A stretch of DNA of 64,000 nt from Eledone cirrhosa (lineage: Eukaryota): NCBI GenBank assembly GCA_964016885.1, contig OZ024741.1:26784001-26848000 (forward strand), read 5' to 3'. A model generated the notes under the pieces. It was not told the DNA's origin. It saw only the letters and a list, made by a program, of their open reading frames with translations, and searched no databases. Shown one piece after another: positions 1 to 64,000 of this stretch; position 1 is the first letter of the stretch; each line of letters opens with the position of its first letter. A program made the position numbers and the translations under genes.

Positions 1-923
1 TGTACTCTGTGACATGACAGCCATGATAAAATGCTCCTTCTGTACTCTGTGACATGGCAGCCATGATAAAATACTCCTTCTGTACTCTGTGACATGACAG
101 CCATGATAAAATGCTCCTTCTGTACTCTGTGACATGGCAGCCATGATAAAATGCTCCTTCTGTACTCTGTGACATGGCAGCCATGATAAAATACTCCTTC
201 TGTACTCTGTGACATGACAGCCATGATAAAATGCTCCTTCTGTACTCTGTGACATGACAGCCATGATAAAATGCTCCTTGTGTACTCTGTGACATGACAG
301 CCATGATAAAATGCTCCTTCTGTACTCTGTGACATGACAGCCATGATAAAATACTCCTTCTGTACTCTGTGACATGACAGCCATGATAAAATACTCTTTC
401 TGTACTCTGTGACATGACAGCCATGATAAAATACTCCTTCTGTACTCTGTGACATGACAGCCATGATAAAATACGCCTTCTGTACTCTGTGACATGGCAG
501 CCATGATAAAATACTCCTTCTGTACTCTGTGACATGACAGCCATGATAAAATGCTCCTTCTGTACTCTGTGACATGACAGCCATGATAAAATACTCCTTC
601 TGTACTCTGTGACATGGCAGCCATGATAAAATACTCCTTCTGTACTCTGTGACATGACAGCCATGATAAAATACTCCTTCTGTACTCTGTGACATGACAG
701 CCATGATAACATGCTCCTTCTGTACTCTGTGACATGACAGCCATGATAAAATACTCCTTCTGTACTCTGTGACATGGCAGCCATGATAAAATACTCCTTC
801 TGTACTCTGTGACATGACAGCCATGATAAAATACTCCTTCTGTACTCTGTGACATGACAGCCATGATAAAATCCTTCTTCTGTACTCTGTGACATGACAG
901 CCATGATAACATGCTCCTTCTGT
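1..923. repeat. 40-bp minisatellite, about 23 copies, runs off the window start
   Basis: Unit TGTACTCTGTGACATGACAGCCATGATAAAATRCTCCTTC repeats in exact 40-nt register to about 920. Confidence 0.97.
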
Positions 924-959
924 TCTCTATGGAATGTGGTATCTTATGTGAGATGTGCC

Positions 960-1468
960 CTCCCATTATATATTTAGGAGGCCAGAAGTTCTGTTCATGG
1001 TATTAACATGCAAGTGTCTGAGCATTCCACAGATATGTGTACCCTTAATGTAATTTTCAGAGAGATTCAGTATGACACGGTATAACAAAGCTGGCCATTT
1101 TAAATTCTGGTACAGCTTTTTTTTGCCAGGTGAGTGAACTAGAACAATGTAAAATAAAGTGTCTTCTGCAAGAACCCCCCTCTACATCCCCCACCCCAGG
1201 AATTGAACACACAAACTGACAATCATGAGTTGGATGCTCTAATGATTAACCCTTTAGCATTTAAACTGGTCATATCCAGCCAGAGTTCTCTCACCTCTTT
1301 CTGTTCAAACCAGCTATAACCGGCTGCTCATACTGACATTAAGGTAGTGTGCCCCCAAATAAATAACAAAATCTCATAGATTCGATATTATGTGAGGTAA
1401 AGCGTTTACTATGAAAATATAATAGTATATATAGAGTAATGTAAATGAAAGTTTAAGCCACATACCTC
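960..1468 (-). mobile_element. Degenerate tRNA-derived SINE (family 1) interrupted by a MITE
   Basis: Minus strand has the family-1 core (AGACACTTTATTTTACATTGTTCTAGTTCACTCA) and a B-box-like GTTCAATTCC. The head is split by the MITE at 1246-1456 and resumes as GCCACATACCTC at 1457. Confidence 0.7.
1246..1456. mobile_element. piggyBac-type MITE family A (about 215 bp)
   Basis: Starts TTAACCCTTT and ends AAAGTTTAA. Colinear with copies at 25282-25510 (opposite orientation) and 33106-33321. Confidence 0.8.
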
Positions 1469-2089
1469 TTTTTTTTTTTTTTCCAATTGATCAACAATAT
1501 CTCCGATTTCATTCGCATACTGAGTGTGGTGGAATTCATCAAATTGGACCAAGGAAACAATGTTTCCATTGGTTTTTCAATTGCTGATATTACTCCTGTT
1601 CGCAACTCCTGGTAGAAAGCCATGTGAAATAAGAATAAAGTGTCTTACTCATTATTCACATACACTTTCTCTACTGATACACCATTATCCTATAATCCCA
1701 ACAACATCCATACTATTTTCCTTTAAATCATAATGTTTGTAGATAATGAGTGACCATTGTTTTAACTGACATAGCTCAAGGAATTCTCAAATACTGGAAT
1801 ACTGAAATAAAAAACAAACAGTCATTCATTAATTCTTCACTTTGTTCTTTCATTTTTTCTTGTTTATTTTTGCATACAAAACATTTGTTTTTATCTTCTG
1901 CTATTTTCCAATAAATGGTAGACTGGATTTCTCTTGTATTTTCTTCCATTAGAAGTGATTATTATATTTCTTTTGTTTTTTTTTCGCATTCTACTTCAGT
2001 TTGCTGGAATCTTTCGGAAATTAATGGAAATTCTTTTAATGTTTTTCAACTTAATCAAATTTGCTATTGTTCTTAAGTATAAACATAAA

Positions 2090-2302
2090 ATATATATGTG
2101 TGTATATATATATATGTGTGTGTATATGTGTGTGTGTATATATATGTATGTATATATATATGTGTGTATATGTATATATGTGTGTATGTATATATGTATG
2201 TATATATATATATGCATTTGTGTATATACGTGTATGTGTGTATATATGTATGAATATATAAAATATGTGTTATATATATATATGTGTGTGTGTATGTATA
2301 TA

Positions 2303-2333
<31 letters not shown>

Positions 2334-2335
2334 GG
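2090..2335. repeat. (TA)n/(TG)n compound microsatellite
   Basis: Direct reading; source of several spurious YIYI/CVCV ORFs. Confidence 0.95.
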
Positions 2336-2483
2336 AAAAACTTGTAAAATAATGATGCCAATGACAATATCTTTGATTGAATGCATGCAACACATATTTC
2401 CATAATATAAGTATCTCTCTCTCTCTCTCTTTCCCCCTCTAACCCCCCTCTACCACCTCTCTCTCTGTCTATATATATATATA

Positions 2484-2557
2484 TTCATTTATATTAAGGC
2501 TAAAAAGTGAGTCTTGTTACTCTGGAACCTGTGATAAATAAGTGAAACTCCGGAGTA
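2484..2557 (-). mobile_element. Penelope-like terminus (family 4) with short inverted segment and hammerhead 3' half
   Basis: Flanked by (TA)n. Tail homologous to 18778-18820. Inverted segment reads GAAA-CTCCGGAG-TA (palindromic stem III). Confidence 0.55.
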
Positions 2558-3821
2558 TGTATATATTATATATATATATATATATACTACACATACATAA
2601 TCTGCTAGATGGCGCTACGTCATCAGCTCCAAAATTCATAGCTAAAGGCTTTCAAATGTTTATTCATAAACATACTGTATATCGTTACATATACAAAATA
2701 CGCATAGACATAGATATGTATTCTTTATTATGGCTTTGAATCACATGTATGTATATATATATATATATCATCATCATCATCATCGTTTAACGTCCATCTT
2801 CCACGTTAGCATATATATATAAATATAGGGTGAAGAGACTGGAAAAACAAAATTAAAAATGCCAGTACAAGACAGAAATATAGGGAAATTAGTGGATACT
2901 AGTTTAAACCTCTGTAGTGAAAGTCAGAGAAAGTCATTCCATAGAATTTCGGACTACACCTTTCATTAGATGGTTGAAAGAGAAAGATATGAATGTAGGG
3001 AAAAAAATAAAAACTAAGAGAAAGTTGACAACAAAGTGATGATGATAATGATATATGTATGTATGTGTTTGTGTGTGAACTCTTCCTAAACACAAAATCT
3101 TCCAATATAATTTTGTAAGATATCGCCTTTGTGCACCTGATACTTGCTCTATAAATATGATGGTTGCCCTCTCGTTATCGAGTATGGCCATTGCACGATA
3201 TAACATTATCATCATCATCATTCACTGTTTTATGTCCATTCTTCCACGCTAGCATGGGTTAGACGGGTAATTATCAATTAATGCTATCGTGCAATGCCTG
3301 TTCATGAAGATTTTTTTTATAGTGAGGAAAGACTGTGCACTGAGCCAATCCCACTCTCTGAGCGAAAGTAGCTATAACCCGAAAAGAAGAAAAGATCATC
3401 ATCATCGGTAACTACAGAGCCGCAGGTTTTATGTCGGAGTTGTCCCAGTTTCCTTAGTTTCCTTCTCCTAGAATGCCCTGACAAAGGCTATGGGTCCTTC
3501 ATTCCCTGTGGTTTAACCACGCGATCAGGTATCCAGCGCGATTATTTCTATGTCCCCGCACATATATACCCATCTGTATAAATGTATCATATATACATAT
3601 ATACATATTTACACAATTTTGGATGGCCGTTTACTCATGAGTTTTTTCGCCCTTTGTCAGGTTTTGGTTTTTGTCCTGCAGGGTGTCTAAAATTACCCTC
3701 CTCACCAATGGTGTGGTTGCCAGTACAACCTGTCGCTGACGACCCATCCATGCGACAGGTTGTACTGGGTTACATGTTACCAGTAGCACTCAAGAGTGAC
3801 GCGATATAATATATATAATAT

Positions 3822-3985
3822 ACAGTAAAATGACAGGAGGTCGAACTGGTTAAATTCTTTCAAATTTTTATTTCTACAAACACTATGTACATTTCAGTGG
3901 CCAGGTTACATAGGATCCTGGTGACATTATGGTTAACATTGTGGAATAACCAATTCTACCCAGTGGTGAACCACGAAACTTAAAT
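3822..3985. mobile_element. Penelope-like fragment (family 2): inverted hammerhead-bearing arm joined to the 3' tail
   Basis: 3822-3930 is homologous to 37180-37280. 3931-3985 is the reverse complement of the 37036 tail end. Lies between TA tracts. Confidence 0.7.
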
Positions 3986-4009
3986 GTGTGTATATATATA
4001 TATATATAA

Positions 4010-4270
4010 TGGAGGCACATGGCTTAGTGGTTAGAGCATTGGCCTTGTAATCGAAAGGTTGTGAGTTCAATTCTCAGACCGTGAGATGTGTTGTTTCCTT
4101 GAGCAAGACACTTTATTTCACATTGCTCCAGTTCACTCAGTTGTAGAAATGAGATGATAGGGACTGGGGTCCATATCATTCCACTGCAAAGTGGTTGTGG
4201 AGGTGCCACGGCAAAAAAAGCATCCAGCACTCACTGTAAATGAGGTTGGTGTTAGGAAGGGCATGGTGTT
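4010..4270 (+). mobile_element. tRNA-derived SINE family 1 with RTE-like 3' portion
   Basis: A box TGGCTTAGTGG, B box GAGTTCAATTC, core CCTTGAGCAAGACACTTTATTTCACATTGCTCCAG, then sequence shared with the RTE 3' UTR at 61270-61385. Confidence 0.85.
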
Positions 4271-4307
4271 AGCGGACATAAAATGGAGTAGGGGTAGTGG
4301 ATTGGGG

Positions 4308-4336
<29 letters not shown>

Positions 4337-4338
<2 letters not shown>

Positions 4339-6971
4339 GAAAGACACTTTCTATGAGACACTGATGCTCACTACCTCCCAATAACCGACAGTGACTATAT
4401 AATTATTGCTGGCGACCTAAATGGTCACGTTGGACAACATTGTGACGGCTATGATGGAATCCACGGAGGCTATGGGTTTGGTACTAGAAATGAGGAAGGC
4501 TCCAGAATCCTGGAATTCTGTGACGCAAATAACCTAACAATCTGTAACACTAACTTCAAAAAACGAGACAATCACTTGATCACCTACAGATCAGGGGAAC
4601 ATACCAGCCAGGTAGATTATATCCTTACCAGAAGACGTGACAGAGTGTCTGTTGTAAATACTAAATCCCTCCCCCATGAAGAATGCACCTCCCAACATAG
4701 ACTGATAATTAGCGACCTCATAGTCAGGATGAGACGTACCCGACAGCAGAAGAGGACTATCCTCAGGAGAAAAATATGGAAGCTAAAGGACCCCACAGCC
4801 AGAAATAAATTTCAAAGCATATTACTTGATGCTTTCGACAGTAAGGAAGAGCATTTAGAGTCGTACAATATAGAGGAACAGTGGGAATTCCTGAAAGCAA
4901 ACCTGCTGATGGCGGCAGACGAAGTCTGTGGCCGGAGCAGGCCTATAGGCAGCAGGAGAGTAACATGGTGGTGGAACAGTAAGGTGGAGGAGTCGATTAA
5001 GGCCAAAAAGCAGGCTTGGAAAGTATGGCGGGATGGGGGAAGTAGAGAAGACTATCAAGTGGCCAGGAGGGAAGCTAGGAGACAAGTGTACTTAGCAAGA
5101 AGGGAAGCAGAGGAAAGAAAGTCCAAGCATGTTCTACAACACGAGGACCAAAAACTTGAGGTGTTCAGGATTGCTAGGCAATGTGTCAAGGAAAACCGTG
5201 ATATTGTCGGGGAGAAGTGTGTACTAAATGATGATGGCGTACTTGCCATCACTGACGCTGATAAGAAGGTAGCTTGGAAGTGTCACTACGAAAGGCTACT
5301 AAATGAGGAGAATAAATGGGAGAAAGACAGTCTCCCCCATATCGATCCAATAGAGGGACCAGCAGTGTTAGTTGAAGGTAGTATAATAAGTAAGGCAATC
5401 AAAGATATGAAGACGGGTAAGGCGGCTGGGCCTTCGGAAATAGTTGCTGAGATGCTGAAAGCCTCTGGAACGGTGGGACACACCATGGTCACCCGGATAG
5501 TAAACCAAGTCATACAAAATGGGGTTGTTCCGAAGGACTGGCGTAGCAGCATCATCATTAACTGTTACAAGGGTAAAGGAGACGCCCTAGATAGGAGTAA
5601 CTATAGAGGCATTAAATTAATCGACCACGTCATGAAGGTCACGGAAAAAGTAATAGTGCAACTAATCAGAGAGAGAATTGATCTAGATGAAATGCAGTTC
5701 GGGTTTGTGTCAGGCAAAAGTACCACAGACGCTCTTTTCATTGTACGACAACTACAGGAGAAGGACCTAGCTAAAAGTAAACCCCTATACTTAGCTTTTG
5801 TTGACTTGGAGAAAGCCTTCGACAGAGTCCCCCGTTCCATTATCTGGTGGGCCCTTAGAAAACTAGGCGTTGATGAATGGCTTGTGAGAGCTATACAAGC
5901 CATGTATAAAGAAACAGTCAGCAAGGTTAGAATTAACAACGAACATAATGAAGAGTTTAGCGTAAAAGTTGGTGTTCATCTGGGCTCTGTTCTTAGCCCC
6001 CTACTGTTTATTATTGCCCTACAGGCTATAACAGTGGAGTTCAAGACCGGCTGCCCATGGGAACTCCTATATGCAGATGATCTAACGCTCATAGCTGAAT
6101 CAATGGCCGAGCTAGAGAAGAAATTCCAAACATGGAAGCACGGCCTAGAATCAAAAGGCCTTAAAATTAACATACGAACAGCAATGTTGCATGGCAGTGA
6201 GACCTGGGCATTGTGTGCAGAGGATATACGCAGACTAGAGAGGAACGAAGCTTGCATGCTCCGCTGGATGTGTAATAGTAATATACGCGAACGGCAAAGC
6301 ATAAACGAACTAAGGGAAAAATTAGAAATAAGAGGGATCAGATGTTGTTTACTCGAGAGAAGGCTACGTTGGTATGGTCACGTGATGCGCATGAAAGACG
6401 ACAGCTGTATAAAACTGTGCAGGGCAATAAAGATAGACGGTAGCCACGGAGTAGGCAGACCCAGAAAAACCTGGGACGACCTGATAAATTCCGACCTCAC
6501 ACACTTACACCTCTCCAAGACAATGTCACTGGACCGAGATCTTTGGCGGTACTCAGTAATAGAGAAGACCTGCCTTACCTGAATACAAAGTAAAACCTAC
6601 TACAGTCAGTAGGCATCTCTAACAAAACACACCCCCGTCCCACCACCCCCACCCTATCCACACCGCCCCTTTCAATGTAAAGTTATGTTGGTGCCACAAC
6701 ATCCAGGCCGAAACAAATGAGATCGTGTAGGTGTCACGACAAAAAGACACACAGTCCACACCGTAATGTGGCCGTGTAGGCAACACGGTAAAAACCTCCC
6801 AGCCCCACACTGTAAATGTGGTTGGTGTTAGGAAGGGCATCCAACTGTAGAAAACCCGCCAGACAGTCCTATGCGAGCAAGACAACCACTCTTGCCTCAA
6901 GTGGGAAAACTCCCATCCAAACCCATGCAAGCGTGGAACATGGACGTTAAACGATGATGATGATGATGATG
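4337..6971 (+). mobile_element. 5'-truncated RTE-clade LINE (family A) with 3' UTR and (GAT)n tail
   Basis: Begins directly after (TA)n. Contains APE+RT ORF, a 3' UTR with about 50-bp imperfect repeats, and ends ATGGACGTTAAAC(GAT)n. Confidence 0.95.
4381..6582 (+). CDS. RTE ORF2 (AP endonuclease C-terminal half + reverse transcriptase); 5'-truncated, with an in-frame internal deletion
   Basis: Frame is open upstream of the called ORF. Motifs: IAGDLNGHVG, SQVDYIL, SQHRL (APE); [39 protein letters not shown] (RT); RLRWYGHVMR and GRPRKTW (RTE C-terminus). Frameshift near 4380; deletion near 6171. Confidence 0.93.
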   Translation: MTDSDYIIIAGDLNGHVGQHCDGYDGIHGGYGFGTRNEEGSRILEFCDANNLTICNTNFKKRDNHLITYRSGEHTSQVDYILTRRRDRVSVVNTKSLPHEECTSQHRLIISDLIVRMRRTRQQKRTILRRKIWKLKDPTARNKFQSILLDAFDSKEEHLESYNIEEQWEFLKANLLMAADEVCGRSRPIGSRRVTWWWNSKVEESIKAKKQAWKVWRDGGSREDYQVARREARRQVYLARREAEERKSKHVLQHEDQKLEVFRIARQCVKENRDIVGEKCVLNDDGVLAITDADKKVAWKCHYERLLNEENKWEKDSLPHIDPIEGPAVLVEGSIISKAIKDMKTGKAAGPSEIVAEMLKASGTVGHTMVTRIVNQVIQNGVVPKDWRSSIIINCYKGKGDALDRSNYRGIKLIDHVMKVTEKVIVQLIRERIDLDEMQFGFVSGKSTTDALFIVRQLQEKDLAKSKPLYLAFVDLEKAFDRVPRSIIWWALRKLGVDEWLVRAIQAMYKETVSKVRINNEHNEEFSVKVGVHLGSVLSPLLFIIALQAITVEFKTGCPWELLYADDLTLIAESMAELEKKFQTWKHGLESKGLKINIRTAMLHGSETWALCAEDIRRLERNEACMLRWMCNSNIRERQSINELREKLEIRGIRCCLLERRLRWYGHVMRMKDDSCIKLCRAIKIDGSHGVGRPRKTWDDLINSDLTHLHLSKTMSLDRDLWRYSVIEKTCLT

Positions 6972-6984
6972 ACTGTGCTTTGTA

Positions 6985-7203
6985 CAGTGAGTGCTGGGTG
7001 CTTTTTTGCCGTGGCGCCTACACGCCCACTTTACAGTGGAATGATAGCGAACCCAGTCCTATCATCTCACTTCTACAGCTGAGTAAACTGGAGCAATGTG
7101 AAATAAAGTGTCTTGCTCAAGGAAACAACACATCACACGGTCTGAGAATTGAACTCACAGCCTTTCAATTGCAAGCCCAATGCTCTAACCACTAAGCCAT
7201 GTG

Positions 7204-7206
<3 letters not shown>
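6985..7206 (-). mobile_element. SINE family 1
   Basis: Reverse complement of the 4010 copy. Confidence 0.85.
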
Positions 7207-7299
<93 letters not shown>

Positions 7300-7353
7300 T
7301 TTAAGTTTGGTGGTTCACTACAAAGGTTAAACTAGTATCCACTAATTTCCCTG

Positions 7354-7763
7354 TGAAGGCGCATGGCTTAGTGGTTAGAGCATTGGGCTTGCAATCAAAA
7401 GTTTGTGAGTTCAATTCTCGGACTGGGTGATTTGTTGTTTCCTTGAGCAAGGCACTTTATTTCACATTGCTCGAGTTTACCCAGCTGTAGAAATGAGATG
7501 TGGTCGTGGAGGTGCCACGGCAAAAAAGCACCCAGCCCACACTGTAAAGTGGACGTGTAGGCGCCACGGAAAAAAAGCACCCAGTACTCACTGTAAATGA
7601 AGTTGGTGTTAGGAAGGGCATTCAGATGTAGAAATCAAGCCAGAATCAGTTCCCGTATGAGCAAGACAAGGTCAGCCGACCGGACACTGCCCTCAACAGG
7701 ACAACCCATCTAACCCATGCTAGTGTCGAAGAACGGCTGTAAAACGGTGATGATGATGATGAT
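7354..7763 (+). mobile_element. Full-length SINE family 1 with RTE-derived tail ending (GAT)n
   Basis: tRNA-like head and core, then a 3' region near-identical to the RTE 3' ends at 13345-13556 and 61270-61530. Confidence 0.88.
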
Positions 7764-7774
7764 ATATATATATA

Positions 7775-8110
7775 TCATCATCGTTTAACGTCTATCTTCC
7801 ACGCTAGCATGGGTTAGACGGGAATTGTCCCACTTGAGGCAAGATTGGTGTCTCACTCGTATAGGACTGTCTGGCAGGTTTTCTATGGCTAGATGCCCTT
7901 CCTAACACCAACCACATTTACAGTGTGGACTGGGAGCTTTTTTCCGTGTTACCTACACGGCCACATTACAGCGTGGACTGTGTGTTTTTTTGTCATGATA
8001 GCTACACGACCTCATTAGTTTGGACTGGATGTTGTGGTACCAACATAACTTTACAGAGAAATGGTGGTGTTGGGAGTGGGAGGATGGAGTAGGGGTAGTG
8101 GATTGGGGTG
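7775..8110 (-). mobile_element. RTE family A 3' UTR fragment
   Basis: Reverse complement matches 40205-40600; (CAT)n tail on plus strand. Confidence 0.85.
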
Positions 8111-8314
8111 TGTGTATATATATATATATATACTGTGCTTTGTAACATTGCCTTTAGTTGTGCAATCAGAGAGCAATCACAAATCTCAGGATTGTAACAG
8201 AGAGCAATCTGTGTACTAAACACCTGAAGAATCTTCAGGTATTTAGTGAAGATATATTTAGTCACAAAATCTGGTACAGCAGCCAACACTGTTTATGAGT
8301 AAATTACATACAGA

Positions 8315-8490
8315 ATAATTGTTTCTACTTTTGGCACAAGGCCAGCAAATTACCCAGTACAATACTGGTACTTTATTTTATTGAAGGATAAAAGGCAAAG
8401 CTAACCTCAGTGGGATTTGAACTCAGAATATAAAGAAATGTAACAATATGCCACAAAGCATGATTTCCGACGCTCTATCGATTCTGCAAG
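8315..8490 (-). mobile_element. tRNA-derived SINE family 2
   Basis: Minus strand TCTGAGTTCAAATCC...TTTGCCTTT...AAGTACCAG...GGCCTTGTGCCAAAAGTAGAAACAATTATT. Further copies near 8710, 18470, 28866, 33465, 36560, 41660, 43255, 43365, 45078, 46820, 50135 and 56965. Confidence 0.8.
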
Positions 8491-9321
8491 AGATACAGAA
8501 AATAGTGCTGACTGGCACTGTTCACGTCCTAAGAAGGGCATTATCAATTTAAAACGCTTGCAAAAACATTTACTCATGTTTGTGCCCTTGTGACATCATC
8601 TGTATGACAAATGATCGTAAAATGTGTGTATTGCCAAATTTTGCCTCAGGTGTCAGGTTGACACTCAGCATGGTTTGGGAAAGAAGCAGAATTCAAAGGA
8701 ATTTTCCAGAAATAATAATAATGTGTTCTAATTGAGACATAAGGTCAGCAATTTGAGGTGAGGGTAAAGTTGATTATATTGATCCCAGTACTTAATTGGT
8801 ACTTTATTTGAACCCCTATTCCCGTAAGGAGGAAAGGCAAAGTTGACTTCGGTAGAATTTGAACTTAAAGAGCTGTAAGGCATTTTGTTCAACTCGGCAA
8901 TTTTGAAAATTTCCCAATCTATAATGATGGTGATGGTGGTGGTGGAGGTGATGGTGGTGGTGATGGTGGATGGGGTGGGGAGTAGAAGAGTATTTTAGTT
9001 CTTGAATTAATGATTCTGCAAATCTGCTTACCCTTTTACATGATGATGATGATGATGATAATGGTTTTGGTGTTTGTAGAAGAACATTTGGGTTCTTACA
9101 TTTAAAAAGAATGTTAACCCAAAATGGTTGAATTAAGGAACATTGGGAAAATTTTAAATGTGTGTAACCCAATGCAAATTACCATAGTAATAATAACATC
9201 ATAGCCAGTCACTGTATTTATAGTCATCAACTATTATTATGGTCATTTGTGTTGGGTGACACATGCATTTCAAATTACAGGAAAGATTTTTTCTTTTAAT
9301 TACAAGTGATGAACTTTTATT

Positions 9322-9600
9322 TCATCATCATCATCATCAGTCCCTTGACTTCTGTAGTCATCTGGGGGGATGCAGAAGCAGCATACATTCAAAATAGTCT
9401 ATAAACGGCGGCCATCAGCAAATCTGATGTAGTCATGTGCATCCATTCTTTGACATTGTCGAACCAGTTTTTGCGTTGGCGTCCCCCTTCAACAGTGCCT
9501 TGCATGATGGTCTTGCACAGGCTGCCATGTCGTGTGATGTGGCCAAACTACGCCAGTTTCTTCCTCTTGACATTGGTGAGAAAAGGTTCCTGGTGACCCA
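9322..9600 (-). mobile_element. RTE-clade LINE 3' fragment (another family) with (TGA)n tail
   Basis: Minus strand translates VKRKKLA*FGHITRHGSLCKTIMQGTVEG..RQRKNWFDNVKEW, a typical RTE C-terminus. Confidence 0.8.
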
Positions 9601-10171
9601 CAAAACTTTCAACCTTTCCCCACACATATTCATTGGTTTTACATTCCCAATAGGATCTTTTTCATACATTTATTTACAGATGACATTACAAATGGGGAAG
9701 GGCAGATCTGGCTGAATGTGAAAGTAGAGGAAAGGACTATAAATGTCATAAATGAGAGGAAAAGGAGAGAAAAGCCAGGACTCTAGGGCCACAGAAGAAA
9801 AGGAGGGGGAAGGGGAGAGGGTGATGGGTTCTTGGCCCAGAGCTTGGCAGTGTTGGGGCTTAAAATTTAAAACCAAAAGCTATAAGATATTGATATATTT
9901 CTCATTAAATTTTCTTACTTCACTGTTCTGATTTCAACATCTAGAACCTTCTGGCAACTCTCAGATAATTCAATGGTTTACTCTCTTCCTCTTCTACTTC
10001 TTTCTTCCTCTTCTTTTCTCTTCAATAACTTCTCTTTTCATCATAATTATTTAATCACATTCACTCAGAAATATATATTTACCCTCTCCCCTTATCAACA
10101 AATAATTTTATTTCTTTTGAAATTTTATTATAGAAGTTTATTTCATTATTTAACTTATTATTTATTTTATT

Positions 10172-10212
<41 letters not shown>

Positions 10213-10214
<2 letters not shown>

Positions 10215-10660
10215 AGGAAGTTATAGTTCACTTGAAGCATTGTGTAATGAGGTATAAACGTTTGTATTTGTAAAGCCAAAACAATGCAGGTATGGATATA
10301 GAATATAAATGCAAATGCAAAAGATATTGTTGACAATTAGTCTTTTACCTTAAATTTATTTAAATATCCTTAATTTTTGAGATAATATCTCTTCTTCGGA
10401 GGGAAGTAAAGTTGTTAAACCAACGTTCTAAATAGCTTGCCAAGTCATACCATTTCCTGTCAGCATGACTTGGCAAGCTATTTAGAACGCTGGTTTAACA
10501 ACTTAACTTCCCTTCAAAGAAGAGATATTATCTCTAAAATTAAGGATATTTAAATAAATTTAAGGTAAAAGACTAATTGTCAACAATATCTTTTGCATTT
10601 GCATTTATATTCTATATCCATACCTGCATTGTTTTGGCTTTACAAATACAAACGTTTATA
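10213..10660. mobile_element. Fold-back element: 196-bp inverted arms plus a 40-bp one-sided tail, in (TA)n; probable Penelope-like insertion
   Basis: Arms 10253-10448 and 10465-10660 are reverse complements with about 5 mismatches; 16-nt spacer; TA tracts on both sides. Confidence 0.8.
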
Positions 10661-10668
10661 TATATATA

Positions 10669-10835
10669 CAATGATATTAAATAAATGGAAACTATATTTA
10701 TAAAACCATATTTATTTTATTATATATATTTCAAGGGTACCAAGACACATTGGTACGCTTTCATCAGATAAAACACAAAGTTTGTTTTAAAAATAGAGTC
10801 ATACAACAAAAATAATAATGATTTTTTTTGTAAGG
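10669..10835 (-). mobile_element. Penelope-like 3' terminus (family 1)
   Basis: Homologous to 37676-37840 and to the reverse complement of 60750-60912; contains a hammerhead. Confidence 0.8.
10715..10773 (-). ncRNA. Type I hammerhead ribozyme (family 1)
   Basis: UUUUAU-CUGAUGA-AAG(C)GUACCAA-UGUGUC-UUGGUAC(C)CUU-GAAA-UAUAUA-UA|AUAAAA: complete core and all three stems. Confidence 0.88.
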
Positions 10836-11189
10836 TTTCTCTAGTAATCAGTTGCTAGGTGCAGAGTTTTAAATGGCCTCAGATCAGTCCCTGATCTCAG
10901 AGGCTCAAATAATAATAATGATAATAATAATCTGGTGGTGATGGTGGTGGTGGTAGTAGTCTCTGCGTGTATCTGTTAGTGGGTATAGAGGCTTCTTCTG
11001 TGTCTAGTTTTCTGTCCCATCTGGCATGTGTGCGTGATGTGTGTCCGTGTACAATCTGTTGTGTGTGTGTGTGTCTTGTGTGATGTGTGTCTGTGTGTAT
11101 GTCCCATCTGGTGTGTGTGCTATTATTATATTATTCCAGTAATTAAATATTTTACAATGTTTTCATGAGATGGATTTTGTAAAGAAGCA

Positions 11190-11540
11190 ATGGCGAAGTA
11201 ATAGTAGTAGTGGTAGTGGTGATGGTGGTGTTGTGATGGTCATGGTAGGAATAGTGGTGGTGGTAGTAATAGTAACGATGGTGGTGGTGGTCCACCTTAT
11301 GATAGTGATGGTAATGGTGATCCTTGTTTTGGTGGTGGTAGTAGTAGTAGTGGTGGTGGTAATGGTTGTAGTAGTAGTAGTGATGGTAGTGGTAGTAATA
11401 TTGGTAGTGGTGCTGCTGTTGTATTGGTGTTGGTGATGGTCATCATGGTAGTGGTGGTGGTAGTAGTGGTGGTGGTGGTGATGGTTGTGGCAGCAGCTTG
11501 GTGGTGGTGGTGCTGGTGGTAGTAGTAGCAGTGGCGGTGA
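11190..11540. repeat. (GTG/GTA)n low-complexity tract
   Basis: Direct reading. Similar tracts at 19870-20330, 28215-28380, 42950-43200, 48745-49530, 50265-50575 and 53950-54235. Confidence 0.9.
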
Positions 11541-11603
11541 GAGATAACCCTGTACCATTAGACACTGAAACATTTCTAATATATTTTGTGGTAATCAGTT
11601 CGG

Positions 11604-12270
11604 TTAACCCTTTAAAAGCAAACTACCTGAAACCTCCCTTTGTTCTTTGATAGAAAACTGTTTATTTTAAGGTGTTAATATCCATCCAAAAACCTTCCAT
11701 TGTAATTTTATGTAAGAACTTTTGTTGAGTTATGTTCCAAACATCAGCTTAATAATGAGGAAGTTAGTTATATTAGCAAATCTCTCCAAATTCTTGATCT
11801 TCATCTTCTTTACCTACTTATTCCTGAGAGGGTTATGGAGGTAAAGCCCTCAAACACACCTTCCAGCCGGTCCTGTCAGAAGCAACCATTTCCAACTGAT
11901 CTGGCTGGATCATCAAGCAAGACCAGCCAAGCTCATGGATGTTCACCTACCATCTGCCGGTTGGTTTTGCCCAAACAATCTGTCCAGTAATTCTTTCCTG
12001 AGACATTCTAACCACATGCTCAGAGTATCGAAGCTGTAACCTCTTAATTCGGAGAAGTAGCGGCTCTACCTGGAGTAACTCTCTGATCTCCCAGCTATGC
12101 TCTCTATTAAGTAATGTTACTCCAAAGACCCTTCAGAGGAACCCCATTTCAGCTGCTTATATTCACGATTGTATTCTTTTGGTCATTACCGAAATTCTTG
12201 ATTATTTTCAAAATGATTTGAAAATCACAGTCAGTGTTTTTCATGAGAAATATAGTAACAAAAGGGTTAA
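11604..12270. mobile_element. piggyBac-type MITE family B containing an RTE insertion
   Basis: TTAACCCTTT ... AAAGGGTTAA termini; interrupted at 11799-12191. Confidence 0.82.
11799..12191 (-). mobile_element. 5'-truncated RTE LINE ((GAA)n-tailed family) with 11-bp TSD
   Basis: TSD AAATTCTTGAT at 11788-11798 and 12192-12202. Homologous to 26060-26555 and 41205-41631. Confidence 0.85.
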
Positions 12271-12827
12271 TTTAGTCATTAGTATATGTACTATTGACAC
12301 TACACAGTAGCAGTGATAAAATACTTGTTGAAAGCCAGCCAACACCCTAACAACCCTGTTATCAATATAGAATAATTCAATTGTTATTAATGATCATTTA
12401 GAAGTCTGTCCAGTATTGAACTTCACTTAAATACAACCAAAATTTTAATATTTCAACCATCGATTTACCCATTTTTTTAAAAATTCTTCATTGATTTCAT
12501 TTTATGTAATATTGAGGAGCCAAATTTAATCATTTTTCAATTTAATTTCATAATTTCCTCTTTCTTTCTTTTTTTCTGTCTTCCTTTTTTATTTATTTAT
12601 TTATTATACCTAAATTGTTTTAAATCTAATCAATTAGAGGTTTCCTATTTTAAAATATGGTGTTTTACATATTTTTATTCCTTGTGTTATCATGGGTATA
12701 GGGGTGTGTGGTTTATGTAAATCTGAACAGTTCTATATTGTGAGGCAAGAATTGCTTTTTGAAATGTTTTACACAAATAATCTAGAGTCTTGACCCTTTC
12801 TACTTTTAAGTTGTTTTTTGTTTTCAC

Positions 12828-13605
12828 TTATCCTTTTCTTGGCCATATTTCTAATGAAATGCACTACCCATGAGTTTAAAATCATTTTTAAACCTTTGTT
12901 ACCAACCCCGCCAAAACCAGCTCTGGTTCTATGAAAGGTTTTCAAGTTAAATTAAAATCTTCCAACATATTTTATATACGAACCTTAAATTAAGTTACTA
13001 TCTTACTAATGAAATAATTAATAATTTTAGCAAATTCCTCAAAATTCTTCATTAAGTAATTAAAATAAAGTGTATTTCATTAGAACTGTGGTCATGAAAG
13101 GGTTAAATAATCAAGAATTTAGATGGATTTAGTAAAACATGTAACTTTGTTGTTAAACTGGTTTTTGGAACAACACTACTTAACAAAAGATTATTACATA
13201 AAATTATGATGGAAAGTTTTAATTTCAAATATAAACTTTTTAAAACAAGATGGTGTCATGCAGTAATACAGAAGACCCAACTTTTCACGGGTACAAGCCG
13301 AAACTGAAGCATATAGACAATATGACCCCACTCCCTCCCACTGCAAAGTGGTCGTGTAGGCGCCACGGAAAAAAAGCACCCAGCACTCACTGTAAATGAG
13401 GTTGGTGTTAGCAAGGGCATCCAGCTGTAGAAATCAAGCCAGAATCAGTTCCCATATGAGCAAGACAAGGTCAGCCGACCGGACACTGCCCACAGCAGGA
13501 CAACCCTTCTAACCCATGTTAGCGTGGAAGAACGGACGTAAAACGGTGATGATGATAACATAAATTCATGGGTGGTCTCAGATAGGTTGATATTGAAAGG
13601 GTTAA
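12828..13605. mobile_element. MITE family B containing a nested MITE (12888-13106) and an RTE 3' end (13250-13556)
   Basis: Outer ends TTATCCTTTT / GAAAGGGTTAA. Inner TTAAACCTTT...AAAGGGTTAA. RTE piece matches 61175-61530. Confidence 0.75.
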
Positions 13606-13799
13606 AATACCCCCCCCCCCCCCTTTCCAGTTATCAGAGGTGTGTCATGAAATATATGCTAGGGTAAGCAAATGGAATGTTGTATATTTAAGGGAGATAC
13701 AGTACAGATGTATCTACTTCAGCATATTGATACTATTGGTGTTATCACAAACTCTGATCATTTACAGGAGACAGATTATAAGAGTGATTTCAGCAAGAC

Positions 13800-14275
13800 T
13801 TAACCCTTTCATGACTATATTTACCTTGAAATTCATTAAATATATTTCAGTTGATTTTGAAAATAATCAAAAATTTTAAAGATTTTAATAAAATAACATT
13901 TTCATTAACCCTTTTATGTCTGCATTTTTAATGAAATACACTTTATTTTAATTAATTAATGAAGAATTTTGAGGGATTTACTAAAATTATTAATTATTTC
14001 ATTACTAAGATATTAACTTAATATAATATTCTTATATAAAATTATGTTGGAAGATTTTAATTTAAATTGGAAACCTTTAAAATGGGTGGTTGTATTTCAT
14101 AGAACCAGAGGTGGTTTTGGCCAGGTTGGTAACTAAAGGGTTAAGTTTGTGTTAAGAAAATGACAATAAGTTCTTACATAAAATTATGATGAAGGTGTTT
14201 AAACCTGATCAATATAAAATGAACTGTTTTATCACAGACACACATGTGGTTTCAGGCGGGATCTGATTAAAAGTT
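13800..14275. mobile_element. MITE family B with a nested related MITE at 13905-14144
   Basis: Inner element TTAACCCTTT...AAAGGGTTAA is very similar to the solo copy at 32707-32945; the outer element resumes after 14144. Confidence 0.78.
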
Positions 14276-15379
14276 CCACAGAATTTAAATTTTGTATCTG
14301 TGGGATGTTGGTTTCTTTCATTCTTCCTTTCTATATCATATGTTCAAAGTATGTGCCAGTAATTGTCTGATACACTTGGTACATTTCCTTTGGTTTGACT
14401 ACCTTTGACACACAGATACACACATAGACACATACACAGACACAGACACATAGACAAGCACAGACAGGCAGACAGATGTAGACACACACACACACATAGG
14501 CTCAGGCACAAAGACGCACATACACAGACACACACACATAGACGCACATACACAAGCACATAGACATAGATACACACACACACATACAGGCACACACACA
14601 GCAACACAGACAGACACACACACAGAGAGATAAGTATACACATTATATATTTACCTGGTTTAACAGCACCACCACCTGGTCTCTGGCTATCTTTAGCAGA
14701 GTCTACTCTGTTATAAACACTAGCAGAAAAACCACTCTTGGGTAGTTTTCTGCTAGCATGTGTAGTGTGTATTATACACAAATATATATGCATGTAGATA
14801 TGATACATCAAATAAAATCGTAATTGATATATACACAGAAATTGAACAAAGTCTATGTTACACTGTCTTCTGTAATCAGTAAAGTAATCCATGATACATT
14901 TAAAAAAAGACGATATTATATATAAACTGCATCAGGAGAAAATTAGTGATGGAAATATATGCAATATTTTTATAAGTGTTATAATATAACGGCTGCTAAC
15001 CGGAAGTGTTGACATTTGAAAATTTTAAAGATCTTTAAATAATCTATAAAATATATTTAATCAACAGCCACGAAATTTAGTACATAAATTATGTAATATT
15101 CATTCATTCAAAGTAATCCAACTTATTTTACAAACGGGTTAAAAAGATATATTCTAGACGCAGTCCCGCACTCCTTTCTTTATTATAGTTTAGATTCAAC
15201 CAAACCACATGAAACCATTCCTGGTTCTATCTTACAAACCTATTTGTTTTTATGTATTTATATTTATATAAAAACCTTCCATCACAATCATATCTAAAAA
15301 CCTTTGTTAAGTTATGTTCCAAACACCAGCTTAATGTGAAAGTTAGTTATATTACTAAATCCCTCCAAATTCTTGATGG

Positions 15380-16295
15380 TGTGGTCATGGTGGTGGTGCT
15401 GGCGCTGTAGATTAGTGTAAGTGGTGGTGGTGGCAGTGGTAGTGGTGTAGTTTAGTGTAAGTGGTGGTGGGGATGGTTGTTTTAGTGTGAGTGGTGGTGC
15501 TGTAGTTAGTGTAAGTAGTGGTGGTGGTGGTGGTAGTGGTGTAGTTTAGTGTAAGTGGTGGTGGTGGCAGTGGTAGTGGTGTAGTTTAGTGGTGGTGGTA
15601 GTGGTGTAGTTTAGTGGTGGTGGTGGTGGCAGTGGTAGTGGTGTAGTTTAGTGGTGGTGGTAGTGGTGTAGTTTAGTGTAAGTGGTGGTGGTGGTGGTGG
15701 CAGTGGTAGTGGTGTAGTTTAGTGGTGGTGGTGGTGGTGTAGTTTAGTGTAAGTGGTGGTGTTGGTGGTGGCAGTGGTAGTGGTGTAGTTTAGTGGTGGT
15801 GGTGGTGGCAGTGGTAGTGGTGTAGTTTAGTGGTGGTGGTGGTGGCAGTGGTAGTGGTGTAGTTTAGTGTCAGTGGTGGTGGCAGTGGTAGTGGTGGTGG
15901 TGTAGTTTAGTGTCAGTGGTGGTGGTGGTGGTAGTGGTGGTGGTGTAGTTTAGTGTTAGTGGTGGTGGTGGTGGTGTAGTTTAGTGTTAGTGGTGGTGGC
16001 AGTGGTAGTGGTGGTGGTGGTAGTGGTGTAGTTTAGTGTCAGTGGTGGTGGTGGTGGTGTAGTTTAGTGTTAGTGGTGGTGGTGGTGGTGGTAGTGGTGT
16101 AGTTTAGTGTCAGTGGTGGTGGAGGTGGTGTAGTTTAGTGTTAGTGGTGGTGGTGGTGGTGGTAGTGGTGTAGTTTAGTGTCAGTGGTGGTGGTGGTGGT
16201 GTAGTTTAGTGTTAGTGGTGGTGGCAGTGGTAGTGGTGGTGGTGGTAGTGGTGTAGTTTAGTGTCAGTGGTGGTGGCAGCAATGGTGTAGTGTAA
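15380..16295. repeat. Variable-length minisatellite GTGTAGTTTAGTG(GTG)n
   Basis: Repeated GGTGTAGTTTAGTG anchor with variable GGT runs. Confidence 0.92.
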
Positions 16296-16444
16296 GTTGT
16301 AGTAAATTATGTATATGCTATTATTGGATCAATAAAAGTTGGTTTGAAGAGATGTTGTTGCCATAGTTACAGTAACTGCTCACCTTTCTGTCCACTTGTC
16401 ATTAATAGGGGACACTTGATGGGATCTTACTGTATGTCTATATG

Positions 16445-17230
16445 CCTGTCTGTCTGTGTGTGCACGTGTGTGTGTGTCTGTGTGTGCGTGTGTGTGTCTG
16501 TGTGCATGTGTGCGTGTACGTGTGTGTGTGCATGTGTGTGTGTTTGTGTCTATGTGCACGCGTGTCTGTGCATGTGTGTACGTGTGTGTCTGTGTGCATG
16601 TGTGTGTGCATGTGTGTGTGTACGTGTGTGTTTGTGTGTGTGTCTGTGCATGTGTGTACGTGTTTGTGTGTGTGCATGTGTGTATGTGTGTGTGTGAGTT
16701 GGTGTGGGTACGTGCATGAGTGCATGTCCAGTAACAATGAATTGTAATTATAAAAGATGGCGTGTGTACATGTGTTGGTGTGGGTTAGTGTGTGTATGCG
16801 TTAGTGTGCGTGTGTACATATGTTGGTGTAGGTGAGTGTGTATATGTGTGTGTGTATGCATGTGTGTGTATGACTCACATATACATGTATATGTGGTGTG
16901 TGGATATCTAGTTATATAAATTCTCTGATAATTAATGGTGGATTACAACTTGTAGCTGATAAAGACTGAGTCATGATCTCTGTGTGTGTGTTAGTGTATG
17001 TATTAGTGTGTGTGTGTCAGTGTTCGTGTGTTGATGTGTGTGTTGGTGTATGTGTTGGTGTATATATATGTGTGTGTGTGTGTGCGTGTTAATTGGTGTA
17101 TGCATTTGTGTGTATGTTGGTGTGTGTGTGTGTTGGTGTGTTTGTGTGTATGCGTTGGTGTGTGTGTTGTGTGTATGTATGTGTCGGTGTATGTGTATAT
17201 GTGTTGGGGTGTGTGTGTTGGTGGGAGGTG
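16445..17230. repeat. (TG)n-rich degenerate microsatellite blocks
   Basis: Direct reading. Confidence 0.9.
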
Positions 17231-17427
17231 TAGACATCCACCCATGAAACCATGAGGTAGCTCTTCAATTGATGAAGGTGTGTTACCTGATAGGTAATTG
17301 AAGGTGAGTCACACCAGGTGTTGGTGTGGAGATACTTGATGGCTTTGTCTCACCTTTGTTAACATTATTTAATGATGATGTCAGACCAACGATAATGATG
17401 CTGATAGTAGTAGTAATAATAATAATA

Positions 17428-17630
17428 GGGATTGGAAAGTACATTAAACAAATAGGGATTGCAATACGGATGGAACACTTACAAAAAACAGCTTGGAACA
17501 GCTTGAAAACTCTGGAGGGTACTTGAAAAATAAATGGTGTTACTTCAATTCACTGGTAGTGAACAGCTAACACTGTAATACATCTCTAGGGTTAGAGGCT
17601 GACTAAAGAAACAATGATAATAATAATAAT
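17428..17630 (+). mobile_element. R4/Dong-clade non-LTR 3' end in (TAA)n
   Basis: Translates IKQIGIAIRMEHLQKTA..., resembling the R4/Dong C-terminus LQKTALLGTARILRRVL; flanked by TAA repeats. Confidence 0.65.
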
Positions 17631-18002
17631 AGTTTCATTTATTAGCCACAAGGGCCGACATATAGGGGACAATACAAAATACAGGGACAGTGGGAGTTTA
17701 CATATAAAACGTGTAAACAATGTAAATAACAAAATAACAATAAAAATACAAGGAAAATTCCCCAGTAGTGGGGTTGACCACCCAGGGTTCACTCAGGTAC
17801 CCCACCAATCCTGAATGACCCGACGCTTCGAGAGCACCCAGGAAGGGCACCCCTCTCCTCCTCAAATTCACCCATCTACAGGCACATTATCAAAGTAGGC
17901 CCACTCACACGGGCCATTTCCGCCACATTCACCCACCTTTCAGCAAATGTACTGGGGGACAGCACTTCTCTCACCACCCTCACCTTTCATTCCAAGTGAA
18001 CT
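17631..18002 (-). mobile_element. Probable Tx1/L1-like LINE 3' end
   Basis: Minus strand FHLE*KVRVVREVLSPSTFAERWVNVA...L*, then a 3' UTR ending AATAAATGAAAC. Confidence 0.5.
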
Positions 18003-18019
18003 AGACAGGGTTCAACAAA

Positions 18020-18430
18020 CACTGATGAAAGAAAAGATTAGAAAGGAATACTATAGACTAGTTATGAGCAAACTGTTCCAAATTCAGATGTAGAAAGATT
18101 ACACCTACTACGAATAGAAGGAGAAAGGGGCCTTATGCAGCTAGAAAACTGTTTTAAAGTAACTACTGTAAGACTACAAAAATATCTAATGAAGAATAAT
18201 GGAAAGTTAATAAAATAGCCACGGAACATGAATAAAACAAAAAATTGTTTTCTGTCTTGAAGGAAGCCAACAAATTTAAAATAGAAGTTGGATTAACAGA
18301 TAATTGTGAGGTTAATGAAAACGGCAAAGAAACAACAACAGAAATTGGGAAAAACTTAAAATCTAAATTGAAAACAAACATTCAGAATATCATACTAAAA
18401 CAATGGCAAGACAAACCCTTTACCAAGTAT
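18020..18430 (+). pseudogene. R4/Dong-clade RT C-terminal remnant
   Basis: MKEKIRKEYYRLV, PNSDVERLHLLRIEGERGLMQLE and KQWQDKP resemble R4/Dong motifs (HPKSDVDRLYLPRKEGGRGL; WxxKPLHG). Confidence 0.75.
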
Positions 18431-18777
18431 TGCAACGATTATGCACAATAAAAATAAAACTAATAGATAATGATAATAATGGTTTCTTGTTTAGGAACAA
18501 GGTCAGCAATTTTGGGGGAAGAGTGAAGTCGATTAAATTGACCCCAGTACATTACTGGTGCTTTATTTTATTGACCCTGTAAGGATGAAAGGCAAAGTTA
18601 ACCTCGGCGGGATTTGAACTCACAGCGGTAAGGCCCATAACTCTGTATGGTAAAGTGTGGTGTCTGACGCTCTACTGATACTGCTAATAATAATAATAAT
18701 GGTTTCTGATTTAGGCACAAGGCCAACAATTTTGGGGTGGATTAAATCGACCCCATTGAGTTTCTGGTACTTTATAT

Positions 18778-18865
18778 ATTCATTTTATTAAGGCTAAATA
18801 GTGAGTCTTGTTATTTTGGAGTTTCACCTGTTTAGAAAGCTTGCTAAATAAGGGGTTAGGAGAAT
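18778..18865 (-). mobile_element. Penelope-like terminus (family 4), partial hammerhead
   Basis: Homologous to 2484-2526. Minus strand has a hairpin, then GAAA-CTCCAAAA-TA-ACAAG. Confidence 0.5.
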
Positions 18866-20411
18866 CCTTCTGTTTGTGTTAAAGACCGTACATAAGCGGG
18901 ATACAGATCTCCTTGACATGTTTGGGACATCAGTGGCCTCGCTTCAGTGCTGTATGTAGACCTGTCCAACTCTTGCTAGCTTGGAAAGCAGATGTTAAAT
19001 GATGATGATACCAGATGCAACTCACTTTCTTCTAGGCCACCTTAGCACTCTAACACATCCTTTCCCACAGTGCTATGATGCCCTTCACTCCCATCAATGC
19101 CTCCCCAGTGCTGATACCATAATAAAAATGTGCCCACTCCTCTCTGTAAGGTCTTTGTGGTGGTATCACAAAAAAATGCACCCTGTAAAGTGATAATACC
19201 AAAGTCAGGATAAAATGCTCCCAGTACACACTGTTAAGTGGTTGGTGTAGGGAGGATACCCAGCTATAGAAACTTTGGCAAAAACAGAATGTACAAACAA
19301 AACATATTCACCTGACCTCACATGGAAAATAGATGTTCAACTGTGGTGGTTGTGGTGATGATGATGATGATGGTCGTAATGGTAATAATAACTGTAATGG
19401 TGATGGTAATGGTGATGATGATGATGATGGGTTGGAGGAGAAAAAAGAGTAATGACATTCTTGATTTTAATTAACTGTTTTATAACCACATTTCTCATGA
19501 AATATATTACCACATGTGGTTTAATTAATTTTGAAAATAACGAGGAATTTGAGGAGTTGGGCAGTAAAATAATTGACTTTTATATTATAAATCTGCTCTT
19601 TGGAGCACAACTTAAAAGGTTCTGGTATAAAATGGAAAGGTTTAATACCCACTTGAATTAGGAACTAGCTACAGTCTGAAGTAGTTTGGTAGGAAATAGG
19701 TTAAATACTGAGATTTTAATGCAAATGTTATCAGCCATTAAAAGAAAAACCCATCACCTTCTTTGCCCTAACCCAGTCATCTCATTCATATTCATACTCA
19801 GTCTTTGTTGGGGACATAATAACCCCTCTAGTGATGGTGCCATGGTAAAATACACCCATACATTCTGATAGAAATGGTGGTGATGTTGATTGTGGTAGTG
19901 GTAGTGTGTATTGATGATGAAGATGATGATGATAGTGATGAAGATTGTGGTGATGATGGTATTTGTAATGGTAGTGATGGTGGTTGTGGTGGTGGTGGTA
20001 AGATATGTTGATGGTAGTGGTGGTGTTGGTGATGATAGTGATAATGATTGTGGTGATGGTATGTTGCTGATGATGGTATTTGTAATGGTAGTGATGGTGG
20101 TTGTGGTGGTGGTAAGATATATTGATGATGGTGGTGGTGTTGGTGATGATAGTGATGATGATTGTGATGATGGTATGTTGGTGATGAGGGTGGTGGTAAG
20201 ATATGTTGGTGGTGGTGTTGGTGATGATAATGATGAAGATGTGTATGTAATGATAGTGATAGTAGTGTGTATGTAATGGTTGTGGTGGTAAGATATGATG
20301 ATGATGGTAGTGTTGGTGATGACAGTGAGGTACACATAAACATTCTCTATACAATTTTAAACATTCAGCCTAGGTGTAAACATATCCCATCAGATTAGTT
20401 ATATAATAACA

Positions 20412-20444
<33 letters not shown>

Positions 20445-21053
20445 CTCTTTCATTATGCATAGATATTGATTTATTGATATTTCCAATCAATCAATAATTT
20501 CTCAAATATTCATATAAAAATATACAGTCCACTTATCATCATCATCGTTTAATATCTGCTTCCCATGCTGGCATGGGTTGGACGGGTTATAATGGCCGCC
20601 AAGGCTAGATGGATCAGAAAGACCTTATCCTGCTCATACATATATTTTGGCATGATTTCTACAGTTGGATGTTTCTTCCCTTCCATCTTCTCCATTCTTA
20701 TTTCATTCCACTCACAGGAGAAGATGAATGTTCTATAATGTCATGTCACCAGTCAACTCAAGCCTGTGTTATCACCTCTATCAGGTCAGCCTTCACCATA
20801 TCATCACAATTTCCCTTGGCTCTGTCGTCTTTAAAAACCCTGCTCTTCCTTTGCAGCTCTCATCCTCCACATACATCAATTGTCCATCCATACCATCGCA
20901 GTCTTCTTTTATCTACACTACATCTGATCCCTCTTATGCTCAACTTTTCTCTGTTCTTTTATGCTTCATCCTTCATGCATACTACTATTACACATCCATT
21001 GGAGTAGTACATTGTTGTTGTTGTTTTTTTTGTTATTTATATATATATAAATA

Positions 21054-21094
<41 letters not shown>

Positions 21095-21539
21095 TTATAT
21101 ATATATAAATAAATATATATATATATATATATTTCTCATCATCAACATCATCATTTAATCTTCATTTTCCATGCTCGCATGGGTAGGGCAGGCTATCCCT
21201 TTGTAAGAGATCAAGCCGGAGCACTGTTTTGCTCATACAGAGCTGATTTTGGCTTGGTTTCTACTGCTGGATGCCCTTCCATGCCTCCCCATGCCTATAT
21301 ATATATATATCATCATTTTTCATCATCATCATTTCATTTTACGTCCGCTTTATCCCTGCTTGCAAGGGTGGGACGGGAACTGATTCTGGCTTGATTTCTA
21401 CAGCTGGATGCCCTTCCTAACACCAACCACATTTACAGTGAGTGCTGGGTGGTTTTTGCCGTGGCACCTCCACGACCACTTTGCAGTGGAATGATATGGA
21501 CCCCAGGCCCTATCATCTCATTTCTACAGCTGAGTAAAC

Positions 21540-21589
<50 letters not shown>

Positions 21590-21590
21590 T

Positions 21591-21749
21591 GTAGATCCTG
21601 AGTGAAATTGGAGGTAACCACGGTAAATAAGGGACTCAATACATTGGTAGAGTGAGAATAATGAAATTTAATATAGAAATGACTTCTACAGGACTGGAAC
21701 TGTTTCATTTGTATAAAATCATCCTGATGATTTCATACAAATTAAACAG
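21591..21749. mobile_element. Penelope-like fold-back fragment (family 3)
   Basis: Homologous to 27193-27310; 24-bp inverted arms 21700-21723 and 21726-21749 span the hammerhead core. Confidence 0.7.
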
Positions 21750-22604
21750 ATGAGATAGACGGACAGATAGATAGAGCGAAAGAGAGTGAGAGAGAGAGAG
21801 ACAGGCAGATAGATAGAGATATAGAGATAGATAAAAGATAGATGGATAGAGAGAGAGGTGGGTATAGATAGAGAGTGATAGAGATAGAGAGATAAATAGA
21901 TAGATAGATAGAATGAGAGAAAGTGAGATAGATAGATAGACAGATACATATATATAGAGTGAGAGAGAGAGAGAGATGTTAGAAATGAGACGTGCTTTAA
22001 AGAAACAAACCTACTTGACATATCTTTTATTTATTATATTGACTAATGAGAAAATTGTTTGTACATTATATATGAAAATTCTGAAGTATATTACATTAAT
22101 CATTTACAATTGATTCAGATTAGAGCCAATAGATAAATATTTGGTAATGATCTACTTATTCTTCTTAGTCTTATTATTTGTATTATTTGTATTAAGAGTG
22201 ATGGAGTGGCTGAACAGAGAGAGAGCTAGGGAAGTATTTAGTTGCATTCCTTTATATTCTAAGTTCAAAGCTAACGAAAGTTGAATTTTTTTTTTTACCT
22301 TTCATTCTTCTAGGGCTGAATCCCTCCAAAAAATTGTACCATGTGAATTGTTGGAGTGAGGGGGTAGTTTGATATAATTGCCTATAGGTTCCCCCTCCTG
22401 CTCCCAGTTTGTTATGGCCTTTTCTACCTTTATTAGAAACGATTGTGGATTAGCAGAGTTGGTAGAGTGCCAGACAAATTATATTGTCATCTTTAGTTAA
22501 GTGTCTTTAGGTTCTGGGTTCAAATCTTGCCAAACCTCACTTTGATTTTTGTTAGTACAACAGCTGATTAAATTGACCCCTGGTACTTTGGTTTTCCTTG
22601 GTGT

Positions 22605-22810
22605 TTATTTACTGGGAGTTGAATACGGTTTACTGAGAGCTGAATCCAGTTTACAGTAAGTTGAATCCAGTTTACTGGGAGTTGAACCTGGTTTACTGGG
22701 AGTTGAACCCAGTTTACTGGGAGTTGAACCCAGTTTACTGAGAGTTGAACACAGTTGACTGGGAGTTGGACCCTGTTTACTGGGAGCTGAACTCATTTTA
22801 CTTGGAGCTG
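22605..22810. repeat. 21-bp minisatellite, about 9 copies
   Basis: Unit TTTACTGGGAGTTGAACCCAG. Confidence 0.9.
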
Positions 22811-23459
22811 TCAATAACCAGTGGTGGCTCTTTCTCAAGAGAGTCATTGCAGTAGGACTAATAAAATGGATACAAAAAAAGGTAGCAATAAAAATAACAA
22901 ATATTAGAGATGGAAATCAATAGACAAATGGAAGGGGTTAGAAAGGTTATCGTAACTGATATGTTAACAACAAAAATGCTGCTCAACTGCTTCTTGTGGT
23001 TGTGAAGGTTGTGTATCAGAGTTAAGGTGCACAACCGTAGATATGAGGGCACAAAACCCGTTCAGTGGGTTCAGGTGGCTGAGATGTGATTTGACACAAC
23101 AAAGCCACTGTTTTGGTTGCTATTTCCAGCAGCAATGTAAGGCTCTCATATTGTCCTAATACATTAAGTGGGATACATGTATATATAAGATATACTGTAG
23201 TAATGTATACACACATACACACACTCACACAATTACACGCATACATACCCACAAACACATACATACACACAAACACACATACACACAATTACACACACAC
23301 TCACTCAATTACACACACACACACAAACACACATACATACAAACACATATACATACACACAAAGACACACAAATACAAATATATTTATTCTGCTACTTGA
23401 GATTATCTGCTTAAAATTGAAGAAAAGAAGAATATAAATGTGACCTTAAGTAAACTCAT

Positions 23460-23672
23460 GTACACATACACATACATACATATATATATATACATATATA
23501 TATACATATATACATATATACATACATATATACATATATATATACATATATACATATATATATATATACATTTACTGTCATTTCTATAATACGAAGAGGG
23601 TGTTTAACTCCAACACGCTCCAGTATTTTAATCCTTATATATATATACATATATATATACATATATATATAC

Positions 23673-23703
<31 letters not shown>

Positions 23704-23786
23704 CATATATATATACATATATACATATATATACATATATATATATATACATATATATACACATATATATATACATATATATATAC

Positions 23787-23818
<32 letters not shown>

Positions 23819-23895
23819 TCATACATATATATACATAGACATACATATATATATACATACACTTAGACATACACATATACATGCATACATACATA
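23460..23895. repeat. (TA)n/(TACA)n microsatellite
   Basis: Direct reading. Confidence 0.95.
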
Positions 23896-23896
23896 T

Positions 23897-24817
23897 TGAA
23901 GAGTTTAGCGTAAAAGTTGGTGTTCATCAGGGCTCTGTTCTTAGCCCCCTACTATTTATTATTGCCCTTCAGGCTATAACAGTGGAGTTCAAGACCGGCT
24001 GCCCATGGGAACTCCTATACGCAGATGATCTAACGCTCATAGCTGAATCAATGGCCGAGCTAGAGAAGAAATTCCAAACATGGAAGCACGGCCTAGAATC
24101 AAAAGGCCTTAAAATTAACCTGGCTAAGACCAAAGTTCTAGTTTGTAGGAAAGAAAATAAGGCGCCGGTCCCTTCCGGGAAATGGCCATGCTCAGTGTGT
24201 AGGAAAGGCGTAGGTAGAAACTCCATTTTATGTCCCAAATACAAAGTATGGGTGCATAAAAGATGTAGTGGGATCAGAGGTAAGCTAACTAAGAACATAG
24301 ATTTTACATGTGGCCGGTGCTCTGGTGCAATAAGTAGCAGCAAGTGCCCACAAAATACTAGCTCTTTCAATTGCGCAGAGGGTTCTATAGAAATAGTGGA
24401 CAGCTTCCGTTACCTGGGTGACAAAATCAGCAGTGGGGGAGGGTGCTCTGAAAGTACAGTAGCTAGAGTCAGAACTGGATGGAAAAAGTTCAGAGAGCTT
24501 ATACCACTATTAGTCGCTAAAGGGTTCTCCCTAAAAATGAAAGGCAGGCTGTATGATGCAAATGAGATCGTGTAGGTGTCACAACAAAAAAACACACAGT
24601 CCACGCTGTAATGTGGCCGTGTAGGCAACACGGTAAAAACCTCCCAGTCCCACACTGTAAATGTGGTTGGTGTTAGGAAGGGCATCCAGTTGTAGAAAAC
24701 CCGCCAGACAGTCCTATGCGAGCAAGACAATCACTCTTGCCTCAAGTGGGAAAACTCCCGTCCAAACTCATGCAAGCGTGGAACATGGACGTTAAACGAT
24801 GATGATGATGATGATGA
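23897..24817 (+). mobile_element. RTE family A fragment retaining the PHD-like finger; C-terminal coding region deleted
   Basis: [19 protein letters not shown], then CSVC..CPKY..HKRC..CGRC, then FRYLG and WKKFREL. Jumps from GRLYDA to the 3' UTR near 24560; (GAT)n tail. Confidence 0.92.
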
Positions 24818-25281
24818 TACATATATAGACACACTCACACATATATATATATATACATATATATATAGAGAGACACACGCACACATATATATACGCACAC
24901 ATTATCTCTCTCTCTCACACATTGTCTTTCACATATATATTTTCTCTCTTCCACCCAAATACACACTAAGAGAATCAGCTTCTCTTTCACTCCTACACTA
25001 ACACATTGTTTTACTCTGTCACTCACCCACACACACTTCAAGCATCTTCTCTCTGCCTCTCCCTCTCTCTCTCTCACTCCCTCTCTCCTTCTGTCTCTCT
25101 CCCTCTCTCTCCCTCCCCTTCTCCCACTCTCTTTCTCATACACCCACCCACACAGACCCATGCACTACATTTAAAACTAGTGTAAATAAAGTCAATAAGA
25201 TGTCAGAAATTACAGAAACACTTCCATTGATTTTAAGGTGGTAAGAAATTTCCTTCTCCATCAGCCTTATTTTTTCTTTCT

Positions 25282-25510
25282 TTAACCCTTTACCATTTAC
25301 ATTACTCTATATTTACTATTGTATTTTCATGGTAAAGTCTTTACGTTACATAATTATCTCACATAATATTGAATCTATAAGATTTTGATCATATTTATTT
25401 TGAGAACAATACCTTAACATAAGTATGAGTGGCCGGTTACAGCCAGTTTGTATAGAAAGAGGCGAGAGAATTCTGGCCGCATACGGATGGTTTAAATGCT
25501 AAAGGGTTAA
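25282..25510. mobile_element. piggyBac-type MITE family A
   Basis: TTAACCCTTT...AAAGGGTTAA; reverse orientation relative to the 33106 copy. Confidence 0.85.
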
Positions 25511-26059
25511 ATTTCCTGTGTTTCCTTGAAACACCAGTAATTTAACTCAATATTCCAACACTATCTATTTTGTAGTCTCTTATTCTGTACCGATGAATTC
25601 AAATTATTGTATATACTCAAATATAATCCTATCCAAATATAAGCTGATCTCAATATAAGCAAACTCCCCTATTTGTCTGAGAAATGGGCAAAAATCCAAA
25701 CCCTGTTTATAAATTGAGGCAGCTGATCAACACATTATGTTTTATTATTGAATTTTTGGTCACATATTCAAGTATATATGACCAGTAGAAACATATTAGT
25801 CTGCAGATACAGACAAAATAAATTACATTAAAGTAAATTTAGTTTTAATAAATCTGATATTTTCAGTTATGAAAAAAAGATGAAAAGGAAATTTTTTTGC
25901 ATTTTTCAATCACAGATATTTAAAATAACCAACATATACATTGTTTATATTTATTTCATAACCTTCCATCCTAATTTTATGTAAGAACTTTTGTTAAGTT
26001 ATGTTCCAAATACCAACTTAATAATGACACAATTAATTATAATTCTAAATCCCTTCAAA

Positions 26060-26555
26060 TTTGTTATCTTTGTTTTCTTCGCTTACTTATTCCTGGGACG
26101 GTCATGGAGGCAGAGCCCCCCATCATGCCTGTCTGAAGCAGCTCCTGTCAGAAACAACCGTCCTCAATTGATATGGCTGGATCCCCAAGCAAGACAAGCT
26201 CAGCTCATGGATGTTATCCAACCATCTTGCCCAGTGTCTATCCATGGGTCTTCTGCTAGTTGGTTTTGCTCACAAAACCTGTTCAGCAATTCTTTCTAAC
26301 CGCATCCTTGCAATATCAGAGCTGTAATCTCTCAATGTTGAGAAGTTGCTGCTCTACCCGGAGCAACTCTCTGATTTCTGAGCTATGCACTCTATTGAGT
26401 AATGTTACTCTGAAGACCTTTCAGAGGAACCCCATTTCAGCAGCTTGTATTCGCGATCATATTCTTTCAGTCATTACCAAAGATTCATGACCATAGGTAG
26501 GGGTTGGTACGAATTCCGAATTGAAGATGACAAGTTTGGCTTTACCTACCTCCTT
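26060..26555 (-). mobile_element. RTE (GAA-tailed family) fragment adjoining a MITE-B remnant (25955-26060)
   Basis: Colinear with 11799-12191 but extends further 5'. Confidence 0.78.
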
Positions 26556-27192
26556 TGTTCTAATGTGAATGCTGAAGCTGGCACATTACTGGAGATCTAA
26601 CATGACTAGAGAAGTGTGTATGTGTGTCATCATCATTGCTTTTACATTAATTTTTCCTTGTTGGTTTGGGTTGGGTGTGACTTTTTGAAGCAGTATTCGA
26701 TGGTCAGATGCCCTTCCTGATAATAACTGTAATTTTTGTTTTACAGTTGATCCTTCATGGATGATGCTGGTCCTATCTGCGTTTTCAATCTCCCCCCACA
26801 ACAAAATGCAGTAAATTATAAAACAGCACACACCACATCATACCAGGTTGTACATAGACCACTCACTTAACACAACAAAAATACTATAACTCAAAGACCA
26901 GCTGGACATGTGAGGGGCACAGCTTGTTATCACAGCAAGTTTCACCCCCTCCCCACTACACATACACACATGCTGAGTCTTTGTTATTACATGAAAAGTC
27001 TCTTCCAATCACCCAGGCACACACACACCCTTATATATATCAGTCCCCCCCACACACCCTCACTATTGAACACTACTACAACAACATTCTACAAAATACT
27101 AACCTTCCCACTCTCCCAGGAGGTCAGCTAAACCCGAATAAGTGTGAGCTGCAAATTTCAGTTCTTTTTTTATTTCAATATGTGTGCGTGTG

Positions 27193-27372
27193 TCAGATTC
27201 AATCGGGGGTAACCACAGTAAGTAAGGTACTCAATACATAGCAGATTATAAATAATTAATATAGAAATGGCTTCTACAGGACTAGAACTGTTTCAGTCGA
27301 AGGAAAACATCAGGAAAGCGCTTTCCTGATGTTTTCCTTCGAATGAAACAGTTCTAGTCCTGTAGAAGCCAT
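27193..27372. mobile_element. Penelope-like fold-back (family 3): 53-bp arms, no spacer, 74-bp tail
   Basis: 27267-27319 and 27320-27372 are reverse complements with 1 mismatch. Confidence 0.8.
27322..27368 (+). ncRNA. Variant type I hammerhead (CUGAUGU core), mirrored on the minus strand
   Basis: UUUC-CUGAUGU-UUUCCUUCGAAU-GAAA-CAG-UUCUAGUC-CUG-UA|GAAG; A9 is replaced by U. Confidence 0.55.
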
Positions 27373-27377
27373 ATATA

Positions 27378-27660
27378 TCATCATCATCATCATCGTTTAA
27401 CATCTATCTTTCACACTAGCATGGGTTAGACAGGAGTTGTCCCACTTGAGGCAAGATTGGTCGGGTGACCGTGTCTCGCTCGTATAGGACTATCTGGCAG
27501 GTTTTCTACAGCTGGATGCCGTTCCTAACACCAACCACATTTACAGTGTGGACTGGGAACTTTTTACTGTGTTACCTACACGGCCACATTACAGCGTGGA
27601 CTGTGTGTTTTTTTGTCGTGACACCTACAGAACCTCATTAGTTTGGTCTGGATGTTGTGG
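27378..27660 (-). mobile_element. RTE family A 3' UTR fragment
   Basis: Near-identical to 7775-8040. Confidence 0.85.
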
Positions 27661-28265
27661 TATATATAGTGGTAAAAAACCCAGGAGGTTATATCCGTAG
27701 TAAATAGAGCTCTTATTCCAGAGTCACAAGTTTGGTATAGAATTAATTCCTCAACAAATTACTGCAGCCATACACAGGTTGAAATTCCGCTCGGTGAAAC
27801 GCGTCCTTGATTATGGTTTGATAATTTGTTATGGAACTAACTCTCTCTATCACCCCCCACCACCTCTCTCCCTCTACCCCCCTCTCTCTCACTTTATCTC
27901 TGGAAGAAATTGGTTGTGTTCAAACAAACCTGGAGAAAAGATAGTCTCCTCAAGGTTTATAATGCCCAACACATTGTATGTGACTACAGCACCTCTACAA
28001 CTTCATCAACAGTTACAGGTCCCTACATATATGCAATATGTATTATGGTAACAGTCAGTGGCTAGTATTTTGTTCAATAATGTTTTACTTATTTTATAGT
28101 ATTTAGGGATTCTATTTAAAAAATTCTATTCTTGGACAAATTGATTTCCTCTTTCATCCTTCTCTGTAAAGTAGTTAATGTTCTAATGTTTTTAGTGTTT
28201 TCTTGTATATAATATGATGATCATGGTGGTGGTGGTGGTGGTGGTGGTTATGGTGGTGATGATGA

Positions 28266-28299
<34 letters not shown>

Positions 28300-28601
28300 G
28301 GATGTACTGTTTGTGGTGGTGGTGATGATGTTGATGTTGATGATGATGGTGGTGGTGGTAATGATGATGATGATCGTGGCAATGATATTTCACTTTAAAA
28401 TCATTGATTTTCCAAACAGATACATTTATATCATGAATGTGCAGTGAAGCATAAAGATTTAGAAATAACAGCCGTTTAATAGCCAAGTTGATGGTGGCTG
28501 TGTAAAGACAGAAGTGTCTGTACAGTATCTGGATAACTTTTGAGTCATACACTCAAGCAGTGTCTCTTTAGTGAACATCTACACAGTGTAGAGTTATATA
28601 T

Positions 28602-28824
28602 TTTCTATCGATCGACTTTCGTCAAATCGGACCGAGGAAACAATGTTTCCGTTGGTCTTTCCAGTTGCTAATACTATCTATCGGTCGCAACTCCAGGTAG
28701 AAGGAGCAACGTGAAATAAAGTGCCTTGCTCAAGGACATAACGCATCGCCCAGTCCAGGAATCGAACTCACAACCTCAAGATTGTGAATCCAATTCTCTA
28801 ACCACTCAGCCACACGCCTTCACC
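28602..28824 (-). mobile_element. SINE (family-1 head, alternative tail) with 12-bp TSD
   Basis: TSD AGAGTTATATAT at 28590-28601 and 28825-28836. A box TGGCTGAGTGG, B box GAGTTCGATTCC. Tail also seen at about 1485-1650. Confidence 0.88.
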
Positions 28825-28865
28825 AGAGTTATATATAGTCACATTATAATGATACTAATAATAAT

Positions 28866-29050
28866 TGTTTCTACTTTAGGCACAAGGCCAGCAATTACCC
28901 AGTGCATTACTGGTACTTTATTTTATCGACCCTGTAAGGATGAAAGGCAAAGTCAACCTCGGCAGGATTTGAACTCAGATCGTAAAGGGACGTAACTATG
29001 CTGGAAAGCATGGCGTCCGACCCTCTACCGATACTGCCAATCCACCGCCC
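28866..29050 (-). mobile_element. Full-length SINE family 2 with 19-bp TSD, inserted in the CR1 tail
   Basis: TSD TAATGATACTAATAATAAT at 28847-28865 and 29051-29069. Confidence 0.9.
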
Positions 29051-29069
29051 TAATGATACTAATAATAAT

Positions 29070-29995
29070 GAGGGTGAAAATTATTGTGTACAGTGCTCAG
29101 GTGCACTACAACTCATCAACAGGTGTATGTATAGTACATAGAATAATGTACAAATGTCAGGAAAGTGAACGGTGTATGAGTCATGATATACACACACACA
29201 TGCATGTGTATAGAGGAGAAATATCAGGTGTAGTGTTGGCAAATTCATGAAGCATGGAAGTTTTGAAGGATGCAGTGTCCAGACAGCTAACAACTGATGC
29301 AGGTAGTTTGTTCAGCAACTCTGGGTGTTTCCAAAAGTCATGGGATCTGTACTGTTTTCTGATTTTGGAAGCATGTCCACAGGTGTTAGACACATGGAAT
29401 TCAAAAAGGTGCTCAGAGTTGTTGTTGGCAAGATGGTTAATAATCTTGTAGGTGTTTACCAAGTCAGTTGCCAAACGTCGGAACTTCAATGTATCCATGC
29501 CCAGGGAAGCAAAGTGTTCGGAGTATGGTAGATGCCTGATGGAGGGTATTCGCTTGGTTGCACGTCTCTGAACAGTTTCCAGGAGGTTAATATTCTGAGC
29601 AACATAGGGGTTCCAGACTGGCCACACCATAGCTATATATAGCTTTAAATAGATAGCTGGAGAGCGGCTGACAAAGGTCTTATTGAGTGATGTTAAGACA
29701 CCTTCGGCCTTCTTGACAATTTTAGAGATGTGCTTTGGCCAACGCAAACCGCTGCTGACAGTAATGCCCAGGTCACGTTCACAAGAAGACTTCTTGATAT
29801 TAGTGTCGTGGAGGGAGTATGTGGACGCTGGGATTTTCCTCCCAAAATGCATGGTGGTGCACTTGTCCACAGCCAGCTTGAGTTGCCAGTCTGTGATCCA
29901 TTGCTGCATTGTGTCCAGGGCTAATTGCAGGAAAAGTCTATTGTGTTCAGGATCTGTCCTTTTTATTTCAAGGTACAGCTTGATGTCATCTGCTT
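29070..29995 (-). mobile_element. 5'-truncated CR1-clade LINE
   Basis: ADDIKLY, WQLKLAVDKC, ERDLGI, WNPY, LETVQRRATK, TCGH motifs; (ATT)n tail. Confidence 0.92.
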
Positions 29996-30003
29996 ATTTT
30001 ATA

Positions 30004-31204
30004 CTGAAGTCTCTTACTGTGTATAGTCACTGGAGTCTCTTACTGTGTATAGTCACTGGAGTCTCTTACTGTGTATAGTCACTGGAGTCTCTTACTGTGT
30101 ATAGTCACTGGAGTCTCTTACTGTGTATAGTCACTGAAGTCTCTTACTGTGTATAGTCACTGGAGTCTCTTACTGTGTATAGTCACTGAAGTCTCTTACT
30201 GTGTATAGTCACTGGAGTCTCTTACTGTGTATAGTCACTGAAGTCTCTTACTGTGTATAGTCACTGGAGTCTCTTACTGTGTATAGTCACTGGAGTCTCT
30301 TACTGTGTATAGTCACTGAAGTCTCTTACTGTGTATAGTCACTGGAGTCTCTTACTGTGTATAGTCACTGAAGTCTCTTACTGTGTATAGTCACTGGAGT
30401 CTCTTACTGTGTATAGTCACTGAAGTCTCTTACTGTGTATAGTCACTGAAGTCTCTTACTGTGTATAGTCACTGGAGTCTCTTACTGTGTATAGTCACTG
30501 AAGTCTCTTACTGTGTATAGTCACTGGAGTCTCTTACTGTGTATAGTCACTGAAGTCTCTTACTGTGTATAGTCACTGGAGTCTCTTACTGTGTATAGTC
30601 ACTGGAGTCTCTTACTGTGTATAGTCACTGGAGTCTCTTACTGTGTATAGTCACTGGAGTCTCTTACTGTGTATAGTCACTGGAGTCTCTTACTGTGTAT
30701 AGTCACTGAAGTATCTTACTGTGTATAGTCACTGGAGTCTCTTACTGTGTATAGTCACTGGAGTCTCTTACTGTGTATAGTCACTGGAGTCTCTTACTGT
30801 GTATAGTCACTGGAGTCTCTTACTGTGTATAGTCACTGAAGTCTCTTACTGTGTATAGTCACTGGAGTCTCTTACTGTGTATAGTCACTGGAGTCTCTTA
30901 CTGTGTATAGTCACTGAAGTCTCTTACTGTGTATAGTCACTGGAGTCTCTTACTGTGTATAGTCACTGAAGTCTCTTACTGTGTATAGTCACTGGAGTCT
31001 CTTACTGTGTATAGTCACTGGAGTCTCTTACTGTGTATAGTCACTGAAGTCTCTTACTGTGTATAGTCACTGGAGTCTCTTACTGTGTATAGTCACTGAA
31101 GTCTCTTACTGTGTATAGTCACTGGAGTCTCTTACTGTGTATAGTCACTGGAGTCTCTTACTGTGTATAGTCACTGGAGTCTCTTACTGTGTATAGTCAC
31201 TGAA
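30004..31204. repeat. 26-bp minisatellite, about 46 highly homogeneous copies
   Basis: Unit CTGRAGTCTCTTACTGTGTATAGTCA. Confidence 0.97.
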
Positions 31205-32378
31205 ATCTGTTGATGTTGCATATAGTCACATTATATATACTGGAGTCTTTTACTGCATATAGTCACATTATACATACTGGAGTCTGTTGTTGGTGTATAT
31301 AGTCACATTATACATACTGGAGTCTGTTGGTGTTGTATATAGTCACATTATATATACTGGAGTCTCCGTTGGTGTATATAGTCACATTATACTTACTGGA
31401 GTCTCTAATGGTGTTGTATATAGTCACATTAAACAAACTCGAGTCTCTGTTGGTGTATATAGTCACATTATACATACTGGAGTCTCTGTTGTTGGTGTAT
31501 ATAGTCACATTATACATACTGGAGTCTCTGTTGTTGGTGTATATAGTCACATTATACATACTGGAGTCTCTGTTGGTGTTGTATATAGTCACATTATATA
31601 TACTGGGGTCTCTGTTGGTGTATATAGTCACATTAAACAAACTCGAGTCTCTGTTGGTGTATATAGTCACATTATACATACTGGAGTCTCTGTTGTTGGT
31701 GTATATAGTCACATTATACATACTGGAGTCTCTGTTGTTGGTGTATATAGTCACATTATACATACTGGAGTCTCTGTTGGTGTTGTATATAGTCACATTA
31801 TATATACTGGGGTCTCTGTTGGTGTATATAGTCACATTATACATACTGGGGTCTCTAATGGTGTTGTATATAGTCACATTAAACATACTGGAGTCTGTTG
31901 TTGGTGTATATAGTCACATTATACATACTGAACTCTCTTATTGTGTATAGTCACATTATACACACTGGAGTCTCTGTTGGTGTTGTATGTAGTCACATTA
32001 AACATACTGGAGTCTCTGTTGGTGTATATAGTCACATTATACATACTGGAGTCTCTGTTGTTGGTGTATATAGTCACATTATACATACTGGAGTCTCTGT
32101 TGGTGTATATAGTCACATTATACATACTGGAGTCTCTGTTGGTGTATATAGTCACATTATACATACTGGAGTCTCTGTTGATGTATATAGTCACATTATA
32201 TATACTGGAGTCTCTGTTGGTGTATATAGTCACATTATACATACTGGAGTCTCTGTTGGTGTTGTATATAGTCACATTAAACATACTGGAGTCTGTTGTT
32301 GGTGTATATAGTCACATTATACATACTGAACTCTCTTACTGTGTATAGTCACATTATACACACTGGAGTATCTGTTGG
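31205..32378. repeat. 39-44-bp minisatellite related to the 26-mer
   Basis: Unit ATAGTCACATTATACATACTGGAGTCTCTGTTGGTGTAT with indel variants. Confidence 0.96.
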
Positions 32379-32706
32379 TGCAACTCAGTATCAAACTGGT
32401 AGTACATAATTGTAAAGCAAGTTACTTAACCACACTGCTATGTCTGCACCATCTTATAATTTTTTTACTCGCCATCTCCATATATCCTATATCTATCCAA
32501 TCAACATTTGCAGACTACATCTATTTGTTCAGCCTGTATCAACACACATTGATTATCTTACAGGTCAACATGTGATCCCTCTATTCATCTAACATGTTAA
32601 CATCTACACACATCTATACAATGTTTACACACATCTATACATTGTTTATACAAATTTGCAAATGTGTATGAGTTTGTATAACTTCGTCTGCCCACAGTGT
32701 ACAAAT

Positions 32707-32945
32707 TTAACCCTTTCGTGACCATATTTCTAATGAAATACACTCTATTTGAATTTATTAATGAAGAATTTTGAGGGATTTACTAAAATTATTAATATTT
32801 CATTAGTAAGATAGTAATTTAATATAATGTTCTTATATAAAATTATGTTGGAAGATTTTAATTTAAATTGGAAACCTTTAAAAAGAGTGGTTTTATTTCA
32901 TAGAACCACAACTGGTTTTGGCTGGGTTGGTAACTAAAAGGTTAA
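32707..32945. mobile_element. piggyBac-type MITE family B, solo
   Basis: TTAACCCTTT...AAAAGGTTAA; matches 13905-14144. Confidence 0.85.
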
Positions 32946-33105
32946 CCGAATTTACCATTTTTCTGGGCATTACACAAAACATTTTGAGATAATATTTCTA
33001 TGACCAGATGCCCTTCCTGACACCAACACCACATATTTTCGTCAAACTTATATGTTGTGGGGCATATGGTTTATATGGAACATAACCAATGTGTCACTGG
33101 TTGCT

Positions 33106-33321
33106 TTAACCCTTTAACATTTAAACTGGCCATAACTGGCCAGAATTCTCTCACCACTTTCTGTTCAAACTGGCCGTAACCGGCTGCTCATACCAATGTT
33201 AAAGTATTGTTCTCAAAATAAATAATATCAAAATCTCATAGCTTCGATATTATGTGAGATAAAACCTTTACTGTGAAAATATAATAATAAATATAGAGTA
33301 ATGTACATGTTAAAGGGTTAA
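33106..33321. mobile_element. piggyBac-type MITE family A, intact
   Basis: TIR TTAACCCTTTAACAT / ATGTTAAAGGGTTAA. Confidence 0.88.
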
Positions 33322-33887
33322 GCATTGTCAGTAAAGTCACACTCACGCACACAATTGCTCTATTAGAAATAGCAGCCAAATCTTTCTCAAATCATACCCT
33401 ACTATTTTAAAAAGATGGAAAGAGTATATTGGTTAATATAGTTAGGACTACACTGTCTGAATAAAAATAATTGTTTCTACATTTGGCACAAGGCCAGCAA
33501 TTACCCAGTGTATTACTGGTACTTTATTTTATCGACTCCAAAAGGATGAAAGACAAAGTTAACCTCGGCGGGATTTGAACTCAGAATGGCAAGGACTGTA
33601 ACTCTATGTGTCAAAGCATGGCGTCCAACCCTCTACCGATACTGCCAAATAAAAATAATGTTGGATGATTATGATTGGAATGTCTTCTCGTAATAAATCT
33701 ACTTGCTTTGGGCTAATCTGAAGCTAGACAACAACAACAATACACACACATGTATATGTATGTGTGAAGGGTTTTATAGTTGGCCAAACATACTATAAGA
33801 GCTGGTAGAAAGTAAGTAAAATGATAGTTATTGATTAGTCCCAAAATATTGAGTCAGTTTGAAGAATATCCCCCTCCTTTCCCATTA

Positions 33888-33920
<33 letters not shown>

Positions 33921-34413
33921 AACGACGTAAAAGAAATAAAATATTTTTGATTTGATGAGTAAATCAGAAATGGTAAGAAGCCATTTCTGGAATCTTATCT
34001 TGATTATTTTTACTGATTGTTGATATTTTTGTTAATGAAAGAAGAGTGGTTAGCAATGTACAGTCACATTTGACAAAACTATGTAGCTTAGTTACCATAG
34101 ACTATAATCATACTAAAACGGTTAACGAAGAAAGCTACCAATTACAGGTCATTAGTACAGAAAGAAGTGACCTCCTACATTGCTTAGCTGTTATTTTATC
34201 TTTTCTCTGGCTGCACATTTTTCTTGCTTTATATGTCATATTATTGGAAGTGTAGAAAACAGAATTGATTGAACTGTGGACAACCAAACTACAAGATTGG
34301 ATATTATTGTCATTGGACTGAATTCTATCTTTAGTTAACAATTTCTACTAATTCTCATCCTTTTACTGTGGTTGTCCTCCCTCTCTCTCTGTGGTTTCTA
34401 ATCCTTTCACTGT

Positions 34414-34492
<79 letters not shown>

Positions 34493-35892
34493 TCTAATCC
34501 TTGAATGTCTATCTGATGGAACTCTCTTCCTTCCTCTTTCTCTGATAGTTACAATCTTAATTCTTTAAAATCCACTGATAAACATTTTCTGATTTCAAGA
34601 GCAGTGCCAACCCTTCGTAGCAGGGAGAGTGGACGTTAAAATGATGGTGATGATGATGATGAGGAGGATGATGGTGATGATGGTGTCTTATTGTTTTTCT
34701 TTTCTTTTGAAACTCCCAACAAATTAAAGCTTTGGTTAAGACCAATCATATTAGAGCCCTGGCTATAACCAATCAAATTTAGCCTCTGCTTGGACCAATA
34801 AATTAATGAAGGTGTATTAAGATCTTGAGTTTGATTCCTGAGTCAGTTGTAACATTGTGTCCTTAAGAAAGACGTTTCTTATCACAATCCTCCAATCCAT
34901 TCAACTGAAGAAAACTTAACATCTTCAGCAGCTGGTTTTGCCTTAGTAATTTGTGCTCTTACTAGTAAGACTCAAATATAATGACAGGTGTTGAGTGTAT
35001 CTAGTTTAGAATAGGTACACCATATTTTTGCAATAAAAGAGTTGATGCCAGGAAGAGCCTCCAGCTGTAAAACATTACCTCCAAACGGACCACATAATGA
35101 ACATGAAACCTGTTCTATGCTGGCATGGGTTGGACGAATCACCATGGAACAAGACTAGATAAATTTGGCTTAATTTCTATGGCTGGATGCTCTTCCTAAT
35201 GCCAACCACTTTACAGAGTGTATTGAGTTCATTTTATCTCGACCTAACTTGGTAGGTTTTAATTTAAATATGAAGAGGTTTTCTCATAGAACTAGAGACA
35301 AATTCAAGTAGTAGAGTGTGGTTTGACAGAGATTTGGCTGCTATTTCTAGCAGTTCAGCAAACTAATTAACGAGCTCTTCCATTGGCTTGAAATATTGTT
35401 ACTGATTTCATCTTCTACTCTACTGTGACAACACTTTATTGATAACATAATAGTTATGGAAGTTCAATATTGAAACCAAATCATAAAACATCAAAGCTCT
35501 GTATAATTCTATGGTTGTCACCAGAGAAACTAGTAAATGGTTTTTATGATCAATGACTTCAACTTGCAGAGAGGGACCTTATTGTATCCTAGATAATTGA
35601 TTTAGATGGGAGCTCTCAAGTAGAACAACTGTGATACTAATAAAATCTAATGTTATTAGTGTTGTTTAGCCCTAGGTCTCTCCTGATTGTATAGACATAT
35701 GATCAATGGTTTTCCAGTCATGATCAACCCATCTTTTTGCAGGGAAGGAGGTACAGGCAATGTTTATCTAAGACTACATTATCTAATGTGTCCTTAATTT
35801 TTTGAAAAACCCTTGTGGTATCAACTTACCTGATACCACATCTACATATCTGAGAGGATATATGTTTAATTGAACTTTTACAAAGGAATTGT

Positions 35893-36232
35893 AAAGGTGC
35901 TTGGCTTAGTGGTTAGAATGTCGGGCTTACAATTATGAGGTTGTGAGTTCGATTCTCGGACCGGGCTTTGCATTATATTCTTGAGCAAGACACTTTATTT
36001 CTTGTTGCTCCAGTTCACTCAGCTGTAGAAATGAGTTACAATGTAGCTAGTCTCAAGTTGTATCAGCCATTGCCTTTCCTTTGGACAATATTGGTGGCAT
36101 GGAGAGGGGAGACTGGTATGTATGGGTGACTGTTGATCTTCCACAAACAACCTTACCCAGACTTATACCTCGGAGGAGGAATTTCTTGAGTGTAAATCCC
36201 ATCATCATTCGTGACTGAAGGGGGTCTTTAAC
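35893..36232 (+). mobile_element. SINE, family-1 head/core with a third tail type
   Basis: TGGCTTAGTGG, GAGTTCGATTC and the family-1 core, followed by a 3' region unrelated to the 7354 or 28602 copies. Confidence 0.8.
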
Positions 36233-37230
36233 GTTACAAAGGAATTAATTTTCAAATTATAAAGAATCTGATTAGATGTTTATTTAAGAGATTAAAATAT
36301 TTTTCAGTAAATGATTGCTGTTATCTTAATTTACTGAAACTAAAAATAAAATTTAAAGATCAAATTTAAAAACTCAAAAATATTACCAAATTTCTTCATC
36401 TTCAGATCATAACCAAATTCTTGCAGGCTTGTATATGAACCCATAATTGTGAATAATTATGAAATATAATATATCACTTACAATTAATTATAATTAATAA
36501 TCATATCACAATACATAATTACATTACAGATAATTTGTGCTGATATTTATATATATCGGCGACGAATTGGTAGAGTTGTTAGAAAACTTTACAGTATTCA
36601 TTCCAACACTCTGCTCTCTGAGTTCAAATCCCATCAAGGTCAACTTTGCCTTTCATCCTTCTGAGATCAATAAAAGAAGTACCAGTCTAATACTGGGTTC
36701 AATTCTTCCTCTATATCTCTTTCTCACTTTCTTTCTCCCACTTTCTATCCTTCTCTGCAAGAAATCTGCTGTACTCAGGCCTGGAGAGGGATGGGCTCCA
36801 CCAGGCTTAAAATGCCCAAGAAACGCTGTATGTCAATACGGCGCCACTAGAATTCTATCAGGAGTTACGAGACAAAGAAAATTTATATATATAAATATAT
36901 TTATCATCATCACTGTTTAACGTCCATTTTTCCATGCTGTCATGGGTTAGACGAGTTATCCTGTTGTAAGCAATGCCAGATCAGGTGACCATGTCTTGCT
37001 TATACAAAACCGATGTATATATATATATATATATATTCAGGTTTGAGGTTCACCACTGTATAGAGCTGGTCTATTGCGTATGGTCAATCGTAATGTAATA
37101 ATATGGAGAGTACTCAACGTAAAGCAGTTCAACCGTCTTTGTTTTTGTAGTTGGTGGTGCTATTACGGAGTTAAATATTATAATGAAATGACAGGAGGCT
37201 GGATTTGTGTAAATCCTTGAAAGGTTTATT

Positions 37231-37288
37231 ATACTATGATCATTTCAATGACCGGGTTCCGTATGAATCCGGTGATATCATCAGGTAT
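37231..37288 (-). ncRNA. Type I hammerhead ribozyme (family 2), left arm
   Basis: Mirror image of 37453-37510. Confidence 0.78.
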
Positions 37289-37452
37289 TCAAAATATAAT
37301 ACGTGAATGTAATAGATAAAATCCATGGGGCTGAAAATCGAGGACCCGAGGGCGACCGCTATTCTGCTCCTTCAACCTCAGCCGGTCGCCCTCGGGTCCT
37401 CGATTTTCAGCCCCATGGATTTTATCTATTACATTCACGTATTATATTTCGA

Positions 37453-37510
37453 ATACCTGATGATATCACCGGATTCATACGGAACCCGGTCATTGAAATG
37501 ATCATAGTAT
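37453..37510 (+). ncRNA. Type I hammerhead ribozyme (family 2), right arm
   Basis: AUAC-CUGAUGA-UAU(C)ACCGG..CCGGU(C)AUU-GAAA-UGAUCA-UA|GUAU. Confidence 0.8.
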
Positions 37511-37719
37511 AATAAACCTTTCAAGGATTTACACAAATCCAGCCTCCTGTCATTTCATTATAATTATATATATATATATATATAAACAATCAGTTATTTA
37601 ATTTGTTGGTTATTCAACAAATTTAGTTTATAACAGATTAGAAGCACTCTACAGAATTCTTCTGGAGTATTATATCAATAATATTAATAAATGGAAACTA
37701 TCTTTATAAAACCATATTT

Positions 37720-37780
37720 ATTTTATTATATATATTTCAAGGGTACCAACATTTTTTGGTACGCTCTCATCAGATAAAAT
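37720..37780 (-). ncRNA. Type I hammerhead ribozyme (family 1)
   Basis: AUUUUAU-CUGAUGA-GAG(C)GUACCAA-AAAAUG-UUGGUAC(C)CUU-GAAA-UAUAUA-UA|AUAAAAU. Confidence 0.88.
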
Positions 37781-38944
37781 ATATAAGTTGTTTTACAGAT
37801 AGTGACATATTCAAAACAAGAACTTATCGTTTTGAGTTCTGTTTGAATAGTGAAAAAGAATTTCAAATCATAGGATGAATATGCTAATGAGGGTAACGTT
37901 AAAATTGAAAAAGATCATTATATTTAGACGCTAGGTAAATTTAAATAATTATTAGGATTATTTTTTAAGGGAAGAGGAGATAGAGGTTATTATTAGGGTA
38001 AGGAAAGAATATAAGAAAAAAGTATATTAGAGTTAAAAATAGACTATTAATATATGTATATAAATTGTATGGAGCATATTTGTGAGGGTGTAGAGAGAGT
38101 AAAATAATCATATTTAATTATTTAATTATTTAATTATATATTTTGGGAGTATCTATAATATAATGTGAGAATTATAAATGTGTTAAAGTGAGAGAATATT
38201 AATTTAAAAAGTATTGTATTCATATATATGATTTAATATTATAAACATAGTTTTTTTTAATAGATAGATAATTTCAATATTTTTTATATGTGAAGAGTTA
38301 TGATAAATTTTTGTTTACATTTTCAATATATGTTTTAAGAAAATGGAAGTAGTTCTATTTTATTATAGAAGATTATTTTGTATATTCAATAATTGCATCA
38401 AGATAGGAATAAATTTACAAAATTTTAATAAATTTTAATATTTATGTAAAGTTTAGCTGTTATATAATCAAAAATGTGTAAGCGTGTTACATTTCAAAGG
38501 GAACGATAACTCTAAAATTTCATCGTTAAAATAGTTAAGTTATATTTACCGCTTATTCTAGAATTTACTTTAAAAAACATTCTAATAATGATATATGGAA
38601 AAATTATTTTATATATGATTTTATAGTATCATATATTACATACTTTCTAAGATAAAAATGTTTATATATGTATTTTGATACCATTCCTTATATCTATGCA
38701 TAGGTTAATGATTTTAAGTATTTATATGTAAGGATTTACAATGCCTATAGAGTCTATTAGGAAGAAATTCTACAGACATCCAACGTATATTCAAAAACAT
38801 CATTGCAGCCATCACAAAAAAAAAGTACATTCAAAAATATCATTTAAAAAACATCACAAAAACACCTACAAAGCACGGCGAAGACATATAAAATGTAAAC
38901 AGGTGAGATATAGAGGCTATAAATAATATTTTGTATAGATTAAA

Positions 38945-39240
38945 GATGCTTCCAAAAGTCTTAGACTGACGATGTCTGCAGAAGTTAAATATTTATTTCT
39001 TTTTATTTATAGTGTTTTTTTTTTATTGGTAACTATGTGAAATATTTCTTGAATACATAAATGACAAATTCTTGAGAGCCATATTTCGGTATGCGGGCGC
39101 TTTCGAAATCGTTTCCCAAGAGATTGAATAGTCAATATTATTGTCTTTTGAGTACCAGATTAGATGTGAAAGTGATGTTGAGAATTTTTTGTCTGATCTA
39201 TTAAATGTATGTTTGTGATTATACCAGCGTTCCTTAAATC
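38945..39240 (-). pseudogene. C-terminal GIY-YIG endonuclease remnant of a Penelope-like element (frameshifted)
   Basis: FKERWYNHKHTF..STSLSHLIWYSKDNNIDYSISWETISKAPAYRN / SRICHLCIQEIFHI / INKK / FCRHR. Not in the ORF track. Confidence 0.85.
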
Positions 39241-39268
39241 TTACTCTACTACTACTTATATATATATA

Positions 39269-39530
39269 TCTATCTATCTAGGGCGGGTAAAATTCCTGAG
39301 ATCCATGGACGAGTTCTCTCCAGCGGTCTCTGTCCCTCATTATCGCTGCCATGTCCTGCGTCTCCAACAGACCAGTGTCTGTCCTTAGGGCATCAACATA
39401 CGTTAACCTTGGTCTTCCTCTTCCATTGTGTCCATGTAGGGGCTCCCACAGGAGCACTGAGTGCAATGTCAACTCCTGATGTCGGTGAGCATGTCCAGCT
39501 AACCTCAGTCTCTGTGTCACACCACACACC
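39269..39530 (-). mobile_element. 5'-truncated RTE-type LINE (RLAGH family) with (TAGA)n tail and 15-bp TSD
   Basis: RLRLAGHAHRH..VLLWEP..RGRPRLTYVD; TSD ACTTATATATATATA at 39254-39268 and 39531-39545. Confidence 0.88.
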
Positions 39531-40171
39531 ACTTATATATATATAACGTTATTTATATAAATGGTTTTCCTTTTTTCAAATTCTTATATTCTGATATGTA
39601 TATAAATATATGGACGAAAAACTTTATAATTTAGTTTTTTTTTTTAAAGAAAACTTTGTTTTCTAGTTTGTTTGAGTACATAACTTGAAGTCCTAACAAA
39701 TTTTGTCCATTTAAATGTTTATTTAAAATAGTGGTCGCATTGAAGTTCGTTTGGATACTTTTTCTAGTACTGACATAGTTTATATTCAAATGTAAACAGT
39801 TACTGTTTGTTGTAAACTTACATACAAAATGAATCAAAGAGCTAATAATGTTTCTTGTATTTTTTGATAATTCTGATGAATCCAATCGCTTGTTCAAATA
39901 ATTAATTAATTAATAATATGTTATATGAGATGGAAGTAATGTGTGTTAATTAAAATATAATATAACTAAGTCTTTGGTCATCTTTTCAATGTAATATTTG
40001 CTCTATGAGTCTACTTAAACATCTGAAATAAGGAGTTCAAGTAGAATTGTATATAGCATTCTGAGTAGTTTACTGTAATATATCTCATATTGTGAGCTGT
40101 AATAACTTCTTCACCTGCCTTTATCTGTTTTCTTAATTGAAAACGACTTATTCTAAATTAATATATATTGC

Positions 40172-40601
40172 GCCTTGCCCATGTACAAAGCGAAACCTAC
40201 AGTCAATAGGCACCTTTTAACCCAATATACACCCCAATCCACTACTCCTACCCTATCCTCCCATTCCCACCAACACCATCCTCTCTCTGTAAAGTTGGTA
40301 CCACAACATCCAGTCCAAATAAATGAGATAATGAGATCGAGATCGTGTAGGTGTCACGACAAAAAAACACACAGTCTACGCTACAATGTGGCCGTGTAGG
40401 TAACACGGTAAAAAGTTCCCAGTTCCACACTGTAAATGTGGTTGGTGTTAGAAAGGGCATCCAGCTGTAGAAAACCTGCCAGATAGTCCTATATGAGCGA
40501 GACACGGTCACCCGACCTACCTTGCCTCAAGTGGGACAACTCCTGTCTAACCCATGCTAGTGTGGAAGATGGACATTAAACGAAGATGATGATGATGATG
40601 A
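40172..40601 (+). mobile_element. RTE family A 3' end
   Basis: Colinear with 6570-6971. Confidence 0.88.
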
Positions 40602-41204
40602 TATACATATATTATTTTATTTTATTTTATTGTCATTTTGATTTATTCTCGTTCTATTTTATATTCTTAAACATAAATACCATTTTTATACTGAACATCT
40701 CATTCCTGAATTCTATGGCATGTTGGAAAGATACTACCACAAACAATTATAAGCTTTCTGGAGATGTTTGATAAATAAAGTATATCATATGATTGAAAAA
40801 TATATATTGTAGTCATCATATGTAGACTATTATAATAGACACAGAAACATATGTTAAAGCCAATAATTTCTTACTTTCCTTTCTCGCCAAAGTCTATATT
40901 TTTCTTGGTGCAATACTTGCTTATATATATATATATCATCATCAGCTTCATCACCGTTTAACGTCTATTTTTCCATGCTAGCATGAGTTAGACGTGTTGT
41001 CCTGTTGTACCCAGTTACTGTGTACCAAATGTCATTCCCCTATCATTGTTTAACCCACAGCTATAGTAAAGAACATACATGATGATACAGCCATACCTGC
41101 ACCTATACTTTTGAACTATATACACACAAACACATTTGTATGTTAAAATGTAAATTAAACAGCAACTTATTCCACTTAAGTATATATGAAAACTAAAGTA
41201 TATT

Positions 41205-41631
41205 TTCTTCTTCTTTGCCTTCTTCTTCTTCTTCTTCTTGAGAGGGTCATGGGGGAAGAGTCCTCAAACACCCCTTCCAGTGGGTCCTGTCAGAAACAAC
41301 TGTCTCCAAACAAAACCAGCCAAGCTCATAGATGTTACCCAACCATCTTGCTCGAGGCCTAACCCTGGGTCTGCTACCGGTTGGTTTTGCCCGTAAAATC
41401 TCTCCAGCGATTCTTTCCTGAGACATTTTAACCACATACCCATAGTATCAGAGCTGTGATCTCTCAATTTGGAGAAGTGGCTCTACCTGGAGTGACTCTC
41501 TCATCTTTGAGCTATGAACTCTATCAAATAACGTAACTCCAAAACCCTTCGGAGGAACCCTATATGGGCTGCTTGTATTCACGATCGTATTCCTTTGGTT
41601 ATTACCCAAGATTCATGACCATAGGTAAGGG
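41205..41631 (-). mobile_element. RTE (GAA-tailed family) fragment
   Basis: (TTC)n on plus strand; homologous to 11799-12191; possible TSD GTATATTT. Confidence 0.8.
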
Positions 41632-43254
41632 TATATTTGCATTAATTTAATTTATCTACTGAGTTACGCCCCTTTATGATCTGAGTTCAAATCCTGCTGA
41701 GGTTAACTTTGCCTTTCATCCTTACAGTGTCGATAAAATAAAGTACCAGTAATGTACTGGGATAATTGCTGGCCTTGTGCCAAATGTAGAAACAATTAAT
41801 TTAATTTATCTAATAACATTCTTGATACCAAACCACCTGAAACTGACTCTAGTTCTCATCATCATTATCATCACTGTTTAACGTATATTTTTCCATGCTG
41901 GCATATGTTAGACGACCCATAGTTCACTGATTTTGAAATGTCTATATTTATCTACAAACTTTCCATCATAATTATTTGTAAGAACCTTTGTTATGTTCCA
42001 AACACCTGTTTAATAAGAAGAAGCCCCTATGAATTCTTGATTATTCTCAAAATTAATTAAAAATATAATAACGAAAGGGTTAATACAAGAGTGTATGTAT
42101 GTGCATCTTTGTGTATATGTTTATGTGTGAATGTGTGTGTGTGTGTGAAATAAATCTCATATACCATTTTCAATTCATTTTTTCTTCTATTTTAATTGTT
42201 GGCATTTGTATGAAAGAGTCAGTTGACATTTCATATCCAAACAAAACAACTTCTATTTCAAAATATATTTCACATTCTAGAAAGTTCTTACTATTCATAG
42301 ACACCATTGCTTTCCTGCTGAGATTCCATCACACTACCCCATTCACCTCTCTTTCTCTCTTATATATACATACATTCACACACACACCTTTTCTCTCTTT
42401 TTTTCTCTCATATATATATATACATACACATATGCACACACACATATATATATATCTTTTCTCTCTCTTTTCTCTCATCTCTCTCTCTCTGTCTTTCCTT
42501 CTTTCATGTATTGAATCTTGAAGGAATTGCTTTCCTGTTTTGTTTTGTTTTGTTATTACCCGGGGGGTGAGAGTGGGGGGATTGTTTGGGGTTCGGTGTG
42601 GGGTGGGGGTGAGGTGGCAACAGAAGCAAAGAAATGAAGAATAGCTCAAAAGATGAATGGAAAAAGCAGAACTGAAAGTAAACGTGAAAAATAGCCATTA
42701 AATTGATGTTTCATAAGAAAAAAAAATGTATATTTATTTTGTTTTGTTTGTTTATTGTTGTTGTTGTTGTTGCTGCTGCTGCATGATTGGAATATTGAAG
42801 TAGTTGTTAACATCACCTACAGACACATTCGGTATAAGTCCACTGTGGAGTAAACCCTATATTTTGTGCACACAACTGAATTTTATTGCTTGAGAAAATT
42901 CATAGCTTCATAGCTGACAGTTTGGTCTCTGATCTGCTCATCAAAAATACTGATTGTGATGGTGGTGGTGGCAGTGGTGGTGGTGGTGGTGGTGGCGGTG
43001 GTAGTGGTGGCAGTGGTGGTTGCAGTGGCGGTGGTGGTGGTGGTGGTGGTTTTGGCGGCGGTGGTGGTGGCAGTGGTAGTAATGGTGTTAATGGTGGTTG
43101 TGATAATGGTGTTGGTTGTGGTGCTGTGGTTGTAGTGGTGATGTGGTGGTGGCAATAGCTGTGGTACTTGTGGCAGTTGTGGTTGTAGTGGTAGGAGTGT
43201 ATACATTATATATATATATATTTGTGTATATAAGTTTGTGTACATTATATATAA

Positions 43255-43545
43255 TAATAATTTTTTCTACTTTTGGCACAAGGCCAGTAATTATCCAGTA
43301 CATTACTGGTACTTTATTTTATCGACCTCGTAAGGATGAAAGGCAAAGTTAACCTTGGTGGGAGATTGACAGTATCGGTAGAGGGTCGGACGCCATGCTT
43401 TGCAGCAGAGAGTTACGGCCCTTTACGATCTGAGTTCAAATCCAGCCAAGGTTAACTTTGCCTTTCATCCTTACGGGGTCGATAAAATAAAGTACCAGTA
43501 ATGCACTGATAATTGCTGACCTTGTGCCAAAAGTAGAAACAATTA
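43255..43545. mobile_element. Head-to-head pair of SINE family 2 copies
   Basis: Minus copy 43255-43362 joined to plus copy 43365-43545. Confidence 0.85.
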
Positions 43546-44318
43546 TATATTTGTGTATATTATATATACTTGTGTATATAAGTTTGTGTACATTTTATAT
43601 TTTACTCTTTTACCTGTTTCAGCCATCCGGCTGAGGCCATGCTGTGTATAAAGCTGTGTATATATAGATGAAAGTTTCTAAAAGTTACTTCTAGTTCATC
43701 ATTATCATCATCTCTTCACATGTCAGTCTCTCCTTTCTCAACACCTTTGTATAAGTCTACCTCAGTCTACCACAGCCTCTCTTCACATGTCCTTCTCTCA
43801 TTTATCATCTTTGTGAGGTCCTCAGATCCTAGGATCTGCTCTCAACATCTTTATATAAGTCTACTTTGGTCTACCACAGCATTCCTCCACATTTCTCTCC
43901 TTTATCTCTTTTAAGAGGTAACATGATCCTGAGATCATCTCTCACCATTTCAGCCTAAGTTTACCTCCGTCAACTTATAAATATAATATATTAGATCACA
44001 GCTTTCCTCTCTCTCTCTCTTCTCTCTCGCTTTCTCCTCTCTCTCTCTCTCAACATGTACAAATGCCACTGTTATTAGCCAACATTAGGAAGGAAGGCTT
44101 GAATAGGAATTGACTGTTTTGGAACCGAGCCACCTGAAATCACACCTAGTTCAGTATTAATACTGCCCAGTTTTAAAATGTTCATATCTAAATTAAAACC
44201 TTCTCTTATAATTTTATGTGAGAACTTTCTAAACACAAATTTAATTAAAAAGCTTTCTAATTAAACCCTTCGAATTCTTGGTTATTTTTAAAATTAATTG
44301 AAATGTATTCAATGTATT

Positions 44319-44620
44319 TTATGAAGCTGAATATTTACATGGAGGCCGGCAATGTTTTGCCTTCTCCGCGAAGGTGGCATGATACCAGCAAAATAATGGC
44401 TTGCTGGCGGGCGAAGTAGTATGCCGACGTGGAGTCGCGAAAGAACGCAAACGACTCCTAGGCCGCCAGGAATACGGCCTATTCTCCCTGCATAACCGAG
44501 CGACTTGCTGCGTCAATAGCTTTTAACATGGCATCCTCGCGTGTCGAGACGGGCTGGTTCGAATGTGAAGAAGAAGCTAATTTTCCAACGGTTAACCCGA
44601 CCTTTTTCATCGCTAATGCT
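44319..44620 (-). pseudogene. Gypsy (CsRn1-type) gag C-terminal fragment
   Basis: CWYHATFAEKAKHCRPPC fits Cx2Hx9Cx3C, preceded by LTQQVARL and an RS-rich linker; local GC/CpG island. Confidence 0.82.
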
Positions 44621-46239
44621 GGGCATCCCTATCATGCATTGTTGAATTCTTTCCCACAGCTTACTCAGGGAAATTGAAACCAAAAATTGGTGACCATCTC
44701 TCCTAAAGTGGTGACCCCGACATGATCTTCTACAGGCTTAAAAGAGATGTTATTTCAAGAATATGGTACAAATGTATTCAAAACCCGAGTCTAAAGTGAT
44801 ACAACACTGCTTAAAAATAACAATAATTGATTACAGTTTCATTTAAACATGTCATGTTGTTTTTTAACCCTAACTTGATCCTGACTTTTCTGAATCAAAG
44901 GTGTTCCATATGTTCCAGATAAGGTCATTCCATCTTCTCATATAACTATAACTACATTGTCCAATGTTTCCTTCAGATGGTACAGTGTGATATGAGGGAG
45001 ATTTGACTGCTATTATTAGCAATTCAAGCAACTATATAGATGCCTCTTATAATACATTTGTTATTATATTTCTAATGGTGAATTGGCAGTATCGGTAGAG
45101 TGTCAGACATGCTTTGTTGCATAGAGTTACGGCCCTTTACGTTCTGAGTTCAAATTCCACCAAGGTTAGGTTTGCCTTTCATCCTTATGGGGTCAATAGA
45201 ATAAAGTACCAGTAATGCACTGGAGTCAATTTAATCGACTTTATTATTTTGAAATAATTTTGAAAATAATCAAGAATTTGAAAGGATTTAGTTATATAAC
45301 TCTCTAATTGTTAAGTTGGTGTTTGGAAGATAACAAAGGTTCTTACATAGAATTATGATTGAAGGTTTTAAAATCAATATAAAAAGTCTAATATAAACAG
45401 CTTAGTATTATAGAACCAGGGGTGATTTCAGGTAGGTTGATATCAAAACCTTTACTTCATTACAATGATTAGCATAATCTGATTTGGTAAACCACAAAAC
45501 CACAGAGTATTAGTCATAGTAGTTGTTACGATATCTATTATGATAGTCATAGTGATGGTTATAGTTGTGTGGTGTTGATGTTATTGAAACTGTTGTGAAT
45601 GGTGAGGATAATGATGATTGAGTCAGTAATGATGTTGGTAACAATGATGACAGTGTTGTTAATATTGATGATGATGACAGTTATGATAACATTGTTGATG
45701 ATGAGGACAATGACAGCAACAGTGATGATGATGTCTAGTATGTTTAATGAACGTTTAAATAATATTTGAAAACCTTCATGTTGAAATAAAACAAAGAACC
45801 TTCAAAACTTATTGGAAATTTTACTGAACATATAAAAAAACATTTCTTCATTGTATAGGAACTAAATTAATATTTTAGGTTTCAAAATAAATTATTTTGT
45901 AAACAAAATTATCTCCATATTTTAATAAAAAATGAGTGGAGGGAAAAGAGAAAGCATTTTTAATTTTATTAAAGATTTAGAATTATTGTGAGAATCTAAT
46001 ATAGTTTTATTGTTTAAAATTTCTAAAATCTAAAAAAAAACTCATATTGAAATTTAGAAATGTGAAAATGTTTCTAAATTCGGTGTATAATGTATAATAT
46101 ATTTTTGTAGATGTTTAAAGATTGATTAAATAAATTTTGTAACTGAGTTCTGAAATAAATAAATAATGTATTTAACCTGTCTAACCCACACAAGCATGGA
46201 AAATGGACGTTAAACATTGATGATGATAATGATGATGAG

Positions 46240-46652
46240 TGAAAGCATATGGTCTAGTAGTTCGATTGTTCTAAAGTTTAGTCTGTCCCAAGCCAGGAGG
46301 CTCAATAGGCCAGTGCTTAACCCAGACATTATGATCGTAAGTCCAATACCTTTACCACTAGGCCACGTGCCTCCATAGGTTACATTGTTAGCCTCTGAAT
46401 TCTAAAGTGATGGGTTCAATCTCTTGACTGAGTGGCATGTTATGTTCTTGAGAGCAGGATACATCATTCCACATTGACCTAGCCTATTCAACTGAAAAAA
46501 GATGGGTACCCATAATGGTTGGGGGTTAACTTTGTGACAGACTTGCGATGGTCTGGCATCTTTGTCTTGTATTCTCAGTCACTTAATGCTAAGGAAACCA
46601 GGTTAAGCACTGGCTTAATGAACCTCCTGGTTTGTGACAAACTTTAGACTTA
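46240..46652 (+). mobile_element. Degenerate SINE (third family) with an inverted, internally deleted copy of itself near the head
   Basis: 46272-46325 is the approximate reverse complement of 46598-46650; tRNA-like head pieces on both strands. Confidence 0.55.
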
Positions 46653-47194
46653 TTTTGGCATGTACAGTGAAGACTATGTTTCACTGATGAAATAAGAATA
46701 AGGCTAAAACCTGTCCGGAGTTGTCTCCTATACTTAGCAAAACCATGCAAAGTTAACACTCATTTTTCCTCACACTATAATTATTTCTAGTTAATATTTT
46801 TAATACGTATTTCATGAAATATATTGGTTCCTGATTTAAGCACAAGGTCAACAATTTTGGGGAGAGGAAAGTCGATTAAATTGACCCCAGTACGTTACTG
46901 GTGCTTTATTTTATCAACCCCATTAGGATGAAAGGCAAAGCTAACCTCAGCAGGATTTGAACTCAGATCGTAAAAAGGTGTAACCCTATGCCATAAAGTA
47001 TGTTGTCCGATGCTCTACTGGTTCTTCCTATCCACTGCTGTATTAGATGAAATATATTAACACTAACATAACTATTATTTTATTTTTCAACTGTTATAAA
47101 GTTTGAATTCATGACCATGAACTCAAATTTTAGGAATGTCATTATATAGTGGAAGAACCATTTCAACCATCTAAAAACACATAAAAACTGTTAT

Positions 47195-48400
47195 ACTTTA
47201 TACCTGTTGTGAGATGTGAAAATGTCACACAACTGCTACCTGGTCACTGATGCATATTTTATACCTGTTGTGAGATGTGATATATATTTTATACCAGTGT
47301 GATATGTGATATTTTATACCTGTGTGATATGTGATATTTTATACCAGTGTGAGATGTGATATTTTATACCAGTGTGATATGTGATATTTTATACCAGTGT
47401 GAGATGTGATATTTTATATCTGTTGTGATATGTGATATTCTATACCAGTATGAGATGTGATATTTTATACCTGTTGTGAGATGTGATATACTATACCTGT
47501 GTGATATGTGATATTTTATACCAGTATGAGATGTGATATGTTATACCTGTTGTGAGATGTGATATACTATACCTGTTGTAGATGTGATATTTTATACCTG
47601 TGTGATATGTGATATTTTATACCAGTATGAGATGTGATATTTTATACCTGTGTGATATGTGATATTTTATACCAGTATGATATGTGATATTTTATACCTG
47701 TTGTGATATGTGATATTCTATACCTGTGTGAGATGTGATATTTTATACCTGTTGTGATATGTGATATTTTATACCAGTGTGAGATGTGATATTTTATACC
47801 AGTGTGAGATGTGATATTTTATACCAGTGTGAGATGTGATATTTTATACCAGTGTGAGATGTGATATTTTATATCTGTTGTAGATGTGATATTTTATACC
47901 TGTTGTGATATGTGATATTTTATACCAGTGTGAGATGTGATATTCTATACCAGTATGATATGTGATATTTTATATCAGTGTGAGATGTGATATTTTATAC
48001 CTGTTGTGATATGTGATATTTTATACCAGTGTGAGATGTGATATTCTATATCTGTTGTAGATGTGATATTTTATACCTGTTGTGATATGTGATATTTTAT
48101 ACCAGTGTGAGATGTGATATTCTATACCTGTTGTAGATGTGGATATTTTATACCTGTTGTGATATGTGATATTCTATACCAGTTGTAGATGTGATATTTT
48201 ATACCTGTTGTGATATGTGATATTCTATACCAGTGTGAGATGTGATATTCTATACCTGTTGTAGATGTGATATTTTATACCTGTTGTGATATGTCATATT
48301 TTATACCAGTGTGATATGTGATATTTTATACCTGTTGTGATATGTGATATTTTATACCTGTTGTAGATGTGATATATACTTTATACTTGTTGAGAAATGT
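47195..48400. repeat. 25-26-bp minisatellite
   Basis: Unit TATTTTATACC(AG/TGT)TGTGA(G/T)ATGTGA. Confidence 0.95.
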
Positions 48401-49658
48401 GAAAATGTTTGTCACACCTTGTAACCTGGTCACTAATACAGTAGCTGAGGCTTATAAATGTATGTCTTGAGCCTAGAGGGTCATCTGTCCGGAATCTGTC
48501 ATAGTTTTATGTGGGATTAAGTGATTCAGAGTACAAGACTTTCCTCCTTAGACAGCTGCTGTTTAGTGGACAGGAGTAACATGCAATGAAGTACATTGCT
48601 TAAGGATACAATGTGCAGCTCAGTAAGAGGATTGAATTCTCAACTTTACAATCAAGAAACCAATACTTCAACATTCATACACATGACATGTCGATACCAG
48701 TAGAGTCTTGCGGACTACATTTGATTCCTCTTATGGCCATAATATTAATGGTTGTGATGGTTGTGATGTGGCTGGGGTGTGATGGTGGTAGTTGTGATGT
48801 GGTTGGGGTGTGATGGTGGTGATGTGGTTGGGTTGTGGTGGTGATAGTTGTGATGGTTGTGATGTGGTTGGGGTGTGATGGTGGTAGTTGTGATGGTTGG
48901 GGTGTGATGGTGGTAGTTGTGATGATGATGATGGTGATGTGGTTGGGGTGTGATGGTGGTGATGTGGTTGGGTTGTGGTGGTGATAGTTGCGATGGTTGT
49001 GATGTGGTTGGGGTGTGATGGTGGTAGTTGTGATGTGGTTGGGGTGTGATGGTTGTGATGTGGTTGGGGTGTGATGGTGGTAGTTGTGATGTGGTTGGGG
49101 TGTGATGGTGGTGATGTGGTTGGGTTGTGGTGGTGATAGTTGTGATGGTTGTGATGGTGGTAGTTGTGATGTGGTTGGATTGTGGTGGTGATAGTTGTGA
49201 TGGTTGTGATGGTGGTTGGGGCGTGATGGTGATGTGGTTGGGGTGTGGTGGTGATAGTTGTGATGGTTGTGATGGTGGTAGTTGTGATGTGGTTGGATTG
49301 TGGTGGTGATAGTTGTGATGGTTGTGATGGTGGTTGGGGCGTGATGGTGATGTGGTTGGGGTGTGGTGGTGGTAGTTGTGATGGTTGTGATGGTGGTTGG
49401 GGCGTGATGGTGATGTGGTTGGGGTGTGGTGGTGGTGATGTGGTTGGGTTGTGGTGGTGATAGTTGTGATGGTTGTGATGGTGGTTGGGGCGTGATGGGG
49501 GTGTGGTGGTGGTAGTTGTGGTGATGGTGTGGGTTTATTGTGAAAGTAATGATTATAATTAAGATGATAATTAAGATAGTGGTAATGATGATGATGATGA
49601 TGGAGAGAGAGAGATAAATAAACTTAGCTGGCTTTATATTAATTTTAGTTCTTACCTT

Positions 49659-49927
49659 CCACCTTCACCTCTCCACCTTCCCCTCTCTGCCTTTCATTCT
49701 CCACCTTCACCTCTCCACCTTCCCCTCTCTGCCTTTCATCCTCCACCTTCACCTCTCCACCTTCCCCTCTCTGCCTTTCATCCTCCACCTTCACCCTCCA
49801 CCTTCCCCTCTCTGCCTTTCACCCTCCACCTTCACCCTCCACCTTCCCCTCTCTGCCTTTCACCCTCCACCTTCACCCTCCACCTTCCCCTCTCTGCCTT
49901 TCATCCTCCACCTTCACCCTCCACCTT
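49659..49927. repeat. 41-42-bp pyrimidine-rich minisatellite, about 6.5 copies
   Basis: Unit CCACCTTCACCTCTCCACCTTCCCCTCTCTGCCTTTCATCCT. Confidence 0.93.
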
Positions 49928-50764
49928 TTGAAGGAATTAAGAATGAATGTTTTCTTTTTTATATCTTATTATTTTCTTCATCAATTGGATATCCTATGTA
50001 AAGTGTTTCATCTTCAGAGATTTTCAACAGTTTTATCATCACCATCATCACCATTGTTTTGATCATCATCATCATCAAGATCATTATTGTTATTGTTGTT
50101 TTTAATGATGTTTTATCATTATTATTATTATTATTCAAACCCCGCGAAGGTTAACTTTGCCTTTCATCCTTACGGGGTCAATAAAATAAAGTACCAGTAA
50201 TGTACTGGTTTATTGCTGGCCTTGTGCCAAAAGTAGAAACAATTATTATTATTATTATCATTTTCTTACCACTATTACTACTATCACTACTACTACCACC
50301 ACTTCTACCTCCATCACCACCACTACTACTACTACTACTATTACTACCACTACTACTACCACTACCACTGTTGATACTACTCCCAACACCACTACTACTA
50401 CTACTGCCACTACTACTACCAACACCACTGTTGCTACTACTACCACTACTGCCACTACTACTACTACAAATACTACTACTACTACTACTACCACCATCAC
50501 CATTACTACTGCTATTACCACCACCACCACCACTACTACCACTACTACTACCACCAGTACCACCACCACTGCTGGTAAAAGAGCAAAAGAAGCCACTTAA
50601 ATCCTATAAAGCTAATGGTATAATTTTATTTTCTGTGAGAAATATTTGTGATATTAGATCTAATTTGATTTGTATTGTCTTCAGTATTTCTAAAGTGATA
50701 TACTTAAAATTATCATCTACTGCAGATGTGGTTTCAGAAGATCACACCCTCCTCCTTCAAACCA

Positions 50765-51130
50765 ACTTCTAGGTGTGTGTGTGTCTATGTGTGTGTGTGT
50801 TTTTATGTGTGTGTGTATTGATAGGAAAAAGAAAAACCCTCAACCTACTTCTAGATGTGTGTGTGTGTGTGTGTTTGTGTATATAACAACTTCTAGATGT
50901 GTGTGTGTGTATAATAACTTCTAGATGTGTATGTGTGTTTGTGTATGTGTGTGTGTGTATTGATAGCAAAAAAAAAACAACCAAACCAACTTCTAGATGT
51001 GTATGTGTGTGTGTTTGAGTATGTATGTGTGTATATTGATACCCCCCCCCCCCCCCAATCAACTTCTAGATGTGTATGTGTTTGTGTATGTATGTGTGTG
51101 TATGACAACTTCTAGATGTAAGTGTATTGA
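50765..51130. repeat. Irregular repeat anchored on AACTTCTAGATGTG
   Basis: About 7 anchors separated by TG runs. Confidence 0.8.
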
Positions 51131-51219
51131 TAGAAAACACAAGACACAAATCAGCTGGTGTTTATATAATATCATCATCATCATTGTAATTTTATATCTG
51201 CTTTTTTCTATGCTGGCAT

Positions 51220-51502
51220 GGTTTGGTCATGGTTTGGTCATAGTCATAGTTTGGTAATGGTCATAGTTTGGTCATGATCATTGTTTGGTCATGATCATGG
51301 TTTGGTCATAGTTTGGTCATGGTCAAAGTTTGGTCATGGTCATGGTTTTGTCATGGTCATAGTTTGGTCATGATCATGGTTTGGTCATAGTTTGGTCATG
51401 GTCATGGTTTGGTCATGGTCATAGTTTGGTCATCGTCATAGTTTTGTCATGGTCATGGTTTGGTCATGGTCATGGTCATAGTTTGGTCATGGTTATGGTT
51501 TG
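51220..51502. repeat. TTTGGTCAT(GGTCAT)n minisatellite
   Basis: Hexamer-based 12-18-bp units. Confidence 0.92.
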
Positions 51503-52837
51503 CTTTAAAATGTATATACAAGGTGAGCATAAAGTCTTTGAAACCACAAAACACTGAGCTTTTTGTTTCTTAGACTAGCATTTTTTTCAACACACTGATG
51601 CGTATGTGTATATGTGTGTATGTGTGTATGCATTCATTTATATGTATGAGTATATAAATATAAACACGCAAACATAGACACACTTACAAAATTAGACACT
51701 CGTAGACATACATTCACACATACACACACATTTATACAAACACACACATACACATACGTTCACACTATAAATTAAAACAATGAAAAAGTAAAATCTCAAA
51801 TAGTATCTGAGATATGGTATTTTGGTATTTTATAATTAGGGAAAGACTTTCTGCTTACCCTGTATTCATCTAAAACCTTCCTTCATAATTCCATGTAAGA
51901 ATCAAGTAATATTCCATACATCAGATTGATAACGAGATAATTAAGTTATATTACGAGATCTTAGCAAATTCTTGACTATTTTCAAATGATTTAAAAATCA
52001 TAGTGTCTTTCATGAGTAATTATATATGATTATGAAATAGTTAAATTCATGGTTGAGTGGTTAACAGTTGTTTAGACATAATGATAATGATGATGATGAT
52101 AATAATCATGAAAGTATCTTTAAGAAATGGATTTTAATGATAAACAGAGAAAGGGAGAACATGTTGGGGGAAGAAAAAATTAAATAATGAAAAAAGGGGA
52201 AAGGGAGGTACAAACTCCACACCTCTAGCTAGCATCTTAGTAATCAAATAATAAATAATTTTAATAAATTCCTCAAAATTCTTCATTAATTAATTGAAAT
52301 AGAGTGTATTTCATTAGAAATATATCCACAAAAGGGTTAAAAATATAAAACAACAATTTTTGTTTGAGTTTGAATTCCCTCAATAGAGGTTAACTTCCAA
52401 AAATATTTGACTGATAATATAAAGAAGTCATTAAACCTTTGATGGTAAAAAAAAGACCAGAATATATCTCTCACCTGTTCATATTTTCCACTAGTTCAGT
52501 GATATATTTTTTATTGAACTCATCCCATTTCAATCAAATCTCTTTCTTTTTTCTTGTTATTTTTGCTTAGTCATTATTTTATTCATGTATTTCTCAAACT
52601 CCCATGATATATTTTTCTGTATATTCAATACAATTATTTTCCTTTCAAATGCTGCACACACATATTTTATTTTTAAGATTGTAAAAAAATAAAAATAAAA
52701 ATAAAAAAATAAAAAGTCCATTTATATAAAATAAAATTATCAAAAGGATAAAATCTACTTCATCTTATCTTTGATCTTTTTTCCTTCCTCTTCTACCTTA
52801 AACCAAAATTTCTGCTCTCTCTCCAACTCTCCAACAA

Positions 52838-53178
52838 GTTGCAGGTGGGGATTGCAGCTGGATGCACAATATCAGTAATATGGTTTGTGCTTTGAATAGA
52901 AGTCATCTTGTGAAGTACAACCTTTTCATGACCGTGAAATAAAGATCCACTCCAGAAAGAAAGCTTTCATGGATAACATTGTATTGTTGGCAAATGGTAG
53001 AAATCCTGTGCAAACCGGATGATCTAATAAGTTTAACAAGAATGCATTTCAAATCAAAGAAACCACATAGGGTGACCCTTGTCAAAGGAAGGGAAAAAGA
53101 AGTGAAGTACAAGGTTGCAGGAGAGGTCATGTCAGCAGTAGTGAAGAAACTGGGGATGTTTTATTATGGGTCACTTAC
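52838..53178 (+). pseudogene. Hero-like (restriction-like endonuclease non-LTR) RT remnant
   Basis: LQVGIAAGCTISVIWFVL, KAFMDNI, RMHFKSKK..LVKG, VKKLGMFYYGSL; contains stops and frameshifts. Confidence 0.7.
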
Positions 53179-53871
53179 TAGAGTTGGTTGAAAAGTTCAT
53201 AGGCTGACTATGACAGTGTGATGTTAGAGCTGTGAAATTCTGCATGCATTAATTTCAATTCTTCTGGGTGCCTCTACTGAGTGCCTTTTTGACACCTACA
53301 CAACCATTTTACAGTGTGGACTGTGTCTGTTCGTCTATATGTCTGTGTCTTTGTCAATCAGTCTATCTATTTATCTCTCAGTCTGTCTGTCTTTCTTTGT
53401 GTGTCTGTCTATTAGTCTATGTATATGTCAGCCTGTCTATCTGTCTCTCTATATATCCATCTATCTATTTATTTGTATATCTATTTGTCTGTCTATCAGT
53501 CTTTCTGTCTATCTATCTCTCTGTTTATTTGTCTGTTTATCTATCTATTTATCCACCTCCTTCTCCCTCCCTCCATCTCCTCCTCACTCTCCCCTCCCTC
53601 TCTATTTCTCCCTCCCCCCTCTGTGTCTGTGGACCACAAAGATATTAAAGAAACATAACAGTCAATTCTTAACCATAAAATCTCTTCCTTTTTAATCTTC
53701 AAATAATCTATTGATGCTTAATAAATAGAGAACAACCATATTGGATTTTATGTGTATGTGTGTGTATATGTGTGTGTCGGTGTATGTGTGTGTGTGCCTG
53801 TCTGTGTCTATATGTATATGTGGGTGTTTATATATGTTGATATGTCTTTTATGTGTTTCCGTATGTATGTC

Positions 53872-53902
<31 letters not shown>

Positions 53903-54298
53903 TAGTATGTTTTTTTTAACCAGTTCTTATACATTACTGACATTTCTGCAACCATCACCACTACTACCAATACCATCACCAACAACCATTACCAACACAA
54001 CAACCACCAACACCACAACCTACACAACCACCACCACCATCACTACAAACATAAACACCACCACTACCACTACTACCACCACTACCACCTACACAACCTC
54101 CACTACTACAACTACCACTACTACCTCCAACACTACCAACACGACCACCACTGCTACCACTACCCACACAGCCACCACTACTACCACCACCACTACCCAC
54201 ACAGCCACCACCACTACCCACGCAACCACCACATGTTGGCACTACAACCTTAGCTTACCAACAGAAGGTTGTTAGATTCTCTGCTGTTTTATAGAATA

Positions 54299-55207
54299 CT
54301 AGCAGTGGTACCCGGCGTTGCACGGGATAAGGTATTTTGGAATGCACCTACAACAGACCTAATCGTGGAAAAACTGCATGCCTGGATAATATGTAAAGAA
54401 AATAAACCGAAAACTCTGATGGCTGGATAATCTTTAAGATTTTATTCGATGAAGCAGGAAAAATGCAGGTTTTCACCTAGGGGATCAAGAAAATGAAATT
54501 TTTTTATGTGCATAATATGCTTTGAAATTTCGGGAAAATCGGCTAGACGTATAACGCCTCCAAAAAAAAAAAAGCTGTAAAAATGAAGTTTTTCACCTAA
54601 TGCGGGCCCTAGGCCATAAGAAAGTTGGATTTTCTTTGCTTACGGTATGAAGAAGAGACTGACCAATACATAGTTACAATTTCAAGGAAATCGGTCTGAC
54701 ATAACACCTAAAAAAAACCCATAAAAATCTTTAAAAACACAGTTTTTTACCTAATGCAGGCCCTAGGAGATAAAAAAAAGTTGAATTTTTTTATGTGCAT
54801 AACACTCCCTGAAACATAAGTAATACACATGTAAAGTTTGAAAAAAATCGATTGGGAACTTCTCGAGTTTTAGGGATTCAAACTCACACACACACACAGA
54901 GACAGACATTCCCAGGGAAGTGACGTAATGCAGACAGCCAGACATACAGACATATATTATAAGGGTGCAACGTTATATGTATGTATCTTTCTAATAAGAG
55001 AAAGACTAAGAATTATATAGAGAGATCGCTAAATCGCCTAATGCGGTCCCTAGGGCATTGAAAATTTGAAATTTGTTTTGCTCAGAACACTCCCTGAAAC
55101 ATAAGTATTACATGTGTAATTTGAAAACAGTCGGTTGGGTGGTTCTCGAGTTTTAGGGATTTAAACTCACACACACAGACAGATATCCTCAGTTTGATAT
55201 ATATAGA
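54299..55207 (-). mobile_element. Non-autonomous Helitron
   Basis: Minus strand starts A|TCTATATATATC and ends CCCGTGCAACGCCGGG (hairpin, 54311-54326)-TACCACTG-CTAG|T; no TSD. Confidence 0.88.
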
Positions 55208-55789
55208 TTAATGCTGACTGAGATTTCAAAGAAAACATGCTAAAACATGGCAGCATTTTTATTAAACAAAACAATATTAACAAAAGGAAGACAACAACAA
55301 CAGCAGCAGATACAACAACAGATACAACAATAACAACAACAACAGATACAACAACTGATACAACAACAACAACAATAGCAATTATAACAATAACAACAGA
55401 TATAACGACAACAGTAACAACAGATATAATCACAACATACAACAGATATAGCAACATTTTAAACATTAGTTTAAAAAAAACCAATTAGGATTATATAGAC
55501 ATATCTATACACTTATGTATGTATGTGTGTGTGTGTATGTGTGTGTGTGTGTATGTATGTATATATGTGTGTATGTATGTATGTGTGTGTGTGTGTGTGT
55601 GTGTGTATGTATATGTGTGTATGTAAAGAAAGGCCTTACACTGGACCAATCCCACTCTCTTAACAATGGTGACAGGTATCCAAAAAGTAAACAGGTCAAC
55701 ATCATTGGCTGCCATCAAGGTTTTATATCAGAGGTTTCTTTCTAGATGATGACCTAACAAGGACAAACGGTCTTTCACCCCTGGTGAAC

Positions 55790-56062
55790 TAACCACGTGT
55801 TTAGACACCAAACTGAGTATTTCACTTCTTTAATATGTGAAGTTTTGTATGCAGATGATTGTGATGTTGTTGCTCACTCTGAGAGTGACATGCAGAACCT
55901 GATGGATTTATTTTCAGAAGCATGCAGCACATTGGATCTGTCAGTCTGGTCAAGACAGGTTGTCATGTATCAACCTGCTCCAGGCATGGATTTCACTGAG
56001 CCTAGCATTTATATGTATGGTAAAACGTTGAAGGTCGTGGATAAATTGTGTACTCTCAGGTT
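55790..56062 (+). pseudogene. RTE/BovB-like RT remnant
   Basis: VLYADDCDVVAHSESDMQNLMDLFSEAC..VMYQPAPG..LKVVDK. Confidence 0.82.
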
Positions 56063-56399
56063 CATAATAATAGAGGGGGGTAAATAGAGAGGGGGTTGGA
56101 CATTTGCTTAAATTCTTATAAGTGTGGAGGGTTGGAATAAATGGGGGCGGGGGAAGCAGTAATTATATAGTGTATGTTCGTAAATATGGGATTTCTTGTT
56201 ATGTTATTTTTTTGTCATATATAATATTTTTTAATGTAAAATAAAATTATTAGATTCTCCAGCTGCTGTATCAATATGAATCACAATAAAATTTCGCCAG
56301 AAATAGAGTGGCAAAATTTAATAAGTGGTGGGGAGGATAAAAGCAGTGGGAGTGAGGAGGTTTGTTCAAGAGTATTTAGGCAGTACAGTTAACATGACA

Positions 56400-56925
56400 A
56401 ACACTGTATCATCACAATCTTCTCTCTTGCACACTGCATCTGATTCCTCTAATGCCCAGTTTGTCTCTCATTCTTGCTTCAGTATTCATCCACATTAATA
56501 TTATCTATCCAAAGGATCATGCTTTCTCTCAACCCTTTCCATATCTACTGCAACATCACACTTCTCACAGAGGGTCATATAATCTACCCTTCACACTAAC
56601 AGTGAATTCCTTTATTACCAACATAAGAAGTAGCTCCTCACACTTCTCACACAGAGGGTCATATAATCTACCCTTCACACTAACAGTGAATTCCTTTATT
56701 ACCAACATAAGAAGTAGCTCCTCACACTTCTCACAGAGGGTCATATAATCTACCCTTCACACTAACAGTGAATTCCTTTATTACCAACGTAAGAAGTAGC
56801 TCCTCACACTTCTCACAGAGGGTCATATAATCTACCCTTCACACTAACAGTGAATTCCTTTATTACCAACATAAGAAGTAGCTCCCCAAACGTTTTCCAT
56901 CCTCATATTCTAGCTATTATGCTAT
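56400..56925 (-). mobile_element. Old RTE fragment with internal 4x tandem amplification (82-84 bp, 56557-56885)
   Basis: Unit translates on minus strand as RELLLMLVIKEFTVSVKGRLYD; flanks give WKTFGEL and KLGIRGIRCSVQERRL. Confidence 0.8.
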
Positions 56926-57196
56926 CTCTTCAAACTTTAGACTATTTTCAAAATTATTTAAAAATAATAGTTTCTACTTTTGGCACAAGGCCAGCAATTT
57001 GAAGGAAAGGGGGAAAAGTTGATTAAATTGACCCCAGTGCATTACTAGTACTTTATTTTATCAACCTCGTAAGGATGAAAGGCAAAGCTAACCTAAGTGG
57101 GATTTGAACTAAAAATGTAAAGGGACATAACTCTATGCTGTCAAGTATGTTGCCCGACGTTCTGCCAATACTGCCAATCCATCACCCTAAATTATT

Positions 57197-57296
57197 TTAA
57201 CCTTCTGGACGCTATAGACACATCATGTTGCCAATAGAGTGATCTCCCCTTAATACATAATACAATTCATTAAAAATTCAGCATCCTAAAGGTTAA
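57197..57296. mobile_element. 100-bp TTAA-flanked MITE
   Basis: Imperfect TIR TTAACCTTCTGGACGCT / AGCATCCTAAAGGTTAA. Confidence 0.6.
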
Positions 57297-58363
57297 AATA
57301 GTAGATAGTGTAAGTTTACTCATGTCTAGAATGCTCAGTCACTTACATATTAATTTAATGCAACAGTAGTTCAGCTGATGGAACAATTGAACGTTCATTA
57401 TGAAAACTGAGGGAAACTCCATCATTATTATTTCTATGGTGGTGGTGGTGGTCATGGTTGGCAACTGATACCCACCTTTTTGTGGTATGTCATTGAACAA
57501 AGAATAAGAGAAATGTTGATTTAATTTAGTGATTATTTAATTTAGAATTGGTTGTTCTCTGATGCCACACTTTTGGCTGCCATCACAACTGAGAATAAAA
57601 TAAAGCAACTATGTTAAAAATCTATTGAGTTGTTAACTCTAATATAAACACAATTAAGACATCTAGAAAAGTCCATTTTCTATCTTTTGTCTTAAAACCC
57701 AGAAAGGATAAAATAAATTGACTTAATGTAATTAAAAATCAAGATCAATAATTGTAAGGAACATTTCCATGAAAACTAAAATTTATTTAAGTTACTTGAA
57801 GACATTTTATTACAAGGATACAAAAAGAAAGCCAGATAAACATAGAAATGATCTGTGTTTGATATTGAAATTCAATAAAACCTCTTTATCTCACTGAGTT
57901 GACCACTTAAATGAAATGAGGTTTATTTGTTAACTTAATAAAAATGATTTCACATCTGGTCTCTGAAAAACTTCTCCGACAGTTGATGCTTAATTACACA
58001 GGCACCCAGTTAAATCAAGATGAAGAAATAGTTGTGACTATCTTATGAATTTACCTTGGCTTCAGGTGAATAAATTTTCTATGTTTACATCAACATAAAC
58101 ATATGTACACACTGTCACATTGAATTAGGGGCTCTGATTATTAAGGACTACCACTGAAAATATTGACTCTAGAAAGAGAGTTTTATTAAAAACCAGAAAT
58201 AGGGATTTTAATTTGTTATTTTAGTTTTTTCCTCCGGGTTAAAAGATTTTATAAAATACCCCAAAAAAATAAAACCTGGAAATTTTAGCCCAGAATCAAA
58301 ACAAATGAAATTCATTTATGAGTTTTGTTAAAAAACTTGGGTATTTATTGTATAGAGTCACAG

Positions 58364-58550
58364 TTGGTGGTGCTGATGGAGGGTGTTGGTTGTGCTGATA
58401 GGGGATGTTGGTGGTGGGGATAGGGGGTATTGGTGGTGCTGATGGGGGTGTTGGTTGTGCTGATAGGGGATATTGGTGGTGCTGATGGGGGTGTTGGTTG
58501 TGCTGATAGGGGATATTGGTGGTGCTGATGGGGGTGTTGGTTGTGCTGAT
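58364..58550. repeat. 43-bp G-rich minisatellite
   Basis: Unit TTGGTGGTGCTGATGGGGGTGTTGGTTGTGCTGATAGGGGATA. Confidence 0.88.
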
Positions 58551-58964
58551 ACTTATGCTGGTTGGCTGAGCAGATAGGGAGGAATAAAGGGGAAGATGAG
58601 GTGGGCAAGGAAAAAAGGGAATTATATATTTGTGTGTATCTGTACATGCAGACATGCCCACCATGTGAGTGACAGGGTCAGGTTTTAAAAACTTGTGTGG
58701 ACTGCCAGATCCTACATGTGAGTGACTGTCATATTTCAATGACTTAACACATCGATGTCACCCACTATACTCTCTCCAGCTTTGATAGCAAGTTTAACTC
58801 ATTTACTTATTAACAGGAATAATTCTGGACAACAAATTTAAGGCTTAGAAGACCATAACTTGGGATAACACTTGAATAAAATGTTTAAATTTATTTTGTT
58901 TTATCAATTATTGTTGTTGTATTAATTAGGCAGCAAAATTAACCTCTAGAATTTCGTCTGTCTT

Positions 58965-59500
58965 GTTAACCCATAATTTACTGTAGTTGACAGTGGAAAA
59001 TATTAAAGTTAACCCATAATTTACAGTATTTGACAGAAGGGATTATTAAGGTTAACCCATAGTTGACAGTGGGGAATATTAAAGTTAATCCTTTATTTAC
59101 AGTAGTTGACAGTGGGGAATATTAAAGTTAATCCTTTATTTACTGTAGTTGACAGTGGGGAATATTAAAGTTAACCCTTTATTTACAGTAGTTGACAGTG
59201 GGGAATATTAAAGTTAACCCTTTATTTACTGTAGTTGACAGTGGGGAATATTAAAGTTAACCCTTTATTTACAGTAGTTGACAGTGGGGAATATTAAAGT
59301 TAACCCTTTATTTACTGTAGTTGACAGTGGGGAATATTAAAGTTAACCCTTTATTTACAGTAGTTGACAGTGGGGAATATTAAAGTTAACCCTTTATTTA
59401 CAGTAGTTGACAGTGGGGAATATTAAAGTTAACCCTTTATTTACAGTAGTTGACAGTGGGGAATATTAAAGTTAACCCTTTATTTACAGTAGTTGACAGT
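58965..59500. repeat. 43-bp minisatellite, about 12 copies
   Basis: Unit GTTAACCCTTTATTTACAGTAGTTGACAGTGGGGAATATTAAA. Confidence 0.95.
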
Positions 59501-59984
59501 ATATAAGATCCACCAGCGGGAAATATAACAAAATGTCTAATTTGAAGTAATCATTCAAACAACTTCATATAAGACCTTGATGATATATTTTGAACATTTT
59601 TTTTTAAATCAAAAGAAAAATTTATTATTTTATATCATCAAATACAGTAATTGCTTCACTGTGTTCAACTTTGAAATAATTGACTTTGTAATTAGTGGAA
59701 GAAATGAAAGAACTAAAATAGATTTGTAAGTTTTTAAATAATTATCTCCTTTATTTTCAGGAAATCTTGCTTCCATTTGTGAATTATTCCATGGAGAAAG
59801 TGCTGTGCAAACAAACATTCTCTTTATTCTCTGGCAAAGGTTGTTAACCTGACATTTTCTAGCTTGGTATGTAACATTTTATAGTTTATATCCTTCATAT
59901 ACCTGTATATATAATGATGTGTATCCAGTGATAAAAACACAATTATATTGATAAAAAGAAATGATTTTTTTTTTTTGAGAATGT

Positions 59985-60430
59985 GATGATCTTGATCATG
60001 ATGATGATGTAATTAGAGAAAATGATGATGATGGTGATGTAATTAGAGAAAATGATGATGATGATGATGTAATTAGAGAAAATGATGATGATGATGATGT
60101 AATTAGAGAAAAATATGATGATGATGATGATGGTGGTGATGTTGATGATAATGATGCTGGTGATGTAATTAGAGAAAATTATGATGATAATATTGATGAT
60201 GATGATGGTGATGTAATTAGAGAAATGTTATGTTGATGGTGGTGATGATGATGGTAATGGTGGTGATAGTGATGTTGATGTTAATGATGATTTTGATGAT
60301 GGTGATGTTGATATCAAAAGAGAAATGTTATGATGATGATATAAATAGAAAAATGATGATGATAGTGTTGATGATGGTGTAAATAGAGAAATATATTGAT
60401 GGAGACGATGATGATGATGATGTTTATGAT
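59985..60430. repeat. (GAT)n-rich repeat with GTAATTAGAGAAAA anchors
   Basis: Direct reading. Confidence 0.88.
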
Positions 60431-60587
60431 TCCTTTCTATAATTTTAAAACTTAAGACAAGAAAAGAACATAAATGGTAAAGTGTTTGTTTAAGTGGGTT
60501 GGTGGGTAGCTACACACACACACACAGAATAATAATAAAAAGGACGAGGTATTAAATCTTCATTACATATATATATATATACATATA

Positions 60588-60644
<57 letters not shown>

Positions 60645-60729
60645 TCATCATCATTTTACATATATATATATATATACATATATACATATATATATACATA
60701 TATGTATATATATATATATACATATATAT

Positions 60730-60913
60730 CAAATCAACTTTTTAAATGGAAGTTGCATTATTTATAAGGTATGTCAAAAATTATTTATAAAACAGCTTAT
60801 GTATTGTATTTTGTCTGAGGAAGGCATACCATATTTTTAATATGATATCCCTGAAATATATATAACGAAATAAATATGGTTTTATAAATATAGTTTCCAT
60901 TTGTTTAATATCG
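60730..60913 (+). mobile_element. Penelope-like 3' terminus (family 1, diverged) between (TA)n tracts
   Basis: Tail TAAATATGGTTTTATAAATATAGTTTCCATTT is shared with the 10669 and 37676 copies. Confidence 0.82.
60809..60870 (+). ncRNA. Type I hammerhead ribozyme (family 1 variant)
   Basis: UUUUGU-CUGAGGA-AGG(C)AUA(C)CAUAUU-UUU-AAUAUG(A)UAU(C)CCU-GAAA-UAUAUA-UA|ACGAAA. Confidence 0.87.
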
Positions 60914-60967
60914 TATATATATATATATATACATATATATATGCACATATATATACATATATATATG

Positions 60968-61532
60968 AATCAAATGCTGTGTGCAGGAGAGGCAGTTACG
61001 TTGGTATGGACATGTGATGCGTATGAAGGATGACAGTTATATAAAAAGGTGCAGAGCATTAGAAGTCGATGGAAACCGCGGGGTGGGGAGACCCAAGAAG
61101 ACCTGGGATGAGGTGATAAAAGCCAACCTTACCCAATTACACCTCTCAAAGGCGATGACACACGACCGTGACCTCTGGCTTCGTGTAGTAATACAGAAGA
61201 CCCCCCCACGGGTACAAGGCGAAGCTGAAGCATATAGACAATATGCCCCCACACCTTCCCACTTCAAAGTGGTCGTGGAGGTGCCACGGCAAAAAAGTAC
61301 CCAGCTCACACTGTAAAGTGGACGTGTAGGCGCCACGAAAAAGCATCCAGCACTCACTGTAAATGAGGTTGGTGTTAGGAAGGGCATCCAGCTGTAGAAA
61401 TCAAGCCAGAATCAGTTCCTGTATGAGCAAGGCATGGTCAGCCGACCGGACACTGCCCTCAACAGGACAACCCGTCTAACCCATGCTAGCGTGGAAGAAC
61501 GGACGTAAAACGATGATGATGATGTTGATGAT
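60968..61532 (+). mobile_element. RTE 3' fragment (subfamily whose UTR matches the SINE family 1 tail)
   Basis: LRWYGHVMR..GRPKKTW, then UTR and (GAT)n. Confidence 0.9.
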
Positions 61533-61549
61533 ATATACATACATATATA

Positions 61550-62314
61550 TATCATCATCGTCATCGTTTATCTTCCATGCTAGCATGGGTTTAGACGGGA
61601 ATTGTCTCACGTGAGGCGAGATTGGTTGTCTTGCTTTGTACTTAGGCAAGGCGGGTCTTCTGTATTACTGTGTAGTGTCAAAGATCTCGGTCCAGTGATA
61701 TTGTCTTGGAGAGGTGTAAGTGTGTAAGGTCGTCCCAGGTTTTTCTGGGTTTGCTTACTCCGTAGCTTCCATCTATTTTGATCGCCCTGCACTTTTTTAT
61801 ACAGCTGTCATCTTTCATGCGCATCACATGACCATACCAACGTAGTCTTCTCTCGACTAGACAGCATCTGATCCCTCTTATTCCTAATTTCTCACTTAGT
61901 TCATTTATGCTTTGCCGTTCACGTATATTACTATTGCACATCCAACAGAGCATGCAAGCTTCGTTCCTCTCCAGTCTACGCAGGTCCTCTGCACACAATG
62001 CTCATGTCTCACTGCCATGTGACATTGTTGTTCGTATGCAGGCATCATTCTGCCTTTCATTTTTAGGGAGAAACCTTTAGCAGCCAATAGTGGTGTAAGT
62101 TCTCTGACCTTTTTCCATCCCGTTCTGACTCTGGCTACTGTACTTTCAGAGCACCCTCCACCACTGCTGATTTTGTCACCCAGGTAACAGAAGGTGTCCA
62201 CTATTTCTATAGAACCATCTGGGCAATGCAAGGAGCTAGTATCCTGTGGGCATTTGCTACTGCTTATTGCACCTGAGCACCAGCCACATATAAAATCTAT
62301 GTTCTTAGTTAGTT
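61550..62314 (-). mobile_element. RTE family A fragment, minus strand
   Basis: From KLTKNIDF through FCYLG and RLRWYGH to a partly deleted UTR; (CAT)n on plus strand. Confidence 0.88.
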
Positions 62315-63427
62315 TGGAAAAAGTTTAGAGAGCTTATACCGCTGTTGGCCACAAAAGGTTTCACTCTAAACATGAAAGGCAGATTGTATGATGCCTGTAT
62401 ACGAACAGCAATGCTACATGGCAGTGAGACATGGGCATTGTAGACTGGAAAGGAAAGAAGCATGCATGCTCCGTTGGATGTGTAATAGTAATATACGTAA
62501 ACGGCAAAGCGTAAATGAGAAATTAGGAATAAGAGGGATCAGATGCTGTTTACTTGAGAAAAGACTACGTTGGTATGGCCATGTGATGCGCATGAAAGAC
62601 GACAGCTGTATAGAAAAACCTGGGATGATCTGATAAATTCCGACCTCACACACTTACATCTCTTTAAGACAGTGTCTCTGGACCGAGATGTTTGGTGCTA
62701 CGCAGTAATACAGAAGACCCATCTATCCTCCCACTCCGACCAACAGCACGAGATAATGAGATCGCGATCGTGTAGGTGTCATGACAAAAAACACACACAG
62801 TCCACGCTGTAATGTGGCCGTGTAGGTAACACGGTAAAAAGTTCCAAGTTCCACACTGTAAATGTGGTTAGTGTTAGGAAGGGCATCCAGCCATAGAAAA
62901 CCTGCCAGATAGTCCTATATGAGCGAGACACGGTCACCCGACCAGCCCTGCCTCAAGTGGGATAACTCCCGTATAACCCTAGCGTGGAAAATGGACGTTA
63001 CCGCCCCTTTCAATGTAAAGTTATGTTGGTGCCACAACATCCAGGCCGAAACAAATGAGATTGTGTAGGTGTCACGACAAAAAAAACACACAGTCCACGC
63101 TGTAATGTGGCCGTGTAGGCAACACGGTAAAAACCTGCCAGCCCCACACTGTAAATGTGGTTGGTGTTAGGAAGGGCATCCAGCTGTAGAAAACCCGCCA
63201 GACAGTCCACGCTGTAATGTGGCCATATAGGCAACACGGTAAAAACCTCCCAGCCCCACACTGTAAATGTGGTTGGTGTTAGGAAGGGCATCCAGCTGTA
63301 GAAAACCCGCCAGACAGTCCTATGCGAGCAAGACAATCACTCTTGCCTCAAGTGGGAAAACCCCCATCCAAACCCATGCAAGCGTGGAACACGGACGTTA
63401 AACGTTGATGATGATGATGATGATGAT
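62315..63427 (+). mobile_element. RTE family A fragment, plus strand, followed by a second, internally duplicated 3' UTR
   Basis: WKKFREL...RLRWYGH; UTR to about 63000; second UTR 63001-63427. Confidence 0.88.
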
Positions 63428-63710
63428 ATATACATATATATATACATATATATACATATATATACATATATATACATATACATACATATACATACATACA
63501 TATACATATATATACATATATATACATATATATACATATACATACATATATATACATATACATACATATATATACATATATATACATATACATACATACA
63601 TATACATACATATACATACATATATATACATATATATACGCATATATATACATATACATACATATACATACATAGACATATATATATATACACATACATA
63701 CATATACATA

Positions 63711-63744
<34 letters not shown>

Positions 63745-63818
63745 CATATATATATACATATATATATATATACATATACATATATATACATATACATATA
63801 CATACATATACATATATA
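63428..63818. repeat. (TA)n/(TACA)n microsatellite
   Basis: Direct reading. Confidence 0.95.
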
Positions 63819-63819
63819 A

Positions 63820-64000
63820 TAACTTGGTGGTGGAACAGTAAGGTGGAGAGGTCAATCAAGGCCAAAAAGCAGGCTCGGAAAGCATGGCGGGATGGGGGAA
63901 GTAGAGAAGACTATCAAGTGGCCAGGAGGGAAGCTAGGAGACAAGTGTACTTCGCAAGAAAGGAAGCAGAGGAAAGAAAGTTCAAGCATGTTCTACAACG
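63820..64000 (+). mobile_element. RTE family A, 5'-truncated, runs off the window end
   Basis: Near-identical to 4961-5140 (TWWWNSKV...[10 protein letters not shown]). Confidence 0.92.

Follow-up and report, generated by a model that had tools for sequence, protein, structure and literature searches.

Hammerhead motifs in the terminal repeat of a Hydra-clade Penelope-like retrotransposon of Eledone cirrhosa probably act in pairs

The window analyzed here, a 64,000-nucleotide stretch of the Eledone cirrhosa genome, contains three hammerhead motifs, copy 1 at 10715..10773 (-), copy 2 at 37720..37780 (-) and copy 3 at 60809..60870 (+), at the positions and on the strands that a sequence-only reading of this DNA had given for them. 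As that reading had claimed, all three carry CUGANGA (C3-A9) and GAAA (G12-A15.1) and complete the type I core with U16.1 and an H17 that is A, the last base of its AUA triplet. The cut is predicted between 10721 and 10720 for copy 1, in agreement with the minus-strand site proposed earlier, between 37727 and 37726 for copy 2 and between 60864 and 60865 for copy 3. Copies 1 and 2 have the stem I sequence UUUUAU/AUAAAA, whereas copy 3 has UUUUGU/ACGAAA; the base of stem II is AAG/CUU (copy 1), GAG/CUU (copy 2) or AGG/CCU (copy 3), and the six nucleotides UAUAUA lie between A15.1 and U16.1 in every copy, all as previously described. The compensatory changes reported among the three copies amount to three true double changes (pairs 1.2, 10.2 and 10.5) and two wobble changes. 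The earlier description did not include the C·C mismatch that invariably follows the third stem II pair, the extension of stem I, the host element or two further hammerheads of a sister family. The canonical G10.1-C11.1 pair was missing in all three copies, with A-U or G·U in its place.

Homology between the copies was extensive, with 130-140 nt of sequence in common (E 1e-31 to 1e-42). The suggested comparison with Rfam gave a negative result, as no hammerhead family matched the window at E<=5 or copy 2 at E<=10. Copy 1 scored 80 bits with our own hammerhead model, of which it is itself a training row. The bare pattern CTGANGA-N(8-30)-GAAA occurred four times in the 64-kb window against 2.5 expected, which is not above chance, and it misses copy 3 because stem II of this copy spans 31 nt. 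The predicted fold of copy 3 was no better than those of shuffled sequences (z -0.07 to -0.37). We nevertheless regard the three motifs as confirmed type I hammerheads at the level of sequence, an identification that rests on homology and on the covariation detailed below.

Each motif is part of a 5'-truncated copy of a Hydra-type Penelope-like element (PLE). The fragment with copy 1 (10669..10818, (-)) has its short 3' end (10669) in a TA run and its 5' limit at about 10804-10818, relatives matching from query position 83-97 on. The element with copy 2 (37585..39258, (-)) comprises the end of the ORF, an AT-rich 3' UTR of ~1.15 kb, the hammerhead and a tail, with TA runs on both sides, and loci L002, L028 and L030 are homologous to it along the whole stretch. 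Its coding part is a broken C-terminal endonuclease (38936..39258, (-)), open in frame to 39023 and followed by stops and shifted frames, with 65% identity over 111 residues to the ORF of L062; copy 2 is located 1.2 kb downstream of it. The tail (37585..37676, (-)), bounded by the short 3' end at ~37676 and the tailed one at ~37585, contains hairpin A (ACUC...UA-GAGU-GCU; 37643..37668, (-)), ~7 nt behind the short end, as well as hairpin B (UUUGUUG/CAACAAA; 37602..37621, (-)). The fragment with copy 3 (60730..60913, (+)) has a short 3' end at 60913 and TA-rich flanks. Among the best 40 of 781 candidates scored for its subfamily, 24 other loci were 100% identical over 150-151 nt, and the endonuclease of the subfamily gave 150 scored matches at 96-100%; by these identities, copy 3 belongs to a very young subfamily. 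All three window copies are 5'-truncated, lone insertions, and therefore none of them can form a dimer in cis.

Related and unrelated repeats surround these insertions. A palindrome beside copy 2 (37177-37564) is a head-to-head pair of a sister family with UGAUCA in loop III. Its tailed arm carries a hammerhead at 37225..37294 (-), in which the C·C is kept and behind which the tail extends to ~37037, and its short-ended arm carries another at 37447..37516 (+); no ORF linked to this sister family was found in the loci examined. Similarly, the palindrome beside copy 1 (10253-10660) consists of two head-to-head arms, which belong to a third family. The hammerhead of this family is of the minimal kind, with an additional base following A9, a G10.1-C11.1 pair and AAUU as its palindrome; its core is decayed in both window arms and intact in two copies in L041. 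Different TA-targeting elements are stacked at the same TA runs (10657-10668, 37566-37584 and 39259-39270), and the same neighbours recur beside L017. The window further contains a dispersed repeat family with tRNA-like heads (4010-4264, 6983-7229, 7354-7621, 21408-21540, 28703-28837 and 35890-36035), likely tRNA-derived SINEs, with Rfam tRNA matches at 28-30 bits (4020-4077, 7134-7202 and 7362-7425), as well as well-kept minisatellite arrays (1-928, 30003-32380, 47254-48375, 56556-56885 and 58965-59500) with units of 40, 26 and 42, 25, 82 and 43 nt.

The complete architecture of the host element was apparent at the intact locus L135, which consists of a hammerhead, a leader, an ORF of 741 residues, a 1.3-kb 3' UTR and a second hammerhead 3,724 nt from the first. 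Full-length copies carry the motif both ~200 nt ahead of the start codon and ~1.3 kb past the stop codon, and the same-strand hammerhead pairs that flank the ORF in L135, L141, L143, L150 and L275, 3,676-3,857 nt apart, represent both pLTRs. A hammerhead region was present downstream on the same strand at 20 of 30 endonuclease loci, the window's own included, within flanks of 1.5 kb. A conserved GTATGT, or GTACGT in part of the subfamilies, is located ~45 nt upstream of the core (L135:4303-4312; 60768-60773 in the window) and has the look of a splice donor. An intron in the pLTR is a known feature of PLEs.

A Pfam search with the ORFs gave no informative match and a PDB sequence search gave no match. 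The homolog search returned 11 mostly unnamed proteins of 28-38% identity, eight of them with PF26215, and the Atlas clusters nearest to the ORF carry HTH_animal, GIY-YIG and RVT_1. Closer examination of the L135 ORF revealed the motifs YRDD, RWR and SDKT (DKT in place of DKG), a CxCx5C linker (CNCRDRSKC) and an endonuclease with CDLC (CxxC) and CRH (CxH) around conserved E and N residues, in which CCHH is absent and a single Cys is located between two endonuclease motifs. Insertions of the element target (TA)n. The marks of the Hydra clade given in the accessible parts of PMC8557442 are an RWK-like N-terminal motif, DKT, a CxCx5C linker, the absence of CCHH and insertion into (TA)n, and a comparison with the published Hydra proteins, made motif by motif and by eye, assigns the host to the Hydra clade by these motifs. 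A length below 3 kb is usual, not defining, for the clade in the same source; the unit here reaches 3.7 kb because its 3' UTR spans 1.3 kb. An assignment to the Neptune clade was rejected, as the published clade definitions overturned it: both the CX2-5CxxC linker and the CCHH motif are absent. Membership in the non-LTR retrozymes was rejected as well, with no tandem array at the copies and the copies linked to an ORF.

Across the 3.0-Gb genome, the core combined with AUAUAUAU had 48,134 matches against 120 for the reversed pattern, and a tight pattern with the C·C fixed and the loop centre free had 82,140 against 13 in the control. For the analysis of pairing, 31 natural copies were hand-picked from 321 distinct contexts in 56 clusters, leaving out truncated, junction-cut and near-duplicate rows and one chance-like row. 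Counted from the fixed core, 144/155 cells were paired in stem I (pairs 1-5), 82/93 in the base of stem II and 164/186 in upper stem II, and none of 5,000 shuffles reached these counts in any of the three stems; the aligned copies are related, so the shuffle tests overstate independence and the pairing figures are not probabilities. With the three window copies added (34 rows), double changes were observed at 14 of 14 stem pairs, and 90.5% of the cells were paired, compared with 68.3% after shuffling and 28-54% in slid registers. Thirteen of the 28 inner branches in the tree of the copies are open. Covariation in this larger alignment, which the sequence-only reading had proposed as a check, thus supports an open stem I and a closed stem II.

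Stem II consists of three base pairs, the C·C and a further 6-9 base pairs. The mismatch at 10.4·11.4 was C·C in 31 of 31 representatives, although the pattern that selected them did not require it, while G10.1-C11.1 was present in only 10. The extra base between A9 and 10.1 that marks the minimal type was absent, the register without it pairing best and the slid registers reaching no more than the 28-54% given above. Among 52 copies picked by protein match and not by their core, the core positions were conserved in 48-52 and N7 varied. Together with the covariation of stems I and II across subfamilies, this upholds the earlier proposal that selection acts on RNA structure in the source elements. 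A decayed remnant without a function today, simply passed on with the element, is a barely credible reading of the motif: the lack of an Rfam match and the non-canonical 10.1-11.1 pair would fit such a history, but the covariation spans all 14 pairs between subfamilies with unlike flanks and the core is intact in the youngest subfamily.

In a young and abundant branch (L158, L135 and relatives; 8 of the 52 protein-picked copies), A·A takes the place of the 10.1-11.1 pair at the foot of stem II. This mismatch may make cleavage less efficient and still allow the branch to spread.

The short stem III is predicted to be unstable within one molecule, as A15.1-U16.1 had a predicted pairing probability of 0.0001-0.004 and forcing the stem costs 2.9-3.5 kcal/mol. 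Among the first 100 matches listed, counted by eye, loop III was UAUAUA in 50, UAUGUA in 23, UGAUCA in 15, UGUGCA and UACGUA in two each, UGUAUA in one and other sequences in seven; it was self-complementary through its two central bases in 93, with five to six different palindromes, and had a U·U centre in three. In a second set of 100 matches listed, counted by eye, UAUGUA, with a U·G centre, occurred 38 times, all within a few subfamilies, and UACAUA, its reverse complement with a C·A centre, not once. Neutral DNA change would not favour one over the other. As a monomer offers the two central bases no partner, this difference points to pairing between two copies. The duplexes predicted for AUAUAUAU (-3.2 kcal/mol) and AUAUGUAU (-2.2 kcal/mol) are weak, the latter being the weaker of the two and lacking the full register in the predicted fold. 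Overall, the loop III pattern is the palindromic one of dimer-type PLE hammerheads and favours cleavage as a dimer, a design already published. The dimer-type PLE hammerhead suggested by the sequence-only reading has accordingly gained a Penelope-like host and a loop III self-complementary through its centre, with the cleavage itself a prediction from sequence.

An alternative is cleavage as a monomer, its shape held by the protein of the element or by a tertiary contact of the C·C, the palindrome reflecting nothing but two stem III pairs and AT-richness. Both A15.1-U16.1 and U15.2-A16.2 can pair within one molecule, the element is rich in TA and targets TA, and a hammerhead from the anole lizard cut only once protein was added (PMC11167929). 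We consider this alternative quite unlikely, as the two central bases, which have no partner in a monomer, change together (UA, AU, CG and UG), UAUGUA is seen without UACAUA, and the monomer stem has to be forced at the energetic cost given above.

The ends of the insertions followed a strict pattern. The 49 nt that follow the cut had 1,034 exact matches, the first 100 of which were read out; of these, 49 ended at 49 nt behind the cut (short), 50 continued with a tail of ~92 nt more (tailed), three of these into the leader, and one ended elsewhere. All 31 head-to-head pairs combined one short with one tailed arm, the tailed arm continuing into the leader in one pair, while the 38 unpaired copies were divided evenly into 19 short and 19 tailed ones. 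In 44 further pairs, representing 11 sequence types, 38 were short plus tailed and one probably so, four had one arm unclassed, a single tailed arm faced a leader-bearing arm, and short-short pairs numbered zero. The five distinct full-length loci all ended in the tailed form, one of them with a shortened tail.

The predicted cut, on the other hand, left no genomic footprint among the 5' and 3' ends of the copies examined. Only 29 copies ended at the cut compared with 12,571 running through it (0.2%). An accumulation of 5' ends, as cut RNA might produce, was likewise rejected: none of 100 copies began at the cut and three began within 9 nt of it, whereas ~3.5 would be expected there, given that 49 had their 5' end within 138 nt. 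Extension values above ~180 nt, which are stopped by indels, were not used. Copies that neither begin nor end at the cut fit a circular or tandem RNA template.

The 29 copies (L285-L313) that terminate precisely at the predicted cut, in a TA run, form a minor third class of 3' ends, 27 of them without resuming within 1.5 kb. They could be taken to mean that insertion is primed by the 3' end that cleavage creates in AUAUAUAUA, through pairing with the (TA)n target, the more so as the main families have the target repeat itself as their loop III. As the main route this is largely refuted by their small share and altogether very improbable; the sister families keep the (TA)n target despite their UGAUCA loop, and short-homology deletion or mispriming accounts for the few copies concerned. 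The copy at L146:4243-4415 has its 5' end at the tailed start site, directly before the twin of hairpin A described below, and is possibly exactly one unit long.

Both regular 3' ends are followed by a similar structure. The short end is followed after 7 nt by hairpin A (RCUC...NN-GAGY-RCU) and the tailed end after 7-8 nt by its twin, A', which is part of the leader, differs by an A-U to G-C change and was seen in nine distinct contexts including one distant family. Hairpin A' is present in full-length copies and absent from the window. A long helix joins the tail to the leader, with double changes in two pairs among nine related rows and z values of -1.6 to -3.8. A' and the closing strand of this helix are located only before the ORF, and tailed copies nevertheless reach back into the ORF upstream; if A' sets the tailed start, the template would therefore be circular or tandem. 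Tandem units do exist (L196 and L197). Alternatively, the tailed end may simply be inherited from the TA flank of the source copy. In the accessible sequences of PMC8557442, a hairpin of the same shape is readable by eye in Hydra-2_Amil and Hydra-2_Ajap, in both of which it lies at the 3' end, and in Hydra-1_Crog, in which it lies at the 5' start.

With insertions neither starting nor stopping at the cut, the fold could be kept mainly as a scaffold for RNA pairing and protein binding, the palindrome joining two templates for the priming of both target strands and cleavage being rare or incidental. The pair at the base of stem II, weak or broken in young copies, and the invariant C·C, which looks like a contact site, are in line with this, as are the hammerhead mutants of the anole element, which had no effect on insertion (PMC11167929). 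A mere scaffold, however, need not keep every catalytic position while N7 varies, and the end pairing can be explained without an RNA dimer by twin hairpins on one RNA; Naiads, moreover, produce inverted insertions without a canonical hammerhead according to the accessible text of PMC8557442. Taken together, this explanation appears unlikely.

We consider it probable that the hammerheads in the terminal repeat of this PLE cleave only when paired and excise the unit RNA, and that two starts set by hairpins give rise to the head-to-head arms. As a hammerhead lies before the start codon and another behind the stop codon, a read-through RNA carries two of them 3.7 kb apart. Their loop III palindromes would form a shared stem III of eight base pairs, with cleavage occurring only as a pair and likely helped by the protein of the element, and the pair would cut out an RNA of unit length, the ends of which would likely be sealed to a circle unless uncut tandem RNA is used. 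Reverse transcription would then have two fixed start sites, one 49 and the other ~141 nt past the cut. Both precede a copy of the twin hairpin (A and A', respectively), likely bound by protein, by 7-8 nt. One start would likely be primed from each strand of the nicked (TA)n target, resulting in head-to-head arms of which one is short and one tailed. The three window copies would be truncated, passive products of this insertion process. A more far-reaching version, in which paired C·C-variant hammerheads cut out and circularise the unit RNA, a protein dimer on the two hairpins starts reverse transcription at two sites of one RNA, using one strand of the (TA)n target for each, and the hairpin is common to the Hydra clade, is offered only tentatively and is rather doubtful; if true, it would account jointly for the pseudo-LTR, the tail and the head-to-head arms.

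PLEs carrying dimer-type hammerheads are already known, and their bare observation is ordinary. The use of the hammerhead to the element and the origin of tails, pseudo-LTRs and inverted arms are, however, named as open questions in PMC11167929 and in the accessible parts of PMC8557442. This genome offers more than 80,000 copies, many subfamilies and intact young ORFs, from which three sharp and testable rules emerge: loop III pairs through its centre, the C·C never changes, and an inverted insertion uses both start sites, each of them beside a twin hairpin. A young intact copy could serve for in vitro reconstitution of the dimer, the circle and the hairpins. New here are the invariant C·C of stem II, the two fixed 3' ends, each near a twin hairpin, and the short-plus-tailed rule. 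A literature search, with subscription papers, figures and preprint supplements outside its scope, gave no publication that describes a stem II with C·C, a twin hairpin or a strict end-pairing rule, although Lunse et al. 2016, whose dimer hammerheads are considered here through the accessible parts of the reviews PMC6765202 and PMC6466107, may describe the C·C.

The closest relatives are the hammerheads of the Hydra clade as far as they are described in the accessible parts of PMC8557442. These likewise lie near the 3' end of a PLE with C-terminal endonuclease inserted in (TA)n, with CUGANGA, GAAA and a short self-complementary stem III, and the tails in this clade are often found at one end only. 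Their stem II is fully paired over 3-7 bp with no C·C, in contrast to the mismatch observed here, and their stem III reads ACNN-1-2 nt-NNGU, compared with the 8-nt palindrome AUNNNNAU. Hydra-1_Obim (2.5 kb), the sole octopus family given there, has a hammerhead unlike the present one. Besides the unit of 3.7 kb, the tail of ~92 nt also differs from the 30-40 nt of published Hydra elements.

The dimer-type PLE hammerheads of PMC4209133, for which the accessible text reports a location in pLTRs, a proposal of circles and low activity in vitro, share with those studied here this location, the type I topology, a long stem II and an unstable palindromic stem III, as well as the occurrence of many divergent families per genome, most copies being lone and truncated. 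Unlike the minimal type of that source, the motifs analyzed here have no extra base between A9 and 10.1 and no conserved G10.1-C11.1; their palindrome is longer than its 0-4 nt, and the invariant C·C is absent from its Fig. S3 alignment.

PAc, a Poseidon PLE of the green anole (PMC11167929), resembles the present element in two internal start sites that define the tail, an AT-rich target, the extension of both strands and a hammerhead upstream of the start sites. It differs in having the hammerhead and the start sites within the ORF and in its short tail, and the main text of that paper describes neither a twin hairpin nor a strict short-plus-tailed pairing per insertion. In the same study, insertion in vitro was unchanged by hammerhead mutants, no reads ended at the cut, and the hammerhead was protein-assisted.

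Non-LTR retrozymes, as far as the accessible parts of PMC7229834 and bioRxiv 10.64898/2026.07.22.740005 describe them, also combine type I hammerheads at very high copy number (up to 120,000 in the axolotl) with circular RNA intermediates. Their repeats, however, are non-coding, arranged in tandem and 150-450 bp long, each with a single hammerhead, whereas the hammerheads described here are carried by dispersed 3' fragments of a coding element.
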